A program made the translations under genes and the position numbers. Below the pieces are notes generated by a model, which was given only the letters and a program-made list of their open reading frames with translations, ran no database searches and was not told where the DNA came from. 64,000 nt of DNA, from the NCBI RefSeq assembly GCF_006345805.1, contig NC_043009.1, positions 40,734,001-40,798,000 on the forward strand. The letters are read 5' to 3'. Positions 1 to 64,000 of this stretch are shown here, one piece after another. Source of the stretch: Octopus sinensis (taxonomy: Eukaryota). How positions within the stretch are numbered: the stretch's first letter is position 1; each line of letters begins with the position of its first letter.

Positions 1-438
1 GGATTTGAGCCTTCACTGCTTCTGTAAGTTAGCTAGATTTACTAGATACGAGACAGTCGAAAAGGTCTGTCACGTTTGATACAGAACCTCGTTGTGAACA
101 GTAAAAGCAGGACGCCGCTGTTGCTGTTTTATGATACCTTCTTCAGAAAAATAGTGCCTTATATTTTACAGCCTTTGCAAAATTGCATTAAACGCCATTT
201 TGTTACGCTTATAAATGAAGCAATGACGACTCAGGGTAAACTCCATAATAAAGTTTTGTATGAAAAATAAGTACTGCTGGCATGCCAGTAATTTCCGTTA
301 TAGAAAAACAGCTGACAATGCGTCTAATATTCAAATCAGTCTCCTTGATTTAGTTATAAGCGTAACAAGAGCAGAGTGAGACAATTAGGCGAGGCTGTTT
401 GAACTATGATGAACTGGTGCAGATGACTGTTAACAAAA

Positions 439-746
439 GACATTTTTTTCCAGGTAGCAAGTAAAGGATTACTGTACAAGAATCGCCCGAAAACCATTAA
501 TGAGCTAAAAGACGCAATCATAAGCTTCACACGGTTGATACCGCATCAGACTCTCCAAGATGTATTTCAAAACGTGTGTAGAAGAGTCGACTGTCGTATT
601 GAAAATAAAGGACGACACTTTCAACACCTCTTATAAAGTTCTTTAGTCTTGTAAAGTCTAAAATATTCTTTCGTAGTCTTATACCGTCTTATAAATATTT
701 ATTTTGCAATAAAATACTTACTATGGTGAGACTTTTTGACACGCTG
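439..746 (+). mobile_element. Tc1/mariner-superfamily transposase C-terminal remnant with 3' TIR
   Basis: 439-636 translates DIFFQVASKGLLYKNRPKTINELKDAIISFTRLIPHQTLQDVFQNVCRRVDCRIENKGRHFQHLL*, a typical Tc1-like C-terminus. The element ends ...GACACGCTG|TA at 746-748. Confidence 0.75.
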
Positions 747-1109
747 TATAAGTATGGATGCATATTCATGTGTATATCTATGTATATATGGATGTACGTA
801 TATATGTTTTTACAGCAAGATATTTACTGAGAATATTCACATCAAAACCCATTTAATACCGTTCAGAAATTGTCTTTGTTAAGCAAAACGTTGATATTTA
901 AATTCAAATTTTAGATTTAAATATCATTGTTTCATAAATGATTATTTATGATTTCAATATTTTAAATACTTTTGTCTCTAAATTTAATTAGTTAGTTTAC
1001 TAAGCGGCTCATAATTTTTGGTTATTTGATCAATTAAAACTCAAAGAAAGAATATATTCTTGTTAGAAATATTATCACAAAAGTTTTAAGAATATGAGTG
1101 AAGATGTAC

Positions 1110-1616
1110 ATCTTTCTTTCTTCCTTCCTTTCTGTCTGCGTTTTCTATCCTTTTCCTTCTTTCTTTCTTTCTTTTCCTACTTCTCCTCCTCCTCCTCCTT
1201 CATCATCATCATCATCATCATCATAATCATCATCATCATCACCATCATCTTCTTCTTCTTCTGCCTCTTCTTCTTCTTCTTCTTCTTCTTCTTCTTCTTC
1301 TTCTTCTTCTTCTTCTTCTTCCTTCTTCTTCTTCCTTCTTCTTCTTCTTTTCCCTCCTCCTCCTTCTTCTTCTTCTTTTCCCTCCTCCTCCTTATTCCTC
1401 TTCTTTTCCCTCCTCCTCCCCCTTTTCCTTCTTCCTTCTTCTCCTCCTGCTCCATTTTCCTTCGTCCTTCTCATCCTCCTACTCCTCTTCTTTCTTCCTC
1501 TTCTTTTTCCTTCTTCTTCTTACGTCTTCTCCTCCTCCTCCTCCTCGTTCTTCTTCTTCATCTTATTCTCCGTCTTCTGTTTCTTCTTCTTTTCCATTTT
1601 CATCGTCATCATGATT

Positions 1617-1650
<34 letters not shown>

Positions 1651-2105
1651 CATCATCATCATCATCTTCTTCTTCTGTTTCCTTCTCCTCCTTCTCCTCC
1701 TCCCTCTTCATGTTCTTCTCCGTCTTCCGTTCCTCCTCATCCTCCTCCTTCTTCTTCTTCCTTTTCTAATTTTTATTTTTTTTCATTCCTCCTTTTCTCT
1801 TCTTTTTCTTTCCTTCAATCTATTTTTTCTTTGTCCCTTTCTTCTTCATTTTCTCCGTATTCTTATTACTTTCTTCTCCTCCAACTCTCTTCTATTCTCC
1901 GTCCATTTCTTTTCCATATTCCTTCTCTTCTCTTCCATCTTTTTTTCTTCATCATCCATCCCTTTTTCGTCTTCTTCGTTATTGTCTCCTTCCCTCCTCC
2001 TCCCCCTCCCCTCCTCCTTCTCTTCTTCATCCCTTTCTTTCTACCTTCTTTTCCTCCTTCTCCTTCTCCTCTTCCTCCTTCTCTTTCGCTTTCCTCTTAT
2101 CATCA
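1110..2105. repeat. Compound pyrimidine-rich trinucleotide microsatellite (TTC/TCC/ATC)n
   Basis: Directly visible. It produces the spurious 352-aa ORF. Confidence 0.95.
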
Positions 2106-2236
2106 CTCCTTATTCACCGACGGAAGATCACTTGCGTGAAACATCGGAATAACGCTTTACGAAGATCTTACATATTTCAGTTAAAACTCAACGTACGTCT
2201 TTGCGTGAATATGCATGTGTGTTTGTGTACATTTGG

Positions 2237-2270
<34 letters not shown>

Positions 2271-2402
2271 ATTTGCATGTGTGTGTGTGTGTGTATGCTA
2301 AAGCCTTTTGTCGATGCAGAACGCTACTTGTTTTCTTTGGACTCAAAATCTTTATGGAATAAATCATTGACTCTACATAGTCCCTTGTTCTCTCTCTTAC
2401 GC

Positions 2403-2440
<38 letters not shown>

Positions 2441-2555
2441 AGAAGCATTCACACATACAAACACATAGGTAAATAATAATACAGTAGTAATAATAATAAT
2501 AATATAATAATAATAATAAAAATAATAATAATAATAATAGAAATAATAATTATAT

Positions 2556-2594
<39 letters not shown>

Positions 2595-2599
2595 ATATA

Positions 2600-2988
2600 G
2601 GAGGAGTGTTTGTGTGGTAAGTAGCTTGCTTACGAACCACATGGTTCGGGTTCAGTTCCACTGCATGGCACCTTGGGCAAGTGTCTTCTACTATAGCCTC
2701 GGGTCAACCAATGCCTTGGGAGTGAATTTGGTAGACGGAAACTGAAAGAAGCCCGTTGTATATATGTATTTATATATATTTATGTGTGTGTATGTGTTTG
2801 TGTGTGTTTGTCCTCCCAACATTGCTTGACAACTGATGCTGGTTGTGTTTACGTCCCCGTAACTTAGCGATTCGGCAAAAGATCCCGATAGAATAAATCC
2901 TGGGCTCGATTTGCTCGACTAAAGGCGGTGCTCCAGCATGGCCACAACCACATGACTGAAACAAGTTAAAGAGTAAAAGATAAAGAGT
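2600..2988 (+). mobile_element. SINE family A (tRNA-like head, CORE-like segment, internal TA/TG microsatellite)
   Basis: TGTGTGGTAAGTAGCTTGC...GGTTCAGTTCC...CCTTGGGCAAGTGTCTTC...TGACTGAAACAAG, shared with more than 10 copies in the window. Confidence 0.9.
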
Positions 2989-2990
2989 AT

Positions 2991-3035
<45 letters not shown>

Positions 3036-3138
3036 ATGAGGGTGATAAATTGAATATTAATTTAATTAACAATTTAAAACCAGTAGCATAGCATATAGAA
3101 GAATCTGAAAATCATCAGAAAAATTGCATGTAATACGC

Positions 3139-3170
<32 letters not shown>

Positions 3171-3175
3171 ATCTA

Positions 3176-3505
3176 TATATATAATATAATTCGAGACAAA
3201 ACCACTATTTTAAAACCAAACAAGGAAAGACTTAATCAATACATAAAATTTTAATATAAATATTTATTTAATTTATTATTTTATTTATTTATTTATTTTT
3301 TATTTTTTATTTATTTATTTATTTTATTATTTATTTTTATTTAATTTATATTAAAATTTTATGTATTGATTAAGTCTTTCCTTGTTTGGTTTTAAAATAG
3401 TGGTTTTGTCTCGAATTATATTATATAATATTTTACTATAAAATTGGATTTAACCCTAAATCTGATTTTTCCCTGTAATTTTGGATTCATTCCCTAATAT
3501 TTTTA
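3176..3505. mobile_element. Fold-back Penelope-like tail element between TA arrays
   Basis: Inverted arms ~3176-3261 and ~3344-3427. The termini (GAGACAAAACCACTAT; TTTTCCCTGTAA..TTTGGA..CCCTAATATT) recur at 59990-60253. Confidence 0.6.
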
Positions 3506-3567
3506 TATATATAATATATATAATATATGTAGATAGATAGATAGTTAATAGACACATGCATACTATA

Positions 3568-3614
<47 letters not shown>

Positions 3615-4332
3615 TACATACACGCACACACGAACATGCACACGTACACACACACATATGTATATGTACATACTATATGTGTGTGCGTATATGCGTTGCA
3701 TAGATATGACGTTCGTATAGAAAAACAGGAAACCGAAATCGCAAAATTACGATGAATATTTTAGAGGCCAAACAAACTGTTTAGTTCTTGAAACCAAACT
3801 TAATTAGCTGTTTACCTAGATTAAGTGACATAAACATATATCACCGTTTACTATCCTAATTATTTCTCTCTGCAAAACTTGTTTTCATCTCCCTTCTCGT
3901 CTTCTACTTTTCCTTTTCCTTGTTTGTTCTTCTATTCCTTTATTTACTTATTTTTATCGTTTTCATTCTTCCTTCGCTACTCTCCTTATCAACACATATC
4001 TCTCGTTCTTGCTTTTTTCCAGTTTCCTTTTTTCGTATATCAATCTCATGTGACTCCTCCATTCAGCTGCTTTCGTTTTTTTTCAGCAACAACATTTATT
4101 ATACATGTCACATGTGTTTTTGTTAACGGGCTGCTTTTTATATAATTTACAACTAGTTATAACTCTTTATAATAATTTGCCAATTAATTTAAGACGAATA
4201 ACAAACATCTCGCAATGATTCATTTACATATAAGGAACTGCAAAGAAATATTTGGTGACAAAAAAAAAAAAATTATGCTTCCTATCATGCCAAAACACTA
4301 TTGTCATTCTCACCAGTTAAGCCTTGTAGATA

Positions 4333-4578
4333 ATCATCATCATCATCATCATCACCATCACCACCATCATCATCATCATCATCATTATCATCATCATTAC
4401 CATCATCATCATCATCACCATCCTCCTCCTCCTCCTCCTCCTCATCATCATCATCATCATCATCTTCATCATCATCTTCATCATCATTATCATCATCATT
4501 ACCATCATCATCACCATCATCATCATCATCACCATCATCATCACCATCACCATCACCACCCTCATCATCATCATCATT

Positions 4579-4609
<31 letters not shown>

Positions 4610-4637
4610 CCATCATAATCACCATCACCATCATCAC

Positions 4638-4671
<34 letters not shown>

Positions 4672-4817
4672 TTCATCATCATTATAATCATCATCACCAT
4701 CATCATCACCATCACCATCATCACCATCATCATCACCATCACCATCATCACCATCATAATCACCATCACCATCCTCCTCTTCATCATCATCATCATCATC
4801 ATCAACAACAACAACAA
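4333..4817. repeat. (CAT/CAC)n microsatellite
   Basis: Directly visible. It is the source of the poly-His and poly-Met ORFs. Confidence 0.95.
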
Positions 4818-4849
4818 CGTTGCTTTTCTTTTAACTCAGATTTTGTTGG

Positions 4850-5330
4850 AACTCCTGGAGTCTTGCATGCGTAGCAGGGCTTGTTACCGGTGACCTATGG
4901 TACCATGTTATCAGTTCCTTTTAACTATCAAATACTTTCCTGATGATCCTGGCTGTACCAAGGAGGACAAACATTTTGTAACCGTTCTATTGGGCACTCT
5001 ATTCCCATTTTGCTTTATATCCCATTTGAATTTTTTTTATACTATCCCCAAGGGCCCAACAGTAATTGGCATTATGTTCACCTACATTTTCCACAGTCGA
5101 GCTATTTCGTGTTTATGAGGCTTGTATTTTCACCTTCTTTCTTGACTATTCGTGGGTCAAATGGACACGCAACATCAATTACAGAGCACATGTGGTTCAC
5201 CTTGTCCACCACCACCACTAGTGCCAGCTTATTGTGCTCAGTCAACTGGTTTGTTTCGATTGTGAAAACCCACAAGATTTTGCAGGTCTCCGAATTCGTC
5301 ATTCTTTGTGGTTTGTTCTCATACTACGTC
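4850..5330 (-). mobile_element. R4/Dong-clade LINE remnant, restriction-like endonuclease (RLE) region
   Basis: CKILWVFTIETNQLTEHNKLALVVVVDKVNHMCSVIDVACPFDPRIVKKE matches the KILWDF..HNRPDIVVVDK..IDVACPFD RLE signature, in decayed form. The 3' end abuts a trinucleotide array. Confidence 0.85.
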
Positions 5331-5717
5331 TCGCCTCTCTCTAGCCCCTCTCTCTAGACTTTTCGATACCATATGACAAAGGCAAGAAATTCTGTCTTCT
5401 CTGCAATTCTGAGCTATTTTTCATTATTTTTTCTAAAAATACTCTAGTAAACACGGTTATAGAGCGAGCATACATATGTAAGCATTGGCAAAAACACATT
5501 TAGTGCATATAAGTAGTCTCTATCATTATATATAATTTAAACTTTAATTTCCTTTATATTTAACATTCACTATTAATATCCCTACTCTTTCTGTTAGCTA
5601 CTTATGACGTTATATCATATAACGTTTTTTTAAACAATATTAATAGCGTTCTGTCTATCGCTATACAAATCCATCATTTTTTGCTAAAATGTCGTATTGA
5701 CGAGTTTCGTTTTTTTC

Positions 5718-5801
5718 ACTTTCCCGAAGAGAAGATTGCATTGTTTATACCATTTATTCTTTTGAATTGTCAGTGGAATTTTCGAAACATGTGTCGAAAG
5801 T
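5718..5801 (+). ncRNA. Type I hammerhead ribozyme, one core substitution (U4>C)
   Basis: Stem I ACTTTC(5718-23)/GAAAGT(5796-801). Core CCGAAGA 5724-30. Stem II GAAGATT..CATTG/CAGTG..AATTTTC. GAAA 5784-87. Near-palindromic stem III CATGTG. UH = TC 5794-95. Confidence 0.75.
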
Positions 5802-6139
5802 AAAATATTTGTTTACACCTGCGTTAACTCCATTTTTATTCATATTATTCAAATATTCACGTAAACACGAAGTTTCTACCTTTATAAACAAGGAGTTACA
5901 ACATCTTTACTTGTGAGATTTTTGCTGCCCTGGTAACTATTTATTTATTTATCCGTGTTAATTGTTAACAAGGTAAAAATACACTCATCTATTTATATAT
6001 ATATATATATATACAAATTATAAAAATAAAAAATAATACAGTACAGTATTGTTTCTACTTCGCGGATTTTCACCCGTCGCGGGGTGTTTTGTAACGTAGC
6101 ACCCACAATAGTCGAGGGATTACTGTACCGCAGCGGGTT

Positions 6140-6490
6140 CCTAAGTTCGATATGCACGCAGTCTTCCACACTTATCAGTTCGCTTCCTCCAGTTTTTCTT
6201 TTCATGTATAGGCGATCTGTGTCCTCACGCGGATGATGGACCCTATGCATTTTTAAGGGCTTTCTTGTCTTCCTGTACAACACCTTAAGCTCATCCGCTG
6301 TCCACTTCAGAATTCTAGCGCCAAACCGAACCACTGCGACTGCGCGAGAGATTATTGCCGAAATTATGTTTCTGGCGTTCAAACTTTGAATTCAATATTT
6401 TTCTCATTTGCAAACGATAAACTCTTTGTCTTTTCTTTCATATGCTTAATTCCATTTCTTCAAGTATCCTCATGTATTTGTATCCGGATT
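6140..6490 (-). mobile_element. R4/Dong-clade LINE remnant, RT thumb region (same element as 4850-5330)
   Basis: NARNIISAIISRAVAVVRFGARILKWTADELKVLYRKTRK..HHPREDTDRLYMKRKTGGSELISVEDC matches the R4/Dong W..EL..DRKTRK..HHP..D.DRLY..R..GGRGL motif. Confidence 0.85.
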
Positions 6491-6496
6491 CAGGTT

Positions 6497-6812
<316 letters not shown>

Positions 6813-6834
6813 TATTATTATTATTATAATAATA

Positions 6835-6879
<45 letters not shown>

Positions 6880-7012
6880 TAACTGAATAGATAAAAGATA
6901 TGCACTTTACTCTTTGGACAAGCCTGTACAGAGGCTGTGATTAGATTCTAAGCCTGAAGTAGGGTTAAACCGGAAGACAAATTTAAGTCAACCACTCATG
7001 TATGTGTGTGTG

Positions 7013-7084
<72 letters not shown>

Positions 7085-7325
7085 TAGGCATGTATTTTAA
7101 TTACTAAAACCTGCAGAAAATATAATAACTATTTTAAGCTTTTTAAAACATATACGTATATGAGTAAATCTGCCAACAAAGTTATATAAGCATTAGGTCA
7201 ATCTGCATTATTTTGTCCACTAACTGCGTCAGGGTTCTCTGCATATATTTATGTATGTATGCATGTATGTATGTATGTATGTATTCATCTGTCTATCTAT
7301 TTATCTATTCTTCTCTCTCTCTCTG

Positions 7326-7365
<40 letters not shown>

Positions 7366-7421
7366 TATATTTATAGATTATGTATAGAGAGAGAAGAGAG
7401 AGGAGAGAGAGAGAGAGAGAA

Positions 7422-7894
7422 AAGTAAAGAGTGAAAAAACCACAGAAGGCTTAAATGTTAAAAAATATATATATTTGCGTCAATATGCCTGAAGAATATT
7501 AGAAAATTTTAAAAAAATTTGTTTCTCTTATAATGACATAATTTAAAAGAAAGACCGGTTTCGCGTGTAGCTTTTCAAATTTCTTGTGACGTTATGTTTA
7601 TGTTGAATAGAGTTATCGTTATGTTTATGTTCAGGAGAGTTCTAAATAAGGGAAGGTAGTCTTCCCTTATTTAGAACTCTCCTGAACATAAACATAACGA
7701 TAACTCTATTCAACATAAACATAACGTCACAAGAAATTTGAAAAGCTACACGCGAAACCGGTCTTTCTTTTAAATTATGTCATTATAAGAGAAACAAATT
7801 TTTTTTAAATTTTCTAATATTCTTCAGACATATTGACGCAAATATATATATTTTTTAACATTTAAGCCTTCTGTAGTTTTTTCACTCTTTACTT
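7422..7894. repeat. Near-perfect 473-bp palindrome (arms ~234 bp, 5-nt spacer) carrying a hammerhead 3' half
   Basis: Arms 7422-7655 and 7661-7894 with spacer GTAGT. GAAA-CCGG-TC at 7754-7763, mirrored at ~7553-7562. Confidence 0.9.
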
Positions 7895-8018
7895 GTTTCT
7901 ATATATTCACCACGTGCTTTCACAAACCAACTTTATATATATATATATACATGCATACATGATGTATATACATATATGCATATACATACATACATACATA
8001 CATACATACATACATACA

Positions 8019-8053
<35 letters not shown>

Positions 8054-9150
8054 GAATGCGTGTGTGTGTGTTTGTGTGTGCCTGTGTGTGAGCGTGCGTG
8101 CGTGCGTGCGTGCGTGCGTACGTGCGTGCGTGTATGCGTACGTGTTGCAAGTAATTATAATACTTTGATCCAGAGTTCTGAAGGCCCCAGGCTGGAAACC
8201 GCTGCACTAGGATATTCGATTTTGTTTTTAGTGTCCCATTATGACCATGGCTATGACCGTAACCAATGTACATAGCTTTTACTGGGTCATTTCACTAACT
8301 GTAAATAAGTACCACAAGCGTTACAGTTTGGCAGAATCGTTAGCACGTCCTTGACTGATAAAATTCATTCTGACTACTAGTGTCCCAAGTTCGAATTCCC
8401 CGAGGTAACTTGACTCTTTTATCCTTTTTAGATCGATAAAATGTACCATTCCTGGGCAGTAGATTAGTAGAACGGTAAGAATCTTGACTCGGACGCTTTG
8501 TCGTATGTGTTCAGGCTCTTTGTGTTCTGATTTCAAATCTTGCCAAGGCTTACATGGGTAGTAGACTTAATCTGCTGTTTGGTTCAATTCCACCATCTGG
8601 CAATTTGAGTGTCCTTAACAGAGTCCAATCTGGTAATCATTCATGCCATATCTTCAATTTGAAGATACCTTTTCTTTATTCTTCCTACCAGTTTCAGAGG
8701 CCCTATAAAAGGTTTTGAGTACAGCCTTGCCACCTGAGTAACAGGAAAAAGGAATACCGAACATTTACGTTAAGTTGTAGGGCCTGGCAATATCAATGAA
8801 ACGCTGCCACTATGTCCATATTCAGACCACATTTTGCAATCACCATGGACAGCCTTGAAAGGGGATCCTAATATAAGCTCTGATCACAGAATGCTTAGGA
8901 GGTTTATAAGTTTAGCTAACATACACAGACATCATCCACCAATGAAGAATTTTTTTCTTTCTGAGATAACCAGAAATTCCAAGAGAGTATTCAATAACTG
9001 TCTTACTGACCAACAGACCTACCATTTTGATAAGCAGAACTATATGTGATACAAAAATCACTTAATTTGAATTTATCGTTTATTCAGATAAACTTGCTTA
9101 AATCCAGATTCAAGTTCGTATATATAACACCACAACACATCTATATATAT

Positions 9151-9223
<73 letters not shown>

Positions 9224-9258
9224 TTGTATTTGTATGTATGTGTATGTATGCGTGAATG

Positions 9259-9294
<36 letters not shown>

Positions 9295-9905
9295 ATGTAT
9301 GTATGTATGTATAACTAATGTACTTATACAAAACGACTATTTACTTTGGCTTACATACACACAGACATGCAGACGTTTATCTCTTCAAAGTGACATATTT
9401 AATTTAAAGCATATTTAATGTAAATATACAGAGCATGTAAGAATGTAATCATGGCTTAAACACACAAACACGCACACACACACTGACACACATACACACA
9501 CACACGCACACACACACACACATACACACACATACACCCATACAGTCACACACACACACATATAGATCTTCGTAATATATATATACATATGCTTACGTAC
9601 ATACATGCATAACCATATAAATCTCAGGAATCGCATATATTTCAGTTTATTTGATAAAATTCTGTAGAAATCTGTGTGTTTATAAGGGCTATATATAGTT
9701 GTTTTCTCTCTGTTTACAGGACTATAATGTACAAGATAGAATCTTTGATTTTAAATATGAAGCAAATAGAAAATGAGAAAAATAATATATTTTTCTTTTA
9801 AAAAATACCGTTATATATACATAATGTATTTTCAGATTATAGTAACGTGTCTGCAGACAAATATAAATGTATATTCGTATATACGTATATATTATGCAAG
9901 CACAA

Positions 9906-9963
<58 letters not shown>

Positions 9964-10096
9964 CATACATATATATATAGAAATTATAATTTAGGGTATC
10001 TGAGATATCTCCACGCTGGAAATAGCAGTCAAAACTCCAACGTTGTATGTATGTATGTATATATCTATGTATATATATATATTATATATATATATC

Positions 10097-10127
<31 letters not shown>

Positions 10128-11368
10128 ATAAGATCGGTAACTTAATTATCGATCTTATCAAGTGGCCAGCATAGGAATAAAAACCTTCAACAGTAATAAT
10201 TATTATTAAATTCATGATTTAGGGTATCTAAGAGATACATACATAGATACATACATGCATGCATGCATACATACATACATACATACATACATACATACAT
10301 ACATACATACATACATACTATGTTTCGCCGAAAGGCCATTTCCAACTCACACTTTTAATTTTCCTTCCTTTATTCTGAGTTGCGAGATCATGTTCCTCTT
10401 ATCACCTTTTAACACAAAGTATGTGTGTGTGCGCGCACAAAGTCGTTCTGATATCCACTGTCGTGAATTTCAGATTTCAGTTCCAACCACTTTGCATCGT
10501 TTAAATGTTGGTGATCCTGGTTAAAAGTTTCCCTCGTTGATGATCTGTTGATTAATCATCTTACTGCACGCTTGTTTATTTGGTAAACCTGATGAGTTGA
10601 GAGTGTCACAACGATTTTTTCAGAATCTTATGGATGTTGTGCATACTGCATACCTGACTGTACTACGCATACGTAACAATAAAGAATCTAAGTAAAACAA
10701 TTACAGCAGCACTAGATAACCTATTCGTCTATCTTTATGAGATAGATGGATGGGCAGACAGCCAGCCAACCAGATAGACAGAGAGGCAGGCAGACAGACA
10801 AACAGATAGTTAGATAGATACATAGATAGATAGAATTTAATTCTTATGAACACCTATATTCAAACTGTTGACCGTTCTAGTCCAAGCACAGCTGATAATA
10901 CGAAGCAATGAAATTGCAAATACTTAGAAACATTTTGTTCAGTATTTGTGCAGATTCTCGTCTAATGGGTGTCCTCAGTTGGTCGACTGTTGCCGGTTTT
11001 GTACTGTAAAATTTATCTTTTAAGTATCATTGCATAAAAAAAAGTCAAGTGGTGTGAGATCCGGTGAAAGCAGAAAGTATTCTACTAAACCTTTTTCTCC
11101 AGTCCACAAGTTTGGTAATATCTCATCAACGAAGGCCCTTACATTACTATGGTAGAGTCTGCAAGCCCAAAATTATTGGAAATAGAGCTCCACAACTTCT
11201 TGAATGCATAGCATGGCAGATTATGATTACAATTTCAAGTAAAGAAGACTTGTCATAGAACGGTTGTAAATTAATGGTTCAATTAAAACTTTTTTTATGT
11301 TAGGCCGCACCATAATGATAAATTAATATTCTGTTCCTCCATAATAAATGTTTTCTAAGATCCACGGA

Positions 11369-11927
11369 GAGGCGCGTGGCTTAGTGGTTAGGGTGTCAGC
11401 ATCACGATCGTAAGATTGTGGTTTCGATTCCTGGACCGGGCGACGCGCTGTGTTCTTGAACAAAACACTTCATTCCACGTTGTTCCAGTCCACTCAGCTG
11501 GCAAAAATGAGTAACGCTGCGATGGACTGGCGTCCCATCGATCCTGGGAACACATACGCCATGAAAACCAGGAAACCGGGCCCATGAGCCTGGCTAGGCT
11601 TTAAAAGGGCGCAGTGGAGGCGCAATGGCCCAGTGGTTAGGGCAGCGGACTCGCGGACGGATGATCGCAGTTTCGATTCCCAGACCGGGCATTGTGTGTG
11701 TTTATTGAGCGAAAACACTTAAAGCTCCACGAAGCTCCGGCAGGGTGTGGTAGTGACCCCTGTTGTACTCTTTCGCCCCAACTTTCTCTCACTCTCTCTT
11801 CCTGTTTCTTGGGTAACGCTGCGATGGACTGGAGTCCCGTCCAGCTGAGGGGAACACATATGCTATAGAAACCGGGAAACCGGGCCCATGAGCCTGGCTA
11901 GGCTTGAAAAGGGAGCATAAATAAATA
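11369..11927 (+). mobile_element. Heterodimeric SINE: family D copy (to ~11612) plus family C copy (from ~11615), both with a V-like tail
   Basis: Two tRNA-like heads (TGGCTTAGTGG, TGGCCCAGTGG), and both tails contain GCGATGGACTGG.GTCCC. A single TSD ATCCACGGA lies at 11360-68 and 11928-36. Confidence 0.85.
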
Positions 11928-12534
11928 ATCCACGGAAGGTGGGATTACGGCGGTTAATTGAACAATTTAATCTAAATGTAATTTTATCTCTCCAAGCAAT
12001 CTTTATTGGAAAGTATGTATTTTCTATACATCTTGCCGAGTACCACTCACAAAGCCTCACTCTTCAGTCCGAATAATCTCCGTTCAGAGGGAGGACTATT
12101 TAAAGAATGCTACTTTCCTAATGACAGCACAGCAAAATACGATGGACGTCTAATTTTGAAATTTCTTTCTCGTGACTTACTTGCACATATTTTCTTGAAC
12201 TCTAGCAATGCGTTTCTAATACACTTACATGCTTTGTGGGGTTTTACGATGCCCACATTCTTCCGGAATGTATCTTGTGAACATTGTGAACAGTTCGCCC
12301 GCTTCAAAGTTACTCGCATCTCCAATTCAAGTGATAATAAGTGATATACATACATACATACATACATACATACATACATACATACATACATACATACATA
12401 CATACATGCATACATAGACACACACTAGTCAGACAAAATATACTGTTTCGCCGGAAGGCCATTTCCAACTCACACTTTTAATTTTCCTTCCTTTATTCTG
12501 AGTTGCGAGATCATGTAGGTGGGTTTGTTAGAAA

Positions 12535-12724
12535 CTTCCTCCTTAACTCTTTCTGCACTTTGACTACGTTTTAAAACTTCCAATAACATTTAGAATAAAT
12601 TTCCTTTGTTCTAAGCTTAGTCTGGCTCTTATCATTATTTCTAATGAGTTAACTTCAAAAAGAAATGAAAGTTTAAAGGTGTATAGCTGATGTAGTGTGT
12701 ATGTATTTTGGTGAGGACACCCTG
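12535..12724 (-). mobile_element. Tc1/mariner 5' end (TIR plus N-terminal HTH remnant)
   Basis: TA|CAGGGTGTCC terminus at 12726-12715, followed by MIRARLSLEQRKFIL..YWKF, a DUF4817-like start with a frameshift. Confidence 0.7.
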
Positions 12725-12789
12725 TATATATAATGCAAGCATACAAACAACACACATACACACGCACATGTATATATATATATATATAT

Positions 12790-12808
12790 ACATAGTTAAA
12801 TAAATATG

Positions 12809-12844
<36 letters not shown>

Positions 12845-12874
12845 GTGTATATATATATAGTTAAATAAATATGG

Positions 12875-12927
<53 letters not shown>

Positions 12928-12941
12928 GTTAAATAAATATG

Positions 12942-12991
<50 letters not shown>

Positions 12992-13010
12992 GTTAAATAA
13001 ATATGTATAT
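12790..13010. repeat. Minisatellite of four ATAGTTAAATAAATATG-(TA)n-(TG)n units
   Basis: The unit is visible at ~12792, 12857, 12925 and 12989. Confidence 0.85.
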
Positions 13011-13422
13011 ATATGTACATTTAATTTATATATTTTATGCACACGCACATGCATATATATATATATATATATATACTCACACTCACACCAAACACACACA
13101 CACACACATACACACACACATACACACACACACAGAGTCGCTGACATATTTGTGTTGCAACTCTCTTATATATAAACACATATGGTATTCGTGTATAAAC
13201 TTCTGAAGTTGATTGTTTATTCAAAATATTTCGTAAGAAAAAATAAAAAATAAAAAATAGTAGTAGTAGTAGTAGAAGTAGTAGTAGTAGTAGTTGTAGT
13301 AGTAGTAGTAGTGGTGGTGGTGGTGGTGGTGGTGGTGGTGGTGGTGGGGTGGTGATGATAATGATGATGATGATGATGATGATGATGATTGATGATGATG
13401 ATGATGATGATAATAATAATAA

Positions 13423-13462
<40 letters not shown>

Positions 13463-13789
13463 GTAATAATAGTAATAATAATAATAATAATAATATCCCA
13501 ATATCATCTGTCATCAAATGCTTTCTTTCGCTCGCAATCACCCCAATCTACTTCAAATGATTGTTTTAATCTATAAGACCACCTTACAGTAATATGTCCA
13601 AGAATTATACATCAATCTTCACTCTAAATATTATTAACATATATTTATGCTTACAAATATCGTTTTCTAATATGGTTCGTGGGAAAAATGTCAAAGATAT
13701 ATTTTACTCGTTTCAGTCATTTGATTGCGGCCATGTTGGAGTACGGCCTCGGAGGGCTAAAGTCACGTATTTATTCTATCGGTGTTTCT

Positions 13790-14203
13790 TATTTCTTTAT
13801 TGCTCACAAGGGGCTATACATGGAGGGGACAAACAAGGACAGACAAACGGATTAAGTCGATTACATAGACCCCAGTACACAACAGGTACTTAATTTATCG
13901 ACCCCGAAATTATGAAAGGCAAAATCGACCTCGGCGGAATTTGAACTCAGAACGTAACGGCAGACGAAATACCTATTTCTTTACTACCCACAAGGGTCTA
14001 AACACAGAGGAGACAAACAAGGACAGACAAATGGATTAGGTCGATTACATCGACCCAGTGTGTAACTGGTACTTAATTTATCGATCCCGAAAGAATGAAA
14101 GGTAAAGTCGACCACGGCGGAATTTGAACTCAGAACGTAACAGCAGACGAAATACCGCTAAGCATTTCGCCCGGTGTGCTAACGTTTCTGCCAGCTCGCC
14201 GCC
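13790..14203 (-). mobile_element. Partial-tandem dimer of SINE family B, inserted into a family A copy (~13705-14470)
   Basis: A 16-bp TSD TTCTATCGGTGTTTCT lies at 13774-89 and 14204-19. Family A sequence is continuous across the insertion. Confidence 0.9.
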
Positions 14204-15514
14204 TTCTATCGGTGTTTCTGTCCTGCACTGCTAAGTTACAGACGTAAACACACTAATACCAGTGGCCAAATGGTAGTGGGGGGGGGGGACAAACACACAC
14301 ACACATATGACTAACTTCCTTCAGTTTCTGTCTACCAAATCCACTCACATGGCTTTGGTCAGCCCTGGGCTATAGTAAAAGATACTGGCCCAAGGCGCCA
14401 CGCAATGGGACTGAACCCAGAACCATGTGGTTGGTAAGCAAGCTTTTTACTACCACTCAGACATGCCTGAGCCTATATGTAGCGCTAGTTGAACTAATTC
14501 TGAATTAATTTCGTTTAATGGTCCCCTAGAGGAATGAATGACGAAGTAAATCTCTGTCTTATTTGCACGCTGATCGTAAAGAGATATGTCTGAAATGTAA
14601 TCGTCCGGTCTGCTGCTTAAGCAAGCATAATTGGGCAGAGTTTCGGTACCGCATATGAGAGAGATATGAGACTAAGGAGGGATTAGATGGGATTAAGGAT
14701 GTGAGATGAAGAATGAAGGATGTTGTTGTTATTGATGTTCCTATGATCTAGCTCTAGGTCAAGCTTGTTCATAAACATCTCTTGTCAAATGTTTTGGGTA
14801 TATCCCAAGATTAGTCCTCATCAAATAGACATTTCAACAAGGGTTACTCAGCTGTAGATATGACACTTTAGACTGGTACAGAGTACTTGAGACTGCATTA
14901 TTTCATGTGGCATTCTTTGTCAGACATGCAGGTGCGATTTGAGGAAAATTTGATGCTTATTTCTCACAGATCGATGGACAGCGTAAAGTAATTCTTATTG
15001 GATATGGGGTCATCAGATAGGTTTGGTCAAAGATGATATGGTATGGCATCACACAAACACACATAGACACACACACATACATGTACCACACACAGATACA
15101 AACCCTGACACACATACACTCACTCAAACAAACACCCTGACACACATACACGCACACACTCGCACACTCACACACATACACGCACAGGCACTCACCCTGA
15201 CACACATACACGCACACACTCGCACACTCACACACATACACGCACACGCACTCACCCTGACACACATACACGCACACACACACACGAACGCATGCACACA
15301 CGCACACATGTGCATGCACGCACACACACGCACACACACACACGCACACACACACACGCACACATACACACACACACGAACGCACACGTCGTTTATTGAT
15401 AATAAATGTTCATCACTCAGCTTGAGTTTCACACCATTGCGATCATCAGGTGAGAACACAGGGGTAGAAAACTCGAGTTGCAAAATAAACATCCATTTTT
15501 GATATACCATAAAT

Positions 15515-15715
15515 ATTCTTTTCTACTCTAGGCACAAGGCCCGAAAATTTGGGAGAGCAGGGCAGTCGATTAGATCGACCTCAGTACGCAACTGGTACTA
15601 AATTGATCGACTCCGAAAGGATGAAAGGCAAAATCGAACTCAGAACGTAAGGACAGACGAAATATTGCTAAGCATTTCGCCCGGCGTGCTAACGCTTCTG
15701 CTAGCTCGCTGCCTT
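15515..15715 (-). mobile_element. SINE family B
   Basis: Reverse complement of the family B head and central block. Confidence 0.85.
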
Positions 15716-17335
15716 AACATACCATTAATGTTACAACATGTATTGAGCAATTCTCTCTCATTTGTCCCACGTATGAGCGTTCAGCAACAGTATCCACACC
15801 AGTTGCCTATGTGAAAATTCTGGTCTACAAATCTCTAGCACTTAACTTGCCACAAGATTTAGAAAGAGAAAAAATGTATGAGAAGTATTTTTCCTGTAAA
15901 ACCTGCACCGACAATTTGCTTTAAGTGGTGTAAATTCTTGCAGAATCTACCCCACTCTCACCTTCCAAAATGTATAACCAAGATTAAGGAATAGATTGTC
16001 GAGTGTCAGAAAAGGATAAGTGTTAAGCAAGGTAAGGATTCAAAATCCGAACAGACTGATGTTTATCTCCCTTACCATCTTAGTTCACCCAAGTCCGTTT
16101 AATAGCACCAAACATACATATACATCAACAGTGATGTAAAGTGGCAGTATTGGCAGTCTCCTTCCTTAGACGAAACATACCTTTGATTATAACAAACACA
16201 CGAGGCCACCTTATGTTGTCCGTTTACGCCACACAGGACATTCTGTGCATAGGTCATTCTATTCTGTACTGTAAGCCTTGCACAGGAACATTCTAGAATC
16301 CTCAAAATAAGTTATTTAATCGCAATTTGATATATCAAATCTGTATCCAGAAAATTCGCCATAAAAGAATATTCGCGGTGAGACAAATTTGCCGTTTGGG
16401 CAATGATAAAGCATGTTTTAAAATAAACAAACAAAAACAAGAATGATAAAAAGTTTTACAAAGTCATTAAATAGGCAAGTCTTTTATTCAACGTCAAAGC
16501 CTGAAGAAACAAGATGAGGTCATTTAAGATGAAATTTCGATGGAATTCTGTTTTAAGTACACCATATAACGCCTCATAACTTTTTTTATTTTTTGGAATT
16601 TTCAGAAAATGTTTGCAAATTTGTATTCTACAGACGGGATTTTACACGACCACGAAAAAAATTTTCTTTTATTGTTTCGAAATTTTTTTCAAATTTTTGT
16701 ATTCAATTTTTGGAATTTGTTTTTTTTTTTTAAATCACAGTTTAAAATATGGACAGTCCGAATTTTTGGCTTAATTCCTAGTAATAGACCATTAAATATT
16801 TATGGGGAGAGAGATATTGCAAAACATCAATACGTCAGAGTGACAAGCAAACGAGGAGGGCATCAGGTGCTCGTAAGATATGCTAAAAATAACAGCTAAA
16901 TAGTCCTTAAATCACGCACCATTTTTTTTTCATAATCGTATGAATTGCCGTGTTTAGAACATAAATTCGCAAAAATAACCTGAGCCCCACCCCCAATAAA
17001 AATGCTACGAAAGTTTATATGGCTCGCATAAAGCAGAATTCTGCCGAAACATTTACGGCGAATTTTGGGGCAAAAATGGTGAAAATTCCTCTAATCATCC
17101 AATCATCTGCTACCATGTCTGAAACTTTTCGACAGGTTTACTAGTTTTTCAAATTTTTTTATTTGCTGCTAGCATAGGACACATGATGCAACTTCTTACG
17201 AAACAGACGAATACATGTATATCAAATACCATACAACATAAATTCATGGTTTATTATGCTAATTATCTTGGTCGTAAATATATTCAGTTCATTTTTTTTT
17301 TTAAAGTCTTAGTTCATTGGTTACTGGAGATAATG

Positions 17336-17388
17336 TCAGACAACTGAAGATGTCTGTTGAGTCAGAAACACGTGTCCACGACTGTCCA
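17336..17388 (+). ncRNA. Hammerhead ribozyme core with displaced or degenerate stem I
   Basis: CTGAAGA 17344-50. Stem II TGTCT/AGTCA. GAAA 17365-68. Palindromic CACGTG. TC 17375-76. GACA/TGTC can pair only after a 6-nt bulge. Confidence 0.6.
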
Positions 17389-17404
17389 CTTACCTCCAGA
17401 TAAT

Positions 17405-17790
17405 GGAGGCGCAATGGCCCAGTGGTTAGGGCAGCGGACTCGCGGTCGTAGGATCGCTGTTTTGATTCCCAGACCGGGCGTTGTGAGTGTTTATTGAGCG
17501 AAAACACCTAAAGCTCCATGAGGCTCCGGCAGGGATGGTTGTGGTCCCTGCTGTACTCTTTCACCACAACTTTCTCTCACTCTTTCTTCCTATTTCTGTT
17601 GTACCTGTATTTCAAAGGGCCGGCCTTGTCACTCTCTGTGTCACGCTGAATATCCCCGAGAATTACGTTAAGCGTACACGTGTCTGTGGAATGCTCAGCC
17701 ACTTACACGTTAATTTCACGAGCAGGCTGTTCCGTTGATCGGATCAACCGGAACCCTCGTCGTCGTAACCGACGGAGTGCTTCCTTCCTA
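17405..17790 (+). mobile_element. SINE family C with tail type 1
   Basis: tRNA-like A and B boxes. 13-bp TSD ACCTCCAGATAAT at 17392-404 and 17791-803. Confidence 0.92.
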
Positions 17791-18191
17791 ACCTCCAGAT
17801 AATAAGCTTCTAATTTTCCCTAGTTTCATGCCAGCTATGGATAATCCTTGGTTCTTGAGATTATCTCGCTTTCTCTTGTGGAACTAGTCTTTACGTGTCA
17901 TCTGGTAATTATGATACATCATCTAGAGGCGGGGATAATTCTGATAAATCCAAAATTTATGTTGTATGGTATTTGGTATACCTGTATTTGTTTATGTTGT
18001 TCAAACACATGCCACTCTGAGTTATTTTTCTTCCTTTATTCCTATGGGATACTGTTCTGAAACTTCTCCAACATAATAGTTGCTTTCCGTAATTGTTTCT
18101 AAATAGTCTTTGACTATTGCTGGGTTCATCCAACTTTTTGACGTGTCTTATTTTTGTTCTTTCAGTCAGTTTTCCTCATCAGGCTAGTCCA

Positions 18192-18263
<72 letters not shown>

Positions 18264-19235
18264 GTTTGTATTCTGGTTACAAAACATGCGTGCGCCTGCA
18301 CACAGCTAGGAAGGAATAGTTTAAGCAAAGTTGAAGTGACACTGATAAAATTTGAACTCAGAACGCACAGATGCGTGATCGAATACTAACTATGCTCTGC
18401 CCATTTGGCTATCCATCATCCTCGTTAAAACATTATGATGCTAATACTTCTGACATGTATTTCTTAATAAATGTACTATGTGGAATTCCGAATGATTTAT
18501 TGTGAAAATAATTTATCGGATTAAATATACGCAAAGGGAGTTGTGTGCTTATTGCACTCTAGTAAAATAAATAAATAAAATGGAATAAAAATAAAATATA
18601 TAAAACTAGATAAAAGCAAAAAATTTTAAAAACCCAGTAAAAGTAAAAATAAAACTAAAAATACTAAAAATAAAAAAATATATACTAAATAGTAAAAGGA
18701 AATGAAAAGACCCAACGGAACCATTAAAGAAAATATTAAATGTTTTATAACTGGAATCCTGTGTTCTGTGGTCGGAGTCAGATCCAAGAAAAAGCATAAA
18801 ATTAAGACTAGAGACATATTAAATGGATAAATATTTTAAATTGTTATATAAACACAAGAGAAGCACTGGGATATTTAGTTCGGACTGAGTGACCGGATTA
18901 TGTGTTGGACCACACACACGCAAATAGATTGAACGTGCACTCAGACATGTGTGTATGTGTGTGTGTGTGTATGAATGTGTTTATATATAAGTGTGTATTG
19001 TATATACGTGTACATACACACACACACACACATACATACATAGATTTTTTTTATATAGATATAAATATATGTATATTCTTGCATATCTATATGTGTATGG
19101 ATGTATACATATATATAATACACCAATACACATAGATACGTATATGTACACATGTATATGTGTGTATATATATACACATTACACACTGCACATACATTAT
19201 ATATATATATGCATATACATACATACATACATACA

Positions 19236-19271
<36 letters not shown>

Positions 19272-19345
19272 TATGCATATACATACATACATATACATAT
19301 ATACATATATACATGTATATACATTATATAAATGATTATATATAT

Positions 19346-19432
<87 letters not shown>

Positions 19433-19554
19433 TATATATATATATATACAAACACAATTATATACATACGCACATGCACGCACACATTCATAAACATATA
19501 AATGAGGAAAAAATCTAACAGACACATACATATACGCACGAACACACATGAACA

Positions 19555-19594
<40 letters not shown>

Positions 19595-19866
19595 TACATA
19601 CGCACATACACACACACACACACACACGAACACACATACAGATTTCCAGGAATTAAAGGAGCATTTAACTCATCAATTCTGCACGATATCCTTTGATTTC
19701 AGTCGCCACACCGATTCCTAAAAACCCTCATAAAAGAACCGTTTCTTATAGTTAATCATGCCGAGAAGCCCTTTTCATTGCTTATATTATTGCGACTACT
19801 GCTGCTATTGTTGTTGTTGTTTGTTGTTGTTGTTGTTGTTGTTGTTGTTGCTGCTGTTGTTGTTGC

Positions 19867-19899
<33 letters not shown>

Positions 19900-20154
19900 C
19901 ATCGTCGGCGATGGCAGTACGGCTAGAAAGAGAGAGAGAGGTAGTTAGTTAATCTGCCTTTATGCTCCCTAACATAATTCGGTTATTCTACATTGAAATA
20001 ATAAAAGCTTAAATTGAATTGCTCCACTCTCGTCGTCTTTTATTTATTTATTCATTTAATTATTTATTTTTCTCGTTTTCTTATGGACGAAAGTAAAGCT
20101 GCCTGAAATGATGCGTTTAATTTGTGAAAGATCGACGAAACTTGAAGATATATA

Positions 20155-20646
20155 TATTCCACACTTGGAATTCGCATCATCAGTTTGGAATCCCTATCTT
20201 GCTCAGAACATTGACCTCCTGGAATCTGTCCAGAGACGTGCAACCAAACGCATACCCTCCATCAGACACCTACCATATTCTGAGCGCCTTGTTTCCCTGG
20301 GCATGGATTCACTGAAGCTCCGGCGTCTAGCGACGGACTTGGTAAACACCCACAAGGTTATCAACCACCTCACCAACAACAACACTGAACACCTTTTTTG
20401 ATCTCCATGTGTCCAACACACGTGGACATGCCTACAAAGTCAGAAAACAGCACAGCTCCCATGACTTTCGGAAACATTTTTTCACGCTCAGGGTTGCTGA
20501 AGCGTGGAATAAACTGCCTGCATCAGTTGTTGACTGCCATGACACTGCATCCTTTAAGGCCCTCATGCTTCCCGAAATCCGTCGAAACTACACCTGATTA
20601 TAGATACACTTTAGATGAGTTGTAGTGCACCTGAGCACTGTACACA

Positions 20647-20673
<27 letters not shown>
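20155..20673 (+). mobile_element. 5'-truncated CR1-clade LINE 3' end with (TTA)n tail
   Basis: PHLEFASSVWNPYLAQNIDLLESVQRRATK..YSERL..SLKLRR..DL and TRGHAYKV..RKHFFTLRVAEAWNKLP are hallmark CR1 ORF2 C-terminal motifs. Confidence 0.92.
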
Positions 20674-20680
<7 letters not shown>

Positions 20681-21187
20681 AAACTGTAGTTGTGTGAGTG
20701 TCTGTCCCCTTTGATTTAAATTCCTAACTACTCCCACATTTTGCGGTGCAGTTTAACCAAATTCGGGTATCTTATAGTCGTGATTCATATCGAGCCCGTC
20801 TGGCTATTAGCGCGCGTCTACGATGAGTCTACGATTTTAAAAATAATTTAACATCATTTTTTTAATTCCATTTTAATGCATAATTTTTCGTGTGTTGATG
20901 GCGGCGGAGTTGGCGTCCACGCTCAAACACCTGCACCTGTGTTTGCTTCTCCCCTTTCTTCCCTCCCTCGTGAAGCTGTGGGGAAGGGAGTGTAAGGAAA
21001 TCAACGTCGTAAAGCGTTGTCAAGGAGACCAGCGTTCTTTTAGAACAACGACTTCATGGCTTGAAGACACCAAAACAGAAATGGCTAAGAAAGCCCGAAT
21101 TGGCATCTATAAGGGAAGTAACTCTCTAAAAATGCTTATATAGTTATTTCCCTTACAAACCCGAGCAACGCCGGGCGATACTGCTAG
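20674..21187 (+). mobile_element. Non-autonomous Helitron
   Basis: 3' hairpin CCCG-AGCAACGC-CGGG followed by CTAG|T (21184-88). Homologous to 58432-58829. Confidence 0.8.
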
Positions 21188-21299
21188 TATATATATAAGA
21201 ACAAATAATGACAAACGGATATTTGGCGCTAAAATAAAGAGCTGCAATATTTTCAGCATACCGTCCGATAACGTGTATGTGTGTGTATGTATACATATA

Positions 21300-21472
21300 T
21301 GTATATAAAAAAATACAAAATGGGACAAGAACGCAAAACATCCAGAAGACGATACAAAAAACACGGACGGTTCAATCGAGGCCTTTAATCTTCAGTCAAG
21401 AACCGGACCATCCTCGCAATTTCGGCTGATTAATCTTGAGATTGCTCCAATCTGGCTAGCCCCAAGGAAAAC
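21300..21472 (-). mobile_element. Short TA-anchored repeat (probable Penelope-like tail family), homologous to 38118-38260
   Basis: AATCAGCCGAAATTG..GACTGAAGATT..CGTCCGTGTTTTTTGTATCGTCTTCT is shared by both loci. Confidence 0.55.
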
Positions 21473-22051
21473 CTGACCGCACGCGCGCGCATATATGAAA
21501 CAGGGCAAAGAAGAAAATGGAGTAAGTCTGTTTAATGCTCAGTTGTTTCATTTGAATTCAGTCTAATCAATCTTGCCATATTATGCAATAATACATGCTA
21601 CTATTAAACTACTCTCCAAGTGACATTGAAATGGCACGTCCAATCAGATTAATCAGAATTACTTGTTTCGAATGACATTATACAATTCTTCTTCAAATGG
21701 GGCCAAGCGTTGATTAGGTGGAGGGTTTCGCAAAGATTTATTATTATAATTAGTACGTTTCCTCATCTTTTGGAATTGTTGTCCTTGCTCCCTTTGGTAA
21801 GGAAAAATGCTCTCCATGTAAGTCTCCGAATAAAAGAGCTATTAGCTGTTCGATTTTCTTCATCTCGTAAGTAAACTTCAGTATGCGAGTTAGTCAAATA
21901 TTTGACGGTTTTCAATATAACAATCATTTCACCCTACTAAGCTTATTCACAGATATTGGCTATCAGATGACACATTAATCTGGAGAGAGCAAATGTTTTT
22001 AACACATCAATTGGCAGTTGTTTCTAATGATGTTATACTGCTCTTCTTCAG

Positions 22052-22125
<74 letters not shown>

Positions 22126-22129
<4 letters not shown>

Positions 22130-22652
22130 GACACGCTTCCTTCAGCTTCTGTCAGAAAATGCGCTCACAAGGCTTTGGTCGGCCCGGGGCTATAGTTGAA
22201 GACACTGGCTCCAAACTACCACGCAGGGGAGTGAACCCAGATTGGGAAGCAAACTTCTTACCACACTTTCACGCCTGCGCATATCTCTCTCTTTTACTCT
22301 TTTACTTGTTTCAGTCAGTTGACTGTAGCCATGCTGGAGCACCACCTTTAATCGAGTAACTCGACCCCAGGACTTATTCTTTGTAAGCCCAGTACTTATT
22401 CTATCGGTCTCTTTTGCCGAACCGCTAAGTGATGGGGACATAAACACACTAGCATCGGTTGTCAAGCAATGTTGGGAGGACAAACACAGACACACAAACA
22501 CACACGCACATATATATATATACACACATATACGACGGGCTTCTTTCAGTTTCCGTCTACCAAATCCACTCACAAGGCTTTGGTCGGCCCGAGGCTATAG
22601 TAGAAGACACTTGCCCAAGGTGCCACGCAGTGTGACTGAACCCGCAACCATG
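22126..22652 (-). mobile_element. Two adjacent SINE family A copies (partial 22126-22280, near full 22286-22652)
   Basis: Reverse complement of the family A consensus. Confidence 0.88.
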
Positions 22653-22701
22653 TATATATAAAGTGAGAGAGAGAGCCAGACAGACAGACAGAGAAACAGA
22701 C

Positions 22702-22792
<91 letters not shown>

Positions 22793-23254
22793 CTGTTAGA
22801 TAGATCTGTAAGGCAGAGATTAATTTTCCCAGTTGTTGTTCCCAGAGAAGGAAAGAAGATTAGAAATGAAGAAGGGAGAAAGTCGTACAAGAAAATTAAG
22901 ATATGATGAGATATAAAGTTCAAATACGAGAAAGAAACGGCACAGAGATTTGAACGACTGTGGTAAATAAGAAAAAGATAAAAAAAAAATAATACGAAAG
23001 GCAAAAGTGAAGGAAAGCGCATGAAAAACAGAAAGAAGGAAAGATTAACCTGAAATGTTCACATGCATGTCCTTGAAGAGAATATTTACCATTCACCAAG
23101 ATAACTCATAATGTCACCCGATCTCATTTTAGAAAACAAAAATAACAATAATAACAAGAAGCAAGGAGTGAATCATAAAAAAACCGTAGTAAAACTAATA
23201 ATAAATAGATAGATAAATAAATAAGTAAATAAATAAATATACGAATACATAAAT

Positions 23255-23452
23255 AATCCTTTCTACTATTGGTACAAGGTCTGGAATTTGAGGGGAGGGA
23301 GGGGGATTGTCGATAACATCGACTTCCTGTATTCCACTGGTACTTAATTTATCGACCCCGAAAGGATGAAAGGCAAAGTCGAACCCGGCGACATTTGAAC
23401 ACAGAGAATGAAGACAGACGAAATACCGCTAAGCTAACGATTCTGCCAGCAC
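23255..23452 (-). mobile_element. SINE family B
   Basis: ATCGACCCCGAAAGGATGAAAGGCAAAGTCGA block. Confidence 0.85.
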
Positions 23453-23639
23453 ACCATAATAACAATAATAATAATAATGATGATGATGATGATGATGATG
23501 ATTATGATGATGATAATGAAATATATATATGTGTGTGTATGTATGGTATACAATAAGGGACAAAGAAGGGAAATATACATAGTAAACAAACATTAAAAGA
23601 AAAAAAGGAAAAAAGAGGATGATAGTGATGTGGTTCTTC

Positions 23640-25270
23640 TGTATAAGGAGGACCTCTAGGTATAATCTAGGAACCCCACCGTCCAAGATCTCCTTGAACA
23701 CCAAGGGCAAGTGCCCACTCTGATTCCTTTTCTCCGACTCTCAGGTTTGCACTTAGCGGTACTATCTACTCTTGCCAATTTCGTAACTTTTTCCCACCTT
23801 TCAATAAATTTACGTGAGGACAGCACCTCCCTCTTCGAGAGCCCTACCAAAGAGGACTGTATCTGCGCTTATGCCTTTAAATCTCGTCCACCAGACAACC
23901 TCTTTCGCCACCGCCACCAGGCAAACGAAAACTACCTTATCCATCAGATTGCTCTAAAACCCTCAGAACACACACATGCATGATCGAATACTAACTATGC
24001 TCTGCCCATTTGGCTATCCATCATCCTCGGGTAGCGGAGAAATTATCGCTAAGGACTCGGCTGATAGACGCATCCGTCCCACACGAAGAGCAATTGTTCG
24101 ACATTAACCCTCAAGTTAGTTATGTTCGGCCGCTGAGCGAGTGCATGGAAAACTAATAGGTTGTTCAGCATACATCTCGGGCAGGTGCTGGTGACGGCAC
24201 TGCCATACTTGTGGAGAGTATCCTGAACCGGCAATGACCCCGTTAGCACTGCCAATCAAAGGATTACCGGAAATTATCCAAGGGCCCCGACACGAAGTTC
24301 TTCCGGAACAGACTAGCCAGTTGATCCTCGTCGATGCCTAGAGTCTCCTCGAGTACATCATAGCTTGCCTACCACTAAATCTCTATAGAACGCCAAAGTG
24401 GAATTTCCACTGGCTGCAGTGCTCAACTAGCGAAAGGCTGTGAGCATCTGATGGTACTTCAGCTCAGTCTAAGAGCTCAGTACTTCAGCTCAGTCTAAGA
24501 GATGAGCTGCCGAAAAGCGAGTCTGACAAACGGCGACCACATCAATTCATGAAAACATTGGAGATGTCGTAGCCTCAGTGCATGTCTGCACATCATCAGC
24601 CACGGCATGCCTAGTCCTCCACTCAGCAGGTGTCGACAACAGAAAGTGGGCGAAGAGCATTGCAGTTTGATCAAACATGAACTGGGAAAGGCACGACGGT
24701 CAGGCGGTAGTATAGGGCAACATCAATGTATGCATTGACCATCACAGCCCGAGCGTTCTCTTAGGCCCATTTCTGGATAAGACTAGCTACCCTGCTTGTT
24801 ATCTCTCCTAGTTCTTCTGCGCATAGAGATTTGTACCAAGCTAGATCCCGAGCAATTTAACCGGTCCGTCCGTCCAGCGTTCCACGACGTTCTTGGATAG
24901 CATGGATCTGCCTGAAGGTTCACTAATTTTTCTTGGTTGATTTTTACTCTTGTTACTGCCTTGTATTTCCTTAGAGGAGTGCCGATCAATGTACGCTGTA
25001 CGATGTTTGACAGACACGATGATGGTAACGTCGTCTACGTATGCTAACACTTTTTACCCGTGTCCTAGATTGCGCGGTATGCCACTCAATGTCTCTAATT
25101 TCCGCAGAAGTGGCTCATGAGTCAGTACATTCAAAAGACACGAATAGGGACAACCTCTTGACTGACCGAGGGTTTGAAACTAAGTGGTTCCGACAGGTAA
25201 CCAGTCATCCAAACTACCAAGCAGATACCAGTGCACAAATTAGGCACGGAAACAGGCCGCCGTGGGAACA
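23640..25270 (-). mobile_element. Decayed L1/Tx1-like LINE ORF2 (RT YxDD region to zinc knuckle)
   Basis: LAYVDDVTIIVS, KINQEK, WTDGPVKLLGI and LPVQDTLHKYG..CPRC occur in successive broken frames. Confidence 0.75.
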
Positions 25271-25282
25271 TCTAAAGTAGTT

Positions 25283-25702
25283 TCAAATTTTGGCACAAAG
25301 AAAGCAATTTTAGGAGAGGGGTTTTCGTTAATTACATCGAGTCCAGTATTGGCTGGTGCTTTATTTTATCGACCCCGAAAGGATGAAAGGCAAAGTTAAC
25401 CTTGTCGGCATCCGATTTCAGTACTAAAGTACCAAAGAAATGCCGCTAAGATTTTATCTGGCATGCTAACGACTCTGCCAGTTCGCAGCTTTGGTAATAA
25501 TGGCTTCAAATTTTGGTACAAAGTCAACAATTTCAGAAGAGGGGTAAGTTAAGTAAAGCAACCACAGGGTTCGACTGGCACTTATTTTACCGTCCCTGAC
25601 AGGATGAAAGGCAAAATCGTCGGTACTGAATTTGAACTTAGAACGTAAAGACAGACGAAAAGCATTTTATTCGACGTGCTAACGAGTCTGCCAGCTCACC
25701 AC
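25283..25702 (-). mobile_element. Two tandem SINE family B copies
   Basis: The central block occurs at ~25365-25400 and ~25585-25620. Confidence 0.8.
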
Positions 25703-26099
25703 CTTAATAATAATGATGATGATGATGATGATGATGATGATGGTGATAATGATGATGAAGAGGAGGAGGAGCAGCAGCAGCAGCAGCAGAAGAAAAAGAA
25801 GAGGAGACGGTGTAAGTCCAGATGACGCAAGTTCGTAGTCATGTTGCAACTTAATAAAATATCAGAAAACATATCAGAACTGAAGATATATATACATAAA
25901 TATAAATATATATATAATATATATAATATATATATATATGTATATAGTAATCGTGTATTTTGAGTAGCTTTTTTCTCTCCCACTCAACAAATCCCCACCA
26001 CATTCTAACACACATAAATCAATAAACAAAAGATTAGATTTTATAGATAACATTAAATAAACACGCTTTTCATTTATTTTTCTATCGTTATTTTATATA

Positions 26100-26150
<51 letters not shown>

Positions 26151-26193
26151 TATATTATATATATATATATATATAATATATATATATGTATGC

Positions 26194-26227
<34 letters not shown>

Positions 26228-26234
26228 GTATATG

Positions 26235-26266
<32 letters not shown>

Positions 26267-27547
26267 CATATATATATATTTACATATTCATCTGCTGTCT
26301 CTTCAATAGTTATTCCTTCATAATTATTACCGTCTGTGTGGTAGACGAGGAGTTAGGCATGTGTAAACTTGGTGATAAGGTTCATATCTAATGTTTACTC
26401 TGTCAAAGGTGATTCTGGTCATTGTTGAAAGATAGTCAGAGATATAAAGACCTAACAAGCAGCAACTGAGGAACGACAGTTTCATTTTAGGGGCTTAACA
26501 TGCGTATTACAGTAGCAGCAGCAGTGGTCATAGTAGTAGTAGCAGTAGTGTTTATTTTTCCTTTCATTTTTTTTTTACTCGTTAAAATCAGTGGATGCTG
26601 AGGCATCGCCTTGAAGGATTTTGTCGAACAAATCAATTTCAATACATTTTTTTTATCTTCTTTTACTTTTAAGACCGGTACCTAATCTATCTTTACATTT
26701 TGCCGAACCATTATGTTACTGGGAGGTAAACAAACCAACACCGGTTATTAAGCGGTCTGGTGGTGAGGGTGGTCGGGTGATGGTGTTCAAACACAAAGGC
26801 ACACAAATAGACAACTCACACTTCCACATACTCCTAGCAACAACCTGCGCCCCATATTTCTCACTCAACTCCCACTCTACTCATCTTTCTACACGGCTGT
26901 CCTCTTAATTACGTACATAACATCGCGCTTCTTCCTCTCTTTCTAACTCCTCCAATAGAACCGCATTCTGACCTGCCCTCTAGACCTTCTTCTTCTTCTC
27001 CTTCTTCTTCTTCTTCTTCTTCTTCTTCTTCTTCTTCTTCTTCTTCTTCTTCTTCTTTTCAACATCTTTGATTCTTCTGTCTATTTTTCTGGTAAAGAAC
27101 CAGCGTCCGAAACGTTAAAAACCTTTTCCCTTACTTTACAAGCTTTATACAAGTAACACCACCTCTCGTACTTTCCTTGCTTTTACTTATTGTTCATTCA
27201 TCGTGTGTGTATGTGTGTGTGTGTAACGAGCTTCTACTCAGTTTTCGTCAACTAAATTCAGTCACAAGTCAATATTTGGCCTGAGTCTGTTGTAGAAAAC
27301 ACCAAAGATGGTGTGTAGTGGAAACTGAACTCGAAAAAACGTAGTTGCAAAACGCGCTTCTTAACGACACAGCCGTATATGCATTTATATAATAATGTAA
27401 CTTCTTGTGTTGGCCTCGCCATTTTTACTCGTTGTATATTCTTGTCCTCCACTATCACCACCGCCATTGTTCTTTCTTATATTTCGTCGATGCACTGGCG
27501 TTGTAGTCCTCCCAGCCATTAGAAAGTATTATTTTAATTATCATTAA

Positions 27548-28075
27548 GGCAGCAAGCTGGCAGAATCGTTAGCACGCCGGGCAAAATGCTTAGCGGCATT
27601 TCGTCCATCCTTACGTTCTGAGTTCAGATTCCACCGCGGTCGACTTTGCTTTTCATTCTTTCGGGCTCGATAAAATAAGTACTAGTCAAGCATTCGAATC
27701 GATGTAATCGACGGATCTTTACCGTCTGATTTAGAAAATTTACCGGCAGATTTAGAAAATAATTTTTTGTAATTAAATACTTTCAAACTTCGTATACTGG
27801 TAGAATGTGTCATATAAAACATCTTTTACTCTTAGAGTTTTTGAGAAAACTTTATATTTACGATAACTTTAACACGAAATAACTTAGTAAATATAAAGTT
27901 TTCTCAAAAACTCTAAGAGTAAAAGATGTTTTATATGACACCAGTATACGAAGTTTGAAAGTATTTAATTACAAAAAATTATTTTCTAAATCTGCCGGTC
28001 AGAAGGTAAAGATCCTAATCGACTAACTCCCTCCCACAAATTTTCAGGCCTTGTGCCTATAATAGAAAAGGTTAT
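27548..28075 (+). mobile_element. SINE family B interrupted by a MITE; further degraded B copies follow to ~28400
   Basis: Head GGCAGCAAGCTGGCAGAATCG at 27548. The sequence resumes after 28023. Confidence 0.85.
27713..28015. mobile_element. Fold-back MITE with GG..CC ends and 8-bp TSD (Merlin-like)
   Basis: TIR GGATCTTTACC/GGTAAAGATCC, arms ~140 bp. TSD TAATCGAC at 27705-12 and 28016-23. Confidence 0.85.
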
Positions 28076-28409
28076 TTTAATTATCATTTGTAAGCTGACA
28101 GAATCAGTAGCTCATCGAAAAATTACCAAGTGCATTTCTTCTAGCTTTACATTCTAAGTTCAAATGTCACCGAGGCTGATCAATAAAATAAAGCGCCGAT
28201 CGAATACTGGGGTCGATCGACTTCCTCTTTCCCCTAAAAAATCGCTGGTCTTGAACCAAAATTAGAAAGAATTATTATCATTATTGTTGAACTGAAAGAA
28301 TCGTTAGCACATCGGAGAGAATGATCAGCGACACTTCCTCCGGCATAAACGTTCTAAGTTTAAATTCCGTCGAGGTCGACTTTGCCTTTTATTCTCTCAG
28401 GATTAACGA

Positions 28410-28787
28410 GCAAATCGACCTATGGACATATTCTTTCTAAACTTAGTACTTACTCTATCGGTTTCTTTTTATGACGAACCGCTAAGTTACGGGGACGTAA
28501 ACACACCAGCATCGGTTGTCAAGCGATGTTGGAGGGGACAAACACAGACACACAAATACACACACACATACACACACACATACACACACACATACACACA
28601 CATACATACACACACACATACATACATATATACGACGTGCTTCTTTCAGTTTCTGTCTACCAAATCCACTCAAAAGTTTTGGTCGGTTCGAGGCTAGTTG
28701 AAGACACTTGCCCAAGGTGCCACGCAGGGGACTGAACCCGGAACCATGTGGTTGGTAGGCAAGCTACTTACCACACAACCACTCCTA
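28410..28787 (-). mobile_element. SINE family A
   Basis: Reverse complement of the family A consensus. Confidence 0.88.
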
Positions 28788-28797
28788 CATCTATCTC

Positions 28798-28891
<94 letters not shown>

Positions 28892-29038
28892 CATAAATAC
28901 ATACATACATACATACATACATACATACATACACACATATATGCATACACATACATAAACACATATATAAACACATAGAAATACTTATATGTATGCATAT
29001 TTATGTGTATGTATATATAAATATATATATATATATAT

Positions 29039-29070
<32 letters not shown>

Positions 29071-29606
29071 ATATATATTCATATATACACACATATATTT
29101 GCATATACATACATAAAGACATATGATTATATACATGATATGTATGCATGCATGCATGCATGTATGTATGTATGTATGTATGTACGTATATGCGCGTAGA
29201 AAGTGATTTCTGATCGCAAAAATAATCAAATATATTAAACGAATTTTATTTTATTTTATTTAATTTAATTTTATTTATTTATGTATGTATTTATTTATTC
29301 ATTTATTTATCTTTGCGTAACACATCAAAACTCTATATTGGATATTAATCGGTGGTGAACGGCACCGACGCCATTTTAGTATTTCTACCATACATAACTG
29401 ATTATGAAAGAATAGAGATAAATCATCTTTTAATTCGCTCAGACAAGAAAAATATATATACATATTGATTTAGTAATGAACTCTTAATGAGTCTTCGTTT
29501 TCCCAAGGAACATATATGTCAAATTGTTAATATTAACGTCTGGCAATATATATTTTAAAATATTAATAGCGTGCTGTCTCACATCTCTCGCTACTCTCTT
29601 TCTTTC

Positions 29607-29693
<87 letters not shown>

Positions 29694-29882
29694 GTCTGTC
29701 TGTCTGTCTTTCAATCTGTCTGTCTGTCCATCCATCCTTCTGTTTATCTAGATCTTTCACTTCTTGTCTCTTGTGATACAGTTTCGTTTCTCGATAGAAT
29801 TTTTATCAAATTTTATCAATATTTATAAAATATCGTCATCATCGTTTAACTTTTTCACGTTCGAATATGTAAGCTGACTCAC

Positions 29883-29937
<55 letters not shown>

Positions 29938-29938
29938 T

Positions 29939-29970
<32 letters not shown>

Positions 29971-30746
29971 TAAGCATCAGTTGAGCACCGGGATCAATGT
30001 CATCAACTTCCCCTCCTCAAATTGCTGGCCTTGTGCGAAAATATGGAACCAATAATTATATCTAATTAATGCAGGAATCGTTAGCACGCCGGGCAAAATG
30101 TTTAGGGACATTTCTCTTGAGTTCAAATTCCGTCGAGGCTGACTTTGCCTTTCAACCTTTTGGTACTGATAAAATTGATACCATTTGGGTACGGCAGTCG
30201 ATGAAATCGACTGGAACCCTTCTCCAAAATTCCAAGCCTTGCGCCTATAGCAGAAAAAGAAGTATTGCTAATTAAGGTATTCTGAGTTCAAGCGTTTGCC
30301 TGTCATTCGCAGTCAATAAAATAATATACAGGGATCAACGGTATTGGCTAAAACCGCCTAAATTAATGATTTTTTATATATATCAGGAGCCAATTATTAA
30401 AGCTAGTTTTTGTTTTCTATTGAATCTGTGTCGTTGAATTCTACAATTTGAAGGAGACTTGGCTACTATTTCTAGCACAAAAAATACTCTCTCGTTGGCT
30501 CAGTGATTTTGCCGTCCTTCAGACATCATTGAAATATGAACTATGTATGTTTATTGCCGAGTAAACAAAACTATTACATTGCAGCCAAGAGAAACACATT
30601 TATATATTATGCAAAATACTGATCTGAATATAACATATTGTTCTATTTAGTGGCTTTAATCCTCTTAATGAGCTTTGAAAGAAGTAATTAAGTAATTTCT
30701 TGGAAAAGTAACTCCAGTTGGTAAATGTGTGTGTGTGTGTACGCAC

Positions 30747-30779
<33 letters not shown>

Positions 30780-31062
30780 TGTATGTATGTATGTATGTAT
30801 GTATGTATGTATGTATGTATGTATAATCTACGCTTATGCAGCTTCTCTTGATTCCTGATTGGGGATACCGGTCTTACAGAAGATGCTTTGTTCAGTAATG
30901 TTCAATATATAAAGAATTGACTAATAGTGCGTACTTGCGGAAAACTCTGGAAAACATTCAGTTTAAAGGTTTTTAAAAATGAATGTAAATTGATCGGAGG
31001 TGACTACGGTGACAGCCCATAGTTTCATGTAAACAACTTTGTAACATAACCATTATCTAGAA

Positions 31063-31281
31063 CAGTGCTTTTCAAACTTTTTGCTGGAGCGGAACCCCAA
31101 GGAAACATTCCACTGGCTCGAGGAATCTCTGTGCAATAATTTAATAGTCTTATGCACACATATCTGCACAGGAGAATTAAAAATTACTGCCGATTTTAGC
31201 AGTTTTGTAACTTCTTGCGGAACCCCTGGACAGTACTGGTGGAACCCTAAGGTTCCGCGGAACCCTGGTTAAAAACCACTG
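31063..31281. mobile_element. hAT (Charlie-type) MITE
   Basis: TIRs CAGTGCTTTTCAAAC / GGTTAAAAACCACTG. 8-bp TSD ATCTAGAA at 31055-62 and 31282-89. Repeated GGAACCC subterminal motifs. Confidence 0.9.
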
Positions 31282-31505
31282 ATCTAGAATACAATCAATG
31301 TTTAAAACGTATATAGATTGTGTATAACATGAAAGCAGTGCGTAAATTATACACCAGATCAAAACAAACACATTTTTGCTGGGTAGAGTACGTTAGAACG
31401 GTGTACCTCAGCTACTATTTCTGAAATACTTAACATTGATGCATGTCGATGCAGCATATAATGGAAGTTCTGTTAATAAAATAAAGAGATTTCTCCAACT
31501 CACTG

Positions 31506-31653
31506 TCTGTTTAAACCATTTTCGAGCTGACCCTTCACTGGTCAGTTCCTCACCAAATGTTTCGTTGATATCGCGAGCAGTTTTAGCTGCTTTACGTCCT
31601 TTTTTGGAGTTGAATAGCAAAATTGCTCGAATATCGCGCTTTGACAGTTCCAT
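31506..31653 (-). mobile_element. mariner transposase N-terminal HTH remnant
   Basis: MELSKRDIRAILLFNSKKGRKAAKTARDINETFGEELTSEGSARKWFKQ resembles the Mos1/SETMAR HTH. Confidence 0.85.
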
Positions 31654-31832
31654 TTCAGATGACTATAACACAAGGGGCTAAACACAGAGGGACAAATACA
31701 AACATAAGTGGAGACGAAAAAAGACAAATGAATGTGAAAATGAAAAAAATGAATAATGAAATAGAATGAAGCCACTTGACCCCACACCCGAGTGACTTCA
31801 TTTACACTTTTTTTACTTTCTTTTTACAAACT

Positions 31833-32043
31833 ATTGCAGCGTGGAAGGTGTTTATAAGCCATTTAAGAAACACACAAAACCCGTTAGATTCACTTCAACA
31901 TTTAAATTTAATTTGTCAAAATATTTTCGTCGCTTTGAGACCGCGACGAAAATATTTTGACAAATTAAATTTAAATGTTGAAGTGAATCTAACGGTTTTT
32001 GTGTGTTTCTTAAATGGCTTATAAACATCTTCCCCGCTGCAAT
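31833..32043. repeat. Palindrome (arms ~100 bp, 9-nt loop) centred on a hammerhead-like stem II
   Basis: GTCGC-TTTGAGACC-GCGAC followed by GAAA-ATAT-TT-TGACAAA. Arms 31833-31933 and 31943-32043. Confidence 0.85.
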
Positions 32044-32821
32044 TGTTTTCGTTCCAGCACACGATCTCAGATCCGGTCACTTGCTATGCAAGTACATCTC
32101 CGTAATTTTTACAAACTTATAATTAAGAAAGTTTAACTTAGGCGGCAACTTACTTTCGTCTGCTGTCACGCCTATGTCCAATGTTTCTGTCCCACAGTTT
32201 TCCATTAAACCGAAACATTTTTTGGAGTGGGGGTTGGGGACTTTTGGGCACCTGTCTATTTTTGTTATTGTTTGTGTCAGGTTTCTTGTCGGCACTCTTT
32301 TTACCTGGAATACCACAATCTGGTCCTCCATAACAAGTAGGATGGCAGCTACCAGCCAGACAACATATACCCCAGGACTAACCTTTGACTAACCTTTCGC
32401 ACAAAAAAAATTCACGATCAACTCGGTCACGGATGATACTAACAACGAGAAAAAAAATCAATGTTAATTCATTGATGCATTTGGGCAAGTCTATGTCTGT
32501 TTTATGAGACAATTTCCAAAAAAAAGGTTTTAATAAAATTCAAAACTCTGCAAAAATTCTTCATGGTTCCAAACGTTTCTTACTTTTTACTCAATGAGAG
32601 AGAGAGGGAGGGAAGGAGGGAGAGAGAGAGAGAGAGATAGGAATGTAATGTTTATCGCGACCTACGTTTAGGTGGCGATAAGAACAGACGGTACTGCTAT
32701 TTTTACGCCAAGAGGACGCTTCTTCCTATACACACACACACACAATATATATATATACATATATATATATACAAATATATATATACATACATATATGTAT
32801 TTATATATATATATATGTATT

Positions 32822-32899
<78 letters not shown>

Positions 32900-32966
32900 G
32901 TATTTATAATATATATATATATATATAATATATATATGATTATTTTATATATATATTATATATGTA

Positions 32967-33046
<80 letters not shown>

Positions 33047-33089
33047 TGATATATAATATATATATATATATATTATATATATATATATG

Positions 33090-33126
<37 letters not shown>

Positions 33127-33144
33127 TATATATATATATGTATT

Positions 33145-33193
<49 letters not shown>

Positions 33194-33202
33194 TATATAA
33201 TA

Positions 33203-33732
33203 TATATAGTAAAGCAAATAAAAGGGCTACAGCAGGTGCTTCGCCTCATACCGAAGGAATTAGAAATGGCAGTCAAAGACTGTTTTTCCATTTCTGTAAG
33301 TGGAGATTCCAAAAACGAAGGCCCGTGCAGCTCACATACACAAAACCGGAGAGTAGCAAATAGACGCAAACAGTCACTTACCGTTAATAACGAACATGTT
33401 TCTGGATCACAAACTTGGAAAAGTAGTTTGATTTCCTTCTTCGGCGCTATATTCGATAGATTTACCAAATGCCACAGGCCCTCACTTCTGATCCAGCGAC
33501 ATCAGATAGTGGGGGGAAGTGTGCAGATGTTAAACCTAAGTGATGACTAGGAACGTAAATTTTCCCTCCAAAATTCTGCCATGCGCGCCTTCTGGGTAAT
33601 CGTAATGGGCCTTCGTTTTTGGAATCTCCACTTACAGAAAATGGAAAAAACAGTCTTTGACTGCCATTTCTAATTCCTTCGGTATGAGGCAAAGCAGCCT
33701 GCTGCTAGCCCTTTTATTTGCTTTACTATATA
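33203..33732. repeat. Inverted repeat (~120-bp arms, 283-bp spacer) beside a TA array
   Basis: 33203-33323 is the reverse complement of 33607-33732. Confidence 0.88.
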
Positions 33733-33744
33733 CTGAACCTTACA

Positions 33745-33805
33745 AAGTTCCTGACGATGAATTTGTCGTATTTACATACCGAAATTTACCGGTAAATAAT
33801 TGTTG
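33745..33805 (+). ncRNA. Degenerate hammerhead ribozyme
   Basis: CTGACGA 33751-57. GAAA 33781-84. 14-nt palindrome ATTTACCGGTAAAT, then A as H17. Stems I and II are poorly paired. Confidence 0.5.
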
Positions 33806-33867
33806 GTTACATGAAAAACCACAGAAAAATTATTTACCATTTTTATTGTATATATATATATATATAT

Positions 33868-33912
<45 letters not shown>

Positions 33913-33944
33913 ATTTATATATATTAGAATGTATATATATATAT

Positions 33945-34002
<58 letters not shown>

Positions 34003-34239
34003 ATTAACAATTGAGGATAAAATCTTTAAAAGAAATTATCAGTAGTCAGCGTGAAAACCTCGTAAGAGAAAAATCCGTAAATTCTTCCTCTTTGAAAATA
34101 TTCATTTATATTATATGAGGGTACTACTATTCGTAGATACCAACACGCTAAGAGGGACCAATGCGGTCAAAACTACTAAAAATAAACAAAATTTTACCGA
34201 ATGCAAAACTTCAAACACATCATTTTAAAAAAGAATTCA

Positions 34240-34303
34240 GTTACATATCACATGTGATTTCGCATTTAATGCAGAATACGCATTTCATGTTCGTCAGTGC
34301 AAC
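34240..34303 (-). ncRNA. Type I hammerhead ribozyme (mirror copy of 34943-35006)
   Basis: The reverse complement gives GTTGCA-CTGACGA-...-GAAA-TCACATGTGA-TA-TGTAAC. Confidence 0.8.
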
Positions 34304-34942
34304 AAACTCAAGAAATATAAGAAAAAACATAACATTACAAACTCGATAGCCAACCGTAGAATTCGTCGTAGCTTGTACGAATGTTTATCTTTACATATCT
34401 ATGAAAATGGCGGGCTTTTTCGCAATGCATTTCGGTAACAAATTGCCTAGTCGGAATAAAAATTCAGTATTGAACTATTCCGGTGAAAAAATAAATTAAC
34501 AATTGAGGATAAAATCTTTAAAAGAAATAGTATCAGTAGTCAGCGTGAAAAACCTGTAGAGAAAAAATCCGTAAATTCTTCCTCTTTGAAAATATTCATT
34601 TATATTATATTGAGGGTACTACTATTCGTAGATACCAACACGCTAAGAGGGACCAATGCGGTCAAAACTACTAAAAATAGGATTTTTTTCTTACGAGGTT
34701 TTTCACGCTGACTACTGATAATTCTTTTAAAGATTTTATCCTCAATTGTTAATTTATTTTTCACCGGAATAGTTCAATACTGAATTTTATTCCGACTAGG
34801 CAATTTGTCACCGAAATGCATTGCGAAAAAGCCCGCCATTTTCATAGATATGTAAGGATAAACATTCGTACAAGCTACGACGAATTCTACGGTTGGCTAT
34901 CGAGTTTGTAATGTTATGTTTTTTCTTATATTTCTTGAGTTT

Positions 34943-35006
34943 GTTGCACTGACGAACATGAAATGCATATTCTGCATTAAATGCGAAATCACATGTGATA
35001 TGTAAC
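34943..35006 (+). ncRNA. Type I hammerhead ribozyme
   Basis: Stem I GTTGCA/TGTAAC (one G-U). CTGACGA 34949-55. Stem II (A)CAT/ATG(C). GAAA 34985-88. Palindromic ATCACATGTGAT. Predicted cleavage after A35000. Confidence 0.82.
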
Positions 35007-35137
35007 TGAATTCTTTTTTAAAATAATGATGTGTTTTGAAGTTTTGCATTCGGTAAAATTTTGTTTATTTTTAGTAGTTTTGACCGCATTGGTCCCTCTT
35101 AGCGTGTTGGTATCTACGAATAGTAGTACCCTCAATA

Positions 35138-35223
<86 letters not shown>

Positions 35224-36424
35224 GCATAATATATATATATATTCGGAGGGAGCTAGGAGAATCGTTAGCTCGTTAAAAATCTCTCTCCATATCTGCCTTA
35301 CTCCTTTTCCGTATTGATAAAATAAAGTACCAGTGAAGTACTTGAGCCAATAGTATCGACTACACTTCACTCCTGAAGACTGCTGGCCTTGAACCAAATG
35401 TAGGAACCATTATATATGTGTGTGTGTGCGCGCGAGCGCGTATGTATATATGTATGTATTATATATGTATGTTTTATGTGTATGTATATGTATATATATA
35501 CACTTATATATGTGTGCGTATGTATACATATGTGTGTGTGTATATATATATATATATATACTTGTATATATATGCATGTATATATAATAATATAAATAAT
35601 ATATAATTATATGCATATATATATATATATTAATAATGCATACTTACATACACACATACATACATACATACATACATACATACATACAGAAAGACAGACA
35701 GACAGGCAGGTAGGTAGGTAGGTACTTCATAGACGTACATATACACACGCAGTCATTTACACGTACGACCTGCTGCACTTGCAACACATGTTCGCACTCG
35801 TTCACCAAATCGCTGATCCTGTTTTATGAACTGATGTCAAATGGCACCATTCTGCGAGAGATTTTATCGTTGTGTCAGTTTAAAACCACTCCCTATTTCT
35901 GTTTTTCCAAACTTTCGCTATTCTTTTGCGTTTCCATTTTAGTCATTTATTGGGCCTATGATATTCATGGAAAATACGTGTTATCTATACTTTATTATTC
36001 ATGAGATCTAATCCTAAAATAACTTACACTCACATGTCTGCCAATCCTTTCTCGAAAGAAAATAAATCGCAGAGTTTTTATAACGACTCAAAGAGGAAGC
36101 TTTTACCTAGTTGCTATAATTACTGAAAATAGCAACTAAATCTTTCGCAAGACTTAAAAATAAAGTACACTTTAGTTAATGTAGTCCTTGATATGTTTTG
36201 CCTTGGACCTGAACTTCTTGATTAAATCTACGAAAGCTAATGTTTCATACGGTGTGTCTTAGACCTTTTTTAGACATGGTAGAGCCCATCCTTGTCTGAG
36301 TAGTTGGGGAGCATGAAAGTAATGTGTTGAGAAGGATTCTTTGAGGTTTGAATAAATGCAGCAAAAGCAAAGTTTGACGGAAATATTAGTCATTTTTCAT
36401 ACTTTCTAGGGGTAAGCAATTAGG

Positions 36425-37010
36425 AAATAACAGTTACTAACCAAGGACCAAAATCGTGTTACACAGTGTAATCTGAGGCCCACTTCGGTCACGACACAGA
36501 CCATGAGATTGCACCTAGAAAGTTACCCTCCCAGGTGCAAGTCCGGGCGAGATTGTTTATGGAAGACCAGCAGTCGCCCATGCATACTGGCCTCCCCTCT
36601 CCACGCCAACAGTGTTATCCAAGGGAAAAGCAAAGGCCGATACAGCTTGGCACCTGTGACGTCGCAACTCATTTCTACAGCTGAGTGAACTGGAGCAACG
36701 TGAAATAAAGTTGTCTTGATTAAGAACACAACACGCAGCCCGGTCCGGGATTCGAGCTCATAACCTCACGATCGTAAGCTCGACGCTCTAACCACTGAGC
36801 CATGCGCCTTCACACACAGTGTAATGATATTTAACTAAAACGTCAATGGCTAGCACCCAATGTAAAAGAATAATCCATCACCAAATCAGGATTAGACCTG
36901 AAAAACGTTATGCTCTGTGTTTTGTGAGATATGAAGGGTATCATCTATCATGCAATGTTGAACCAAAACGAAACAGTTGATGTGGATAAGTATTGTAATC
37001 AGCTATAGAA
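36425..37010 (+). mobile_element. mariner transposase catalytic-domain remnant, interrupted by a SINE
   Basis: Around 36850-37005 it reads RQWLAP..SGLDLKNVMLCVL*DMKGIIYHAMLNQNETVDVDKYCNQL, compare KKVMLCVWWD..G..Y..QL. Confidence 0.75.
36473..36813 (-). mobile_element. SINE with family D-type head and CORE-like segment, tail type 4
   Basis: Head TGGCTCAGTGGTTAG..GCTCGAATCC. 12-bp TSD ACACAGTGTAAT at 36461-72 and 36814-25. Confidence 0.88.
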
Positions 37011-38369
37011 AAAAGCGCTCGCCATTAGCTAATCATAAAGGGATGCTGCTCTTACACACACTTATATATTGCAAGCGGAGAGAGAACACCCTATTATTCT
37101 AGCTCAAAGACGACCAGCTCACGTAATTTCGACCTCATTTTCGTCATCCTCAGTAATGGATACTAGTCTGCCAGACATAGCGGTAGTTCACCCCAGCTTG
37201 CAGTATTTTAAAAATCATTCAAGAAAATTCTATGGCACGAAATATGAACGTTTTACCTCATCCTCCTTACCTTGCTTCATCTGGCAATCAAGTTCCCAGG
37301 CTATTACAATATTATTTAGACAGAAGCCAATTTATTAGTTGTAAAGAGTTTAAAATGATTGTGAGTGTTTCTTTACTTCAAAACCTGAAGAATTGTACGC
37401 ACGTGCAATCAACAATTTGTCAAATAGATGGAATTGTGTTCTCAATAATGAGAAGATATATTATCTTGGTTAATTATATCAATTAAAACCAAAGAAGCAC
37501 TTGCTTCTTTTCCATCTCGAAATGCGGCAAGATTTTCTTTCCAATCTAATCTTTTTCCCTCTCTCTCCCTCCCCTCTCTCTCCCCTCACTCTTTCCATAA
37601 ATCTGTGTGTGTTTGTGTGTATACACGCATACCAGCAATTAATATATATAGCTGTAGAAATGAGTTATGACGTCATTGGTAACAAGCTGTATCGGCCTTC
37701 GCCTTTAACTTGGATAACATCAGTGGCGTGGATAAAGTCAGTGGTTTGATAACATCGTCTTGGCTTAACAGCCCTCATCGTTTGTTTTTACTGTGTTATT
37801 CTCTTTGTTCTGTCTTTTGCTGTTTTTATTTTGATTGTTTTTACCGTCTTGTTTTGTTCTTACTGTCCTGTTCTTGTTACTACTTTTACCCTTCCGCAAA
37901 AAATCCCAAATTTTATTTAATTTGCTTTGCGTCTTGTCTTTACATTCGAAAACACGGAGTAGACGAAACAGAGACAACTGAAGAAGGGGAATATTCCTTG
38001 TGCTGTATGTCTTATGCTCTGTTTCTTCGTTGTTTGAAAAATAGTTCGTTCCCATGTTTTTGTTTTTATGTTTTCGTTTCTCATTGTGTTCTACGTTTTT
38101 TTTTTATGTCCTGTACCCAATCAGCCGAAATTGTGAAGATGATCCGGTTTTTGACTGAAGATTGAAGGCTTCGAATGTCTCGTCCGTGTTTTTTGTATCG
38201 TCTTCTAAATGTTTCACGTTCTTGTCCCAGTTTGTATTTTTTTACATTTACATATGTATATATACATATAGATGTAGGTATGTACATATATGTATGCATA
38301 TATGCATATATCTATATATTATTTGTATTATTATATGATCGAACGCCACACATCCTTTTCCAAGTAAAT

Positions 38370-38443
<74 letters not shown>

Positions 38444-38540
38444 CAAACAAGAAAAATAGAACTCAAGATATGAGTATATGTATATTTTTATGTACATTAT
38501 TTACAATTGACGGATATTTGTCCTCATCTTGTTTGCTGTT

Positions 38541-38586
38541 AACACAACTTTTCGGTTGATATACCCTCCAGCCTTCATCAGGTGCC
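38541..38586 (-). ncRNA. Minimal type I hammerhead ribozyme
   Basis: Reverse complement: GGCAC-CTGATGA-AGGCTG-gagggtatat-CAACC-GAAA-AG-TT-GTGTT. Confidence 0.7.
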
Positions 38587-38689
38587 TTGGGGAAACTTTC
38601 GGTTCTCTTTCCTGGGTTCTCTTTCCTAAGGTATTTTTCGGTGTTGTTGTTGTTATCATTATTATTATTATTATTATTATGATGATTCA

Positions 38690-38761
38690 GGTCACTGCTT
38701 GGAATCGAACTCGGAATTTTGAGGTTAGTAGCCCGCACTCTTAACCACTACGCCATATGCC
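38690..38761 (-). promoter_or_regulatory. tRNA-derived Pol III head (A and B boxes) upstream of a hammerhead
   Basis: Reverse complement: GGCATATGGCGTAGTGGTTAAGAGTGCGGGCTACTAACCTCAAAATTCCGAGTTCGATTCCAAGCAGTGACC. The acceptor stem is not intact, so this is not a functional tRNA. Confidence 0.8.
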
Positions 38762-38868
38762 GTGGGTATGATAACAACAACAACAACAACAACAACAGCA
38801 ACAACAACAACAACAACAACATTGGAAAATAGCTTAGAAATGAGAACCCAGGTTCGAAATTTCCCCTA

Positions 38869-38906
38869 GACACCTGATGAAGGCTGGAGGGTATATCAGC
38901 CGAAAC
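38869..38906 (+). ncRNA. Hammerhead with intact core and stem II but deleted stem III and cleavage site
   Basis: GACAC-CTGATGA(38874-80)-A-GGCTG..CAGCC-GAAAC, then an ~11-nt deletion relative to the mirror arm. Confidence 0.65.
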
Positions 38907-39788
38907 AACAAAAAAGGATGAGGACAAATATCCTTCAATATTGTAAATAATGTACATAATTACTCATCTCTTAAATATAGAACTGTATGTATATTTTTAT
39001 TGATGTTTAACAGAAGTAACAGAGTAATTCAAGGTCCCAAGAGTTTTGCATGTTAGCAGAAGTGTGCGTGCGTGCGCGTGTGTGTGTATAGATGTATGTA
39101 AGAACGTATATATGTGCTTATGTCTGTAAGTATGCATACATGAATGCTCTTGTATATATCTATGTATTTGTGTAGCCGTTGGCATTTAGTAATGATTCGT
39201 TGTAGTGTAGGCGTTGTATACATCTGAGTTTCATGTATATAATATATTTACAACAGCAGACATCAGTGAATTGCAGTACGCACAAGGAAGGCTATGGTAT
39301 TTAGCTGGCGTGTTACAATTGATGGGGGTGTGTAAAAGGAAATGTTAAAATAATCTGACTTCATAGATTTACGTTACCGTTAATAATCTGTTTAGATATG
39401 AATGTCGATGATGTGACGGCTGACTACAATGGTGGAAAATTTGAATAGTAAGAGGATTGAGGTTCCTGGAAATAATTTCGTTCTGATGTAAGACCGATGC
39501 TATTCGAAAAGCTTGGCACTCCGCGTAAAGTTCACTTTAGTAAATCATCAGAAACGGTTCTATCATTACTTATTAAATTAAATTCAAAGACATCTAACAC
39601 TCATTTATGCCTGAACAGAGACAAATGCATACAAATGCATACAAATGCATACAAATACACAATCATATATATGTATGATTATATACCGATGTACGCACAC
39701 ATACACGCACACGCACACATATATATCAATTTATATATATATACATATATATATATATATGTATGTATATATATATATATATATGTAC

Positions 39789-39823
<35 letters not shown>

Positions 39824-39884
39824 TGTATGTATGTATGTATGTATGTATGTATGTATGTATGTATGTATATATGTATATATTATC

Positions 39885-40318
39885 AGTAATCATAAAGGGT
39901 AAAATTAATTAATCAATTTATAATTAATAATCTTACCAAGTAGTTTTGGTATGTTAAAAGAACCATTATCGGTAAACTTATACAAAAATTTTATAATTAT
40001 AAACATAATTATAATTAGGGTTTAGCAAAATATCTTGATTACTAGTGCTCCCAAATTTATAATTGAAATACTATACTGATGATGGAAATAAGATATGGTT
40101 AATTTTACATATCTTTAATCCTGAAACGCGTATATAGTTAATCAAAGCCGGGTGGATTCGGTATTTTTTCTTTTTGTCTGTGTGAGTTGAGAGTATTGCT
40201 ATCTGGGAGATATCTTATGGTAGTAGAATAGTATTTAACTGCTACTTCTAAATTTCGGTATGGAGTGAAGCAATTTTGCTAAACCCTAATCATAATTATG
40301 TTTATAATTATAAAATTT

Positions 40319-40320
<2 letters not shown>
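39885..40320. mobile_element. Hammerhead-bearing Penelope-like non-autonomous element with an inverted 3' copy, between TA-rich arrays
   Basis: 39986-40031 is the reverse complement of 40273-40318, and the hammerhead lies between them. Confidence 0.72.
40070..40138 (+). ncRNA. Type I hammerhead ribozyme
   Basis: Stem I ACTATA/TATAGT. CTGATGA 40076-82. Stem II GGA/TCC and AAGATATG/CATATCTT. GAAA 40123-26. Palindrome ACGCGT. Cleavage after A40132. Confidence 0.85.
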
Positions 40321-40363
<43 letters not shown>

Positions 40364-41081
40364 GCGTCATAAAATTTGTGAAGTTACTTTTTGGAATGGT
40401 CGATCTCGAAGCAGAGCAGCTATGAATAATAACGTTTAAATACTGTAAAAATACTGAATAAATTTGAAGGATGTCTGCGGGCAGCCAAAGGAGGCCTTTA
40501 ACCCATTATTTACCTAATTCCTCACCGTATTTATCACAACCTTTTATTCCTTGACTGCTTTTAGCAGCGGCCACTCTGTCGCAGGCATTCGAACCTGGAT
40601 TAATGTTTGCGGATTCCTCTTGCCCAGTGATCTTGAGGGTTTTTGCAAAAGATCCCTCCTAACTAAAACAGGAAAAGAAAAAACTACTTATGACTGCACC
40701 CCCACCCCCACCCCCACCCCCACTATTTTAAGTGGTTATTGTGGAAGGAAGATCGAGCCACACAGCTGAGAGTTATTTTACATTTAATGCAAATTGTTTA
40801 TATTTTAGCGGGGTGGGGGCAGAAAATGGCAAGTGTGATTCCATGTCATTCCTAAGAGTACTTGGCAGTATGAGTTTCAACGAGGGATTGAAATCTGTCC
40901 GTTAATTTAGCTGACAAGAAATTTAGTTCATTCTTACACAACAACAAATGTCACTTAATAACTGCGTTGAAGTAAACAACCAAAGCACAGCAGTTGCAGC
41001 AAATGATGTAATGTATACGACGAAAGACTGTTTATTTTATTGTTGTTGTTGCTGTTGTTATTATTATTATTATTATTATTA

Positions 41082-41124
<43 letters not shown>

Positions 41125-42028
41125 TGTTTTAAAACATTGCTAAACATGAAATATGTTTCTCGTTTCTTGATATGATACTGAAAAACGAGAACCGAAATTG
41201 TATTAGCAGTTAGAAATTGTCCTAATTCTAACGATTAGAAGTTGAAGTAGAACATCTCCTATAAAAAAAAATTAAAATTAAAAAAAAAAACAAAACAAAA
41301 ATAACAAAAAAAACAAAAAAATAGAAGAAAAAAAGCTATAAGACTCCTTTTTAGCAACGAGATAACTTGTGGGTTTTCATTGCCTCTCGGTACAATTTAA
41401 AGTTTTGAGACTTGATCAAATGTTCTATATCACGTGTTGCTTTCGCTACAGTCAGAACTCATTTCAACTTGTGAACAGATAAAACTGTTATTGCTGTTGT
41501 TTAACCACAGGCTTTGTTGTGTAGTAGAGTGCACCGCTTGAGGTAGCCTTGCGTTTTCCACTCCCCACCCATTGGTTTATACAGCAGGCCTAAGACTCAA
41601 TAAAAACGTCGCCTGGGACGGGCCATCTCTATTGCCCCTACATAGCAACGCTACTTATACAGGTTAAGCCTGACTGAGCAAATTTATGATTAAAAGCGTT
41701 CCAGCCATATCTAAAACTTCATTGTCTTGAAGACGTAGGGTGTAATTAGGTTTTATTTCTAGCAAGTCGAGCAACTCCATAGAACTTCCCTCGTTGGTTC
41801 ATAATTGCTAATGCTGACCTGACATTAAGATTATTTATGATGATAACCGCCGTATAACAAAAAGTAGGACGGCTTAACAAAACCGTTCGAATTCTAATGA
41901 AATCCATTTTAATTATTTTAAAATCTGCTCAGATCCATGGAAAGAACAAATTCACAACTGTTTCACAACTTGCTATTCTTTCTTTACAAGTTTCTTACTT
42001 TACCCTTAAAAATCGTAGCTTTTGTGTA

Positions 42029-42435
42029 GGCGCAGGAGTGGTTGTGTGGTAAGTAGCTTGCTTACCAACCACATGGTTCCGGGTTCAGTCCCACTGCGTG
42101 GCATCTTGGACAAGTGTCTTCTGCTATAGCCCCGGGCCGACCAATGCCTTGTGAGACGGAAACTGAAAGAAGCCTGTCGTATATATGTATATATATGTAT
42201 GTATGTGTGTGTGTGTTTGCGTGTCTGTGTTTGTCCCCCTAGCATTGCTTGACAACAGATGCTGGTGTGTTTACGTCCCCGTCACTTAACGGTTCGGCAA
42301 AAGAGACCGATAAAATAAGTACTGGGCTTACAAAGAATAAGACCCGGGTTCGAGTTGCTCGACTAAAGGCGGTGCTCCAGCATGGCCGCAGTCAAATGAC
42401 TGAAACAAGTAAAAGAGTAAAGAGAGTAAGAGTAA
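42029..42435 (+). mobile_element. SINE family A, near full length
   Basis: Runs from the GGCGCAGGAGTGG head to the (AAGAGT)n tail. Confidence 0.92.
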
Positions 42436-42616
42436 GCCAGATGTTTTTGAAAAACGGATAATATTAAGATGAGGGCTATCGAGCAAGATTCAAATTTCTC
42501 TTTGCGGTAATCCAGCATGCTATTTGTGGTTTCCTTTTATGCTACGTTTACATCGCTATGTTCATTGCTATTTTCCATTCCATGTTAAAGCAATTCAGTG
42601 CAATCACTGCTAAAAT

Positions 42617-43005
42617 GGAAATGGAAGCACTCCGTCGGTTACGACGACGAGGATTCCAGTTGATCCGAATCAACGGAACAGCCTGCTCGTGAAATTAACG
42701 TGTAAGTGGCTGAGCACTCCACAGACACGTGTACCCTTAACGTAGTTCTCGGGGATATTCAGCGTGACACAGAGAGTGACAAGGCCGGCCCTTTGAAATG
42801 CAGGTACAACAGAAACAGGAAGTAAGAGTGAGAGAAAGTTGTGGTGAAAGAGTACAGCAGGGATCACCACCATCCCCTGCCGGAGCCTCATGGAGCTTTA
42901 GGTGTTTTCGCTCAATAAACACTCACAACGCCCGGTCTGGGAATCGAAACCGCGATCCTACGACCGCGAGTCCGCTGCCCTAACCACTGGACCATTGCGC
43001 CTCCA
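42617..43005 (-). mobile_element. SINE family C with tail type 1
   Basis: TSD ACTGCTAAAAT at 42606-16 and 43006-16. Confidence 0.92.
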
Positions 43006-43245
43006 ACTGCTAAAATATCTGTTAGAGAAAACCACGACAAAAGACCGGAGTAGCGATCAGCAACTTTTTTTTCACAATGGTTCACTTTCGAATTCATATA
43101 TTCGCTCATGGTCTTAATGCATTTTATGTCATATATATTCCTAATCTCATTGCAGTCAGAGGAACCAAACATTAAACGAATCGTGACTCAAAGCACTATC
43201 TAAAATCCTTCAATATTCAATAGTCCGCAAATACATTAAATTACG

Positions 43246-43338
<93 letters not shown>

Positions 43339-43370
43339 TTTATTTAAAGCAGCAGAAAATTCAACAAAAT

Positions 43371-43402
43371 CTGTTACTCTGAGTTTCTCGTTGCCGTTCA
43401 TC
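43371..43402 (-). ncRNA. Truncated minimal hammerhead inside a TA array
   Basis: Reverse complement: ..GATGA-ACG-gcaa-CGA-GAAA-CTCAGAG-TA-ACAG. The 5' strand of stem I and the CU of the core are missing. Confidence 0.55.
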
Positions 43403-43454
43403 TCTTTTTTTCCACCTTGTTTCACATTTATGTGTTTACTCCGGTATATATATA

Positions 43455-43518
<64 letters not shown>

Positions 43519-43636
43519 AGAGAGAGAGGGAGGGAGAGAGATGGGAGTAAATGGATGAGATCCGGTGACTCTCAATACAGAAAACACTTAGTAGCGCTCA
43601 AAGGATTTGAACTTATACTCCGAAAATTTTTATCTC

Positions 43637-43764
43637 TCCACCCTGAAGACAGAAGCCGGATCAACCCAATGTTTATGTTGCTTCTATTACTGATTACATA
43701 ATTTTCTGAACTACGTCTGACAACATTACGAAGTAACTCAGAGTCCTCACAAACAGCTGTCGGA
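43637..43764 (+). ncRNA. Degenerate long-stem-II hammerhead (same family as 56.4 and 61.3 kb)
   Basis: CTGAAGA 43643-49, 100-nt insert, CAAA-CAGCTG-TC-GGA 43750-64. The downstream tail to ~43920 aligns with 56560-56710. Confidence 0.55.
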
Positions 43765-44253
43765 CTTTTAACACCATACCTTTACCCTCTAATTTTTGGA
43801 TGTCTTTGTACTCTGTGTAAGTTTGCTCCAGAAATATATAAATATCTATGTATTTATACTTGAATATTCATCATCTAAATCTTTTCATCATTTCCTTTCT
43901 CTCTATTTACATGTATACATGTATATATTTTTGTTTACCTAACTTAAGAGGCTTTATTCGTTTATTTGCATCATTATCTAGTCGCCGACCCCCGAACTAG
44001 AAAATTGCGAAGATTTTCCATGTAAAATTCTGCTAAAGTTAACTTTACAACAGAACCCTTTAGGATCAACTTTGTTATACTTTTGGTGTCATTAAAGTAA
44101 GCACCAGTAATACGCTGGGGTCCAGTGATTCAATCTGCCATTATGCTTCCCTCTGTCACATGTCCAACGAAAGTAAGCCATTCAGTAAAGCAATGAAATA
44201 AGGTTTTGACAGAACAACTTTATACCACAGTTTTTATTTATTTATCTATGTAT

Positions 44254-44293
<40 letters not shown>

Positions 44294-45289
44294 TTATTAT
44301 TTATTTATTTATTTATTTATTTAAAGTTGCTGTGTCTGGAGGAAGAAGTAGTACACATGGCTTCTGCAGGCATTCCAAGGCAGGTAAGATTGATGCTATT
44401 AATGTGCCATCACCCACAGGTAAAACATGAGCTGAGGAAGATTTTGAAAGAGGAAACACTGGGATATATTCCAGTCAGTCGGCTTACTCTTTTCAGGATG
44501 TCTGTGCATGCAGCAGCAGTAGTTGCAGCAGCATCAACAGTATCAGCAGCAGCAACATCTCAAACGAAGGTTTCACTTGAGTTCTGTAGAGTGTAAATGA
44601 TTGTTGGGGTTGCAATATCTTCTGACTCTGAAGAGAAGGATTAGTCGATAAACTATGGTCGTTGCTATATTAGGGATGAACTTTCGAGGGATAAATCCGC
44701 GATGATAATAATTGTTCGAATCGATTCAATTCATTAAAAAATCGATTTACTTGACAGAAACAGAAGGATCATTAATAACCATTCTGCAGGTGATAATTCC
44801 ATGTTAAGATTTCGAGTGATGAGTTGATATCTTTGGTTGGATAATTCCACACCAATAAATAATAATTCTTGGTTCGACAAGAATTGGTAGTTACATCAAT
44901 TAGATACTTTACTGTTCGTAAGGTCCTCGGCTCAAACATCAAAGTTATTCCAGCCATTCTCTTGAAACGTTGAGGTGAAGTTTGCTCCTGAGCATCGAGT
45001 GGGAAATGTTTTTCCAACAATATTCCGGAAATTCTAAACCAGAATTTAATCGGCTGAAGTGATCTATATTTAGATTAGGTGAAATTTTCAAGGCAACTTG
45101 GAGCTTCTGTATATGCAATGGACTTGATAGAAATAGCAACTAAAATCCTCTCAAACCATATTTTATCATTTTATTAATGGAAGGACACTTTAACTAGCGT
45201 AGTCAAAGATGCACTGCCTTAAACTAAACTAGCTGGAACAATTTAGTCATTAGTCTCCTTGATCAGGCTTAACCTGGGGCTAAACAGTA

Positions 45290-45471
45290 CATGCCCGTCA
45301 CTAAGCGATTGCACTGGACGGTACTGCCCCTTGACTTTTCAGTGGTGTACCCTCAGGTTTAAAATATATAGTTCTTACAAAAGTTTACCCGCAAAAGAAA
45401 TTAGTGCCCACCCAGAATATTCTGAAACATCCCCCACCTCCACCAGGCACCAAAGTCTGGTGACGGGTCTG
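45290..45471. mobile_element. Probable old hAT MITE
   Basis: Imperfect TIR CATGCCCGTCAC / GTGACGGGTCTG. The flanks AAACAGTA and AAGCAGCA resemble a decayed 8-bp TSD. Confidence 0.5.
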
Positions 45472-45648
45472 AAGCAGCAGCAGCAATTTAAAGTCATGTC
45501 ACAAGAGGAGGCTGAAGGAAAAGATAACTGATTTTATGCAAGCAATATTGTTTCAAACTGAAAAAATGAAAAGCAAAGACAACTGCGGCAGCATTTGAAC
45601 TCAGAGCGTAAAGAGCCGAAAGAAATGGATCTTTATAGAAACCATATT

Positions 45649-46061
45649 CTTTTCTACATTAGGTACAAGGCCCGAAATTTTCAGGGAGGGGCCAGTCGAT
45701 TAGATCAACTCCAGTACGCAACTGGTACATAATTTATTGACCCCCCGAAAGGATGAAAGGCACAGTGAAAGTCAACCTTGGCGGAATTTGAACTCAGAAC
45801 GTAAAGACAGACGAAATACCTATTTCTTTACTACCCACAAAAGGATAAACACAGAGGAGACAAACAAGGACAGACAGACAGACGGATTAAGTCGATTACA
45901 CCGACCTCAGTGCGTAACTGGTACTTAATTTTATCGACCCCGAAAGGATGAAAGGCAAAGTCGACCTCGGCGGAATTTGAACTCAGAACGTAACGGCAGA
46001 CGAAATACCACTAAGCATCCACCCTCCCCGGCGTGTTAACGTTTCTGTCAGCTCACCACCT
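45649..46061 (-). mobile_element. Chimeric dimer of SINE family B; older B copies flank it to ~46410
   Basis: 19-bp TSD TCTTTATAGAAACCATATT at 45630-48 and 46062-80. Confidence 0.88.
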
Positions 46062-47044
46062 TCTTTATAGAAACCATATTAACGAAGACAAATTTATGTT
46101 TCTTAATAATCCTTAAAGCTTAAAGCCGGACATTTTAGACGGGGCGCACTAATCGATTACATCGACTCAGCGAATACTTATTTTATCGACCGCGAAAGAA
46201 TCAAAGACAACCTCGGTGAAATTTGAACTCAAAACGTAAAGATAGACGAAATGATTTTAATCCTTCTTACAATAGGCACAAGGCCTGGAATTTTGGACGA
46301 GGCAGGCTAATCGATTACATCGATCTTAGTGCTTAGCTGCTACTTATTTTACCAAGCGTGAAAGGATAGAAGGTAAAGTCGACATCAGTGGCATTTGAAC
46401 ATGGAACGTAGGGAACCAGAAGATATGGCGTTTTATAGGAGTCATATTAATGAAGACAAATTTATGTCTCTTAATAATGAATCTATGTGAAATTTAGTCC
46501 AACTTGTGTAGTAACTCCATTAACAAGCCAACCACATATTGCACATAAATCACAGCTAAACGCCTACTTAATGAGCAAAAATACCCAACTCCGAATAGTG
46601 AATTCTCTCTCCATATCTGTCCGTCTGTCTCTCCCTCTTTATCTCTCTCTCTCTCTCCTTCTCTTTATCCCTTTCTCTCTCTCTCTTTCTTACCCTCTCA
46701 CACTCTCTTCCTCTCTCTCCCATCTTTTCCTTATCTATCGTAGTATCTTTGCCAGAATCATATTACTATAATCTAAATAGATTGTCAGCATTGACTTTCA
46801 TAAACAACGTATTCTCATACCAATATTTATTCTTCCTTTTCCTTTTTTTTAAAATATATATTTATTACCTCATTAGCATATCTCATATTACACAGCTACT
46901 AGTGAAACGATTTATTCTCTAAGGAATATATATTCCAGTGGTGCAATACAAATTTTGACAGAATTTCACATCACGTATCTACAAAATAATACTCTGTGTA
47001 TGATCTAAAATATCATATTTGCATCATAAAGACTGGAAAACAGT

Positions 47045-47236
47045 GAGTTGGCAGAATCGTTACTACGCTGGCATCCGGTTCTTTACACTCTGAGTTCAAA
47101 TGCCGCCGAGGTCTACTTTGCCTTTCATTCTTTTGTGGGTCGATAAGATAAGTACCAATTGAGCACTGGGGTCGATTCAATCAACTAACTCTCTCCTTCA
47201 AAATTTCAGGCTTTGTGTCTATAATAGAAAGAATTA
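47045..47236 (+). mobile_element. SINE family B
   Basis: Head, central block and tail are recognisable. Confidence 0.82.
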
Positions 47237-47482
47237 TTATAAAGAATGTGTAAGTGATACAAAGATGCCGGATCAAAATGCCTTGATGAGTAATTATATC
47301 CGGAGGATTTTTTTCTAACCTGGTAGTCTAATGGTGCAAATCAGTCAATACCATTGAGTGTGTTGGAGGATTTTTTTTCTAACCTTGTAGTCTAATGGTG
47401 CAAATTAGTCAATACCATTAAGTGCGTTTTAGGTAAAGCTAGGGTTTTAATTAAGTCTATCCGGAGTTGGCTCTCTTCAGTA

Positions 47483-47528
47483 TTTCCCATTGATAACGGC
47501 TAAAAAGAGCTAGAAACGCGTTTGGAAA
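47483..47528 (+). ncRNA. Degenerate minimal hammerhead
   Basis: TTTCCCA-TTGATAA (two transitions from CTGATGA)-CGGCT..AGCTA-GAAA-CGCG-TT-TGGAAA. Confidence 0.5.
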
Positions 47529-47716
47529 CCCGACAAGGGAAGCACTGGACATGTGGTGTTATTACACCTTTTTACCATAAGAGAGAGTTTTTTCTTCACT
47601 GTAATTGCAGTGAATTTATCTTTAGAAGTTAAAACATGTTACAAATATTTTAACTAACCTAAAATTCACTTATACCTAAACACTGCTTGGTGCTGATACT
47701 GATGTAGTATACATAC

Positions 47717-47793
<77 letters not shown>

Positions 47794-47824
47794 CATATAT
47801 ATATATACATATATACATATATAC

Positions 47825-47869
<45 letters not shown>

Positions 47870-48024
47870 TACACATACATATATATACATACGCATATAT
47901 ATATATATGCACATAATGTACACACACACACACACACACTTTTACATATATATATATATATATATACATATGTATAAATATATATATATATACATACATA
48001 TATATATATACATATGTATAAATA

Positions 48025-48328
48025 TGTGACCGTGACCGACCAGGCTATCAGATGTTGTTACACATCGCTGGTCACAATGTGCTTCGCATTGTTTTAGCCT
48101 TCAAATGACGCCACCCCGCTGGCTAAGCGAGCAGGCCAACAGAAGAAAGAGTGAGAGAAAGTTGCGGCGAAAGAGTACAGCAGGGATCGCCACCACCCCC
48201 TGCCGGAGCCTCGTGGAGCTTTAGGTGTTTTCGCCCAATAAACACCCACAACGCCCGGTCTGGGAATCGAAACCGCGATCCTACAACCGCGAGTCCGCTG
48301 CCCTAACCACTGGGCCATTGTGCTTCCA
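48025..48328 (-). mobile_element. SINE family C with tail type 3
   Basis: Matches 62551-62848. Confidence 0.9.
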
Positions 48329-49342
48329 CATGTATAATTATACGTATATGCATATATATACATATATACATATATATACACACACACACATATATATATG
48401 TCTCGTCTTGTGTGCGTGTTCATGTGGCTGAGTCGGTTCTGTGAGTTTCTGTGTGTGTGAAACAGCACCCTTTAGAATTTATCTGTTTTGTACCACATCT
48501 TTATTGTTTACTTTATCACAAATTTTCTGCAGTCTCTGTATCTAGACCAGGTTTGTCTCGGCATCTAGAGCAAGTTTCATTGGCGTCCTTACTTATGATA
48601 TCATTTAACTTCTTGTCCTCCTTGTACACCTTGACCCTATCTCTCTGATTGTAGTCAGAGACCTGCATGCGGTGCATAACGTTCTGTGTGTCTCTCTTTG
48701 CTTCACAGGGCTCGCGCAAGGAGGATATGTCGTTCATTAACCCAACTAAATCCGCTATAAGTACGTTTATCGATACATTGTGTGATATAGACGAGTTCTT
48801 ATGAATGACATATTTGGAAGATATGGGTTTCATGTAATTTGTATAGAGGAGTTAAACCCTGTTGTTTGTAGTCTGTAACCAAAGTTCAGTATCGAGGACA
48901 CTGAGTATATTGTTAGCGGGGCCGGATTTAAGCTAATTCGACAGATTTGTTCAAATTGGGTCCTGAGCCAAGAGAGGGCGCCACCCACACGCTCAAGTGG
49001 AGGATGCTATGATTAATTTATAGTATATCATTGTGGATTTTTGGCTAGGATTGGCGTACAACACGAAGTATAAAGCATCAATCTTCAGCTTTTGTAGAGT
49101 AAAGTGTCCCATTGACAATTCTCTAATTGGGCCCCGCACTTCCTAGCGCCGGTTCTAATTGTCAGGGTGTCTAGTAGAGGAATCTATCGTTACCCTAATA
49201 CTCTAATGGATGGAGTTAGCTATGCTATGGATGCTTTCCATCGTACTCCTCTCGGCTTCCTCGGTATGACCACATGGTATTATCCTAATTAGATATTTGA
49301 TATCATCTACATATCTATAGTTTTGTATTACAGCCATAGAGA

Positions 49343-49540
49343 AGGCGGTGAAATGGTAGAACCATTACCACGCCGGGCACCAATGCTTAGCAGCGTTTCA
49401 CCCGTCTTTACGTTCTGCCGAGGTCGACTTTGCCTTCCATCCTTTCGGACGCGATAAAATAAGTACCAGTTGAACACTGGGGTCGATGTATTCGCCTTGG
49501 CCCCTCCCACAAACCTACTAGCCTTGTGCCAAATATTGAA
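49343..49540 (+). mobile_element. SINE family B
   Basis: GAGGTCGACTTTGCCTTCCATCCTTTCGG block. Confidence 0.82.
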
Positions 49541-51024
49541 GCCAGTATCACGGTCACAGAGTGTCCATCAAGAGCTGCTGCCCTTTTTTGTCCCACCAGA
49601 TCATGAAGAAGCAAGCGACGTCCCCAGCCACACCGATACCAATGGCTGCTCCTTGAATCTGCATATATATTATTGAACGTGATTATGTGGTTCGTCAAAG
49701 CAATTTTTATGCTGGCGTCTATCGCATGTGCAATCATCTTTCTCTCCTGATTGTTATTCTCTGGATTTCTGAATATGTAATGCTTCTTGCATTATTACAA
49801 TCATTATAATGTAAAAGACTGAAAACGCTATCTGTCAGAGTTAATAGAGTGCTGGATAATATGCCTTATGGGGGTTCCATTACGTCCCTTTTTGTATGAT
49901 CTAATACATATAACTAGATTGTCATCCGTCATATAACAGGTAACTTTCTATTCTTATGCCGTTGGGTGTAATATCAGAAAATATGGCATACTTACGATAA
50001 CTATAATTTAACTTCTGACGCTTATACAAAATAATGGATCGAAAGCTAATTTTCAAAAGGAAATATTTATTACTTTAAAATAAAATGAAATAAAACAAAA
50101 TAAAGATATACATATTCATTCATAATACGTTCCGGCAGATTCGAACTTGAATATGCTAACCTCTGTTGTATTTTGTTCACGGAGAGCAATTTATCTCTAT
50201 TTCTTATTTCTATAACTCCTCAAATTCTGTCATTTACTTCTTACATACATACATACATACTACATACATACATACATACATACATACATACATACATACA
50301 TACACAGGAGGGGAGAGAGAGACAGACAGGCAGACAGGTAGGCAGGCAGACAGATAGATAGATTGATATAGATATGCCTATGCGGTCTACGCGTGTACAC
50401 AGAGACAGAGAGAAATAAAGAAACGGAGAAAGAGGGGGAGAGAGGAGAGGAAATATTTACTAGAAAATACGTACCGAAGAAATGCCAAATGCCGTCAAGC
50501 TTATGTTGAAAGAAATAGTTTATTTAATGGTTTAGAAGCAACGCAATAATGTCGATAAGTACAAAGTAGTGATAGTGGTGACTTTGGTATATTTGCTGCC
50601 TTAGAAATTTCTTCACTCGCAAAACACAACTTTGCCAAGTGACACATATAGAAGATGAAAAAGAGATCAGACATCAAACATGTTAAACCAATAAATGTTT
50701 ATGACCTACAAAGAAGAATTATTAGAGAAAATAGTAGAGGGGGCTATCTTTTATCTTTTCACTTGTTGCAGCAATACTGGGGCACCGCCTTGAAGAACTT
50801 TTAGTCAATTGAATCGACCCCAATACTTGTTTTTTAAAACCTGATCCATATTCTGTCGGTATAATAGTGCGTAACCGCTAAGTTATGGAGACGTAAATAC
50901 ACCAACGTTGGTTGTCGAGTGGTGATGAGAGGAGAGGCAAACGCAAATACAAACACACACACACATATATAATTGTTAAAGAGGACAACAAGCGTTAAGG
51001 CAAGGCAAGCATCTCAAGTCATAT

Positions 51025-51435
51025 ACTCTTTTACTCTTTTACTTGTTTCAGTCATTTGACTGCGGCCATGCTGGAGCACCGCCTTTAATCGAGGAACTCG
51101 ACCCCGGGACTTATTCTTTGTAAGCCCAGTACTTATTCTATCGGTCTCTTTTTGCCGAGCCGCTAAGTAACGGGGACATAAACACACCAGCATCGGTTGT
51201 CAAGCAATGCTGGGGGGACAAACACAGACACACAGACACACACACGCATATATATATATATATACATATATACGACGGGCTTCTTTCAGTTTCCGTCTAC
51301 CAAATCCACTCACAAGGCTTTGGTCAGCCCGAGGCTATAGTAGAAGACACTTGCCCAAGGTGCCACGCAGTGGGACTGAACCCGGAACCATGCGGTTGAT
51401 AGACAAGCTACTTACCACACAGCCACTCCTGCGCC
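51025..51435 (-). mobile_element. SINE family A, full length
   Basis: Reverse complement of the family A consensus. Confidence 0.92.
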
Positions 51436-51802
51436 TATATACATTATTATTATTGGAAAAACTTTCAAAGTCTTATAGCTGTTTCTGGGATATCCCAGAG
51501 TATGGGATATTCCGTCATTAGAGACAAATAGGGAAAAGGATACATACATACATACAAGTGCTCGGGCTAAAGTTGATGATCTTTGATGTCACTTTTTCAT
51601 TTTTTTGTCAAGAACAGCTTGATGCATTGGTGAACAGTCAATGGTGTTGGAGGGCGGAAAGACTAAAGTTGTAGTTGAGAGAAACCTAGCTGACTTGTAG
51701 GGCTGGAATCCATCTGAATAGAGGTAAAAACTTAACTGTATCATGATGATTCGCATCGGGTGTCAAAATGTGGACATCCTGACTGCTGCTAAATGCTCTT
51801 TG

Positions 51803-52130
51803 GTGAGGGCGCGTGGCTTAGTGGTTAGGGCATTCGGCTCATGATCGTAAGGTTGTGAGTTCGATTCCCAGCGACGCGTTGTGTTCTTGAGCAAGACACT
51901 TTATTTCACGTTGCTCCAGTCCACTCAGCTGGCAAAAATGAGTTGTACCTGTATTTCAAAGGCCCAGCCTTGTCACACTCTGTGTCACGCTGAATCTCCT
52001 TGCGAACTACGTTAAGGGTACACGTGTCTGTGGAATGCTCAGCCAATTTGCACGTTAATTTCACGAGCAAGCTGTTCCGTTGATCGTATCAGCTGGGACT
52101 CTCGTCGTCGTAACCGACGGAGTGCTCCTT
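51803..52130 (+). mobile_element. SINE family D with tail type 1
   Basis: 13-bp TSD TAAATGCTCTTTG at 51790-802 and 52131-143. Confidence 0.9.
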
Positions 52131-52159
52131 TAAATGCTCTTTGAATACTGTAAAGACTG

Positions 52160-52850
52160 TAAGACGAGACATAAACATCCTGAAAACCAAGTGACGGTCT
52201 TTGGGCGTATCTACAGTGAGGGAGACGTCACGCCGCCCAACATCTTTGAAGAGAGCTTTAGGCGGCTCAGTTCAAGTGGCTATATGAAGGTTTTGGATAC
52301 TTTAGTCAAAACCTGACTGGTGAGGGTTGCTACTATGTTATATCCGTGGCTGTGGGATTCGGCTCCTTGCTCCGAAAAAGGTTAGAAGTGGTTGTCGGGG
52401 AATTTCTACGACTTCCCCAGCCCAAATTTCTGGCGTCCTAATCCCTCCGATTGTAATCCTTTGTAGTTGTTGTTAAGCAACAAGACGGGTAAGGGTGAGG
52501 GTGATTAGGTGATGGTCTAGGGCTTAGGGGCGGAAGACCCCAAACCTTGGAAAAAAACAAACTTTGGTCGTCTTGTTGTAGTCGAGGGCTCTTCGTTGAC
52601 GCCCGACACCACTGGGAGGTGGCCCTCGAAGTAGCTGGAAATGGAGATCTCCAGGTTCAAATTCTTGAACGGCTAATCCTTTGTATAGGTCGCAGTTGAG
52701 AAAGACACCGACCGCTCTGTCTATAATACCAAGACCGATCTGGTGGCCAAGATCAAGGAAACAGGGACGAACGTATGCACTAGGTTCCAGAGTTGCCACG
52801 TGGCTCTGGTAGAAGCTGGGGGATGGGCGAATACTTTGAGGAAACTCTTA
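52160..52850 (+). mobile_element. Decayed Tc1/mariner (maT/DD37D-like) transposase
   Basis: KHPENQVTVFGRIYSEGDVTPPNIF..YMKVL..WDSAPC..KWLSGNFYDF..NFWRPNPSDCNPL, compare WPPNSPDCNPLD. Confidence 0.75.
52466..52673 (-). mobile_element. Short 5'-truncated non-LTR retrotransposon 3' end
   Basis: 12-bp TSD TAATCCTTTGTA at 52454-65 and 52674-85. The minus strand ends in (CAA)n. Confidence 0.7.
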
Positions 52851-52941
52851 TCTTCCAGCCATAATCTTGTTGATATGTTTTGACTTTTTAAAATACTTCC
52901 ATTTTGGGATAGGTTATCATTGTGCTTTCATTTCATTTCAC

Positions 52942-53256
52942 TTTTTTTCTCGCCCTTTTCAAGCCTAGCCAGGCTCATGGGCCCGATTTCCCGGTTTCTG
53001 TGGCGTAGGTGTTCCCTCCAGCTGGACGGGACGCCAGTCCATCGCAGCGTTACTCAAGAAACAGGAAGAGAGTGTGAGAGAAAGTTGCCATGAAGGAGTA
53101 CAACAGGGGTTGCCACCACCACTCTGCCGGAGCCTTGTGGAGCTTTTAGATGTTTTCGCTCAATAAACACACACTCAACGCCCGGTGTGGGAATCGAAAC
53201 TGCGATCCTCTGACCGCGAGTCCGCTGCCCTAACTACTGGGCCATTGCGCCTCCAC
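52942..53256 (-). mobile_element. SINE family C with V-like tail type 2
   Basis: Matches 11615-11915. Flanked by CATTTCATTT on both sides. Confidence 0.9.
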
Positions 53257-53452
53257 CATTTCATTTAATGCACACTATCAAATATAGCTCGAACGCCGCG
53301 CGCGCGCGCGCGCGCGTGTGTGTGTGTTGTGTGTGTGTGTGTGTGTGTGTGCCGAAAGATAGACAGAGAAAGAGAGATTACAGACTGTCAGTAAGTGTCC
53401 AACCTATTTTGTGGAGCTCATCTTTTCAAGATTGGCACCGAACCATTTAGTC

Positions 53453-53900
53453 ACGCAGCCAGGAGTGGCTGTGTGGTAAGTAGCTTGCTTACCAGCCACC
53501 TGGTCCCGGGTTCAGTCCCACTACGTGGCACCTTGGGCAAGTATCTTCTACTATAGCCTCGAGCCCACCAAAACTTTGTGAATGGATTTGGTAGACGGAA
53601 ACTGAAAGAAGCCTGTTGTATATAATTTGTATATGTTGTTTATACACCTGTCTTCGTCTTTTGGTTTTCTGTAAATTCTAGCTATATATATATATATATA
53701 TGTATGTTTGTGTTTGTACCCCCACCCAACATCGCTTGACAACCGACGTTGGTGTGTTTACGTTCCTGTAACTTAGCGGTTCGGCAAAAGAGACCGATAG
53801 AGTAAATAATAGGCTTACAAAGAATAAGTCCTGGGGTCGATTTGTTCGACTAAAGGCGGTGCTCCAGCATGGCCGCAGTCAAATGACTGAAACAAATAAA
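53453..53900 (+). mobile_element. SINE family A
   Basis: Family A consensus with an extra insert in the internal TA tract. Confidence 0.9.
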
Positions 53901-54429
53901 AAAAAATTAAAAGAATGAAAGAAAGTAATTTTGACAGCTTGTAGGCCTAATTTTTTGATTAGAAGTGTTCTTCCTACTTTGTGAAACCCATCTTTTCGAG
54001 ATAGGCACCCAACCATTTAGCCACGTAGTGATATACTCTTATGATTAATTGCTGAAATTTAAAAGTGTAATCCGGATGTAGTTACTGCAGATTTCTTATC
54101 AATTCAGCATAGATGCTTTGTCATTCATCTTTAACACGAGGATGCCTAAAATAATCAAGTATTTATCCATATGAAACAACGCGGCTCTGTTAACAGGATA
54201 CGAGCCATGGTATCCATCTTCCGCTAGTAAACCAACATTTTCTTGACTCGGCCATTAGTATCTTTTCAGTCCAGAGAAAAGTAGTGCCCATGATCCATCA
54301 CACAGGGTCCGAGAAAAATTGCAGAAATGGGGTGAAGGTATCCTCTTACTGGAAACCTAGCTCAGGTGCTTGAATAGGATGGACGGCACAAAAAAAAACC
54401 CTAAAGTACAAGGTGGTAGTGTTAAACAA

Positions 54430-54660
54430 GGCAGCGAGCTGGCAGAAACGTAAGCATGCCGGACGAAATGCGTAGCCGTATTTCGTCTGCCGTTACGTTC
54501 TGAGTTCAAATTCCGCCGAGGTCGACTTTGCCTTTCATCCTTTCGGGGTCGATTAAATGAGTACCAGTTACGCACTGGGGTCGATATAATCGACTTAATC
54601 CGTTTGTCTGTCCTTGTTGGTCCTCTCTGTGTTTAGCTCCTTGTGGGTAGTAAAAATATA
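54430..54660 (+). mobile_element. SINE family B, full length
   Basis: Flanked by the TSD GGTGGTA(G/T)TGTTAAAC. Confidence 0.9.
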
Positions 54661-55313
54661 GGTGGTATTGTTAAACCGGATGGAGGGATATGTAAGTACA
54701 TAATCCACGCGCGTTATGGTAGGACTTGACACATAACACAAAAAGCTATTACAAATACAGAACGGCATCCGGTCCAATGACCTTATGGTTCCGCCAATCA
54801 TCTACCTTGGATTGGTGGTATTTTTGTTTCTTTTTTGTTTTTATCGATAAATGGCATTTTTATGAAAAGCAAAGTTGGCTTCGGCCGGATTTAAATTTAT
54901 AAAAAAGGGAATCAGAAGAAATGTCGTGAAACTTTCTCTCACGGTTCTGCTAACTCGTTGCCAACGACACGATTTTGGTTTTCCTTTTGTATTAAACAAA
55001 AGGGTTAACAAAACAATTAGGATACACTAAACATCACATGACTAGGTGTCTGAATGCCTCTCTTGGGCTCGTGATCACTCGCTTTGTTCTATGGTTCCTT
55101 TTCTGAAGATTCCCAGAAATTCTGCCGCCTGCTGAACAAAGCATTCAAGAATAACTAAAGAACAGGCGTGAAACGTTGTCAAATACCGAAAATGTCAAAG
55201 AGACGGAGATAAATGACGAGTTCTTGCAGAGTTTTAGGAAGAATCTCAGCAGGATTTATTTCTTGAATTAATAGTTCCCAAGTCAACACACACGTGCGCG
55301 CGCTAACACGTGT

Positions 55314-55375
<62 letters not shown>

Positions 55376-55912
55376 AATACACACGCACATACATATACAT
55401 GTGTTAGCACGCGCACGTGTGTCTGTGCGTGCGTGTGTGTACACAGATATATGTATGTGTGTGTGTAGGGAACCCTGATGTAGATATAATATTTATGTAA
55501 ATGTCTGTCATACAGTGTCACATGTGATCATGTATATCTGTGTATAAATATACGTATATGAATATATATATGTGCGTGTGTGCGTATTTACACAATTAAC
55601 AATAAGTGTTTTAATATGTATATAAAAACAAGTGTTGACTGAATAAAGGATTGAACACGTGTAAAGTCTGAATTCTGTTTTAATCTAATTGTTAGTGACT
55701 TCGAAATTTCGTGCAGTATTTTCCTTAATCATAGAACGGCAATTTGAATGGAATGAGTCAAATAGACAGCGATGTTTCGAAGTCCCTGTCAATAAAATCA
55801 TAATTAATATATGTGAGTACGTGTGTGTGCCTGTCTGTAAATATGTAACTATATGTATATATATGCATATGTATATGTGTGTGTGCGTGCGTGCGTGTGT
55901 GTGTGTGTGAAA

Positions 55913-55943
<31 letters not shown>

Positions 55944-56436
55944 TGTGTGTGTGTGTGTGTTTGCGTGTGTGTGTAGTCGAAGATTTTTCGGCTTTGATAA
56001 AATAGTATATTTTTTTCTTCTTTTAGTTGCTTCGGTCATTAGACTGCGGCCATGTTGGGGCACCGCCTTGAAGAGTTCAGGTCAGTCGAAAAACTTGACC
56101 CCAGTTCTTCTCTTTATTTTAAAGCCTAGTACTTATTCTGTTGGTCTCTTTTTGCCGAACCGCTGGGATACGGAGACGTAAACAAACCAGTTCTCTACTA
56201 CCGGGTATGAGGCAGCGGTAGAGAACTATCACTCCGTCGGTTACGACAACGAGGTTTCCAGTTGATCAGATCAACGGAACAGCCTACTGGTGAAAGTAAC
56301 GTTCAAGTGGCTGGGCACTCTACAGACGTAGTTCTCGCAGTGGTTCAGCGTGACACAAAATATGACAAAGTTGAACCTTAGAAATACAGGTTCATCTTTG
56401 AACTTCTCTGCATTAAGATCTGAAATATAAGATCTT

Positions 56437-56561
56437 CCCTGCTCTGATGACGGAGGCTCGTCGTACCCACTGTTAATTGCATCCGTACGGCTGCATATTG
56501 TGATGAACTAAATCTACCAACATTATTATGGATTACCGAGCCCCCAGAAACACCTGTTGGG
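56437..56561 (+). ncRNA. Long-stem-II hammerhead variant
   Basis: CTGATGA 56444-50. GGAGGCTCG/CGAGCCCCC closes a 96-nt stem II region. GAAA 56547-50. CACCTG-TT-GGG. Confidence 0.62.
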
Positions 56562-56703
56562 TTTACAACACCTTTCTTCCACTACTTTAATTTTCTCTGT
56601 TGTTTGCACTTTATGTAAGTTGGACCTATTAATGTAAATATTTATATGTTTATACGTTAAAATTCATTATCTGAAAGTTTCTACCTTTTGCTTTCTCTCG
56701 TTT

Positions 56704-56758
<55 letters not shown>

Positions 56759-56762
56759 GAGA

Positions 56763-56862
56763 NNNNNNNNNNNNNNNNNNNNNNNNNNNNNNNNNNNNNN
56801 NNNNNNNNNNNNNNNNNNNNNNNNNNNNNNNNNNNNNNNNNNNNNNNNNNNNNNNNNNNNNN
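56763..56862. other. Assembly gap (100 N)
   Basis: Run of N after (GA)n. Confidence 1.
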
Positions 56863-57306
56863 GGCGTCAACAGCATTCATAATAGAAGACCTCACACCCT
56901 TCTCACGATTAAGAACCATGGGAAGAATTTCTCTCGTGGCGTGCCCCTTTTATGGCGAAATATGTATTTATTCAAACATTGGAATGTTTGTATTAAAATG
57001 TGCTATTTTTAAATTTTAAATAATATTTTACTTACTTTTTACGCTTTTGGTTTTCTGTCTATAGCATTTACTATCATGTACTGTCTACAATAAGAATTTT
57101 TGCCCTCTAAAAGCTTCGAAATTGTCGAGTATTTTGGGAAGAAAACTTAGTCTATGTTATAAACCTCCTTTACGAGATGATAAAGTGTCTCTTACGATTT
57201 CTATTTCAAGCCACTTTCATTGACTTAACAGTTATTGCTCTTAAAAACGGCATGGATTTCACAATCTCCAAAATATTTGCTCATTTAATATTTATGATAC
57301 AATGAA

Positions 57307-57540
57307 GGCGGCGAACTGGCAGAAACGTTAGCACGCTGGGCGTAATGCCTACCGATATTTAGTCTGCCGCTACGCTCTGAGTTCAAATTCCACCGATGTC
57401 GACTTTGCCTTTTATCCTTTCGGGGTCGATTAAATAAGTACCAGTTACGCACTGGGGTCGATATAATCGACTTAATCTGTTTGTCTGTCCTTGTTTGTCC
57501 TCTCTGTGTTTAGCTCCTTGTGGGTAGTAAAGAAATAGGT
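57307..57540 (+). mobile_element. SINE family B
   Basis: Family B consensus. Confidence 0.9.
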
Positions 57541-57649
57541 ATGTCTGTAGTCGCAAGGAATGGACGAAAGCGCTAATTAAAGAATTATCCAAAATTTTGA
57601 CTGGTTTTTTCTTCTTAATCTACAAAAATCTGTACATCACTTCTGTACA

Positions 57650-57935
57650 TCCCAGTACTTATTCTATCGGTGTATTTTGCCGAACCGCTAAGTTACGGGG
57701 ACGCAAACACACCAGCATCGATTGTCAAGCGATGTTGGGGGGACAAACATATACACATACATATATATACACATATATACGACGGGCTTCTTTCAGGTTC
57801 CGTCTACCAAATCCACTCACAAGGCTTTGGTCGGCCCGAGGCTATAGTAGAAGACACTTGCCCAAGGTGCCACGCAGTGGGACTGAACTCGGAACTATGT
57901 GGTTGTTAAACAAGCTACTTACCACACAGCCACTC
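57650..57935 (-). mobile_element. SINE family A (3' part missing)
   Basis: Reverse complement of the family A consensus. Confidence 0.88.
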
Positions 57936-57944
57936 ATATATATA

Positions 57945-58200
57945 AACTTATAAACAGTTTTTCTATGCTAATATTCTCAGAACAGACTTTAAATCGTCAA
58001 TTTCCACATTTCACTATCCTGTTGTATAATGAAATGTGGAAATTGACGATTTAAAGTCTGTTATCAGCATATTGGCATAGAAAAACTTTTTCTTTTGCCC
58101 TTGTTTATAAGTTGTTTATACTTTTAAACTTCTTTATAGGTATTTTAATATGCCGCCACTTTTGATGAAATTTTTTCTGAAAATTTTTTTATCCTATATA
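57945..58200. mobile_element. Fold-back element ending in the conserved 3' hairpin motif
   Basis: Arms ~57945-58013 and ~58030-58113. Motif at 58150-58196. Confidence 0.65.
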
Positions 58201-58231
58201 TTAGTAGTAGTTAGCATACACACACACACAC

Positions 58232-58267
<36 letters not shown>

Positions 58268-58289
58268 ATATATATATATATATAATATC

Positions 58290-58350
<61 letters not shown>

Positions 58351-58431
58351 CACGCACACATGCACTAGTTTAGTCGTTTCGACTTACGTCATTTCCGAAG
58401 AATCGTCGGTCTTTCTAAAATATTAAATAAA

Positions 58432-58829
58432 TCTTTATATATAAAAGTAAGGTTGTGTGCTGTCTGTCTCCTACGATTTAGATTCCTAACTACTCCCACA
58501 TTTTGCGGTGCAGTTTAACCAAAACCGGGTATCTTATAGTCGTGATTCATATCGAGCCCTTCTCGGTATTAGCGCGTGTCTACGATGAGTCTACGATTTA
58601 AAAAAAAAATTACCATCAATTTTTCCCATTTTTAATGCATTTTTGGCATATATAAGGGAAGTAACTCTCTAAAAGTTTATTATTAAATCCCAGAACGTAA
58701 AAAACTACAGTAACACCCCCCCACCTTTGTTGTTAACCATATTGAGATGGCTATTATACTTTACATCTCTAAAAATGCTTATATAGTTATTTCCCTACAA
58801 ACCCGAACAACGCCAGGCGATACTGCTAG
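58432..58829 (+). mobile_element. Non-autonomous Helitron
   Basis: A|TC 5' end, subterminal hairpin and CTAG|T 3' end. Homologous to 20674-21187. Confidence 0.85.
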
Positions 58830-59327
58830 TATTAAATATAGTATTAATTTACGTCACATGGCAAAACAGCAATAACGTACTATACTGTACTGTTAGTTCC
58901 GGTTTGTATCGATCGGTTACATTCGTATTCACCTCCGGAAATAAATAAAAAAAAGCAATACAAACATAATCTGTATAGCATATTAAAATTAATGTTAAAA
59001 TACAGTATGCATCATTGATCCCGAGCGTCGTAGTTTTACGTTGTAGAAAATTCAAGAGGCTTTTTCGCATTTCGATAAATGTCTTGCTTGATTTGAGGAA
59101 ATGGATCCCAATGCACAACGTTTTGTAAAAATATTGGGGGTTGTCAAGATACTATTGCACCTTATTACTTCATTCTTGAAGAGATGAAAAAGACAATTCA
59201 AGGAACTTTGAACAAGTTCGTACAACGATTTACACCATCACAACAGGAGTCAGCTGACGTTCCCCAACCATCGACATCTAGCATGTAATCTCCTCCTCCT
59301 CCTCGTACATCAGCCTCAACGAGTATC

Positions 59328-59552
59328 TATTTCTTTACTACCCACAAGGGGCTAAACACAGAGAGGACAAACAAGGACAGACAAACGGATTAAGTCGATT
59401 ATATTGACCCCAGTTCGTAACTGATACTTATTTAATCGATCCCGAAAGGATGAAAGGCAAAGTCGACCTCGGCGGAATTTGAACTCAGAACGTAACGGCA
59501 GACGAAATACGGCTACGCATTTCGCCCGGCGTGCTAACGTTTCTGCCAGCTC
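59328..59552 (-). mobile_element. SINE family B
   Basis: TSD CGAGTATC at 59320-27 and 59553-60. Confidence 0.9.
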
Positions 59553-59946
59553 CGAGTATCACCGACATCAGCCATCAGGTAGACAACAGTACGGCGTTTG
59601 AAATTATTTCTTTCTAATGTAAAAGCAGCTTAGGCTTGCCTAACAATTTACCGAGTTCTTAGGCTAACATAAAAACAATCTAGGCTAGCCTAGGTTTGAA
59701 TTATTACCTGTATATACATTTAAATAATGGTTATTTCGACTTAAGTCATGTCCTCTGGAACCAATTAACGACGTAGAGTGAGGTATGATTGTGCGTATAT
59801 ATATATATATATATATGGTGTGTGTGTGTGTGTGTGTATGCAAGTATACACACACACGCATATATATATATACACATGTATGTATATGATGTATGTATGT
59901 TAATATTATATATAATATATTTTATATATATATATTTATATATATA

Positions 59947-59984
<38 letters not shown>

Positions 59985-59985
<1 letters not shown>

Positions 59986-60253
59986 ATATAAATTAGAGAT
60001 AAAACCACTATTATGCAACTCAAGCAGTGATAGACAGAAACCAAAACATAAATAACAAACAATATATATTTTATAAAACATATAACTAGATCTCAAAAAG
60101 TATAAAAATGAATGATCAATATATAAGTAAAAAAACTGCGTACGTTTCATGGCTACAATTAAATTCGAATGACAATTAAATTTAAATTGTGAAATTTGAT
60201 TTAATACTAAATTCAATTTTTCCCTGTAAGTTTGGAGTTATACTCCCTAATAT

Positions 60254-60255
<2 letters not shown>
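59985..60255. mobile_element. Divergently joined Penelope-like tails with a hammerhead 3' half, between TA arrays
   Basis: The minus strand has GAAA-CGTACG-CA at 60148-60137. Both termini match 3176-3505. Confidence 0.55.
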
Positions 60256-60287
<32 letters not shown>

Positions 60288-60654
60288 TATCAAATATTCT
60301 CTGTATACATTACACTTTGTAATGCTCAAGAGGTTTAAGCTTGAGCAAGTATAGAAGCAAATGTGAGGATATGCATGTTAGGCAGGGGTCAGTATGCAAA
60401 TATATTAAATACATGAAAATAGAAAAAAATGTACGTATGTTTGCATACAAAAAAGGTATGACTTACCCTGAATAGAAATGATATGAAGAATTAAATAGGT
60501 TGAAGAAAAGTATTACAAATCCAACAGTTACTTCTGGTGGTCTAAAATAATATTTGTAGATTGCTAGGCTGACTTTGTCTTGGTTCAAGATTACATTTAG
60601 GTATGGATACTAATAGTTTTGGTATTAAATAGATTTAATAAAATACGTGAAAGA

Positions 60655-61030
60655 TCAGAAATACCTGTCTTCGCAAAACAAAATTACATCTGAGAATCTA
60701 TTAAATAATGAGGAGTTGTGAAGGCGAAGAATGGTTAGCGATTCTCTTAAACATAATTTACACATATCAATGTTGGCATTGTTTGGACGAGTTTCACTTT
60801 ACTATTGACCAAGATAAGGCCTATGGAATATTTTAGTATTTAAGGTGGTTGATAATTTAAAATTTGGATTGGAGAAAGAATTCATGTGTGCACAATAGCG
60901 GCGCTTGAAATCAACTGTACCACCGATATATACCCTTGCTACATGGCACTTGTAGATTACATTCTTACGTAAACAAAAGGCTCCAAGAGGGCATAGTTGA
61001 GAAACCCGACAATTGCAAGTGTACCTACCT
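60655..61030 (-). pseudogene. GIY-YIG endonuclease domain remnant of a Penelope-like retroelement
   Basis: CNCRVSQLCPLGAFCLRKNVIYKCHVARVYIGGTVDFKRRYCAHMNSF..STTL, then after frameshifts WSIV..MCKLCLRESLTILRLHNSSLFNRFSDVILFC. Confidence 0.85.
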
Positions 61031-61339
61031 GCTCTGTGGTTAGAGTTTACTGCTAGGGAAGTTGAACTCCGTTGGTCCATTATTAGTGAGGAAGGACCAA
61101 AAGTACAATCTGTATCAGTATTGGATTGGGAGGTAGTATTGCAGCTAGTATATATTGTCGAGTGGGTAGAATTGTGGGAAGATGGCTTGAGTTTGGTATT
61201 ACTAAGATGAGTGGGGTTACTAAGGGTTGTATTATCGCTATTCGGTGAGTTAATTTGAGGTGCAGTGTGAGGGTTTGGGTATTATGAGGACTGGTGTTGA
61301 AGTTTGCGTCTTCTTACTATCAACACTTCACATGTAAGT

Positions 61340-61435
61340 TCCCTTCACTGAAGACGGAGGCTCGTTTCATCTGACGATGGAATCAATCTACAAACATTAT
61401 TTTGGACCATCGTGCTCCCAGAAACAGCTGTTGGA
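61340..61435 (+). ncRNA. Long-stem-II hammerhead variant in the pLTR
   Basis: CTGAAGA 61348-54. 66-nt stem II region with ACGATGG/CCATCGT. GAAA 61421-24. Palindrome AACAGCTGTT. GGA. Confidence 0.65.
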
Positions 61436-61611
61436 TTTGTAATACTTTTCTTCAACCCCTTAATCTTTGATATCAATCAATTTTATTCTGTATAAATAAG
61501 ACCTTTTTGTATGTAAACATTTGTATATATACATTTTTTGCATTTCATTTATTTAATATACTTTGTATATTGACCTGCCTAACTAGCTTATCATTACACT
61601 TGCTATATATA

Positions 61612-61658
<47 letters not shown>

Positions 61659-61667
61659 GCAAATATA

Positions 61668-62010
61668 GGCGCAAGCGTGGCTGTGTGGTAATAAGCTTGC
61701 TTCCCAACCACATGGTTCCAGGTTCAGTTCCACTGTGTTGCACTTTGGGAAAAATGCTTCCTAATATAACCCCAGGTCGACCAAGCCTTGTGAGTGGATT
61801 TAGTTGATGGAAACTGAGAAGCCCATCGTATATATGAATATATTTATGTGTGTCCCTCGCCATCGCTTGACAACCGATGTTGGTGTGTTTACGCTTCGGC
61901 AAAAGAGTCCGATAGAATAAGTACTAGGCTTACAAAAAATAAGTCCTGGGGTCGATTTGTTCGACTAAATGTGGTGTTCCAGCATGGCCGCAGTCAAATG
62001 GCTGAAACAA
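61668..62010 (+). mobile_element. SINE family A
   Basis: Family A consensus. Confidence 0.88.
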
Positions 62011-62321
62011 GGAAAAAAAATTTAAATGTATGTATGCATGTATAAATCCTTAAGAATGTTTTAGCCTGAAGGCCGCGGCCATGCTGGGGCACCACCGCTG
62101 GAAATGTATATTAATATTAATATATACTCCAGACAGTTTTTACTGTCCAGCGAAGAGAACACGGAATTACCCACCGGAAGAATTCACAGAGTGACTAACA
62201 ACTAATTGTAGTCGCAGACGTTAAATTCTAGGCGTTAACAGGAACTTAGCTGAGAACTAATGCGGTATCCACCCGGATATTATATCATTCCGAACTCACT
62301 TTTATATATGAATATAAATAT

Positions 62322-62425
<104 letters not shown>

Positions 62426-62433
62426 GAATATAA

Positions 62434-62477
<44 letters not shown>

Positions 62478-62507
62478 ATGAATATAAATATATATATATG
62501 AATATAA

Positions 62508-62550
<43 letters not shown>

Positions 62551-62553
<3 letters not shown>

Positions 62554-62840
62554 AGGCGCAATGGCCCAGTGGTTAGGGCAGCGGACTCGCGGTCGTAGGA
62601 TCGCGGTTTCGATTCCCAGACCGGGCGTTATGAGTGTTTATTGAGCGAAAACACCTAAAAGCTCCACGAGGCTCCGTTAGGGGGTGGTGATCCCTGCTGT
62701 ACTCTTTCACCACTCTTTCTCCCACTCTTTCTTCTGTTGGCCTGCTCGCTTAGCCAGCGGGGTGGCGTCATTCGAAGGCTAAAACAATGCGAACGCACTG
62801 TGACCAGCGATGTGTAACTACATCTGGTGGACTGGTCGGT

Positions 62841-62848
<8 letters not shown>
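62551..62848 (+). mobile_element. SINE family C with tail type 3
   Basis: Matches 48025-48328. Confidence 0.9.
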
Positions 62849-62910
<62 letters not shown>

Positions 62911-63514
62911 AACAGATAAAATTTTCATGCTTTACAACTCTATGTCAGAAGTTTCTCTAAAATGGCTAGAGCTGTTTCACGTTTGTTTCTACAATGTTAA
63001 TACTGTAGACATTGTTATCGTGATCCTAAGCGTTTTGAAGTTTGTATGTTAATTTTATTCCAACCCTGGTTAGCTTCCGTGCACAAATCATTGAATGTTT
63101 TGTTTGCAGATTTCTAAATCTGTAAAAAGTATTTTGCGGCTTAGTTCACTGAGGAGACCAAATCAAATTGAAACACTTCGTCTGGCAATCCGCCGACAAT
63201 GTTCTGAGCGAAGCCTTGCTTTTTTTTTTAACAAAGAAGTTTCTTTGAAGAATTTCTGTGAAGTAAAATGTTATATCCATTGTCGTTCCATGTTAATATA
63301 CACATAATAAATGTCATACACACCAGTGTTTTAATCTAATGCTGTTTCCATATTTTACTACGTTTCCATATCTTATTCGAACAGTTGTATTTACTTATGT
63401 ACATTGAATTAAATGAATTGAATATCATCCTTGTTATCCTGTGATAATTAGAAGTTTTCACCGCATAAAGTGGAAATAATATTAAATATACGTTTATTGT
63501 ATTTAGTTGTTATA

Positions 63515-63830
63515 GGCAGGATAAGCAAAAAAGTGGGAATGCTTGCATTGGGATAGAGTTCCGTATAGTCGTGTTGTCTTGTAGTTCAATATTACAGCTT
63601 TTATAATTTTTAGCAAAGCTTCTAAAACCTTCGACAAAACTAATTGGCGGGAATTAAATGTATGATACTTGTTCATAGTTGTGATTGACAGAATAAGTAG
63701 AAAAATTGGGAACTGAGTCGCAGAGTTCAGTGTTATGCCTGCGGTCGTGTTGTTTTGTAGTTCAATATCGTAGCTTTTATAACTTTTAGCAAACCTTCTA
63801 AAACCTTCGACAAACTATTTAGTGGGAATT
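63515..63830. repeat. Imperfect tandem duplication, ~170-175-bp period
   Basis: GTCGTGTTGT..TGTAGTTCAATAT..CTTCTAAAACCTTCGACAAA..GGGAATT occurs twice. Confidence 0.8.
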
Positions 63831-64000
63831 TCACACAACTTAGTTTCAAGTTACCCGCGTTATTTGTTACATACTGATTGGTAGAACAATGTTTACGTTG
63901 GTGTTTTTGCCTTTTGTGGCGATACCGTTAATTTCTCGCATGGTCTCTCCTTTTACAGAAATATAATTGGATTGTGGTTCTAAATCGTAAATCTGAGATG

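Follow-up and report, generated by a model that had tools for sequence, protein, structure and literature searches.

Organization of the Insert

The window, meaning the whole 64-kb stretch of DNA that was analyzed, carries an insert at 34002..35140, between two (TA)n runs. Its left end lies at 34002 rather than at 34004, as first annotated. The insert consists of two arms built from a single unit and lying in opposite orientations, with the following features:

33849..34001: left (TA)n flank, likely target site
34679 to 34002, minus strand: arm A, 678 nt, about 1.4 head-to-tail units; its RNA-sense 3′ end at 34002 enters (TA)n
34494..34679, minus strand: partial upstream unit of arm A, pLTR-like, repeating 34002-34184
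34002..34107, minus strand: extension found on arm A only, 105 nt, a ‘tail’-like difference between the two 3′ ends
34303-34240, minus strand: type I hammerhead of arm A, predicted cut after 34246
34494/34493, minus strand: unit-to-unit junction of arm A, adjoining a recurrent 3′ end (34491) and a branch point (34490)
34679..34680: inversion junction, head-to-head (5′-to-5′) and blunt, with no letters seen to be common to both sides
34680 to 35140, plus strand: arm B, 461 nt (0.93 unit), an inverted 5′-truncated copy
34754/34755, plus strand: unit-to-unit junction of arm B
34943-35006, plus strand: type I hammerhead of arm B, predicted cut after A35000
35141..35242: right (TA)n flank, likely target site

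This arrangement bears out the initial annotation of about 1.4 tandem units on the minus strand plus about one inverted unit, with the unit-to-unit junction present in both orientations. The period of arm A is 495 nt (492 at its outer end), and its repeats overlap over 184 nt, where 184 of 192 alignment columns match with 0 substitutions. At its 5′ end, the upstream partial unit stops about 60 nt short of the would-be second cut site. Arm B ends at unit position 34601-34603, where it enters (TA)n. Aligned with arm A over 470 columns, it matches at 454; there are 3 substitutions, and the 13 gaps fall mostly in base runs. These base-run indels suggest a long-read consensus with residual errors. 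The two flanks of the insert are not mirror images of each other and, both being (TA)n, they obscure any target-site duplication (one of >4 bp is a retrozyme trait).

The 495-nt unit has a GC content of 31.7% and, as previously noted, no ORF, the longest ATG frame being 31 aa in the sense and 62 aa in the antisense direction. An ORF for RT and GIY-YIG between pLTRs, as in Penelope-like elements (PLEs), was not found in the unit, nor was any long ORF. When the insert was searched by tblastn with 150 PLE-type proteins, 32 rows were obtained at E up to 1, the best at 0.055, and were taken as chance. Folded as a circle, the unit reaches −108.1 kcal/mol (60 shuffles: −89.6 ± 5.9; z −3.2), in a branched structure that is 61% paired. 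A ‘conserved hairpin’ had also been annotated, without a location; the two hairpins in 35070-35135 are no better than shuffles (z −1.26).

Predicted Hammerhead Ribozymes

Each arm contains one hammerhead, a predicted self-cutting RNA motif, as originally proposed. In both motifs, stem I comprises 6 bp followed by a further 5-6 bp, no element of the catalytic core is missing, stem III is palindromic, and the cut triplet is AUA. The term ‘intact’ suits the core, which is complete, but not stem II, whose base (10.1-11.1) is A·C rather than G-C in both arms; a G10.1-C11.1 pair is described as highly conserved in hammerheads (Cervera 2014, PMC4209133).

A strict descriptor gives 2 matches in 64 kb, both in the insert, and none in 100/100 dinucleotide shuffles, a control that is generous because the thresholds were chosen once the hit was already known. 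A loose descriptor gives 3 matches in the window, against a shuffle mean of 0.12. With Rfam, 0 matches reached the gathering score over the whole window, and the 5 matches at E up to 10 over 33200-35200 are at chance level, none of them a hammerhead. In an 81-nt window of arm B, the hammerhead fold is the local minimum; in the circular unit, it is 2.7 kcal/mol less stable than the minimum.

Both motifs are on the sense strand of the unit, i.e., in one polarity only, with one per strand at the locus. As the locus lacks two hammerheads on the same strand, release of a monomer or a circle by double cleavage is impossible from this copy.

Other Inverted Inserts in the Window

Three other stretches of the window (33205-33850, ~39880-40318, and 60290-61604) each consist of an inverted pair whose ends are unequal, lie between microsatellites, and contain a hammerhead-core motif. 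They are unrelated to the unit and were used as internal controls for the unequal head-to-head layout.

The insert at 33205-33850 is (TA)n-flanked and head-to-head, and is separated from the hammerhead-unit insert by one microsatellite. Its arms are identical at 121/126 positions, its extra end is 116 nt, and it carries a degenerate hammerhead at +33751, with a long palindromic stem III and a weak stem I. No similarity between the unit and this neighbor was found (best E 1.1). The insert at 39880-40318, with a hammerhead-core motif at +40076, has arms identical at 77/99 positions and is older; its extra end measures ~105 nt (TATG flank).

The insert at 60290-61604 lies between (TA)n runs, has an extra end of 66 nt, and contains an inverted pLTR with a hammerhead core at +61371. 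By its sequence, it is a 5′-truncated coding PLE, composed of a predicted minus-strand GIY-YIG remnant (about 60690-61236) and a pLTR. The GIY-YIG-like frame at 60805-61029 has an Atlas lead of 0.93 and 239 relatives at E up to 0.001; PF01541 matches were obtained in 3/6 scanned relatives, all below the curated cut-off. The relatives include 806- and 897-aa proteins, which match near their C-terminus. These two also have a YRDD motif, which we take to be RT-like.

The Family in Public Sequencing Runs

Part of the stretch is present in 20 of the 24 listed public runs, under four organism labels, one of which occurs only at a share of 0.09 (X20). Four of the 24 runs (X1, X3, X13, and X19, the last two being RNA by guess only) were compared with the unit, using one exact period (34146-34640) as the reference. 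The two DNA-guess runs contribute 871 and 580 matching contigs and the two RNA-guess runs 30 and 6, ranging from 99+ to under 90% alike. These numbers and this identity range point to a family with many copies and several variants. The copies had been called near identical and young: near identity holds for the arms, but it dates a single insertion only and was rejected as the age of the family. Contigs in X13 and X19, which do not reveal RNA ends, strand, or circles, were likewise rejected as proof of transcription, the RNA nature of these runs being a guess. The summed depth (up to 390,000) was discarded as a copy number because it is not a valid count.

Back-joints of 491-495 nt occur in 4/4 runs. 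The back-joint from 34640 to 34146 (9 contigs in X1, 10 in X3, 1 each in X13 and X19) was not retained as a sign of arrays, as it falls at the arbitrary cut and speaks for continuity only. The unit junction is bridged by X1 record 6 under a 31-letter rule, and three more pieces cross it with shorter sides, among the 32 of 1537 pieces listed. No piece covering the whole unit was found among the contigs of the four runs.

Loose ends of contigs locate the borders of other copies. Among the 24 rows listed out of 143, 11 are on the 3′ side, and 5 of these 11 have TA-type flanks, at two positions only. The first, 34491, is the end of arm A and is seen in 13 contigs from 3 runs (X1 6, X3 6, X19 1). 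The second, 34601, is the end of arm B and is seen in 2 contigs from 2 runs (X13 1, X19 1). Two further 3′-side rows lie elsewhere, at 34323 and 34402 (both X3), and the four others (34213, and 34558 three times) resemble sequence variants. No end falls at the ribozyme cut site among the 24 listed rows. Judging by these positions, the boundary of the unit is the recurrent 3′ end and not the ribozyme cut. Individual records show further insertions: a second head-to-head copy, X19 record 20, has its end at 34601, and X19 record 17 is 5′-truncated at 34319, where it meets a TA-type flank. Seven contigs (X3 6, X13 1) depart from the unit at 34490 into a different AT-rich upstream sequence, which could be the body of an autonomous partner or a sister unit. 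At low depth, X3 also has a joint that links 34604 back to 34323, suggestive of either a self-insertion at 34601-34604, which is AT-rich, or a shorter tandem.

Single-letter variation connects the two arms with the family. The T at 34373 is common to both arms, while A accounts for ~95% or more of the depth, pointing to a single event from a single source. At 34390, arm B departs from arm A and carries a minor variant of the family (11% of the depth in X1). Five variants of the hammerhead motif occur in the public contigs (G at 10.1, U at 7, two in the internal loop, and one G·U to A-U change); none of those listed disrupts the fold, but the variant table seems to lack entries for the 3′ half of the motif. 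At 10.1, A makes up the majority of the depth in 3/4 runs, and some family members have G, which gives a predicted canonical 4-bp stem II. The absence of listed variants at 34146-34278 was rejected as a sign of conservation, as other letters are present there in a second table.

A PLE-Type Insertion Footprint

PLE insertions are described as having partial tandems, an inverted 5′-truncated copy at the 5′ end, a tail, and a bias towards microsatellites (Craig 2021, PMC8557442), and head-to-head is given as their usual arrangement (Arkhipova 2013, PMC3846280). Near truncated PLEs, hammerheads have been reported to occur in pairs, with the two motifs on opposite strands and 100-700 bp apart (Cervera 2014, PMC4209133). 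In vitro, a PLE protein cuts AT-rich DNA, nicking and extending both strands, and starts at two internal RNA sites, which accounts for the tail (Frangieh 2024, PMC11167929).

The insert has this layout, with a partial tandem and an inverted 5′-truncated copy at its 5′ end. The target is of the same type, as both flanks are (TA)n and the contigs have TA-type loose ends. Fixed internal starts with a tail are indicated by the recurrence of the two ends, except that their 105-nt difference exceeds the 30-40 bp of the papers; extra ends of 66 and 116 nt are found in neighboring inserts. The unequal phases of the two arms can thus be explained as an ordinary PLE tail, based on the published PLE layout, the start sites of Frangieh 2024, and the inserts of the window. 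The initial annotation had regarded permuted start points as evidence of a circle; with both 3′ ends recurring in other runs and three window inserts sharing the layout, they lose that meaning.

Our main reading, to which we assign a probability of roughly 65%, is that a multi-copy ORF-less unit has been pasted into (TA)n by the proteins of an autonomous PLE, with an RNA exceeding one unit as the template, probably in linear, uncleaved form. In this reading, we infer the enzyme, the partner, and the form of the template. The family is likely to be retrozyme-like and PLE-mobilized, of a kind known from other animals, with the insert as a dispersed copy.

The length of the template follows from the anatomy. 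From these ends, a cleaved monomer allows at most 244 or 138 nt, against the 678 and 461 nt of the arms, and both arms traverse the predicted cut site, so that the template must have been longer than a cleaved monomer. A circular or multimeric template, as proposed at the outset, is thus supported in its length but not by the phase of the arms. An uncleaved linear template is favored by the A·C mismatch in most of the depth, by the PLE-type end that forms the unit boundary, by the main use of unprocessed RNA by the PLE protein tested in vitro (Frangieh 2024, PMC11167929), and by the cleavage of 1/9 Xenopus dimers in vitro (Li, Clavereau and Pollet, bioRxiv 10.64898/2026.07.22.740005; hereafter Li 2026). 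The template overlap of the two arms is ~76 nt, and two overlapping primings or two templates therefore fit better than single-template twin priming.

The insertion may have proceeded as follows. A tandem source elsewhere would be transcribed through more than one unit. A PLE endonuclease would nick both strands of AT-rich DNA, as suggested by the in vitro work (Frangieh 2024), and reverse transcription would begin at two preferred internal RNA sites, ~105 nt apart. As the arms show, both cDNAs extend past the unit junction and the cut site of the hammerhead and end at unrelated 5′ points; they would then be joined 5′-to-5′, yielding the head-to-head insert. A read-through transcript of such an insert would form a hairpin of roughly 460 bp. 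As for the unit, it probably originated from a short PLE end that inserted into its own pLTR, at the AT-rich start.

Several observations weigh against the PLE route. No autonomous partner was found, the 150 PLE-type proteins being without a match on the insert. The end at 34601 is based on 2 contigs plus this locus among the 24 of 143 rows listed, and the two X3 rows at 34323 and 34402 lie at other positions. The inversion junction of the locus, 34679/34680, is absent from the joints listed for the four runs. Fixed ends belonging to a coding PLE had been named in advance as evidence against a circular RNA element: recurrent 3′ ends were found, but a coding partner was not.

Alternative Templates and Origins

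The most serious competitor keeps the PLE enzyme and changes the template. In the model of Cervera and de la Pena (2020, PMC7229834), applied to this unit, dimeric loci would release 495-nt monomers through their hammerheads, a host ligase would close them, and the RT would go round the circle more than once. Such a template, combined with fixed start sites, would give identical DNA, and it agrees with a closed, ORF-less unit whose cut site is crossed by both arms, with the lack of substitutions between the two repeats of arm A, and with the stability of the circular fold, in which the hammerhead costs little energy (2.7 kcal/mol). The members with G at 10.1 would also have the canonical stem II, and mussel, coral, and axolotl retrozymes are reported to make circles. 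Nevertheless, we consider a circular template unlikely. No circle was observed; the RNA-guess runs provide only low-depth contigs, with genomic TA flanks among them; A·C prevails at the base of stem II in most of the depth of 3/4 runs; the unit boundary is a PLE-type end and not the cut site; few of the Xenopus dimers were cleaved in vitro (Li 2026); and the difference at 34390, a family variant, is easier to reconcile with separate units or molecules than with one circle. The fuller version, i.e., a working cephalopod retrozyme whose dimeric loci release a 495-nt circle on which a PLE RT, priming from both nicked strands, starts at two fixed sites, appears unlikely too. If true, the insert would be a direct footprint of the proposed, unproven step of PLE-on-circRNA mobilization, and the partner PLE could be traced via the sequence joining at 34490.

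Considerably less probable is a reading in which the arms are what is left of a coding PLE, namely its pLTR only, with the 1.4-unit tandem made of short copies inserted in their own pLTR and no ORF-less master. The unit junction lies exactly at the recurrent 3′ end, an AT-rich site, and a PLE protein favors an ATT site at its own ORF-pLTR junction (Frangieh 2024, PMC11167929); the seven contigs that diverge upstream of 34490 could represent the body of a longer element. However, the same junction is found in both arms, which indicates that it already existed in the template, and it is crossed by X1 record 6 and, with shorter sides, by three other pieces among those listed. Moreover, the loose ends at 34491 lead into TA and not into coding sequence, among the 3′-side rows listed.

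An assembly artefact, by which a long-read fold-back would have added the inversion to an ordinary tandem copy, is very improbable: the differences between the arms are mostly indels in base runs and the inversion junction is missing from the listed joints, but the flanks are not mirrored, the termini of both arms recur in other runs, X19 has a second head-to-head copy, and unrelated inserts of the window have an identical layout. We give equally little credence to an endogenous copy of a viroid-like RNA replicating RNA-to-RNA, and hence to the annotated ‘replicon’, since the size, the lack of an ORF, and a fold more stable than shuffles are countered by a hammerhead in one polarity only (viroid-like RNAs have ribozymes in both), a branched fold with a GC of 32%, the 871 and 580 contigs in DNA-guess runs, and 0 matches to exact and gapped hammerhead patterns in metagenome contigs and in viral and prokaryote genome contigs.

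Comparison with Known Elements

Like the animal non-LTR retrozymes (PMC7229834), the unit is non-coding, head-to-tail, and a few hundred nt long, with one type I hammerhead each; a GC under 50%, a stable self-paired fold, and many copies are also common to both. ‘Retrozyme-like’ is, therefore, a fair label for this closed, ORF-less unit, and the resemblance fits the view of a non-autonomous PLE derivative. The differences are that 495 nt exceeds the retrozyme range of 150-450 bp (mussel units are about 350-390 bp; PMC7229834), that stem III is longer here (4-5 bp, palindromic) and 10.1-11.1 is A·C, and that the insert is head-to-head and has no same-strand hammerhead pair.

The vertebrate retrozymes are stated to derive from PLE pLTRs (Li 2026). 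These are also ORF-less hammerhead units tied to PLEs, and 495 falls within their 51-972 bp; most of their families have few repeats, like this unit. Their evidence consists of co-occurrence and pLTR homology, mainly in vertebrates, whereas here it consists of an insertion footprint, without an identified partner pLTR. Li 2026 calls ‘active’ those loci with two consecutive same-strand hammerhead units; as this locus has one hammerhead per strand, the copy was filed as a dispersed retrozyme-like insertion and not as an active retrozyme.

With the EN+ PLEs (Penelope/Poseidon, Neptune, Nematis, and Naiad; PMC8557442, PMC3846280, PMC11167929), the insert shares the tandem, the inversion, the unequal ends, the AT-rich or (TA)n target, and a hammerhead in the repeat, but it has no RT/GIY-YIG ORF and its tail is longer than theirs. 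In contrast to the minimal PLE motifs (Cervera 2014, PMC4209133), stem I of its hammerhead is of canonical length and A9 is not followed by an extra base. Non-autonomous Chlamys PLEs, MRC1 among them, form pLTRs and head-to-tail multimers, as here, although MRC1 comes from a green alga and the N-terminal-EN clades are described as lacking canonical hammerheads (Craig 2021, PMC8557442).

The literature search found no cephalopod retrozyme, species lists in some supplements being outside its reach. The 2026 repeat annotation of Octopus vulgaris reports recently active Penelope-like families, with no ribozyme mention in its main text (PMC13282606). Should the host be an octopus, the step in novelty would be small, given that molluscan retrozymes are already known. 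What moves animal retrozymes is still debated: PLEs were proposed from co-occurrence (Cervera 2020, PMC7229834) and linked through pLTR homology in vertebrates (Li 2026, bioRxiv 10.64898/2026.07.22.740005). A PLE insertion footprint on an ORF-less hammerhead unit constitutes a different line of support, and the same 64-kb window holds a predicted truncated coding PLE with an identical layout beside that unit. The locus also offers two defined candidate priming sites (34491 and 34601), together with a warning that a phase difference between inverted copies is no evidence for a circular template.

Further Features of the Window

Near-perfect palindromes or foldbacks, with arms 87-100% alike, lie at 7416-7900, 31828-32048, 27742-27999, 57952-58091, and 3184-3421. 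A short hammerhead-core-like motif, which may be due to chance, occurs in both arms of 7416-7900. Being near-perfect palindromes, 3184-3421 and 7416-7900 were excluded as layout controls. An assembly gap of 100 N is located at 56763-56862. The window also has what we take to be octopus SINEs, in agreement with an octopus as the putative host. Pfam returned 0 families for four window frames, with no match for the frame at 49408-49791, and a protein word-index search found 0/6 candidates. The frames at 49408-49791, 20060-20401, and 5993-6391 resemble what we assume to be decayed reverse-transcriptase fragments.

Follow-up and report, generated by a model that had tools for sequence, protein, structure and literature searches.

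The locus analysed here is very probably a dead, 5'-truncated PLE of the Hydra type that lies in a (TA)n microsatellite, accompanied by a second, inverted copy of a hammerhead-bearing 3' end that is likely its own. It is part of a repeat-rich eukaryotic sequence of 64,000 nucleotides (the window), and it represents a new family of the already described Hydra clade of PLEs, not a Naiad. The element reads on the minus strand and its parts, together with a third copy of its terminal repeat, are arranged as follows:

60254-60289, no strand: (TA)n target microsatellite, flank at the 3' end of the element
60290-60356, minus: 3'-terminal extension, absent from the inverted arm, with an 8-bp hairpin (60323-60330/60340-60347)
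60357-60563, minus: direct 3' copy (A) of the terminal repeat, which keeps only a damaged hammerhead 3' half (about 60534-60520)
60564-60654, minus: 3' UTR from the ORF stop to the terminal repeat, common to relatives of the family (records spanning 60556-60774)
60655-61020, minus: decayed Hydra-type C-terminal GIY-YIG endonuclease (EN), with the CxCx5C linker, the R, H, E and N residues and CxxC
60657-60655, minus: ORF stop; FNR of the EN at 60705-60697
60762-60751, minus: CKLC of the EN, followed by LRE at 60750-60742
60906-60895, minus: KRRY of the EN; H within 60894-60886
60960-60952, minus: VIY of the EN; VYIG at 60933-60922
61017-60973, minus: Cys motif C-x-C-x5-C-x5-C of the EN ORF, in a single frame
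61021-61311, minus: S/T/N/P-rich linker of the ORF, with 88 codons open ahead of the Cys motif; the alignment with relatives extends to 61311
61309-61603, plus: inverted copy (B) of the terminal repeat, which adjoins the 5' truncation point
61345-61435, plus: predicted type I hammerhead of arm B, with a short stem I, a 46-nt loop II and a palindromic stem III
61604-61650, no strand: (TA)n target microsatellite, flanking the inverted arm on its outer side
56398-56706, plus: solo, more diverged terminal-repeat copy (C), which starts where a SINE-like repeat ends and itself ends in (TA)n

The terminal repeat and the origin of the locus

The inverted repeat aligns 60563 to 60357 (minus strand) with 61384-61604 (plus strand) at 170/226 identical positions (75%, E 5e-35), and arms A and B show 30 mismatches in 201 aligned bases, a divergence of 14.9%. 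The original prediction placed an inverted repeat that retains the hammerhead at 61385-61583; the repeat is indeed there, but the first half of the arm B hammerhead (61348) falls outside that range and also beyond the alignable repeat, as this half is missing from the direct 3' copy. Upstream of 60563/61384, A and B are wholly different, so a deletion in the direct arm must be assumed, and the hammerhead 5' half was likely lost from copy A by deletion at a short microhomology. In four listed contigs of relatives the alignment covers the UTR and ends at 60556-60557, directly behind a 7-8-nt word that is also found inside loop II. This end point fits a microhomology deletion in the direct arm; a join by template switching could also explain it.

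The flanks agree with the predicted preference for TA: (TA)n directly adjoins each of the three repeat ends in the window (both ends of the locus and copy C), against 1.9% of window positions that lie within 6 nt of such a run. (TA)n is also found at a loose end of the relatives in run X1, and relatives run about 19 nt beyond the 3'-terminal extension of the locus before they reach it (loose ends at 60294).

Contigs matching at 80% identity or more were collected from four of the 24 listed public runs, which carry four organism labels, with 877-1,089 matching contigs per run. The junction between the ORF and the inverted arm is spanned with 0-9 differences in all four runs and the junction at 60563 is spanned in run X2, so the structure of the locus is real and shared. 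Other copies of the family differ by about 15-19% in the listed pieces, a range that the 80% cut-off truncates, and the divergence of the arms is close to this value, as expected if both arms stem from one old insertion. With the calibration used in PMC13282606 (JC 0.09 equals about 25 My), the insertion would be roughly 20 My old if the host is an octopus. The likeness of the SINEs in the window makes an octopus the probable host. No full-length DNA copy was found among metagenome contigs (searched with P0004, the best full-length protein match, and with the repeat pattern) or among viral contigs (searched with an alignment), so the ORF and an intact hammerhead repeat were not seen together at a second locus. 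The repeat is likely the family's own pLTR, an association seen at this one locus only.

A short series of steps could have produced this arrangement. An intact RT-EN element elsewhere would have nicked the (TA)n run, and reverse transcription would have been primed from the 3' region of the element's RNA, yielding a short copy whose synthesis ended within the linker (about 61311). Next to it, the terminal repeat would have been copied in inverted orientation, from 61309 onwards. Both arms would then have decayed neutrally to about 15% difference, and the direct arm would have lost the first half of the hammerhead by microhomology deletion.

A different history, which we consider unlikely, is that the hammerhead repeat (about 300-370 nt) is an independent non-autonomous unit, similar to a retrozyme or a solo pLTR, whose 5' start is fixed and which was joined to a fragment of the Hydra ORF by template switching at a short microhomology and moved in trans. 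What speaks for it is that (i), the summed contig depth in run X1, a weak measure, reaches 22,587 at the repeat core vs at most 6,650 over the ORF; (ii), the repeat starts within a few bases at three places (at 61309, near 56398-56403 and at a contig joint found in both X1 and X2, among the best-supported 15 of 175 joints), about 39-46 nt before the hammerhead core; and (iii), the UTRs of the four listed relatives cease to align at 60556-60557. However, 5' truncation already predicts an excess of 3' ends, and a direct copy after the stop with an inverted copy at the truncation point, both on (TA)n, is the standard product of a single insertion. Moreover, the divergence of the arms is that of the family and stem III matches the hammerheads of the Hydra clade. 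As regards a retrozyme, the window contains no head-to-tail tandem, the three copies of the repeat being dispersed or inverted.

Short words of the repeat have no exact match in the published consensi, apart from one chance match each for two of them, and four octopus and squid Naiad 3' ends, as well as Hydra-1_Obim, look unlike it by eye. Several third-position changes between B and C in one frame, also seen by eye, raised a protein-coding reading of the repeat, but the same frame has stops further upstream, which make this reading improbable. At 60293-60340, a match to U6 (E 5.6) was taken as chance. The extreme 3' end of the family (60290-60310; loose ends at 60294) resembles by eye, over about 20 nt, the sequence after the hammerhead of the coral element Hydra-2_Amil; this is possibly a conserved Hydra 3' motif, or chance.

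A predicted hammerhead with a long loop II

In arm B the hammerhead core consists of CTGAAGA (61348-61354), GAA (61421-61423), an ACAG/CTGT stem III and the cleavage base T at 61432, followed by GGA. After CTGAAGA come one C (a C.A mismatch), a 9-bp stem II of which seven positions are paired, a loop with an inner hairpin, then A and GAA. Copy C has its core at 56444, its cleavage base at 56558 and 8/9 pairs in stem II, and its core halves are 96 nt apart vs 66 nt in arm B (61348-61432). The two copies share the core, the 9-bp stem II, the A-U 15.1-16.1 pair, the palindromic stem III and a non-G cleavage base; only 2/3 pairs of stem I form in either, and stem II holds no compensatory change between them (the 5' arms are identical). 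A 17-nt word inside loop II is kept in all three copies (61384-61400, 60563-60547 and 56510-56527) and is a predicted hairpin loop in B and C, making it a candidate site for protein binding or for a tertiary contact. Judged from its sequence, the hammerhead of the family would be of type I and, given the palindromic stem III and the short stem I, of the dimer type; stem II would contain a long structured insertion. The role of this hammerhead, if any, is likely to cut tandem precursor RNAs as a dimer.

In these features it resembles the PLE ribozymes of the dimer type reported by Cervera and de la Pena 2014, whose cleavage in vitro is weak and which are also of type I, with a long stem II, a short stem I, an extra base after the core and a palindromic stem III (dimeric folding); it differs from them in the large, partly conserved and hairpin-containing insertion predicted in loop II. 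The ACAG..CTGT stem III occurs in Hydra-1_aMil, Penelope-1_NV, Penelope-1_SK and Penelope-2_SK (PMC8557442, File S2). The published Hydra hammerheads listed in PMC8557442 have a loop II of about 3-10 nt, whereas here the halves are 66-96 nt apart and about 225-245 nt follow the cleavage site. No long-loop-II Hydra hammerhead is described in the papers searched.

It is improbable, in our judgement, that the two hammerhead boxes are unrelated conserved words and form no ribozyme. This explanation draws on the 66-96 nt between the boxes, on the incomplete stem I of both window copies and on a predicted fold other than the active one: at its lowest energy, arm B pairs the GAAA core instead of leaving it free. 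In addition, a strict descriptor (second box within about 70 nt, three perfect stem I pairs) missed the hammerhead of arm B, and Rfam found no hammerhead at the locus, in a search whose control region was uninformative as it held no descriptor-passing hammerhead. Against it, the core, stem II, the A-U pair, the palindromic stem III and the non-G cleavage base co-occur in both copies, and the family majority restores both weak pairs: an A at 61413 restores the stem II pair (depth 11,404/11,971 in X1, similar in the other three runs) and the listed loose ends of the family have a C before the core (61347), which restores stem I. The locus copy therefore carries two stem-weakening changes. Furthermore, a relaxed descriptor, written after the arm B site had been seen and tuned on it, returned five sites in the window (34297-, 34949+, 40076+, 56444+ and 61348+), where about 0.2 are expected by chance (0.19 per shuffled window over 100 shuffles, maximum 2).

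Three other readings of the motif were rejected. The view that the locus retains a mere half core was overturned by the GAA-ACAG/CTGT site found by eye and by the relaxed descriptor. A minus-strand hammerhead at 61369-61350 has no CTGANGA in place, and the relatives do not keep the minus-strand GAAAC; a hammerhead in the terminal hairpin (60360-60300) likewise has no CTGANGA in place.

The endonuclease remnant and its clade

The Cys pattern, VIY..YIG and CKLCLRE that had been noticed on the minus strand are confirmed and all fall in one frame (61017-60742). This frame is open from 61281 to 60805 and is interrupted by two in-frame stops (60804-60799), after which CKLC-LRE, FNR and CED resume. 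The best Hydra-like reading across the gap is ..SWSIVK (60829-60794) in the neighbouring frame, at the position of the conserved W of the relatives, so this EN copy has compensating frameshifts. The CxH of the EN is changed to CED at the locus; in the relatives, loose ends (60683) read CKH in frame in three of the four runs listed. There is a single Cys between VIY and YIG, and CCHH is absent. The element is truncated at about 61311, inside the linker, and the window contains no RT. The locus is therefore unable to mobilise anything, and the proposal that it represents the mobilising enzyme does not hold for this copy.

The likeness to an EN is not due to chance: an HMMER scan of the 82-aa EN fragment against 1.84 billion proteins returned 277 matches at E<=0.001, and a profile of the relatives' EN domains scanned over the window scored iE 2.8e-21 at the locus vs 8e-5 at the next-best site. 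Pfam gave no match for the window peptides and a sub-threshold GIY-YIG on the relatives, a PDB search gave no useful match, and word-indexed protein searches with the 82-aa fragment and with the fragment P0003 found nothing among longer proteins, which is weak evidence.

The Hydra clade was defined by Craig et al. 2021 (PMC8557442) by a C-terminal EN, a CxCX5C linker, the absence of CCHH, CxxC before the E, CxH after the N, and RWK and DKT in the RT; its members carry canonical hammerheads, insert at (TA)n and include Hydra-1_Obim of Octopus bimaculoides. Domain order and motifs of the present element match this definition: it has the C-terminal GIY-YIG, the CxCX5C linker, no CCHH and CxxC/CxH around E and N. 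It likewise has a predicted hammerhead, with a long loop II, in the 3' region, a (TA)n target and an inverted 5'-truncated copy as in Penelope-13_HM. The earlier reading of an EN-bearing PLE with an inverted terminal copy, (TA)n flanks and a hammerhead motif is borne out; the predicted link between the ribozyme and an EN-bearing PLE that inserts at (TA)n was already published for the Hydra clade (PMC8557442). The family differs by eye from Hydra-1_Obim in its EN, 3' end and hammerhead. No description of it was found in the papers searched, and the main text of a paper on repeats of O. vulgaris (PMC13282606) mentions neither Hydra, Naiad nor ribozyme.

The protein relatives have the same organisation. 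Among the 150 listed of the 277 first-round matches, the Cys linker is present in 132, YRDD lies upstream of the linker in nine and no RT lies downstream, the sole YxDD after the linker being a YKDD inside a 171-aa EN fragment. By a pattern of our own, two Cys inside the GIY..YIG core occur in 0/150 of these listed relatives and in 0/120 of the best relatives in the P0004 set. CxxC..E is found in 57/70 and N..CxH in 52/70 of the listed relatives that are long enough. P0004, an unnamed Logan protein of 806 aa (40% over 136 columns, E 1e-24), has RWR, DKT, YRDD and a C-terminal EN. In an EN tree of 40 rows it forms a pair with the window (support 99/86), the branch of the window being long (1.58); this tree holds search matches only, with no Naiad, Neptune or Poseidon rows and no outgroup clades. 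The full-length set comprises P0004 and the 119 best listed relatives, and in these best 120 of 960 we counted RW[KR] in 112, DKT in 108, DKA in one, an EN after YRDD/RT in 113, CxxC..E in 113 and N..CxH in 111. One relative comes from Argonauta hians. Here the EN is preceded by a linker of at least 88 aa, vs a median of 32 in 108 relatives, five of which (one probably mis-parsed) exceed 60; a long S/T/N/P-rich linker is also present in P0003. P0020, P0190 and P0209 are full-length Hydra-type proteins with low-complexity insertions of 250-300 aa between the RT thumb and the EN linker.

The element had been assigned to the Naiad/Chlamys PLEs, which would carry an N-terminal EN. Naiads do share with it a GIY-YIG EN, presence in octopus, a (TA)n bias, inverted ends and a CxC-x5-C motif, and in some of them the hammerhead boxes are split ('half core'), but this assignment is highly improbable: the EN here runs into a stop and the 3' end and not into an RT, the Cys motif directly precedes the C-terminal GIY-YIG, the locus has neither CCHH nor a CX2-5CxxC finger, the long relatives have the RT upstream and DKT instead of DKA, and by eye the ENs and 3' ends of octopus Naiads are unlike those found here. 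Naiads, as described in PMC8557442, have the opposite domain order, the CX2-5CxxC finger, CCHH and DKA, and no canonical hammerhead. In octopus Naiad proteins the CxC-x5-C motif lies after the EN and before the RT, which probably explains the earlier label. The Poseidon PLE PAc of Anolis (PMC11167929) belongs to another clade and resembles the Hydra-type element in its RT-EN architecture, AT-rich cleavage and pLTR hammerhead; for PAc, the one PLE to have been reconstituted, insertion in vitro did not depend on cleavage by the hammerhead.

Other repeats of the window

Several other regions of the window deserve mention. A 1-kb fold-back element at 34108-35143, with 91% identical arms and adjoining (TA)n, has a complete type I hammerhead in each arm (34949+ and 34297-, with 6-bp stems I and III) and looks like a younger PLE end of another family. 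A complete minimal hammerhead with a palindromic ACGCGT stem III and a 6-bp stem I lies at 40070-40138 (plus). An inverted pair at 38488-38959 contains CTGATGA..GAAA boxes (38874+ and 38581-) that failed both descriptors, and is likely another PLE end. Further palindromic or fold-back repeats with 84-93% arm identity are found at 7245-8053, 27742-27999, 31828-32048 and 57952-58091. Beside the element, a non-repetitive island (60000-60250) between two (TA)n runs is possibly another PLE end; 59939-60074 matches 3139-3272. At 5366-5500 (plus) the Hydra EN profile matches weakly with its C-terminal part (iE 8e-5), and a 132-codon frame at 5996-6391 (minus) seems to resemble the end of a LINE reverse transcriptase.

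Implications

The analysis establishes a second Hydra-clade family, abundant and old, in a probable octopus genome and corrects its Naiad label, which in itself adds little beyond annotation, the hammerhead link to (TA)n-targeting, EN-bearing PLEs being already in print. The only unexplained points are the long-loop hammerhead and the shared 5' start of the repeat. We tentatively entertain, as a possible but rather doubtful extension, that this Hydra family possesses an active long-arm type I hammerhead of a form missed by standard descriptors and Rfam, in which loop II holds a structured insertion of 46-76 nt that itself has a conserved core. On this view the hammerhead end would have a 5' start fixed at about 40 nt upstream of the hammerhead core and would have multiplied by itself, as a short non-autonomous element dependent on the RT-endonuclease of Hydra; a complete ribozyme may then be present in some PLEs to which only a 'half core' has been assigned. 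Should hammerheads with a long loop II be functional, surveys of ribozymes in PLEs count too few of them. The loop II insertion would then offer a natural handle on what the hammerheads of PLEs do.
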